DNA of 63,420 nt, filler included, from Collodictyon triciliatum (taxonomy: Eukaryota), in the NCBI GenBank assembly GCA_043381765.1. It is 25 parts of 25 records of this genome, joined end to end, with 100 filler letters (N's around TTAATTAATTAA, not from the genome) between each part and the next. Parts side by side here need not be neighbours in the genome. Positions count along the whole stretch, not along the records: positions 1 to 2,447 come from JBHJMP010008870.1; 24 more parts are not named here. One strand, written 5' to 3'. The translations under genes and the position numbers were made by a program. The first letter of the stretch is position 1. Every line of letters begins with the position of its first letter. The notes beneath the pieces were generated by a model. The model did no database searches and was not told the origin of the DNA. It saw only the letters and a list, made by a program, of their open reading frames with translations. Positions 1 through 63,420 of the stretch are shown here, in pieces.

Positions 1-1
1 C

Positions 2-319
2 AACCGCTTGGGCATATTGACTTGTGTTATATGTACCCTCAGCAATTGTTATTGTTGAAAACGTACTGATACCTGTGTTGGTATTCAATACTCGAATTCG
101 CAATTGATTGTATTGATACAAGTCTGTTATTTGGTGTATCGTCGTGGGGTAGTATACACTTTTTATAAAAAGATTATATGGCTTGTTTTTGATAATTGGG
201 AAATCACTTAAATCAAAGGTGAAATTGTTGTTTGACCCACTCACTCGTTTCGACTCCGAATTAATAAAAAGATAGTTTGCTTCGTTTACGCGTTTTTCAT
301 CTAAAAGTCGTCGTTGCAT
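2..319 (-). CDS. Polinton-like virus minor capsid protein (penton), N-terminal part; truncated at window edge
   Basis: Not in the ORF track; translated by hand from ATG at 319: MQRRLLDEKRVNEANYLFINSESKRVSGSNNNFTFDLSDFPIIKNKPYNLFIKSVYYPTTIHQIT...STITIAEGTYNTSQYAQAV. The pattern (Y-x-x-I/V-N/D-S..SG...F-x-F; S-x-x-x-P; G-x-Y) aligns by eye with ORF 20477-21232 and with PLV penton N-termini. Lies next to the capsid gene. Confidence 0.75.
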   Translation of the reverse strand, partial: MQRRLLDEKRVNEANYLFINSESKRVSGSNNNFTFDLSDFPIIKNKPYNLFIKSVYYPTTIHQITDLYQYNQLRIRVLNTNTGISTFSTITIAEGTYNTSQYAQAV

Positions 320-352
320 ACTTGTGCCAATATTTTTTTCTTTATTAAATTA

Positions 353-736
353 ATGGAGCCCGAATATGAAGAGGAGGACCAATCTTTACCCCAAGCCGTA
401 CCTGAACGAAAAGTCAAACGAACACTAACTGATAAGCAACTAAAAAATTTGGAACTGATGAGACAGAAGAAGATGGCAAAGAAGGAAGCGTCAAAAATGA
501 TTGCGGACTCCGTAAGAAATTCGGCGAGGGAGGCAGATGCCGAGGAATTCTCTAGTCTAAAAAATGAATTAGCGGAGATTAAAAAAAAATTGGCCGCCCC
601 GGAAATATCCAAACCCAAGCCAAAAAAAGCCGCCCCAGTCAAAAGGAAAAGAATTGTTGAACAATCAGATTCAGATGAATACCAGGATGCAGTGGAATAT
701 TCCAACCCTTACCTCATGCAGATAGTTCGAAGATAA
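353..736 (+). CDS. Small virus-associated protein with acidic N-terminus and Lys/Arg-rich core (putative core/DNA-binding protein)
   Basis: Likely ATG at 353 (MEPEYEEED...), containing KVKRTLTDKQLKNLELMRQKK. Lies between the penton and major capsid genes. A homologous motif occurs at 20362-20448. Function is inferred. Confidence 0.65.
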   Translation: MEPEYEEEDQSLPQAVPERKVKRTLTDKQLKNLELMRQKKMAKKEASKMIADSVRNSAREADAEEFSSLKNELAEIKKKLAAPEISKPKPKKAAPVKRKRIVEQSDSDEYQDAVEYSNPYLMQIVRR

Positions 737-766
737 ATTATTTTTTGTTAATGAAAAAATAATTTA
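734..766. terminator. Perfect 13-bp hairpin spanning the two convergent stop codons (putative bidirectional 3'-end/polyadenylation signal)
   Basis: TAAATTATTTTTT-GTTAATG-AAAAAATAATTTA. Arms 734-746 and 754-766 are exact reverse complements; the outer ends of the arms are the TAA stops of the two convergent genes. Confidence 0.65.
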
Positions 767-2446
767 GTAAAGTACCTGGGCATTGTCTTTGCCAATATCC
801 AACACACGAGTGTGCTCGATGATGACCCAGCAGGTGTAGTCATCTACAGGAGTCAATGAAGTAAGATTTGCGGGAACTGGTATATTCCCAGCAGCGGTGG
901 CAGCTGAAGCGTGTTTGCAAGACCCCGCAAACTGTAGACCTACCTGTACAATTCCAGAATTTGAAGATGCGTTATATCCTGACAACTCAAACTCGTCTGA
1001 GTAATCTGACCGAGTCATTGTCCACCCTAACGCAAACAGAGTCGGAGTTTTCCAAAAGAATTCTTCACATTCAAGTGGATTTGTGTTTTTATCAGTTGCT
1101 GTATCTGCCGTTACAATCATAGAATTCTGAACGGCTTTGTTGCTGGCATAATTGACACCTGCGCCTGACCGTGGTGTAGTCAGTTGAATAATTCCACTAT
1201 TCACACCGGCACCAGCATTAATTTGAATTGGTTGAATTGCTTGTTGTGAAAAGTTAACCTGTCCGAGCATTTCAGCTGAGGTGTTATAGCCCAATGCTTT
1301 CATTAAATAGTTCAGAGCTTCAGGTTGATGACACAAAGCTTGACCAATTACTGCACTTGATAAAAATCCAGACGCCGCAGCTGCCGTGCCAAGAGTATTT
1401 TGGCCAGCGGCCGGTACATTGGCATAAGCAGGATTTGCTAGCTGAATAGGAACTGATGGCAATACTTTACCATTGACTGTAAGTCTTGCCTGACTTAGTC
1501 CCTCAATTGCATGCATTCTATCAGTACCTAAATATCCAAGATTACCCTGTTCACAAGCTCGGGTAAAGATAAGATATATAGCATTTATATTTGAGTATTG
1601 AACAGAAATATTTTGTGTAATCCATCCTGTAGTTCTTCTTGGAATATTAAACTGAGTCATAAAATATGTTTCAATTGGAATTTGCAAATTGTTGGAAACC
1701 AAGTATTGAGAAAGCGCATTGTTATAGCTGGGTTCAGTTTGAATATAATTGATATTCATTTTAATATTACTCAGAGTATAACTAAGAGTGCTAGCAGTGC
1801 TAGCAGTCCAATCCAAAAAGTCAAATCCGGTATTTTGGGTATAACTTAATTGACCTTGACTAAAGCACTCTGATGCGGGCGCCATCCAAATACGAATTTC
1901 CAATGAATTGGGACCCAGTAAGTAAGCAGGAAGCAATGTTTTAATATTCATCAACCCCAAGTAACGAAGTGGAAATCCAATTTGAACAGTGTTACTTTCA
2001 GTTCCTGCTGCACCAACTAATAACAATCTGGACCTATCAAGAACAGACTGGCCTATTCCCATTCCACCGGACATAAGATTAACCCAATTTTGGTTATTAC
2101 ACCAATTGTGCTTAAATGTTTCCAAATATGAATAATTGTCGATTCTTTCCAATTCACTTCCATTTAGGTAAACGGCAATTCTATAAATAAAACTTTCGTA
2201 ACTTTCACACGGGCACAGTATTGACAATGCTCTATTCGCTGCTGTAGCTGTGGATGCATCGAACAGACCTCTTTTTAGATTTCCAGCATTTGTAATTGTT
2301 GCGGCATCTAGTCCTTTTACAGTCAGATCCGCTATGATATGAGCACTGTCCATTTGAATGCTCCATTCATTGTCAATTGGAACCCTAAATACAATTTGAG
2401 GACCAGATGAAAAAGTTGCTGTCTGCTCCGTTCCGTTGCTGGGTAA
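764..2446 (-). CDS. Major capsid protein (double jelly-roll), Polinton-like virus type; 5'-truncated by contig end
   Basis: Intron-free. The frame stays open upstream of the listed Met to the contig end (LPSNGTEQTATFSSGPQIVFRVPIDNEWSIQMDSAHIIADL), giving about 560 aa. PLV-MCP-like motifs: SFIYRIAVYLNGSELERIDNYSYL, FPLRYLGLMNIKTLLP...LEIRIWMA, YTLSNIKMNINYI, LTVNGKVLPSVPI, FALG...SGYN, C-terminal VIIEHTRVLDI. Confidence 0.85.
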   Translation of the reverse strand, partial: LPSNGTEQTATFSSGPQIVFRVPIDNEWSIQMDSAHIIADLTVKGLDAATITNAGNLKRGLFDASTATAANRALSILCPCESYESFIYRIAVYLNGSELERIDNYSYLETFKHNWCNNQNWVNLMSGGMGIGQSVLDRSRLLLVGAAGTESNTVQIGFPLRYLGLMNIKTLLPAYLLGPNSLEIRIWMAPASECFSQGQLSYTQNTGFDFLDWTASTASTLSYTLSNIKMNINYIQTEPSYNNALSQYLVSNNLQIPIETYFMTQFNIPRRTTGWITQNISVQYSNINAIYLIFTRACEQGNLGYLGTDRMHAIEGLSQARLTVNGKVLPSVPIQLANPAYANVPAAGQNTLGTAAAASGFLSSAVIGQALCHQPEALNYLMKALGYNTSAEMLGQVNFSQQAIQPIQINAGAGVNSGIIQLTTPRSGAGVNYASNKAVQNSMIVTADTATDKNTNPLECEEFFWKTPTLFALGWTMTRSDYSDEFELSGYNASSNSGIVQVGLQFAGSCKHASAATAAGNIPVPANLTSLTPVDDYTCWVIIEHTRVLDIGKDNAQVLY

Positions 2447-2447
2447 A

Positions 2448-2547
2448 NNNNNNNNNNNNNNNNNNNNNNNNNNNNNNNNNNNNNNNNNNNNTTAATTAAT
2501 TAANNNNNNNNNNNNNNNNNNNNNNNNNNNNNNNNNNNNNNNNNNNN
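2448..2547. other. Artificial contig linker (N44-TTAATTAATTAA-N44); recurs 24 times at ~2.54-kb intervals, last at 60887-60986
   Basis: Identical six-frame-stop 12-mer flanked by N runs, with unrelated sequence on either side. Confidence 0.98.
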
Positions 2548-4990
2548 GTCTGCTTCACGCGCAAGACCCGCAAAGGCTCTCCACTATGCCGGACGTCGAC
2601 GAAGTCTGCCTCGCACAAGACCCGCAAAGGATCTCCACTATGCCGGACTGCGACGAAGTCTGCCTCACACAAGACCCACAAAGGCTGTGCGTTATGCCGG
2701 ACTGCGACGAAGTCTGCTTCACGCGCAAGACCCGCAAAGGCTCTCCACTATGCCGGACGTCGACGAAGTCTGCCTCGCACAAGACCCGCAAAGGATCTCC
2801 ACTATGCCGGACTGCAACGAAGTCTGCCTCACACAAGACCTACAAAGGCTGTGCTTTATGCCGAACGTCGACGAAGTCTGCTTCATACAAGACCCACGAA
2901 GGATCTGCACTATGCCGGACGTCGACAAAGTCTGCTTCACACAAGACCCGCAAAGGATCTCCGCTGTGCCGAACGTCGACGAAGTCTGCCTCGCACAAGA
3001 CCCGCAAAGGCTCTTCGCTATGCCGGAATACGACGAAGTCTGCTTCACAAAAGACCCACAAAGGCTGTGCGTTATGCCGGACTGCGACGAAGTCTGCTTC
3101 ATACAAGACCTACAAAGGCTCTCCGCTGTGCCGAACGTCGACGAAGTCTGCTTCACACACGACCCGCGAAGGCTCTGCGTTATGCCCGAATATGACGAAG
3201 TCTGCCTCACACAAGACCCACAAAGGCTGTGCGTTATGCCGAACGTCGACGAAGTCTGCCTCCACACAAGACCCGCAAAGGCTCTCCACTATGGCGGAAT
3301 ACGACGAAGTCTGCTTCACACAAGACCCACAAAGGCTCTCCACTATGCCGGACATCGACGCAGTCTGCTCCACCCAAGACCCACAAAGGATCTCCACTAT
3401 GCCGAACGTCGACGAAGTCTGCTCCACCCAAGACCCACAAAGGCTCCCCATTATGCCGAACGTCGAAGAAGTCTGCTCCACACAAGACCCGCTAAGGCTT
3501 CCCTCTATGCCGGACTGCGACGAAGTCTGCTTCACGCAAGACCCACAAAGGGTCTGCACTATGCTGAACGTCGACGAAGTCTGCTCCACACAAGACCCAC
3601 AAAGGCTGTGCACTATGCCAGGATGTGACGATGTCTGCTTCACACAAGACCCGCAAAGGCTCTTCGCTATGCCGAACGTCGACGAAGTCTGCTCCACATA
3701 AGACCCACAAAGGATCTCCACTATGCCGAACGTCGACGACGTCTGCTTCACACAGGACCCACAAAGGCTCTGCGCTATGCCGGACGTCGACAAAGTCTGC
3801 TTCACACAAGACCCGCAAAGGATCTCCACTATGCCGAACGTCGACGAAGTCTGCTTCACACAAGACCCGCAAAGGATCTCCACTATGCCGGACGTCGACA
3901 AAGTCTGCCTCGCACAAGACCCGCAAAGGCTCTTCGCTATGCCGGAATACGACGAAGTCTGCCTCACACAAGACCCACAAAGGCTGTGCGTTATGCCGAA
4001 CGTCGACGAAGTCTGCACCACGCAAGACCCACAAAGGCTGTGCGTTATGCCGAACTGCGACGAAGTCTGCTTCACACAAGACCCACGAAGGCTCTCCACT
4101 ATGCCGAACGTCGACGAAGTCTGCCTCACACACAACCCGCAAAGGCTCTGCACTATGCCGAACGTCGACGGAGCGTTTCACACACACTAAGAACCGCAAA
4201 GGCTCAGTACTATGCCAGAATACGAAAACCGTAAGTCTCGCGAAATCAAAAATTCTAATTTAACTTCGCAACAAGCACTTTGATTTGTGCAAGCATACAT
4301 TTAGTCGATGTTTTTGTTATAATTCGTATGGAAGTAGTCCATTCATGCTTAAAGGAGAATAATAGAATTTCTCTTGCCAAAAATAGCGCAGTCTGTGTCC
4401 GGCTATGGAGAACACTCGAAGCCCAATAACCTGTTTATCAAACGACGGAGTCTGCCTCACACAAGACCCGCAAAGGCTCCATTATGCCGGAATGTGACGA
4501 GGTCTGCTTCATACACAAGACCCGCAAAGGTTCTCTGCTATGCCGAACGCCGATAAGTCTGCTTCACACATATGCAAGCAAGGCTCTCCACTATGCCAGA
4601 ATACGAAAACTGTAAGTCTCGTTAAATCAAAAATTCTATTTTTAGCTTCACTTCGAGCACTTTGTTTTGTGCAAGCACACACTTAACAGATGTTTTTGTC
4701 ATAATTCATATGGAAGAATTTTTACCATAAAGGTGGAAAAATTGAATTTCTCCTGTCAAAAATAGGACGGTCTGCGTCGGGTTATGTGGAATATTTGAAG
4801 CCAAATTACCTGTTTATGAAACGACAAAGTGCTTCGCACACTGAGACCCGCAAAGGCTCTGCGCTATGCCGGAATACGACGATGTCTGCTTCACACACTA
4901 AGAACCCAAGAATACTCCACTATGCTGGAATGTGGCGAAATGTGCTTCACACACAAAACGCAGAAAGACATCAAACTATGCTGGAATACG
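2548..4990 (+). repeat. 54-bp tandem satellite (~30 units, 2548-~4170) followed by higher-order units (~220-bp AT-rich block plus a few 54-mers)
   Basis: Unit approximately GAAGTCTGCTTCACACAAGACCCGCAAAGGCTCTCCACTATGCCGGACGTCGAC, giving 18-aa periodicity in the spurious ORFs. AT-rich blocks start AATACGAAAAC at ~4219 and ~4599. Confidence 0.95.
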
Positions 4991-5151
4991 NNNNNNNNNN
5001 NNNNNNNNNNNNNNNNNNNNNNNNNNNNNNNNNNTTAATTAATTAANNNNNNNNNNNNNNNNNNNNNNNNNNNNNNNNNNNNNNNNNNNNGTTATTTTGT
5101 TTTTTTGTTTTTTTGTTTTTTTGTTTTTTTGTTTGTTTGTTTGTTTGTTTT

Positions 5152-7282
5152 TTATTCGATAATCTCCCATGACTTCATGCCTTTCTTCGCGTAGGCTTTT
5201 CGAAAGTGGTAGAGCTCCTTCTGCGATACGGGTTTTAGGAAAGATAAAATTCGTGAGATTTTATGTAACACTGCGTATCATCCGCTCATGTGTATTCTCA
5301 TTTTTTGATGGTATCTGAAGAATTTATGAATAATGAGATGTATATCACATGCACAGATACTTACAGTAATTCGTCTACGTCGGCTGCGTATGAGTTTGCA
5401 TTTACATTTTGTTTGGATGATGACCTGGTAGGCTTTCTCTCAAGCGCTATTTCTTCATCCCTTTTTAAAAGACGTTTAGAGTATGAGAGCAAGATGGAAA
5501 CAATCCCCGTTGGTACGTATCAAACAACACGATGATATGAAAATACAGCTATTCAAATGGTTGTATAGAGTGAATGAGCGTTGAAAACAAGAGCATATTA
5601 GTCGCGAAGGAAACGAACATGGCTCTAGTGCTTTCTGTATTCATGGGGCGATATCGAGCGTTTCGGATATTCGAACTTATTCCGTCTGTTGTGGATTGCT
5701 TCACCCCGGCTTCGGGTTCTTCGGCTGCGTAGCCAACGAACGCTACAGACTCTGCCAAAGGGTCCCCAATCATTCGCGTGACGGCATCGACTGAAGGAGG
5801 TGGTATGTTCGTAGGGACGGAGAGCCCAACAGAGAAGTAGGGATGTTGCAAACATTGGCTTGCATTTGGCCGTTTACTGGGGTCATATTTGAGCATCTCT
5901 ATCATCAAATGAATAGCCTCGGGACTTGCATTCGGTATTAGTGTCCCAAGTGGTACGGGTGGGCACTGAATGAGAATTTACACAAGGAATAACAATCAGC
6001 CACCGGTATATCCACACGAAATAAACTTCATTTATAATAACGAAATGCTTCTCTGTTACCCTTCGAAGTATTTACATTTTCACTTTGCCCAAAAATAAAA
6101 ATAAAGAAAGAGGGCTATATGAGGAACAAATGTAAGTACTTGTGGAAATCGAAATCCTAGAGCAGATGCCATTTTCAGTCCTTCGGGCCACGTCTGCGGT
6201 GTTGGCGTCCCCATAATGGCACAGATTTTATAAATCTCATCTGCTTCACTGCTCCCCGGAAATAGTGGTCTAAACGTATACAACTCGGCCATGATTGCAC
6301 CGAGAGCCCAAATATCTATGGGTGCATTATAATTTGTGGCCCGCAATAGGACCTCCGGTGCTCTGTACCTGAATGATAAATGGAAATAAATTAATGAGTA
6401 ACTGATAGAATTCGAGTGCAAATCGTAGATAAGGAGCCTAATCGAGGTGTGGCTGTGTTTGCATGAGAGATATTGTAATCGCTTATGTGTATATTCTTTT
6501 AGTTGTGATAAACTATGTGATGAACCGTCTTATGTAGACAATTATTTTTCTTCCTATATTCGATTCAAACCATCTTGTGGAGACATAGTCTGTGTGTGGA
6601 GGACGGGCTCTGGTTTCCTTTGCAAGTCCAAAATCTGCTACTTTCAGAACATCTCGGCATATAAGCATGTTTTCTGGTTTGATGTCTCTGTGGAAATACC
6701 CATGCTTGTGCATGTATGCGACGCCTTGGAGTTGTTGATACCTGCGTGTGTAACATATTATTTTTTTTTAATTTACATGGTGTTATAAGTGCGACAGCAA
6801 AAAAAAAAAAAAACCTTATGAAAACGTATGAGGCTATTTTGATTTTAACCAATTCAGCATTTTATTACATGAGATTTCGAATGACGGATTCGGGTAGTAA
6901 TTTATCCCTGTCCTTTATCAGCTGATACAAATTGTAGTCCATGTATTCAAAAACGAAACAAAGTTCATCATTCTCTCGAATTACCTCTTTCAGTTTCACA
7001 ATATTAGGGTGGTTTAACTTCTTGAGTGCCTTTTCAAGTGATTAAGAGATGCTGTGGGTTAATCAGCGTATTGTGTTTAAATGCGGATAAAAATATTTCA
7101 TGAGAATTAATCAACTACGAACAATCAGAAATCATTCATATGCATACAACCAAATATTGTATTATATCAAAAGAAGCTACACTATAGTGTAAACCGAGTT
7201 GTATATATTACTTTGATTTCTTTCAACTCGATACATTCTTGCCAATTGTAAAACTTTCGCTTCATCTTTTTGATGGCAACCT
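5152..7282 (-). CDS. MAK/ICK (RCK family) Ser/Thr kinase, multi-exon, 5'-partial
   Basis: Exons encode [101 protein letters not shown] introns. Ends approximate. Confidence 0.9.
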
Positions 7283-7493
7283 GGTCAATAATTATAGTAT
7301 TATTTCAAGAGGACATGTACATAAAGAGAGGCGAGTAGAAAGGAAGGGAAGGGAAATATCCGGCTTGTACAATGGAGATGGGCATATACTTTAAGGAGAC
7401 AAATAATAGCAAGGAGCTCAGTTTATGATAATAAAGGAACATGTCTACAATTTGAGTTTAAAAGTAACAGGTGTTTCCTGTTTGACCTTCTGA

Positions 7494-7536
<43 letters not shown>

Positions 7537-7723
7537 NNNNNNNNNNNNNNNNNNNNNNNNNNNNNNNNNNNNNNNNNNNNTTAATTAATTAANNNNNNNN
7601 NNNNNNNNNNNNNNNNNNNNNNNNNNNNNNNNNNNNTTTTCTTTTTATTTTTATTTTTATTTTTATTTTTATTTTTATTTTTATTTTTATTTTTATTTTT
7701 ATTTTTATTTTTATTTTTTTTTT

Positions 7724-7805
<82 letters not shown>

Positions 7806-8232
7806 TTTTTTTTTTTTTTTTATTTTTATTTTTATTTTTATTTTTATTTTTATTTTTATTTTTATTTTTATTTTTATTTTTATTTTTATTTTTATTTTTA
7901 TTTTTATTTTTATTTTTATTTTTATTTTAAACGCCCACACATCCCAAAAGAAGACACTCGGATAAAAACCTTCAAAGAATCGGTCTTTCCTTTGTTTAAG
8001 TTCCGATCAAATCCTGCAGCACAAAATCAGCGCTGATCGGAGCAGAAGAAAAGGTGGGCAAGCAAGCAAGCAAGCAAGCAAGCCTTCTCCACATAAGGTC
8101 AGAAGTGCGGCGGCAAAGCTGGAATGCCCACCTTTTCCCCTGCTGGTGGATACTTGAGGCCACCTTCCTGTGCGTGTGTGTTGTGTTGTGTGAATGTGGG
8201 GAATATTAAGGCTTCGATGCAGGGAGTCGAGG

Positions 8233-9505
8233 ATGAAGAGCTTCAAAAAGTTGATTGGCCAGGAGGAAGAGCAAAACACGGTGGAGGAGCTTGACGACTG
8301 CATCACCCTGTCTTTCCAGCAGGTTTTCCACAAAGCTGCCATATTTGTCTTAGATTTAACCCCCTCCCTTTTCCTCATTCTGCCTAAGTGTTGCTTGCAA
8401 CTTCCAGCTTGTTTTCATCGCTGCAAAGTATCGACACATTCTATTTTCCTTCTTCATCTCTTTCTTTTTGTGTAGCGCATGATCTGCTTCTCAGCCTGCT
8501 TTGTCGTTGGAATCATTGTTAGTTTCATGGTATGTCTATCAAATCTTTTCTATATTTCTATAAGGTGAAACGTACTCGCCCATTCATGTGTATGAGCCTA
8601 TGCGTTATCCGTTTAAGTTTTAATTACTTTTTGAAAGGCATTCGTCAACTTTGCTGATTTAACCAAATTTGCTGTCTTCTACTCCATCGGCAACATTATT
8701 GCTCTTTGCAGGTTTGTAGATTGTTAAAAAAAAAAAATATCCGTCAAAGCGCAAAACACTCTCCTTTTTTTTCTTTCTTTCTATGACGCATGAAACACAA
8801 CAAAGCATAGGACATTTGTTCCCAGAACCCTAGCAAAATAGCTCTTAACACCTTTGATTTTCTTCACTTTTCCTTATTATTTACTTCAAGGAAGCAACAA
8901 TGATAATAACCAACCCGCTATACTTATACCAGCACGATGTTCTTGATGGGCCCGTGGAAACAGGTCAAGAAGATGTTTGACCCCGACCGCGTAATTGCGA
9001 CTGTGGTTTATCTGGTCACAATCTTCTTCACTTTGTTCTTTGCTCTCTACGTGAGTTCTTTTTTTTTATTTCTCGTCAGGCGATTAAAATTTCATTTTTC
9101 GTTCCAATCGTTTGAAATAATATTCATGTCCCTCATTTTCTAAGCTTGGGTATTTATATGACATATTCAGCTGAAAAATGCGGCGCTTACTGTGATTGCC
9201 ATGCTTTGCCAATTTGTTGCGCTTATCTGGTATTCAACTTGCAAAATTCAATCATAAAACATACATTTCCCATAGTCCAACCGACAAATACAACCCGCAA
9301 TTTCCGATTGATGACCAACAAATATAACTATCCTATTCTCCAATTCTTTTCCCTATTTAATCATGCATTTTCTCTTGTTTATTTTGCCTTGAGCTCCCAC
9401 CTTTTTCATTTAATGCCAACTTCGTTTTTTTTTTCTAGGTACGCCTTGTCCTACATCCCGTTTGCTCGCAAAGCAATCAAGAAGTTTTGCACCAGCCTAG
9501 TCTAA
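8233..9505 (+). CDS. SFT2: Vesicle transport protein SFT2 (Got1/Sft2 family), 6 exons, apparently complete
   Basis: LSFQQ/RMICFSACF, FAVFYSIGNIIALC, STMFLMGPWKQVKKMFDPDRVIAT, CQFVALIW/YALSYIPFARKAIKK-stop. Confidence 0.9.
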
Positions 9506-10185
9506 GAGACAGCATCAAAATTATTCCCGCACCGAGTCATGCACCCACCAACGCCACAAAGACTCATGACTCCCTAACAGAAACATTTCATCTGCCTCCC
9601 TCAACTAACCTGCCCAGAGTCGTCACCTGCTCCCGCTCCACCCACAGATGATGCGGCTTCTTCAATGAAACTTAAGCGAGTATCTAGCTAGGGTAAATAA
9701 AGAAAATGGGAGGAGAAACAGCTGGTTTTGTTGGGCGTGTAATATAAGACGAAAGAGACAGAGGTGTTCAAAAATGATGGGAAGGAAGCGATGATTACGC
9801 ACTTTTATGTACGCTCATATGTGGAATATATAGTATAAAATATTTTGCTGCTGATTGATTGATATTTTAGGCATTTATATAACAAAATCAGATTTATAAT
9901 ATTATATTTAATAATGTATAAAACTATCGCGGCTGAATCTGTGGGTGACCAGATTATGGCTCATTGATTGCAGCGTATGTGTGGCTTCTGCAAAAACCAC
10001 GCGAAAATGCCGCGATTGTGTGACGATGCGGTGCGTCACTGTGCGGTGGCGACACAACACGCGGGGGTTTCTGCTCCGGTCGAAGNNNNNNNNNNNNNNN
10101 NNNNNNNNNNNNNNNNNNNNNNNNNNNNNTTAATTAATTAANNNNNNNNNNNNNNNNNNNNNNNNNNNNNNNNNNNNNNNNNNNN

Positions 10186-22659: not shown

Positions 22660-22918
22660 ATAAATAGCCTGCGAAAGATTCTTGATAGGTGTTCCAAAGA
22701 CACGCTCTGTGACAGGCCCGTAAGATTTGCGGCCAAATGCACCGGAGCTGACAAAGAACTGGGCGTCTCTGGCCGAGCCGAATGCGCGCTTCTGGCCCCC
22801 GCCGTNNNNNNNNNNNNNNNNNNNNNNNNNNNNNNNNNNNNNNNNNNNNTTAATTAATTAANNNNNNNNNNNNNNNNNNNNNNNNNNNNNNNNNNNNNNN
22901 NNNNNGTTTGTGTGTTTG

Positions 22919-22980
<62 letters not shown>

Positions 22981-23349
22981 GAAATTGATATATTCTCATA
23001 TGTATGTCCAATAAATGTTACTTTCTTAAAAATCAAAAAGTACCGTAGTAGCCAGTTGGTTTTGACATTCAGTAAAAATGGGAGCTGAGTGAGATAAAAC
23101 ACTATTCATCGAATTTTGAGTTTCTTTTAAAAAAAAATGGCTGCACCCGCGGAAACGATTACATGAAATGATAACTTTGCAAAACTCTATCAGAGATGGA
23201 TAAATAAGGTGGGCAATTGTCAGCGCAACTGTACCTATTATCAATTCTCATTTCCTATGATTCATGTTCGTTCTGTCAGTAATAATACTATAGCTTTATT
23301 AAAATATAAAAACCCATCATAAGTTCACATATTTTGCTGAAAAAAGCTT

Positions 23350-25032
23350 ACCAAGCTATCCTTTCCTATCCCAAAGTGGTGCGCTGCATCTGAAAGAAGC
23401 TGACCACATGTATAATTTGGAGGGATTTTAAATGACTATTTAAATTAAAATGCTGTTAAAAAGGAAACATGGCCGCCTCAACCAACAACAACAACAAAAA
23501 AAAAAAAAAAACTCAGATTTGATTCAAGTGTACACTGCAGTAAGCTCCGATAATCATAAAATGTGGTTAATTTAAATCAAATCTTAAGATTAACTACACA
23601 ATCAATAGCATTATATGAAACAAATGTTATGTATGGTACATTACTTGATATTGGCCTAGGATGATATGAACTTTTAGGGGCTCATCCGGGCTAAGAGTGG
23701 GCTTTGCTGTAAGTTATGAATATGTTCGTGCATTTTCTTGTTAGAATTTATTTCAATAAATATTGTATGATGCATGAAATCAAATGATTCAAAAACAGCA
23801 CCATATGATCTTCTTGGAATCATCTAAATATCCAGAGTTAAGTATTAAATTTTTAACAATATTAAACTAGAGTTGTTAATATAATTTGACTTACGCGCAG
23901 GTGGCGGAACAGCAGGGGGCTCCTCCTTCTTTGGCTCTGGCGCTTAATTGAGTATTTATTAACATATATCTCTTTCATGGACGCTGTTCAAATATAAATA
24001 CTCCTCATTGTATCGGAGTTTAGTGTAGTGAACAAGAAAAATCATTTGCAATACAATTTTCTGATACAAATTATAAAGTATAAAGTACGTGGCTTTTCTT
24101 TCTCGAGCTGAAGCATCACCACTGTTTTGTCCATGGGAAGCAGATGAAATACATCATCTGGTCGCATTAGAATATAACTATTAATCAATCAATTAGCATC
24201 TGTATATATTTAATCCCTTTTCAAAATTCTCATTTTATTATCATCTAAATACACCTTTCACTTAATTCATGGTAAATGTTTGGTTATTTTATTCTTCATT
24301 TCAATTTTATGATAAATGTTAGGTTTAAAAATGAATTCAAATGCAAAAATTCATTAAATCATGCATGTACAATTTTGGAGGTTTATCTATAAATGAGTTG
24401 ATGTAATATGTGTACCCTTCTTCGTCATAATCGTAAAAACGTATCTTCATTTTTTCGGTGGCGATGCCTTCTTGGTTCAGGAGGGATATTAGATAAGCTC
24501 CTTTGACTTTTGAAGCCTTTTTTTTTTTTTTTTTTGGTAATTAATGAGAATACAATTGAAAAAAATATGGAGCAAGCAAAAAATCTGGCAACTTTTTCAT
24601 TCTATACAAGATTTGATATGAAGAAAAAGGAAGAGACTATGTGATATAAAGTATAGACATGGTAATGAATATCAAGATATGTGTAATTGCCTGGACGACT
24701 GTTTTTAATAGGTTCCATGGATCAGCCTCTTTGTCCTTGAAATAATACTTTAAGACAAGTGTCTTGGGACTCAATTCTGAAAACAAAACAAAACAAAAAA
24801 ACGTCATGAATTATTGATCATCGAGAGAATAGGTTGAAATATCGATAACTTTTTTTATATAATTAAAAAAAAATTCATGGATATTGCATGGGGGAAAAAA
24901 CAGAAAATATTTCAGAGGAGGTTATGTATGTAGGGTTTTGTGTGTATGTTGTGTAAAAGTATACAACCAGGAGCAACACTTGTTTATCACGGTATCCCAA
25001 GCGGAAAGAAATGCCAATTAATTATTACCATC
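23350..25032 (-). CDS. Unknown multi-exon gene fragment
   Basis: Short exon-like segments (LSPKTLVLKYYFKDKEADPWNLLKTVVQ; ASKVKGAYLISLLNQEGIATEKMKIRFYDYDEEG) between AT-rich introns; no family recognised. Confidence 0.35.
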
Positions 25033-25221
25033 TAATGATGTCGACTTAGTTCCAGAGGAGAAGGCCGAGGAAACACTGGTAATAGATGGAAACTTTCCAA
25101 CAGACATTTGTGCTCCGGGCTTTATTGTAGAATGCAGTCGTATTTTTTGACCCGTTTAAGAACGAAACAAAGTGAAAGATTTTTGACGAGCAACAATGAA
25201 AACTGTATCACAAATTGAAAG

Positions 25222-25294
<73 letters not shown>

Positions 25295-26300
25295 CAATCA
25301 AAATTGTATTAAGGGCTACTCAGCCAGGTAGGATCCGTGTGCTAATTTTNNNNNNNNNNNNNNNNNNNNNNNNNNNNNNNNNNNNNNNNNNNNTTAATTA
25401 ATTAANNNNNNNNNNNNNNNNNNNNNNNNNNNNNNNNNNNNNNNNNNNNAACCAAACAACCAAACAAACAAACAAACAAACAAACAAACAAACAAACAAA
25501 CAAACAAACAAACAAACAAACAAACAAACAAACAAACAAACAAACAAACAAACAAGTAACCAAGCTAGATCAATGACACAAAACACAAATCCATCGACTC
25601 CGAAGCCAGTCCTGTCTCCCCTGAGCGATCGCCCTTGGGAAGGCTGCGCCGATCACTAATTTTCCTTGTTTTCTGTCGACACCGCAATGTTCTCCTCCAT
25701 AATAAAAAAAACTGTTTTTTTTTCTCTCTCTCTCTCTCTCTCGTTCTTCTTCACTGATCTCTTTTTGTTTTCATCCTTTGTTTTCGAATTCCCCCGGAGG
25801 AAAACTCCCCTTGGAAATCGAAAAGGATTGGCAAGGGTATATGTAATTTTATCTGTAAGAAAATCCATTGCTGCCAAAAAGCGCGAATATTTCTCTATGG
25901 CGAAATGTATTTCCACATACGAGTGCGATTTAACCTTTTCTGGAACTTATCGGTTCCCTTTCCGTGTGCATGCGTCATGGGATAGCGTCGGACTGGGAAT
26001 GGGAACAGGTTTGGCTTGTGTGCAACCACCACCGCGTTTTATTCTTTGGTGGTTGCCATATAGTATTATATCCTTTTTTTTTCTTTTCACCAGTCTATAG
26101 CCAACATAGTGGTATACTTAAACAGAATCAGGAAAAAAAACTTGCAGTGGACTACTACTTTTTTTCTATTTTTTTTCCTTTTATCGGTTCGCGAGCGAAG
26201 AAAATCTTGGCCTTCTGGCTCGAACGCCGACAAAAGATAAGGGAAAGATAAAAAAAAAAAAAAATTAACAAGAGAAATGGAATAAAACCGGGAACGGGTA

Positions 26301-27832
26301 TTAGTCAACTTTGATGTTGTGGTAAATTCTTGTAATGAAAATAAAAGTGCCGATGTAACCTATCGTCCCTGTATTCACATTAATAGGTTGCTTTTATTAA
26401 AGTAAATCCAATAAATAAATGAATTATGCGATACATTATCACCAAGAGAAAAAAATTGCGGATATTAATACCGAAATTGTATCATCTACGTGGGTACATG
26501 AATACTATATAATGAATATATGAACGAGTGAAAAAAAAGGGGAAGAGGCTTTTTTTTTCTTGTCATACATACCACAAAGCAAAGCCAGACCAAAGCAGAA
26601 AATGCTGGAATAACCAAAATAGAAGACCGTCTGAAACAGGCCTGTCATCTTTGTCTTTGTGAAAAAGTAATACACTGCATACAGAAAGACATAGAGGGAT
26701 GTGGACGCTGCCGAGAGGTAGCTCACCCACGGCCACCGATAATCCTCAGAATTCAAGAGGAAGTACGTGCTGACTATCGTGATACAGACTGTCACAATAA
26801 TCAGGATAATGTAGACAAGCAGCATGAACCCGTACACATAGTAAAACTTGTAGCTCCAGAAGGATGTGAACATAAAATGCATCTCGATAAAGATAGACCC
26901 GAACGGCAGAACCCCACCAGCAAGAATGATGACCAGTGGATTCAAGTACCTGGAATACACGCAAGTATGGCATGCAAAAAAAAAACCCCCTTAGTCTTTA
27001 GATTTCCTCAACATATATGAATACATTAATGGAATGGAATGATTCGAATGCTTGCATTTCTACCAAGGCTTGTCGGCTATAGGGCGGGGCATTTGATTGA
27101 CGCGGCAGGGAAAGTTTGCTTGCCCAGAAAGATTGCGTCCTATGATGGTTCCTCCCACAGTGAGAGGGAACGCAGCTATCGCCCATATCATGAATATAGC
27201 CACCTAGTAAATAGTTCGCTTAAATTGTGTTCATTTAACTTATTAAGCTTCTTGTCAAAGATCGCAAATGAATATTTAGCTCGTCTGTATTGTCAAATGA
27301 CATATTTATCATTCATATGTTTCATACGCTTCCAAGTTTCTTTTCTAATCTCTTATCATGCTGGGTGTTATGTATTATATTTGTTTGGTTGCTTTTTCTT
27401 TTAAAATTATTATATTTCAAGAATGATGAAAACCATTGTTCCAAAGGGAATTGTGGCAAGCGATTTATAGGAGGAGGCGACTGAGTTTAGGACTATTCCA
27501 ACAATCAGGCAAAAGCCTGGGAAGATGGAGGCTGTCAACACTATATTTTTCACCCACTCTTTACCTGCAGTAGGAAAATTTTACAAAACAATACTTTAAT
27601 TAAATGAGGTTAGTTTTTTCCACTTCTGTGTGGATTCAAAGTAAACGAGGTTATGTAGAAAGTACGATGCTTGTCAGCGTAAGGAGATAGTATAACTTAT
27701 ATTCTCATAATGATAAAGCCAGAGCAGCATCAATAACCTTGGTGTTGCATGAAGTGTGAGCCGCTTTTATACCCTCCAATAAAAGATGTCAGCGCATAGC
27801 ACACAATAAATGTTGTCGTAATGGACCCACGC
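26301..27832 (-). CDS. Transmembrane 9 superfamily (nonaspanin/EMP70), TM9SF3-like, C-terminal part
   Basis: [57 protein letters not shown], final exon [26 protein letters not shown]. Confidence 0.95.
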
Positions 27833-28129
27833 CTAAAAAAAAAAAAAAAAAGAAGAAAGAAAGAAAGAAAAAAAGAAAAAAAGAAAAAAAAAANNNNNNN
27901 NNNNNNNNNNNNNNNNNNNNNNNNNNNNNNNNNNNNNTTAATTAATTAANNNNNNNNNNNNNNNNNNNNNNNNNNNNNNNNNNNNNNNNNNNNTCATTAT
28001 CATTATCATTATCATTATCATTATCATTATCATTATCATTATCATTATCATTATCATTATCATTATCATTATCATTATCATTATCATTATCATTATCATT
28101 ATCATTATCATTATTCTTGCTTATAAGAA

Positions 28130-30015
28130 GCGGTAAACTGCAGAGGATTTATCATGAGTCTCGTACCTTCATGAATCTTGTGTTAAATGATCTTTTATGC
28201 ATTTTTTCTCTCTATTAACGCAGATGTTCGACTCTGATATGCTCCAAAGCGGGTTAGCATCCTTTTCTCCTGACGTTCAAATTGCAGCTATAAACTCTCT
28301 CTTGCGCAAAGTAAGTTTTCTTCGGAATACATCAAATCACGTACCGATTTCCCATATTTAACGCAAACACATATCTCCATCCATACTATTCTTCCTAAAC
28401 CAGACTCGCTTTTAATGCTTTATAAGCCTGCAACGAAAAATATTTGCGCCATGTCCTCATTTATGAGTTTTCTAAAGACCTGTGACGAATAGGGAAAACT
28501 GTCTATTTTTGAATCGAATGGTTCTTACTCATACAAGTTGCGCACCGAAGAAGAGGCAGTTGGGTTAGTATCTCATCATAGAAAATCATAAATAATAGAA
28601 AATAATCACTTTTTTTCTCGAACTGTAATATGAGCATATTCAGTGGAATTTTTATTTATTTATTTTAATACTGTCGCTTTCCAATCCCAGCTTCTTGGGA
28701 CTGAACCCTGAAGAAATGCTCATCTATCAATTAATATCGGCCTCAGGAAACATGGGTATTTACTTATAATCTCTATATCTTCTGTATCTATATATTTACT
28801 ACTCACGAATATATCCCGACCTGAATCCTCAAGTATTACTTGAAAAATATCACGTCTGATGCACCTCCTTCGGAGTGAAAGCATTACAATCTTGTGCACA
28901 TCTATGAGTTCATAACCATTTTTCCTTTTGATCTCTGATTTTTTCTTTCCTTTTTCCCTTTTCCCTATTCCCTTTTTTTCTCTCCTCTTTTAATAACGAC
29001 ACTACCCTAATACAACGGACACACGCATCGAACTCAATAAGGTCTATGGACTAAGGACATGCGTATAAAAAGCAATCTCCAGCAGCAGCAAATCGCAAAG
29101 ATTCTAAAGAACCTAGAAAACCGCAAGTTGGTCAAGAGTGTAAAGTCCATCTCCGGAAAGAACAAGAAGGTTTACATGCTTGCAAACATCGAGCCATCTC
29201 GAGAGGTGACGGGAGGCGCGTGGTACAACGACCAGGAATTCGACCGAGAGTTTGCAAACATCCTCTATGAGCAGTGCCTGCAATACATCCAAACGCAGAC
29301 GCAAGCATCCACCGCAGACATATGCAACTATGTTAAATCCAGTGGGGTTTTCAAAATCGAGGTTACATTGGAAGACATTCAGTCCATGATTGACACACTT
29401 GTATATGATGGTGTGGTTGTTCAAACCGTGGATTACTCGTCATCCTCTTTTCTGGTGAGCTTTTTCTTTCCCCAGCTTTTTTTTTTAAATTTACAAAAGA
29501 TGATAATTATCGTCCTTTCTTCTGCCTTCTACGATTATTTTTTTTTCATAATTAACCAATTCATATACACATGGGTGCCCACAAAAACATATTCACACTT
29601 CAGGGTGGGAAGACGGTATATAAAGTGGCCAAGGAAATCAGTGCCCGAAATCCATATACCGAAATGCCGTGTGGAGTATGCCCGGTACTTTTAGTCACAT
29701 TCTCAAACATTTTTCTCCCCTTTATTCGATTCAAAGTGATATTCTCAAACATATTTCATCAGATGCGATATAATTGTTCTTGTTCCTTTCCCTATTTGCT
29801 TGTTTGTTCATATCTTTATGTTTTCAAATCGAACGCTGCCCTTTGATATGTGGTATGCAGCCGCTATTTATTGTTACAGACTTCTCATTACCTACAACTT
29901 TTTTTCTTTCGTGCTCCTTAAAATCAAATGATGCAAGGTTTTCAGTCAATGTACCGAGGGAGGCACGATATCACCATCCACATGCGAGTATTACAAACAA
30001 TGGCTTGATTTTTGA
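28130..30015 (+). CDS. POLR3F: RNA polymerase III subunit RPC6/C34, multi-exon, 5'-partial
   Basis: GLWTKDMRIKSNLQQQQIAKILKNLENRKLVKSVKS...EPSREVTGGAWY. C-terminal Fe-S motif PCGVCP/VFSQC...ISPSTCEYYKQWLDF-stop. Confidence 0.93.
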
Positions 30016-30606
30016 AAGAAGCACACATAATGAAGTCATAAATAAATTCTCAATAATATGGTTAAATGAAGTGCAGTTGAATGAACAATCTACAGAGTAA
30101 AAATTAGATAGGATTGCTTTCTTTATTCCCAATCATCTAAGAACGTATTTACTGCAACATTATTTGAAAGAACCCTTTTCATCATTTTTTCTCGTATGTT
30201 CGCATCACAAGATTCAACGGACACCTTTTTCAATGCCATGAACGGTATTGGATAATCATATTGAAAACAATTCTGTATTGGCTTTGGTACATATAAATAG
30301 TAATTTACGAAGTAAAGAAATGAGTATAACAAGACCCAAAAAGAAAAAGGAAAAAAGGAAAAAAGGAAAAAAGGAAAAAAGGAAAAAAGGAAAAAAGGAA
30401 AAAAGGAAAAAAGGAAAAAAGGAAAAAAGGAAAAAANNNNNNNNNNNNNNNNNNNNNNNNNNNNNNNNNNNNNNNNNNNNTTAATTAATTAANNNNNNNN
30501 NNNNNNNNNNNNNNNNNNNNNNNNNNNNNNNNNNNNAAGAAAAAAAGAGAAAAGAGAAAAGAGAAAAGAGAGAAAAATATAAAGAGAAAGAGAAAAATAA
30601 TTTACC

Positions 30607-32770
30607 AGAGAACCACATTACGACTTGGTAATTAAATTCTATGGGGACTGTCCTGAATAGATTTAGCAAAAAGCTCAGGGGAAACACGTTCAGTGCCCGC
30701 CCAATAAAAATGAGCACCTAGTTAATATTCAAATTGTGGGCTTATTGTAAGATAAATTTTTATTATAATAATAATATTCCTCCATGCCACTTAATCAAGT
30801 ATATGAATAATATATAAATATAAAAGAGACATCTCACCATTGATGCTGCTATGAGAGATATGATAAATTTGTGTTTAAATGAATATATAGCTATGCCCAA
30901 ATATGCAAACATCAGGGTCTCAGCCATGAACGCCAGCATCTGGAAAACTTGCTAATGATGGATAATCGATACTCATTTCCAAGACAGTGTCAACCCAACT
31001 TTTTTAATTGGAATCATTAAGATTTTCAATATATATTCTGTGGTTATGGTTTCATTATTATTATTATTTGTAAATTTTGGAGAGATGGAGGAAAAACAAC
31101 CTTAGTAGCGATTAATGTTGTTGGAGACAAATTGTAATTCATATAGTGTGAGTTTGCTATTCCACAAAAGAATATTGCAAACAAACCAGACAGTCCAAGG
31201 CCTTCACAAATCAAATACGGAGTGTAAGAGAAAATGAACACCTAGATTTATAGGATTATGAAGTTCAGTATATGTGACTTTTTATATTAGATACACAGCG
31301 ACCATAGCTGGATTCAAAAAGTTGCGATATATATATATATAAAATATCAAAAGCCTAAGAATAACATAATAAAAAAAACGTATATTCAAGGGAATATTAT
31401 TAAAATAACGATATTAATAAGAAACTTACCAAAGACATTTCCAAAGTGGGATATGAACGAAAGTGAAAGTGTTTAAAAAGCTATTATTTTAATATCGTGA
31501 ATAATATGTCATAGGTGTATCATATTTTCTGAAATATGAAATATATTTTGAAATGTGTGTTGTTGTGAAAGAAAGAAAAAAACCAATGCAGCCATAGCGG
31601 AGAGAGTGAATCCTATTAATATTGAGAGAGCAGATACACATACAAACTGCACCGACATTTTCAGAATAATACCGAAGGTAAATACCCTGTGAGCTTGCTT
31701 GATTTCCACACATGTTCTACTCATTCAAATAATTTTTTTTGGGTGAATCGTTGAGATAGTTATTAAAATTGTTTTAATGTGATTCATGAATCAAGAAAAC
31801 CTGTATAGTGCGATGGAAACCACATCGTTCAAAACACTTTCACCAAAAACCAAATAGTGAAGTAAAGGGTCAACCTTTTGTGTGTTTGTTACTATGATCA
31901 GAAGAGTTCTTCCATGTATTTTTCAATTATGGAATATCAAGAAACGATTTAAATAAATTATATATTTGAAATTGATGAATAATACTTTTAGGGTTTGAAA
32001 AATCGCGAGAGTCGCAACTGGGTCGATAGCTGATATTAATGCAGCAAACGAGAACGAGTCCATGACACCAATATTGTAAATAATATTCTGTTTTTTTGTT
32101 TTGTTTTGTTTTTTTAAAAAAAACAATTAATATCATATAGAAAACATTCATATTTAAAATCGGATACGGCAAAGAGATGATAAATTTTAAGTTTTGAACC
32201 CAACCTCCTCAACCAATGATATAAAATGTTGGGAGATAGAGATAACATAGTAATCATAGAATTTCATTGAGAGTTTCATCAAGAGTTTCTTACCATCTCG
32301 CCGAGAATGAAAAGACCTAGCCCAACGACAATTGTAGAAATAAGTGTTCCAATGATAGAAAAAGTCATTATGCTTCCAAGGTTTTTAAAGAATACATCCT
32401 GAAAAAATGCAATGTATTATTGATTAAGCTCTTTAGATATATATTTGAGGGTACCCTCACATTTTAACACATACTATATTAATCAGTTTACTCTTTTTTA
32501 AAATTGAATTTGAATACTCTCATAAGTATAATAATTTTTGTTTCTGTTTATAAAAAAGATTTTCCCGTTTATTTTATTTTTCTTTGATTTTTAAACTTTC
32601 ATTTGATTATGGAATAAATAATGTGTGAAAAGCTGGGAAACAAGGGGAAACCTTATTTAATGAATGTCCTGATTCAAATATGATTGCGGGAAGGAGATAT
32701 AGAAAGAAATTGTCGGGATCGAAATTGAAAAGCTCCGTGAATCTTGTGTCCAGCGACTCTAGAATTCCTT
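30607..32770 (-). CDS. Na+/H+ exchanger (CPA1; NHE8/NHX-like), internal exons
   Basis: FDPDNFFLYLLPAIIFESG, FAALISAIDPVATLAIF, LVFGESVLNDVVSIAL, GLSGLFAIFFCGI, AFMAETLMFAYLG, WFSG. Confidence 0.93.
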
Positions 32771-33566
32771 TGAAAACAATGGGACATTATAGAGATGTCA
32801 TTGGGTAACTTTTGCAAGAGGGGACATGCATATATTTAACTCCCATGATATCACTCACTCATACATACATACATACATACATACATACATACATACATAC
32901 ATACATACATACATACATACATACATACATACATACATACATACATACATACATAACATACATAACATACATAACATACATANNNNNNNNNNNNNNNNNN
33001 NNNNNNNNNNNNNNNNNNNNNNNNNNTTAATTAATTAANNNNNNNNNNNNNNNNNNNNNNNNNNNNNNNNNNNNNNNNNNNNAAAAAAAAACAATAAAAA
33101 ACAATAAAAAACAATAAAAAACAATAAAAAACAATAAAAAACAATAAAAAACAATAAAAAACAATAAAAAACAATAAAAAAAACAATAAAAAACAATAAA
33201 ACAAAAAAAACAAAAAAAAACAAAAAAAAAAACAAAAAAAACAGAAAAACAGGACGTGCACGTGAACCAAGGCTATTTGTATAATACGATATGAACAACA
33301 TTATTGTAACAAAAAAGAAAAGAGTTAACCACTTTAAAATCACTGCGGAAACATGGAAGGAGAGGATTTTTCAAATAATACTGAAATATGAAGAGCACTT
33401 TTTTTAACTGAAAAAAAAGCAACCCCACAGAATCATATGATTTTTTTTATCTTAGAGTCATTTTTAGCAGCACAGTGACTGTGAAGAAGAGATTATGAAT
33501 ATATTATTTTGTAATGTCTTTAAATCCGAACACACACAAACTGCAGGTGATAAAAAGCCGGCTAGG

Positions 33567-35201
33567 ATGAGGAAGAGGGTTATTTTTCTGTTCCTGCTGT
33601 TACTCTCAGTGTTGGTTGTGCCGATCATCTATGTAATCTTGAGCTTGGAATGGAACGAAGGCAAGGACTACATAATAGACGAAGATCTGTTCCATGCAAA
33701 CAATTTTCAATACAATAGAGTGGCGGCATGGTCGAAAGAGAAGTTTGAGGCTGTCTGGAAGAGAGACAACCTCCATACGTGCGTCGAAATGTGTAGCAAA
33801 AACAAAAAGTCTCAACCTGTGAAATTCCGTATAGAAGGCAACTATATATGTTTGCCGATCTACCCTTGCACTTACAGTCGCTTGCGCAGCCATTCGGACA
33901 AGTACAAGACATTGGCTGCCGTAAGCTTTTCCTCATGCGAAGACAATAACACCATCACTTGCCCCAGAAAGTCAATCAATGAGTGTTCCGGATTCTCTTG
34001 GATAAACAAGAAGGTAACGCTCCACTTACCATGGAAGGTGAAAGAAAAAGATGTTCTTGAGTTGACAGTACGCCATCCAGAATCATTCAAAGTGAAATCT
34101 GTCCTCGTTTCTCACATTCCAAATCACCTTCTGGTCGTTTCATTCCACCTTCCCAATTTTCTTAACGAAGAAGGATGTAATGCTCTTTATTGTTTATACT
34201 CAAATGAAGAAAGAAACGTTTTTGAGTGGAAGCAAGCGAGAATAGGAGACGCTAGCTTCGCATATTGCCCAAAGCCCAGCTTCAAACATCCCAAGAGCCT
34301 GTTCATCCAGCTGGCATATTCTCCAGATATAATCACGTTGCCAACTCCATTGAGAATAGAGCCTCCTGTCACCGAAATTCCACGTGTAAACCTAACAATA
34401 TGCGCTATTGTAAGAAAAGAAGGGTTAAATCTAATAGAATGGATTGAATACCACAAGTTAGTAGGCTATGGGAGAATAATATTGTATGATAATAATCCAG
34501 AAAACGAACCGGACAAAGATATGGAAAATATTGCAAAGCATTACAAGGGAGAGGTCGTAAAACACCGTTGGAAACAATTGCATTCTCAGACAGAGGCCTA
34601 TTCTGATTGTATCAACAGGTACGGTAAAACGACAAAATGGCTCAGTTTGATTGATGCTGATGAATTTATTGTACCCCATCCAGACTACATGAACGTTATG
34701 TCCGCTCTAGATGCGGAGCAGAATGGAGAAGATTATGTCCACATAAACTGGTTGACCTTTGGACCGTGCGGGAAAGAAAAAAGAACCCATGGTGACCTAA
34801 TCATGGAAATATGTAACACAGTAACAAAACCTTCCTCCGATTATCCAAAATCAACAATCATCGCCGACAACGCTGCGGGAATGCAAAATTATGGTCCTCA
34901 CTTTGTTCGCATGAAGAGAGATATCGGGAATCGCATCATCAGCACAGCATCAGAATCAAAACTGCTGCGAAACTACCATTATCGCTACAGAACATACCCA
35001 GAATTTACGGAGCGCCGAAAAGGAGCAAGAGCCGACCGAGCCCAGGAATACTCTATGGAAGAATTGAACAAGCAATGGTTTGAGGGTATTGAGTATAGCA
35101 CAGACCTGGCCTCAAACGATAATTGGATATTATTCTATGCGCCACAAGTGAAAACGAACACCTTGACGGTTTATAAGTCCCTGGCACCTTCCTCTTCCTG
35201 A
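33567..35201 (+). CDS. Type II membrane glycosyltransferase, GT92/DUF23 (GT-A)-like, intronless
   Basis: N-terminal MRKR plus hydrophobic anchor; LTICAIVRKEGLNLIEWIEYHKLVGYGRIILYDN; DCINRY...WLSLIDADEFI; NYHYRYR. Confidence 0.85.
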   Translation: MRKRVIFLFLLLLSVLVVPIIYVILSLEWNEGKDYIIDEDLFHANNFQYNRVAAWSKEKFEAVWKRDNLHTCVEMCSKNKKSQPVKFRIEGNYICLPIYPCTYSRLRSHSDKYKTLAAVSFSSCEDNNTITCPRKSINECSGFSWINKKVTLHLPWKVKEKDVLELTVRHPESFKVKSVLVSHIPNHLLVVSFHLPNFLNEEGCNALYCLYSNEERNVFEWKQARIGDASFAYCPKPSFKHPKSLFIQLAYSPDIITLPTPLRIEPPVTEIPRVNLTICAIVRKEGLNLIEWIEYHKLVGYGRIILYDNNPENEPDKDMENIAKHYKGEVVKHRWKQLHSQTEAYSDCINRYGKTTKWLSLIDADEFIVPHPDYMNVMSALDAEQNGEDYVHINWLTFGPCGKEKRTHGDLIMEICNTVTKPSSDYPKSTIIADNAAGMQNYGPHFVRMKRDIGNRIISTASESKLLRNYHYRYRTYPEFTERRKGARADRAQEYSMEELNKQWFEGIEYSTDLASNDNWILFYAPQVKTNTLTVYKSLAPSSS

Positions 35202-35623
35202 CACATCTAGTCGGGCAAGGACAGTCCCTCTCATTACTCCCAAACCAGCGGCAAAAGTTAATGTCCAAAAAAAAAATAATAACTAAATGCAAAAAAAAAA
35301 AAATAATAATTTTTTTTCCAGAGAAAAAGAATAAAATTCGTCACATTACGGTCAAAGCTTTCTAATATGGATAAATAATAAAATAAATAAATTCTTTTTG
35401 AGCATAAAACTCTAAAAAAAAAAATAGATTTACTAATTGCGACGCACAAAAAACCTACCAGAACCATGAACAAAAACAAAACAGATAGCTATTACCTGCC
35501 AAGAGAAGCCAGAAGATGAGTAGNNNNNNNNNNNNNNNNNNNNNNNNNNNNNNNNNNNNNNNNNNNNTTAATTAATTAANNNNNNNNNNNNNNNNNNNNN
35601 NNNNNNNNNNNNNNNNNNNNNNN

Positions 35624-35709
<86 letters not shown>

Positions 35710-35737
35710 AATATAAAATCTGAACTGCACTGCCCAG

Positions 35738-36620
35738 GTTTTGGACAGCATGCTCATCGGTGTATACGGGTCGGAACACTGGAATCAAACAATTCTGGGC
35801 TCTCGGAACCAGGAAAAAGAACCGAACGGGGAACTTTTACCCACGCAGTCAGGTTCTGTCCCATCGCCATCCTCGTCATCACAGAGGAAAACATCTGCAG
35901 GAATCATTAATGGGGCAAATGCCAGCACCAGTCGGCAGGCTGGGATAGTGAGGCCTTTACTTCTATTCATCATTATATTCGTTTTTATGCCTTTTCTTTT
36001 TTTTTTATTAATTTTTTTCCATTAACTTATCTACATCTGGCCAGAGCTGGGTCCCAAAGCTTCTATTGAAACCATTCATGAGGTCTCGCACAACCACAGA
36101 GAATGGGGATGGAGAACCATCTACAGAAGGTAATGTTCCATAAGCGTTTTCCCTTGCTCTTTTTTCCTCTTTTTTCCTCTTTTTTCCTCTTTTTTCCTCT
36201 TTTTTCCTCTTTTTTCCTCTTTTTTCCTCTTTCATATCAATTGCATATTACAATTCGATTTTATATTAACAATAACCAAACATAACCATGCAAAAGACTC
36301 GTCCGCGCCATCTTCTCCAAAGTCGGGGTCATCTCGCTCCACCCGAGGCAAGGGAAAGACAAAGTGAGTTTACGAGCCTTGAACCCCTTTTCTATAGAAT
36401 CAGCCACTTTTCAAAATAATATTATTGCCCCGATGGACATAAGGATTGCAATTACGAAAGCGAGAGTAGAAGACAAGGATACTAAAAATGCAACGTTTTC
36501 CCTTCATACCATATGATATCTAATCACAAGCAATACACATCTCTGCCTTTCACAGGAATTCAGCATCTGAGTCAGAATCAACTGGCCAATAGTCTGAAAC
36601 GAAAGGCACACGCTTTGAGG
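35738..36620 (+). CDS. C-terminal exons of an unknown Ser-rich protein
   Basis: Several short GT-AG-bounded Ser/Gly/Thr-rich segments; no family recognised. Confidence 0.35.
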
Positions 36621-51016: not shown

Positions 51017-52708
51017 GGCCTCGACAACGAACTGGATGAATGGCAGCACAAGCACGACCCAAACACAGTCCGAGACGAAGAGCCGATTCGCACAAGCCTG
51101 CGCTTCACCTGCAAGGATGCGCGAAGCCGATACGAAGAGCGCTTGAGGGAGCTTTACCTGACTCTCCCGCCCCACCGAGTGTGTCGATGCGCCGCAGATT
51201 TTGTCAAAGAGGCTGCTCGGCTCAACGATCCGAGCGAAGCCCACTGGGACTCGCTCATGTATCTGCTATCAGTGCGCAACTCCACCTTTGCAGACACGCT
51301 CAACATGCTGGCAGGCTCGCTGAGTCTGGACAGCCCGCCCAGCACGCAGCCCGACACGCATTTCAAAGCACACGGCAACTCGGACGCATCACACACAGAC
51401 ACCCTGCCTATCAACAAGCATCTGCTCCTGGCTGGCCACGAGAAGTCGCGGTCGCAGTCGGACTTGTGTGCGTTACTGCACGGCGAGCATCAACCGCAAC
51501 CGCAATCACAATCACAATCACAATCACAATCACAATCACAATCACAATCACAATCACAATCACAATCACAATCACAATCACAATCACAATCACAATCACA
51601 ATCACAACTCCAATCAAGAGACGCGCCACTCCTCTTCACATCGTACCATCTGGCCATCGAGGACAAGCAGGACCGGGTCCGCTTCCGTGACACAGTACCG
51701 TATTCTTTCAACAACGTCGCATTCATGGGCAGCTGGGTGCGCCCGGGCGTTGCAGCAACGCAGTGGCCGCTGGTCAGCAACCTGCCCGAGTTCTTTGAGT
51801 CTGTCCTGCAGCACAAGGTCCGCTACGTGGTTGCACTCGGCCCGCTTATCGACGTGGCCTACTGGCGCTCGGATGTTGTTCGCCGCCACGCCTCGCACGT
51901 GGTCCATCAGGTTGAGTATCTGCCCGAGATGCCGCCCGCCCTTGCGCCAAGCACGACACACAGCCCCCAAGTGGGCATCGACGTGCCAGGCCCTTCGTCT
52001 GTGCGGTCGGACCAGCCGGCTCGCAGGCCGTCCAGCTCATCCACAAGCGCCGTATCCACGCCGTCTGTCCACGCGGGGCTCAAGACCGGAGACACTGGCA
52101 AGGACTTCCGCTCGCTTCTGCCCAGCTCCCCAGGCTCGGATGCGGGGCTCGAAGGCTCCAACCCGCCTAGCCTGCCTCCGCTGACGCCAGCCAGCGCCTG
52201 CGAGGAAACGCCCACGCGCAGAGTCTCCATAGCCCAAGATCTACTCGACTCCCTGATACTCGGAGACGACTCGGAACAGACCATCGCCCGCGACGGATTC
52301 ACGTCCTACAATTCCCTTGACGGCGTTGTGCAGAAGGCCCTCCTCATCAATGGCTCCCACAAGCTCTTCATCTGCAGGATGCCCACCTGGAACGACTTTG
52401 ATGTCCCCCACGAGAATCTCCTGCGCAGCGTCATCGAGATGGCTGCCATCATGCGCTCCTGCACCGAGCTGAGCGGCGCGCTTATCCACTGCCGCGCCGG
52501 GGTGGGCAGAACAGGGACAATCCTGCTGCTTGCTGCGGCTTGGCAGACGTGGGAGCGCTTTGGCTCCGTCGACATCTACTTTGAGCTGGCCAAGTTGCGG
52601 CTTCGACGGGCAAAAATGGTTCAGTCAAAAGAGCAGCTTCGGTATGTTTATCTGGCGATGGAGTACATCGCCCGGAATCAGCTGCGCATGAACCCATTAC
52701 ATACGTAA
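51017..52708 (+). CDS. Classical-type protein tyrosine phosphatase, large terminal exon
   Basis: The frame is open back to a CAG acceptor ending at 51016. RVRFRDTVPY (pTyr loop-like), WNDFDVP (WPD-loop variant), IHCRAGVGRTGT, RAKMVQSKEQLRYVY. Confidence 0.88.
   Translation, partial: GLDNELDEWQHKHDPNTVRDEEPIRTSLRFTCKDARSRYEERLRELYLTLPPHRVCRCAADFVKEAARLNDPSEAHWDSLMYLLSVRNSTFADTLNMLAGSLSLDSPPSTQPDTHFKAHGNSDASHTDTLPINKHLLLAGHEKSRSQSDLCALLHGEHQPQPQSQSQSQSQSQSQSQSQSQSQSQSQSQSQSQSQSQLQSRDAPLLFTSYHLAIEDKQDRVRFRDTVPYSFNNVAFMGSWVRPGVAATQWPLVSNLPEFFESVLQHKVRYVVALGPLIDVAYWRSDVVRRHASHVVHQVEYLPEMPPALAPSTTHSPQVGIDVPGPSSVRSDQPARRPSSSSTSAVSTPSVHAGLKTGDTGKDFRSLLPSSPGSDAGLEGSNPPSLPPLTPASACEETPTRRVSIAQDLLDSLILGDDSEQTIARDGFTSYNSLDGVVQKALLINGSHKLFICRMPTWNDFDVPHENLLRSVIEMAAIMRSCTELSGALIHCRAGVGRTGTILLLAAAWQTWERFGSVDIYFELAKLRLRRAKMVQSKEQLRYVYLAMEYIARNQLRMNPLHT
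51503..51607 (+). repeat. (CAATCA)n coding microsatellite giving a (Gln-Ser)n tract
   Basis: Tandem hexamer in frame within the phosphatase exon. Confidence 0.9.
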
Positions 52709-53176
52709 TGTTTGGAGAATATATATAGGAAGAAGAAAGAAAAGAGAGAGAAAGAAAAAAACAGGAAAGTGGGAAAGGTAAGGTTAAAAAGAAAAATGGA
52801 AGCATATGTACGTCGGGTACTTCTGTTGAGACAAAAAGAGCGGTCACTGTTTCATTTTTTATAATCCTTGATGTCCTTATCACAAATCCGATTTTTATAC
52901 TGGTTCCATTTTTCTTCCGTATTCCCTTCCGACTCTCGTTCACGTTTCATCCCTTTCATGTACTCTACCATTATACGATTCCTCAACATACGTTCCTTAT
53001 TCCCCATGGATTCTATGAGCCTGTTCCCTTCCTTCTTCAGAGTCACACACCTCCCAGCCTTCTTTTTTTTTCTTTCTTCTTGGTTCTATACAAAGATACC
53101 TCCTCTGCCTGGCGATGTGCCCAATCGTATTCAATACCATTTGACACTCTTCATACGTTGAAAGAAAATGGAAATG

Positions 53177-53229
<53 letters not shown>

Positions 53230-56200
53230 AAAAAACGAAACCAAATAATCAAGCAAAAAACAACAGCTTTCATGTTCAAAAAAANNNNNNNNNNNNNNNN
53301 NNNNNNNNNNNNNNNNNNNNNNNNNNNNTTAATTAATTAANNNNNNNNNNNNNNNNNNNNNNNNNNNNNNNNNNNNNNNNNNNNTTATTGTTTTTTATTG
53401 TTTTTTATTGTTTTTTATTGTTTTTTATTGTTTTTTATTGTTTTTTATTGTTTTTTATTGTTTTTTATTGTTTTTATTCGACTCCATTGAATTCATAGAT
53501 ATTCCTCTAAATCATCGCTCTATGGCTATTAAAATCGCACATTCGGACTTATGAATACGTGGAGTCGTAAAAAAAACTATTCATTATTCTTCAATAATCC
53601 AGTCTCCCAAAGAATGGGGACAACTCTATTGAGAACAAACATCTATATGAGTTATCATCCCAAATCTATGTGACACTAGGGCGAGACTATGCGATGCACT
53701 CTCGGGATTAATACTGCTTTCAGCTTATTGAAGATATATTTGGACCCAGCATAAACGGTGTCCAGAAACAAAAGCACTATGTGGAGCCATGTTGGTTTTT
53801 TTTTCCATAAAGTCAATGAATGGCTCATGCGTCTCCGACCCAACTTCTTCAATCATACACCATATTTGATGACGATACGCTAAATTACATCAAGTAGACA
53901 TTTAATCTTAATTGCTCTCTTGCTGTCTTTATATGTTTACACAATCATGGCAAGTGGCAATTAGGAAACGCGAGGCAAATGAATGCTTGATTTCCAAATA
54001 GATTCACTGTTATTTACCCATATATCCTGTCGATATGTGGTCTCACTCGCCCAAAATCCGATCGTCTCCGCTATTTCTCAATCGTCTTTTCTCTTCATCC
54101 ATCAGGCACAAACCATCTACCATCTGTAATGCGCACAATTGCCTCTTTTTTTTGTAAAAGTATTGATGAGGGTGGGACTGTTTTAATTAAAGATAGAAGT
54201 CATGCAATATTGTTGCATCTAATGTACATATGATACGATACTGCATTCGCGTGCTTTTGTGGATTGACAAAGAGTGACAACATTATTTGAGGGCAGTGAG
54301 TGTTCGAGATTGTGTGAGGCATGAAATGGAATATTACGCTAGGTATATTTAATACGTTTCCCAGTTCTATGATTTCCTTAAGTTTTAATAACACGTTAGT
54401 TAAATTTTCCAATTTATAATATTTCCATATTTGATTAGTTTTGATTTTCTACGAGAATTCTTTGAATTTTTTCAAAATAAGATAATAAAACTTATAATTC
54501 AGTAAAAACGAACAAATGCGAATGAATTTTGTTATTTCCAAATTGGGTAATAAATTAGCCACAATTATTGAACCATTCAAAGAAATAGACCTAATTCTGA
54601 ACAAAAGACACTGCACCTTTTAGATAACTAGCGCCATTTTAACCAACGTTGCTATTCTGTTTCAGGTCATTAGCTATTTTTACTATCATCATAGCATTCA
54701 GTAGCCCCGATTCCTTGGACTTGTGGGTTGTACTGATTAGCGCACGCGGTGGATGTGTGCATTGTGAATACCGAACATGTAATGAAATTCTGTGAAATTT
54801 GTACAATATAATCAATAATGGTACATGCAATCAAATAATTGAAACAGAATATATATATCGAATGATCATGTCCAAAAAAATTAATCATACTATATAATAT
54901 CCGCTTTTGTATATTTTAGATTATTTCTATTTATGGAATAAGTTCAGATGCTTTTGCTTCAGTTCAATCTGCTTTTGTTCATATTTACGCGTTATGAAAG
55001 TTTTCTTTATTTTGCCTTCCCACTTACTGTTATAATAACAAGGAAGCAAAGCTGCAGAGTTTCTGTCAGAATAATAAATATGCTGCGTATGCCTCAGGGA
55101 TGTATGGGTAGTAAGGACGGAAATCAACAAATGGCTGAGCAGAAGCCTCAAATCCCGCAAATTATAACAAATGAAATGAGAGATAGTTTTGAAATGCCGA
55201 GCCTGCCACTGTCTGGTCTCCTCCAATATTAGTTCAGCTTGCACGAGGAAGATCTTGAACTCTAATAAGAACTCTCACATGCTCGTCGATGAGGATATCA
55301 AACTCGAGTTGCTTATCTCATTTGTATTTGCAGACTTGGACGCAACTTCGTAGTGGACTTCTCCTCGGGATAAGTGACAAACTCTACGGCATCCGCGACG
55401 CTGACAAAGCCTGTTCTTGGGGTGACCATGATTACAATCGGTTTGATGGTGGTGAAGCTCTTTGAGCTCAGCCTTGATCTGTCGGGAATCGATGCGAGCT
55501 TCGTACTTTCTATCCCAGCGTTTGTGGTTCAGAACTGCGAGTCAAGGAGGACATGATACAATGGGAGAGAGGAGGAAATTCACCGGCCCGTGACTCTTGT
55601 GCTGACCTGATTCTATAGTGATGCCCTTATACTAATATACTTTACTCAAGATAGACCAGAAGACCATCTCATACGAGTTGATATCACTGAGCAGCCAAAT
55701 ACCTTTTCCAATCTCGAAAGGCCTCGTGAGGCGACCAGTTCTTTGAGCCTTTGAAGCCACTCACCGAGTTGATGGACGCGCCAATTTTACAAGGCTGATT
55801 TCAAATAGCTCGAATATANNNNNNNNNNNNNNNNNNNNNNNNNNNNNNNNNNNNNNNNNNNNTTAATTAATTAANNNNNNNNNNNNNNNNNNNNNNNNNN
55901 NNNNNNNNNNNNNNNNNNAAAAAAAGAAAAAAAAGAAAAAAAAAGGAAAAAAAGGAAAAAAAGGAAAAAAAGGAAAAAAAGGAAAAAAAGGAAAAAAAGG
56001 AAAAAAGGAAAAAGGATAAAAGGAAAAAAGGAAAAAGGAAAAAAGGAAAAAAGGAAAAAAGGAAAAAAAAGGAAAAAAGGAAAAAAGGAAAAAAAAGGAA
56101 AAAAAAGGAAAAAAAAGGAAAAAAAAGGAAAAAAAAGGAAAAAAAGGAAAAAAAGGAAAAAAAGGAAAAAAAAGGAAAAAAAAGGAAAAAAAAGGAAAAA

Positions 56201-56360
56201 AAAGGAAAAAAAGGAAAAAAAAGGAAGAAAAGAAAAAAAAGAAGAGAAAGAGGACAAAAAATATAGAAAACTAAATAGTTGTTTCCATAAAGAAATATCG
56301 AAACCTGATGATGTTGAATCTTCGCCCCCCACCGAAACAAAGTCCCTCGTCCGAGAAAAC

Positions 56361-57215
56361 ATGTACGCAACAGTGGTCACTGAATCAAAGAATGCGAAAG
56401 ATTTAACAAACTCCTCGTTCGACAAGGCAGCCTGTATTGCTTTGATCATACTTAGCGTTGGTCTGTATATCAACTCTATGAATGGAGAGTTTGCTTTTGA
56501 TGACCGCTTTGCAGTGGTAGAGAATGATGATTCTAAATCCACCAGTCCTCTATGGAATATATTATGGCACGATTTTTGGGGACAAGATATTAGTATGTTA
56601 TTTATTCATCTTGATCCAATTCACGTTTTTTTTTGTTTTTGGGGACATATATGAACGTTTACATATATTTTTATATTCGCGTATATTATAGTCTATTCAA
56701 ATATTAAATCTTAGCATATCGTAACTTGACAGCAAAATCCAAGAGGATGATGAATAGGCCATTTGCTCATTTGGCAACTTATTCAAGCTTCATATTCGTG
56801 TTCTTTGCTTTGTAAAATAATATGCTGTCCTGAATGTAGGTAATATCGAATCCCACAAAAGCTACAGGCCCTTGACTATCCTCTCCTTCAGACTTAACCA
56901 CGCCTTTGATAGCGAATCGACATTTGGGTATCACCTTGGAAATGTGGTACTTCATGCAATCACATCCATCCTGGCTTACTTTGTGGGAATTCGGTAATTA
57001 TAATTTTACTTTCACCCATTTATCTTCGTATAGCACGTATCACCTTTCTTTTTGGGTTCTTTGAAGGAAAAATTCATGACATAGATATTAGCTTAAATAG
57101 TTACATTTTGTTTACTCACATACCCGACTCGAAACTCAAGGATAGGATATTCACGTGAGGCATCTGTAATTGCTAGTATCTTGTTTTCTATACACCCTGT
57201 GCACACGGAATCGGT
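56361..57215 (+). CDS. TMTC-family protein O-mannosyltransferase, N-terminal exons
   Basis: YINSMNGEFAFDDRFAVVEND...HDFWGQDI, SHKSYRPLTILSFRLNH, YHLGNVVLHA, FSIHPVHTES. Confidence 0.92.
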
Positions 57216-58452
57216 TAAATTTCCTATTCATCTCTCACTCACCCACCCACTCACTCACTCACTCACTCACTCACTCACTCACTCACTCACTCACTCACTC
57301 ACTCNNNNNNNNNNNNNNNNNNNNNNNNNNNNNNNNNNNNNNNNNNNNNNNNNNNNACTTACTCACTCACTCACTCGCTCACTCACTCACTCACTCACTC
57401 ACTCACTCACTCTAAGAAATCATCACTGCCATTTACACGTCTTAGTAAATGCGTATGTGAGTGTGATTAGATTGCATGAAGTGACATAAGGAGATTTATC
57501 AATTGAATAATAAAAAAAACAGTCGAGATGCCCATTTCATACAATTTTCGAGAGTGTAATTGAGAAAACACCTTCGCCTGGAGGACAAAAATGAGATTCA
57601 GAAGAGACAAAAGAAAGCCCTTGAATTCTGTGGTTGGAGTTTTTGTGTCTTTTGAAAAAAGAAAAGAAAAAACAAGGTAGAAAGGAGAGAAAGTGTTCTC
57701 ACACGCAGACTATTCTACCCGAGGTGAATCAGCTCCAACGTGATTTCTGGTTGTATTCAAGACTGAAAGAAGAGCGAATAAAGTTGTCGGGTTGATGAAA
57801 GTACACACATGGCAGTTACTTCTAAAATTGATTCCGACGAGTCCATTCAACCATCTATCACAGACAAGGTTTACATCCTATTTCATTCCACAGGATGAGT
57901 CTTTTGAGGGGAAAACGGGTCACTTTTCTTGCGTTTCTTGCTGGGCGACTCAGACAAAAAGCGATATATCGTTGTTTGTCAGGAATCATCGGAAGTGACG
58001 CTTGACCGTCCCCTGGTTTCGGAACCATGCGTAGCCTGCGGTGGACTTTGCTTAACCAGAGTATGAATACGCGTTTGTGGTTTTAGAAACATACGCTCCT
58101 GCTTGCTCGGAATGTCTTTGGTGTGCGAAGTTCCAAGCTTGGATTCGACTTGTGCTGTTTGCTCTTGCTTCTTGGTTCTCGGTACGACGGGCTGGGTCAG
58201 GTAAACGGACTATCTTTGGTGGGCGCTGGTTCTTGTGTTGCCTTTGCTTTGGGGTATCCTTTCGGATAAGTAACGAAGACTGCCTTGAGGCCTCCTATGT
58301 TAACCATATTCACGTCAGTCTGAATGGGTAGTTTAAGGTAGATTTCTTTCGGNNNNNNNNNNNNNNNNNNNNNNNNNNNNNNNNNNNNNNNNNNNNTTAA
58401 TTAATTAANNNNNNNNNNNNNNNNNNNNNNNNNNNNNNNNNNNNNNNNNNNN

Positions 58453-58548
<96 letters not shown>

Positions 58549-58640
58549 GGCAAATATGAGAAAAATACACTTTTGGTTAATTACCCAACTCCTATCGAAT
58601 ATTGCATGAAATTATATTATAAGCGGCAAAAGAATACTTA

Positions 58641-60760
58641 CTGAATTAATCCCACAAGCTTCCCTCTCTCATTTGAATCGATATTCAAGAAGATGTCATA
58701 GCTCCCAGAACCAGACGGTGACTGCAATGTTATTTTATGTGATGTAAACATGGACAATTTATTTAATTTGTGCGCATTTGATGGCAGAGAGGGTTTCTTC
58801 GAGAATATGTCTTTTGAAACCGAAATGGGCAGAATATATATCTAGCTTACAGCATATAGGAACGGAATATTGTCTCCAGCGACGGTTTGTAAATACATAC
58901 GATATTCTTGATTCTGCACAGTAAACAATAAGGGGGCCAATATTTGAGCTATTATATACGAATAAATATCTAGTATTGAGTTAAGAAAATCAGGGCGTCT
59001 TTATTTATTTGCATACGCCGCTTCGAACAACCCGACCATGTATCATGATTTGGGGAATGCACGGACTATATTTTGCAAATTGGTACTTAGTTTAATACAT
59101 TACAATACGAATTTCATGCGTGATGCTTCCTGATGATAAAAAAATAAATAGAAAAATAAATGTATTCGGCAGTAATGTTGGGTTATAAATCTTACTTGAA
59201 TAGCAAATCATTCATGTCTTTGAGAGAGTTGCCGCTTGTGTTGGTGTCCAGTGGTTGTGGGAGTTGACGAGGAACAGAGGCGACTTGAGGCTAGCCCATA
59301 TAGTAGTATAGTTATAATGAAAATCTAACGCAATTCTTCTACAAGTGCACCTGGTAGAAGATAGTGGACAAAATAATAACTCACGCTTGCTTGAGGAGCC
59401 ACTTGGGGGATGATAGGCTCTCTGGGTCTCTGAGGGAGGAATAGGTGTGTGATTTTACAAGCTATGGATACTGTTTTTTTTTTATATAAACTTTTCTTTT
59501 AATAAAATATGTATAATGAAAATGAAGATAAGGGGAAGGGTTGGGCCAAACCAGAACAGCAGCCAAGTGGGGCTTGGACATCCTCTGCGCAACGTCATAT
59601 GGTGTTTCGCCATTGATGTTTGGGATGGCTGGATTTGCACCGAAGCGCAAAAGCAGAGCGACGACATCGGGCTTGTCGGAGAGGACGGCCACGTGTAGAG
59701 GAGTGCTTCCCTTCTTTGTTGTGGCGTTGATATCGACGCCGGACTGGATGAAATAGTAGACCAGATTCTGATGACCTGCACACAGCGTGAGGAAGAGTGC
59801 ACAGGCTGGCAGGACACATAAGAGAGCGAGGCGGATGAGGAGGGCAGGCAGGAGACAAACCAGACATGGCCGCAAAGTGGATGGGGAGGATGCCTTCGTC
59901 TGTGGCAACGACGGGGCCGAAGTGGTGCTTCTGCATGAGCAGCACAACAATGTTTTCGTATCCACTCATGGACGCGTAGTGGAGCGCGGTGGACCGATTT
60001 GCGGTGGTGGCGAATGCATCTGCGCCGCACGCAATCAGCTCCTGCACAACGCTCACGTGGCTGCCATGATGCGGGCAGGATGGGCGGGACCATCGCAGAA
60101 TGCAGAAATAAGAGCGCGGTGAGACAAGAGGGGATGTGTGCAGGGAGGGTTTTTGCGATAACGCATGGCTATGATAAGCGCAAAGGGGCAGCCTCGAGGA
60201 TGGGCTGGGCGGCATTACCCGTAGCGGGCGGCAAGAAGGAGCGCCGTGAAGCCTTCGGAGTCTCTCGCCTCCAATGGCACGCCGGCAAGATATGCGTCCT
60301 GCGTGGGTGCAGCTGATGTTAAGGTTTGTCTGCTGAGTGACGAATGAGTAGAGGCAAGGAGCGATGAAATGCCAGATGGATGGGATGGGAAGGGATGGGA
60401 AGGGATGAGACATAGACATATAAATGAATATGCAAATCAATAGAAACACACAGACACAGATAAAAAAAGGAAATAGGAAAAACCGAAAGAGGCAAGGTCC
60501 AGAGAAAAGCGAGAAAGAAAAAGCGAGCTGTCAAACACCGCAGCCACCAAAGAGGACGGAGGACGCAGTCATACCCGGACGACCTGCGAAAGGCCAAGCA
60601 AAGCGCACACATGCAGCAGCGTCTGTCCCTGGACATTCACAACCTGCGCGTCCAAATGCGCCACAGTCGGCTCACGTTGTGCAACCCTTGAAAGAAGGCT
60701 GCGCGCCTCTTCAATGCGCCCGTCAACCAAGTGTGCGTGGATCTCGGCCATCAAAGCCCA
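58641..60760 (-). CDS. Ankyrin-repeat protein, multi-exon, partial
   Basis: QGQTLLHVCALLG, RSTALHYASMSG, GILPIHFAAMSG, KGSTPLHVAVLSD, NGETPYDVA. Confidence 0.9.
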
Positions 60761-60986
60761 CTGTTTTCTGCCGCCGAGCAGGAGTGAGTGAGTGAGTGAG
60801 TGAGTGAGTGAGTGAGTGAGTGAGTGAGTGAGTGAGTGAGTGAGTGAGTGAGTGAGTGAGTGAGTGAGTGAGTGAGTGAGTGAGTGNNNNNNNNNNNNNN
60901 NNNNNNNNNNNNNNNNNNNNNNNNNNNNNNTTAATTAATTAANNNNNNNNNNNNNNNNNNNNNNNNNNNNNNNNNNNNNNNNNNNN

Positions 60987-61446
60987 TATTTGGGCCTCTG
61001 CAACAGCTGCGTCCAGATGCAAAAACATTCTGGGCAGTGACGCGAGGCCATTTGCTATGGACTATGTGGATAGCGCGCATATACTTACGCAAAGCAAGAC
61101 TCAACAACCAGCCACCCATTCCCGATAATAGGCTGGATGACATCATACAAGTCTCTTTCCTCAATAACCTTCTTCGCCACCTGCACGTTCTCTACTACTT
61201 CGACCCTGTGAGAAGAGACACGTGGAAAGAAGCTGAGAAAGATGTTCAATCTCACCTTGTATCTCTCATGCAAGCACAAAACCCAGGCTATTGGCCTAAC
61301 CGCAGGATGCAATTCCTGATTACCGACTACTTCTCCGCCACTCGGCAACCAAGTAGCGCTAATGCAAAAGAAGGCTGGCACATTGGAGACAGGAACTTCA
61401 TCTCCACACGCAAAGAAAAATAAACAAAATAAAAATGGCAAAAAAT
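60987..61446 (+). mobile_element. 3' end of an L1/Tx1-like retrotransposon ORF2 (undisrupted over this stretch) with short A-rich tail
   Basis: FGP...FWAVTRGHLLWTMW...QVSFLNNLLRHLHVLYYFDPVRRDTW...ITDYF aligns with FGP...LWTVTRG..LWS...QYSFLNNLLKHARILRYSDRKRREMW...IADFF at 44394-44760. A-rich run follows the stop at 61423. Confidence 0.7.
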
Positions 61447-63420
61447 GGCCCAGTAAGATGGGTTTATAAGCAAAGTGAATTGGCTTTAACTAGGACTTTG
61501 TGGAAAAAATAAATATACGAATGCGATAAAAAAAATTTGAACGATGCACTTGAACAGAGCTTTGCAACAAATGGTGGAATGAGGTTACTCAGGAAATGGG
61601 ATGTAGTGAGTCAGCATAGTTCATATACATATATTTATCACGGGCTAAAGGCATTCAATCAAATAACAATACAAAAAAATCAAATACAGCACTATATCCA
61701 AATTGAATGTTCTTTTATTTTAGAATAGAATTAGCGATTTTTACATGTTGCGTCTACTGGTTGCGCATTAATTGTCTGATTTAAATCAGTCGCATCACTT
61801 AGTTTTTGCCGGAAGTTAGGCCTCGGATTGAATCCAAGTCAGGGCCTTTGGTAGTTACAGCTTTTAAGGATTGTATGTAGAAGCTCGACCCACAATAGAT
61901 ATATTTAGATGAGTCATGAATTTTGTTTCTATACTACAACAACCTGCACATGAATCCAAAACGCGTTCGTGCTTTCAACCAAGGCGCAACAACTAGGGCG
62001 GGTTGAAGAATCATAATAAAACCCTTTCTTTAAACTAAATATAAAAGAAACCGAAATCTATGTGCCACATTGACCTCAACGACAGTGTGAGACCAGTAAT
62101 TTACAAAAAAAAAATTCTTAACAGTGATCTAATAAGTTATTATTTTTACAGAATATCCAATAATATCATATATAACTTTTGAAAAGTAAAAAAAAGTAAT
62201 ATTATAGTATAAACCTTTGCTTTGTGTTGGGTTTTGTAAGCCATTATAATAAGTAAAGATACTCGAAAGGTGGTGCGCGTCACTTAAGCCCGCATCAAAT
62301 ATCAGCCTTTTAAAAAAAATAGATTCAAATAAAACGGTATTCATCTTTGGCGATATGTTTGATCAATAAACTACTGAAAAAAAGAAAGAAAAGAAGGAAG
62401 AAGTAACAAGCTAGTAAACTAGACTTTGGATTCCAATAGCGATATGTGCCTGCAGCGCTTTCAAGAGCAACAATAAGTAGTGAAGTTTATCAAAGTGCTT
62501 TGATTTACTGGTTTTTTTAGGTCACAGACTGCATCCCTTTCCATCAGATATCTGAATGGATATTGTCGATATGTGGGCCATTTGATGCGCACAATGTGCT
62601 TTTCTCTTCAACTAAAACAATGCGATGTTTCTTGCTATGTATATGATAATGTTAATGTTAATGATAATGTACTTTCCATAGGTACGCATTTTATTATGTG
62701 CAGTTGTGATATTTCCCTCTATTCACAGGCCGTTACAAATAAAAATGAAAAATCGATGAAGAGTTGATAATGTGATGAAAGAGTTGGATTGGGTTGCAGT
62801 TTTAGAAAATAATATATATTCCAGGCTATTCTTACTTTGAGGACAATCAATAACCCGCTTATTCAGTTAACCAAAACACTAGCCCCATTTTTTCCCCTTC
62901 GCTCTGTCCAGCATTTTTGCTATGCATTTTGGTGTGGATTTCTCTGCGCGACTAAAATTTCCTATTAAAAAAACAAAATTTACCCATGTCTCTCTTTTCT
63001 TCAAACTCCGACTCATTTTCGACGTAAAAAAAAAAAAGAAAAACTGTGTATATTGCAGATCACTCAACAATCACATCCCCACCAACGAAAGCACACAGAC
63101 AACCAAGAACAAAAGCCAAAGACCAGCACAACACAACTGATCTATTGAATCCCTTTTGCTTGGACTCCAATTATTTTTAACAAAACAAAAAAAAAAGCCA
63201 CCGACCAACATAAGACCAAGCAAACTGAATAATACAACACGAAAACATAGCTTTATTTTCTTTTCTATAAAAAGCGGAGGTTTACACATAAGTCTTTTAC
63301 CTATGTCAGAAAGTCAAGAGACTTTATCGAGAATAGGGTAGTCTACCAAAAGCTGGCAAATAAAAATAAAATGAAAGAAACAAGAACGGGCCAAAGATGA
63401 GTCCCTTCAGCAAAACTTTA

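Follow-up and report, generated by a model that had tools for sequence, protein, structure and literature searches.

The polyadenylation signal of the Mimiviridae that is called the hairpin rule was reportedly set out by Byrne et al. in 2009. Accounts of it are given in PMC4402537, PMC3542560, and PMC6163669, and hairpin signals at gene ends are known, from PMC4402537, PMC7031253, PMC6723459, and PMC3542560 among other sources, in the Mimiviridae, Sputnik, transpovirons, the Marseilleviridae, and Pithovirus. These sources place hairpins at 78% of the genes of moumouvirus (PMC3542560) and after 16 genes of Sputnik (PMC6723459). In the Mimiviridae, an RNase III-like protein, R343, and a viral poly(A) polymerase are involved, and the poly(A) site has been shown to lie inside the hairpin, whereas for the polinton-like virus (PLV) considered here both would be predictions. 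In the Marseilleviridae, as at the present locus, palindromes are enriched between open reading frames (ORFs) and tied to the upstream stop codon; in that family, mapping has placed one poly(A) site within a hairpin (PMC5413956). No report of gene-end hairpins in PLVs was found in the main texts of the searchable literature, including PMC7805220, PMC12220804, and two PLV preprints.

The window, a stretch of 63,420 nucleotides from Collodictyon triciliatum, consists of 25 unrelated contigs of ~2.4 kb joined by N spacers, and only contigs 1 and 9 look viral. The window is therefore not one genome stretch, a point on which the framing of the first-pass annotation needs correction, and it does not allow the conclusion that a PLV resides in a host genome. 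PLV genomes measure ~14 to 40 kb, carry terminal repeats, and occur free or integrated. The window contigs span 2.4 kb each, and L009, the longest of the 12 freshwater metagenome relatives that were compared, reaches 15.6 kb. Freshwater metagenomes from 10 studies contain the lineage.

Contig 1 fits a fragment of a capsid-encoding PLV (Table 1). Its major capsid protein, which misses ~28 N-terminal residues judging from the ~588 aa of the relatives, was modeled with AlphaFold2 as a double jelly-roll (pLDDT, 68.6; pTM, 0.73), and Foldseek matched the model to capsid proteins of NCLDV, mavirus, Qinghai Lake virophage, and adintovirus with E values of 7e-14 to 1e-7. The closest Atlas clusters are likewise capsid clusters of Preplasmiviricota and NCLDV, whereas nothing meaningful was matched when the capsid alignment was searched against PDB sequences. 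The PLV identity claimed for the element is borne out by this double jelly-roll capsid together with relatives that encode an A32-type packaging ATPase (Pox_A32 in L005, L007, L009, L011, and L012), a DUF5906/VapE primase-helicase (L005 and L012), and an rve integrase (L009; score under the Pfam cutoff). These three proteins were seen in relatives only, the window contig ending before such genes.

Table 1. Features of viral contigs 1 and 9, with positions counted along the window
Feature	Position	Strand	Remarks
Gene of ~291 aa, first 106 codons	2..319	-	Runs off contig
Divergent gap, 33 nt	320..352		Kept in relatives; TTTTTTTCT at 333-341
Small charged 127-aa gene	353..736	+	Convergent with capsid gene; no Pfam or PHROG family
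Palindrome, 5' arm	734..746		TAAATTATTTTTT; first three bases are TAA stop of 127-aa gene
Palindrome, loop	747..753		GTTAATG, 7 nt
Palindrome, 3' arm	754..766		AAAAAATAATTTA; last three bases are reverse-strand TAA stop of capsid gene
Major capsid protein gene, double jelly-roll	764..2447	-	Cut at contig end (ORF 764..2353 open to 2447)
251-aa gene	20477..21232	+	Tandem with 460-aa gene; 14-nt gap without hairpin
460-aa gene	21247..22629	+	Its stop opens second palindrome
Second palindrome	22627..22659		Contig 9 (window 20362-22805); TAAACAATT..AATTGTTTA, bounded by TAA and reverse TAA
Convergent frame, last 49 codons (putative gene)	22657..22805	-	Open to contig end; stop closes second palindrome

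The viral ORFs of the window matched no family in Pfam or PHROGs, and in relatives the small gene upstream of the capsid gene, in the penton position, is likewise without a family. The 127-aa gene evolves fast, sharing 31 to 95% identity with the gene in the same position in L001, L002, L004, L006, and L008. The leftmost gene of contig 1 is 87 to 90% identical to its counterparts in L002 (2797..3672) and L004 (2343..2966) and 45 to 48% identical to the same-place genes of L007 and L009. IMG/VR searches with the capsid, as one protein and then as an alignment, returned no relatives there. A promoter-plus-start pattern gave at least 120 IMG/VR loci, of which 80 were screened; 22 of 82 matches head an ORF of at least 150 aa, and no capsid relative was among them. 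With the ATPase alignment, a single IMG/VR locus, L013, was retrieved.

The hairpin at 734-766 comprises exactly the 27-nt convergent gap and the two stop codons that flank it. It has 13 perfect pairs and a 7-nt loop, and its outer triplets are the stops of both genes, namely the TAA of ORF 353..736 at 734-736 and the TAA of ORF 764..2353, read on the minus strand from 766 to 764. Coordinates and ORF stops thus confirm the 13-bp inverted repeat, 7-nt loop, and terminal TAA triplets claimed in the first-pass annotation. Watson-Crick symmetry is perfect, both strands fold the palindrome, and both stops lie inside the stem. Chance formation of palindromes in AT-rich DNA, a caveat raised at the outset, was checked with dinucleotide-preserving shuffles of the 45-nt junction, only 6 of 20,000 of which held a perfect stem of at least 13. 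Shuffling the whole contig (2,447 nt) never gave a stem of 13 in 300 attempts (maximum, 12), and apart from plain T-run/A-run pairs this is the longest perfect hairpin across all 25 window contigs. With a stem made up of A-T pairs only, the folding energy stands out less: on the plus strand, a 73-nt stretch folds at -11.8 kcal/mol (z, -1.55), a value equaled by 16 of 200 shuffles, and on the minus strand at -11.3 kcal/mol (z, -3.76), which none of 200 shuffles equaled. An Rfam search of contig 1 gave no family at E values up to 1.

The recurrence on a second viral contig that had been claimed was found on contig 9, where the TAA-to-TAA stretch forms 9 perfect pairs; if one mismatch is allowed, the stem extends to 14 pairs around a 3-nt loop, and none of 2,000 shuffles reached these 14 pairs. 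The 460-aa gene that runs into this palindrome is weakly similar (33% over 94 aa; E value, 2.6e-8) to the gene two places past the capsid gene in L002/L003.

Bidirectional intrinsic terminators of bacteria have G+C-rich stems and flanking U runs and are read by bacterial polymerase. The palindrome of contig 1 resembles them in taking up the whole convergent gap, in including the two stops, and in that a single copy could serve both strands. Unlike them, it has an all-A-T stem and belongs to a eukaryotic virus, and a scan for bacterial promoters and terminators found nothing at 734-766.

Among relatives, a palindrome lies at the orthologous junction of the capsid and small genes in six. In L002, L004, L006, and L008, whose capsids are 58 to 69% identical, 12 bp of the arms are unchanged and enclose four different loops of 7 to 9 nt. 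In L001, where the capsid stop is found 13 nt farther upstream, the three outermost pairs have disappeared, but three new inner pairs (GTT/AAC) keep the stem at 13 bp. In distant relatives (capsids 33 to 36% identical), palindromes of unrelated sequence stand at convergent gene ends, at the same junction or at others. That of L007 is at the same junction, with 13 pairs (0 of 200 shuffles) and its T-rich arm on the 3' side, where the window has it on the 5' side; those of L009 (14943-14976, 12 pairs) and L010 (1876-1913, 14 to 15 pairs) were each reached by 2 of 200 shuffles. A palindrome directly after the stop, kept as structure and not as sequence, is a trait of the Mimivirus type, and it is found here: as in the Mimiviridae, the palindrome is AT rich, lies just past the stop, is defined by structure, and keeps its position between relatives. 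Inspection by eye of four imperfect palindromes showed three of four mismatches to be of the transition type (G-U on one strand), too few to weigh.

The exact palindrome of contig 1 also occurs in 15 IMG/VR loci, including virophage and NCLDV contigs. It lies ~39 nt past a Sputnik-type capsid gene in L016 and L018 and ~70 nt past an NCLDV capsid gene in L020. We rejected this sharing as evidence, given that scrambling the palindrome twice, with its composition kept, yielded even larger sets of loci (22 and 40). AT-only 12-bp palindromes are accordingly common in viral contig collections, which, with the weak z score of the plus-strand fold, is what can be said for an AT-rich palindrome that is neutral or due to chance, or that belongs to a dispersed palindromic repeat of the kind known from convergent stops in bacteria. 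The rarity of the stem among junction shuffles, its retention at the same junction in six relatives, and its re-formation in L001 argue against this explanation, as does the density of hairpins in convergent gaps given below, and we regard it as practically negligible. A dispersed mobile palindrome of the REP or MITE kind was rejected as well: the junction is orthologous in the relatives, the two window palindromes differ, and the loci hold no other copies except a promoter-like box.

Hairpins were scored at 48 junctions from 13 sources, L003 being left out as a near copy of L002, and were counted where no more than 10 of 200 shuffles reached them. Of the 11 convergent junctions, 9 have one, compared with 4 of the 30 tandem and 1 of the 7 divergent junctions (Fisher P value, 9e-5). 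A single ancestral junction accounts for six of the nine convergent positives; with these collapsed, the comparison stands at 5/10 convergent versus 5/39 tandem, the tandem count being the one that includes L013 (P value, 0.02). None of the three convergent junctions of L013 has a hairpin at or below 10/200 (best, 21/200), and generality across PLVs is therefore denied. Measured as hairpins of at least 11 pairs with at most one mismatch, the density per kilobase is 14.3 in convergent gaps (10 in 700 nt), 1.56 in tandem gaps, 1.78 in divergent gaps, and 0.14 in coding sequence, so that convergent gaps exceed coding sequence ~100-fold. The palindrome is thus real, nonrandom, and conserved in position, its sequence turns over among distant relatives, and such palindromes are strongly enriched at convergent gaps.

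The first-pass annotation had read the palindrome as a hairpin-rule signal of Mimivirus type in a PLV. What stands of this is a nonrandom hairpin kept at the gene end in relatives; what falls is the rule that a hairpin follows most genes whatever the orientation of the neighbor, for the lineage shows hairpins mainly at convergent junctions and at few tandem ones, whereas in the Mimiviridae most genes have them. The count of hairpins against shuffles that it had called for, made here on the junctions of relatives and of the window contigs, likewise placed hairpins at most convergent junctions and at few tandem ones. As a small element with hairpins at gene ends, the PLV resembles Sputnik and the transpovirons, which are capsid encoding or plasmid-like (PMC6723459 and PMC7031253). 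It departs from Sputnik, with its 16 hairpin-bearing genes, and from the virophage contig L091 with a Sputnik-type capsid protein, in which the same test found hairpins at 10 of 14 tandem junctions (P value, 2.5e-4 against the PLV lineage). The virophage contigs L094 and L095 have few hairpins, and the trait therefore varies among virophages. The Marseilleviridae differ from the PLV in being large viruses with an RNase III of their own, in which enrichment reportedly applies whichever way the downstream gene points (PMC5413956). The contrast between the virophage contig L091, with a hairpin after nearly every gene, and this PLV lineage, with hairpins at convergent junctions only, might offer a simple genomic test by which uncultured elements could be grouped according to how they are expressed.

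We lean toward the explanation that the palindrome is a two-way gene-end signal of the PLV, based on structure and placed at the meeting points of gene blocks. The palindrome would then act in RNA, transcripts would end there, and tandem genes would be 3' coterminal. Transcription of each of the two facing genes would continue past the stop codon of that gene and into the palindrome, and the nascent RNA would fold into an A-U hairpin of 12 to 13 bp with the stop codon as its first three bases. The cue for ending the transcript, or for cutting and tailing it, would be this structure and not a fixed sequence, and either the host or a helper giant virus could supply the machinery that reads it. 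Since the two strands of a palindrome are alike, a single copy could serve both genes, and it would keep each polymerase from an antisense run into the other gene. Rather than following each gene, the signals would be confined to the tail-to-tail boundaries of co-oriented blocks, and the genes within a block would probably share a downstream end.

A role at the level of DNA would make the palindrome a site for a dimeric protein, or a cruciform for replication, packaging, or recombination, or, in a variant, a pair of inverted promoter-like boxes, with the convergent gap merely providing free space. Conserved half-sites around a variable spacer are what a dimer site would look like, although a spacer of unfixed length is unusual for one. 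The arms contain the 10-mer AAATTATTTT, which also lies 12 to 13 nt upstream of the capsid ATG in seven relatives, after the stop of the small gene in the penton position at a tandem junction, and this capsid promoter-like element favors the variant; any promoter activity of the arms, however, would be directed antisense into the two genes. A preprint (10.64898/2026.07.28.741278) describes palindromes at the termini of other PLVs and virophages and proposes a role in replication for them, but these were searched at 20 nt or more and lie within terminal repeats and not between genes. Each element has several palindromes of different sequence, always at gene ends (contigs 1 and 9; L009), as would be expected of a transcription signal more than of a lone origin or packaging site, and we consider the DNA-level role highly improbable.

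The invariance of the arms in the close clade, across capsids of such divergence and around varying loops, means that no compensatory change is available, and a linear signal or a site bound by protein would explain the conservation just as well. The linear version posits two signals back to back, one per strand, either a U-rich or AAATTATTTT-type box after the stop or an AAUAAA-like hexamer read by host nuclear machinery, the pairing of the arms having no role. The presence of AAATTATTTT after the penton-position gene at a tandem junction speaks for it. So do linear signals elsewhere, a T-rich 3' motif in pacmanvirus (PMC11788076) and poly-U signals of poxviruses (mentioned in PMC4402537); the 5' arm on either strand is similarly a T run after AAATTA, directly past the stop. 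Those motifs need no partner arm, whereas a matching arm is always present here, and L001, after losing pairs, regained 13 bp by shifting the register of the stem. The palindromes of distant relatives have no word in common, L007 has the arms the other way around, and the loop changes length. The hexamers AATAAA, ATTAAA, or AATAAT are found at 18 of 22 convergent gene ends, against a frequency of 0.22 in random 60-nt stretches and 8 of 30 tandem ends, which is about background; yet by our estimate composition alone would produce them in AT-only palindromes of such length, and their presence therefore decides nothing. On balance, a pair of linear signals seems to us unlikely.

The structure-based gene-end signal includes, as a special case, the full Mimivirus-type hairpin rule, and whatever credence we give the latter is contained in that of the former. 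Here the polymerase of a helper giant virus would transcribe the genes in the viral factory, an RNase III-like enzyme of the helper would nick the hairpin, its poly(A) polymerase would add the tail, and the PLV would be a virophage-like parasite. Structural palindromes of variable sequence at gene ends are as in the Mimiviridae (PMC4402537), and hairpins like these are reported for Sputnik (PMC6723459) and transpovirons (PMC7031253). According to the abstract of a preprint (10.64898/2026.09.29.755237), all PLVs and virophages cultured so far depend on Imitervirales. Upstream of genes, TTTTCT occurs in 19 of 53 stretches of 40 nt, where 2.4 would be expected, and 14 of 24 matches have the first base of their TTTCT core at -15 or -16; in the divergent gap of contig 1, TTTTTTTCT places this core 16 nt upstream of the ATG of the 127-aa gene as a promoter-like box. 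Such very short leaders with a box in fixed position resemble the TCTA late promoters of virophages (PMC8547959). The related, ATPase-bearing locus L013 is filed in IMG/VR under the name of a giant-virus bin, which amounts to co-binning only.

Against the full rule stands the failure of its per-gene form in tandem arrangements, where L091 differs so sharply. AAAATTGA, the early promoter of the Mimiviridae and a further point of difference from them, lies upstream of 0 of 66 genes, and TCTA, the late motif of the CroV group, present in 20 of 66 upstream stretches, is not enriched over a background of ~0.25 per 60 nt. The check for Imitervirales markers proposed in the first-pass annotation came back empty: a Pfam scan of 40 window ORFs, a small sample, found no giant-virus marker family. 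The 15 loci with the exact palindrome were outnumbered by those of the scrambled controls, and the ends of assembled RNA contigs (below) showed no poly(A) run. We regard the full rule as rather unlikely. A broader proposal, that the element is expressed by helper virus-type cytoplasmic machinery, seems more doubtful still. It would combine TTTTCT boxes 15 to 16 nt before starts, hairpins at block ends, nested 3'-coterminal messages, and a capsid unit bracketed by AAATTATTTT, once before its start and twice, inverted, as the arms, with one factor recognizing both the start and the end of a late capsid unit. The mode of PLV transcription bears on whether these elements are independent nuclear viruses or parasites of giant viruses, and hence on a possible role in host defense. 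A structural gene-end signal and an upstream box in fixed position provide two sequence handles that can be searched for in candidate helper viruses.

RNA over the junction was available as assembled metatranscriptome contigs, and not reads, of relatives 85 to 99% alike, in which strand and ends are not shown and DNA may be present; runs X18 and X19 come from one study and X20 from another, and X16 is probably DNA. A contig from X16 covers 1-844, straight through the hairpin. In the assembled RNA contigs, those of the small gene stop at 727 and those of the capsid gene at 782-784, followed directly by the library adapter, so that both flanks of the hairpin are marked. No poly(A) runs were seen at the ends of these assembled contigs, and positions 307-433 and 728-781 have no RNA-contig cover, a gap that we did not count as evidence of absence. 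The stops fall 3 to 7 and 16 to 18 nt short of the hairpin, before the stop codons; ends inside the hairpin do not predict such positions unless the last RNA bases were lost in library making. These contigs hint, though weakly, at transcripts that terminate next to the hairpin, and one low-depth contig from X20, covering 532-758, ends inside the 3' arm.

On contig 1, the capsid gene and a small convergent gene end in a shared palindrome (734-766) of 13 perfect pairs with a 7-nt loop. It opens with TAA (734-736), the stop codon of a plus-strand ORF of 127 aa (353..736), and closes with TTA (764-766), the reverse TAA that ends the long minus-strand ORF. A second palindrome, on contig 9, likewise runs from stop to stop, opening with the TAA of ORF 21247..22629; the reverse TAA that closes it belongs to a frame that stays open for 49 codons up to the contig end. 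A perfect hairpin ended by two convergent stop codons, and its recurrence on a second viral contig, had been proposed in the first-pass annotation, and both are confirmed here. Plain T-run/A-run pairs excepted, every other perfect hairpin in the window is shorter than the contig 1 palindrome, and 13 pairs were reached in 6 of 20,000 dinucleotide-preserving shuffles of the 45-nt junction and in none of 300 shuffles of the whole contig. The contig 9 palindrome has 9 perfect pairs, or 14 with one mismatch, and 14 were reached in 0 of 2,000 shuffles. Because its stem is all A-T, the contig 1 hairpin gives a modest energy signal: the plus strand folds with a z score of -1.55, with 16 of 200 shuffles folding equally well, and the minus strand with a z score of -3.76, equaled in 0 of 200. 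Chance is hardly credible as an explanation of the pairing.

Coordinates of the palindromes and of the 10-mer shared with capsid upstream regions (L001 to L012, metagenome loci encoding capsid relatives)
Feature	Location	Position	Pairs; shuffles reaching them
5' arm, TAAATTATTTTTT	contig 1	734-746	
Loop, GTTAATG	contig 1	747-753	
3' arm, AAAAAATAATTTA	contig 1	754-766	
Second palindrome, TAAACAATT..AATTGTTTA	contig 9	22627-22659	
Palindrome, AATTCAATAAATAC/GTATTTATTAAATT	L007, same junction		13; 0/200
Palindrome	L009	14943-14976	12; 2/200
Palindrome	L010	1876-1913	14-15; 2/200
AAATTATTTT in palindrome arms	window	735-744 and 756-765	
AAATTATTTT 12-13 nt before capsid ATG	L001	559-568	
AAATTATTTT 12-13 nt before capsid ATG	L002	420-429	
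AAATTATTTT 12-13 nt before capsid ATG	L004	108-117	
AAATTATTTT 12-13 nt before capsid ATG	L005	3653-3662	
AAATTATTTT 12-13 nt before capsid ATG	L006	183-192	
AAATTATTTT 12-13 nt before capsid ATG	L011	3108-3117	
AAATTATTTT 12-13 nt before capsid ATG	L012	5859-5868	

The minus-strand ORF of contig 1 spans 529 aa from its first ATG and is open to the contig end; its 23 relatives, of about 588 aa, have no Pfam family. An AlphaFold2 model of the capsid built on an alignment of relatives (pLDDT, 68.6; pTM, 0.73) matched double jelly-roll capsid proteins of NCLDVs, mavirus, Qinghai Lake virophage, and an adintovirus (E values, 7e-14 to 1e-7), and the closest Atlas clusters are Preplasmiviricota and NCLDV capsid clusters. 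Capsid relatives are encoded in 12 metagenome loci, in which the genes ahead of the capsid gene are a small one and that of a Pox_A32 ATPase; a primase-helicase of the DUF5906/VapE type is found in some of the loci, and an rve integrase is weakly matched in one. This is the gene set of a polinton-like virus (PLV) and, with the capsid model, it upholds the PLV identity that had been assigned. Gene order is conserved at the hairpin: the capsid gene, the convergent small gene, and a divergent gene of about 291 aa, the first 106 codons of which lie at 319..2 in the window. Weak similarity (E value, 2.6e-8) links the 460-aa protein encoded on contig 9 to the next gene in L002 and L003, and contig 9 is probably from the same kind of element. 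The contig 1 sequence or close relatives occur in freshwater and other aquatic metagenomes from 10 studies.

The arms TAAATTATTTTT/AAAAATAATTTA are invariant, with both stops inside the stem, in L002, L004, L006, and L008, whose capsids show 58 to 69% identity (tblastn). Loops in the close relatives come in four variants of 7 to 9 nt, differing in both sequence and length, and no compensatory arm changes were found within the close clade. In L001, which has its capsid stop 13 nt upstream, the three outer pairs are lost, and three new inner pairs (GTT/AAC) bring the stem back to 13 bp. Among relatives at 33 to 36% capsid identity, convergent gene ends carry palindromes of unrelated sequence, so the structure and its position persist although the sequence changes. 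A DNA-level site is an alternative that we consider very unlikely. L011 has, right at the capsid stop, a 32-nt tandem repeat of 4.1 perfect copies (4826-4955) instead of a single palindrome.

The distribution of hairpins was assessed at 48 junctions between ORFs of at least 70 aa from 13 sources (L001, L002, L004 to L012, contig 1, and contig 9), L003 being left out as a near-copy of L002. At each junction, the best hairpin with at most one mismatch and a loop of 3 to 15 nt was compared with 200 dinucleotide-preserving shuffles, and a junction was scored positive when at most 10 of 200 reached the observed hairpin. Positives were found at 9/11 convergent, 4/30 tandem, and 1/7 divergent junctions (convergent versus tandem, Fisher P = 9e-5). 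Both convergent misses are overlapping ORF pairs without a gap. Inclusion of L013, a related ATPase-bearing IMG/VR contig, gives 9/14, 5/39, and 1/9, and L013 alone has no convergent junction at 10/200 or below (best, 21/200). A single ancestral junction accounts for six of the nine convergent positives; with these copies collapsed and contig 9 added, the counts are 5/10 convergent versus 5/39 tandem (P = 0.02). Per kilobase, convergent gaps hold 14.3 hairpins of at least 11 pairs, tandem gaps 1.56, divergent gaps 1.78, and coding sequence 0.14. We lean toward a two-way, structure-based transcript-end signal that is common to two convergent PLV genes and sited where gene blocks meet. L012, a PLV fragment with all genes in tandem, carries two perfect CAT...ATG palindromes ending on the next gene's start codon (1812-1837 and 2114-2140; 1/200 shuffles each), and this lineage may place hairpins between tandem genes too.

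Hairpin gene ends have been described for Mimiviridae, Sputnik, transpovirons, Marseilleviridae, and Pithovirus, including 16 genes of Sputnik (PMC6723459) and 78% of moumouvirus genes (PMC3542560); none were described for PLVs in the literature searched, supplements, where such analyses are possible, aside. The annotation had read the contig 1 hairpin as a Mimivirus-type 'hairpin rule' signal, with possible transcription by a giant-virus machinery. That reading, taken as a hairpin at each gene and the machinery of a helper giant virus, is a subset of the two-way signal and is doubtful: the structural feature is present, but neither the per-gene frequency nor the promoter motifs agree with it. 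As a positive control, the junction test was applied to IMG/VR virophage contigs with a Sputnik-type capsid gene. L091 had hairpins at 10/14 tandem junctions, three of the ten being one repeated sequence, versus 4/30 in the PLV lineage (P = 2.5e-4); an eleventh was missed through an overlapping ORF call, and the virophage contigs L094 and L095 had few. From L091, the test can therefore detect a per-gene rule, and the PLV lineage is without one; whereas this virophage has hairpins at most tandem junctions, those of the PLV lineage are mainly at convergent junctions. The repeated L091 hairpin, of 12 bp, is identical at 7335-7365, 7800-7830, and 8262-8292, after three consecutive tandem genes spaced at about 460 nt, which suggests a triplicated gene-plus-hairpin module.

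With respect to promoters, the Mimiviridae early motif AAAATTGA was found upstream of 0/66 genes, and TCTA, the CroV/mavirus late motif (PMC8547959, PMC13196603), was not enriched upstream of the same 66. A promoter-like box, TTTTCT(A/T), starts 15 to 16 nt before start codons at window 333-341 and in L001 to L012. TTTTCT occurs in 19/53 upstream 40-nt stretches versus 2.4 expected, and TTTCT occurs in 23/53 (500 shuffles: mean, 4.8; maximum, 11), with 14 of 24 TTTCT matches starting at -15 or -16; the box was found in 0/13 cases in L013. Its compact, fixed-distance layout is like that of virus-factory promoters, and it matched none of the described helper motifs that could be checked.

The exact arms also occur in 15 IMG/VR loci. 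The same 12-nt arms lie about 39 nt past a Sputnik-type capsid gene in virophage loci L016 (221-251) and L018 (2001-2031) and about 70 nt past an NCLDV capsid gene on a 65-kb NCLDV contig (L020, 2001-2030), and several other loci are giant-virus-like contigs. Two scrambled versions with unchanged composition were found in 22 and 40 IMG/VR loci, many in giant-virus bins. AT-rich palindromes are so numerous in such genomes that sharing on this scale is to be expected, and we rejected it as evidence. In L019, L022, L023, and L026 (2001-2032; contigs of 16 to 23 kb), the arms are flanked on one side by a gene of 132 aa, with its stop inside the arm, and on the other by a gene of 643 to 664 aa without a Pfam family; these may be another small capsid-type element.

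Over 122,166 nt, both strands counted, the 10-mer AAATTATTTT has 24 occurrences: 8 times 12 to 15 nt ahead of an ATG (7 of them capsid genes, including some only 33 to 40% identical), 11 times as arms of the palindrome downstream of the capsid gene, once on contig 9, and 4 times in coding sequence. The palindrome arms are thus the capsid upstream box minus TCT. One factor may bind both ends of the capsid unit through this 10-mer, or the sharing may be an AT-rich coincidence.

The 10-mer may instead be a linear gene-end box, lying as it does after the stops of three genes, and this bears on back-to-back linear signals as an alternative, which we regard as unlikely. AATAAA, ATTAAA, or AATAAT is present at 18/22 convergent versus 8/30 tandem gene ends, and random 60-nt stretches contain one in a fraction of 0.22; the counts are neutral on a host-type signal because these hexamers arise from base composition alone in palindromes made up of A and T. 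Tandem gene ends do lack both kinds of candidate signal, hairpin and hexamer, which fits co-oriented gene blocks with one common downstream end. RNA from relatives was available as assembled contigs, which cannot reveal ends or strand, from three metatranscriptome runs of two studies. Contigs of the small gene end at 727 (runs X18 and X19), those of the capsid gene at 782-784 (X19 and X20), and those of the third gene at 299 or 306, and the sequence directly after each of these contig ends is presumably Illumina adapter; at the two convergent genes the contigs end a few bases short of the stop codons. One X20 contig of low depth spans 532-758, ending within the 3' arm. A contig from X16, probably a DNA run, is unbroken across 1-844, and no A-tails were seen on the assembled RNA contigs. 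If the libraries are assumed to be stranded dUTP libraries, the adapters are of the types expected at sense-strand 3' ends of the two convergent genes and at a 5' end of the third gene. This hints, weakly, at separate transcripts ending beside the hairpin.

The window (1-63420) is not a single locus and comprises 25 length-sorted contigs of 2,434 to 2,449 bases, separated by spacers of N44-TTAATTAATTAA-N44. The share covered by long ORFs is 97% in contig 1 (1-2447), 88% in contig 9 (20362-22805), and 0 to 72% in the remaining 23, which look like intron-rich eukaryotic DNA and carry pieces of eukaryotic genes (Rpc34, tyrosine phosphatase, ankyrin repeats, GT92 glycosyltransferase, and EMP70). 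Most of contig 2 is occupied by a 54-nt tandem repeat (2548-4184; 30 copies, 83% match), and its long ORFs are probably repeat artefacts.
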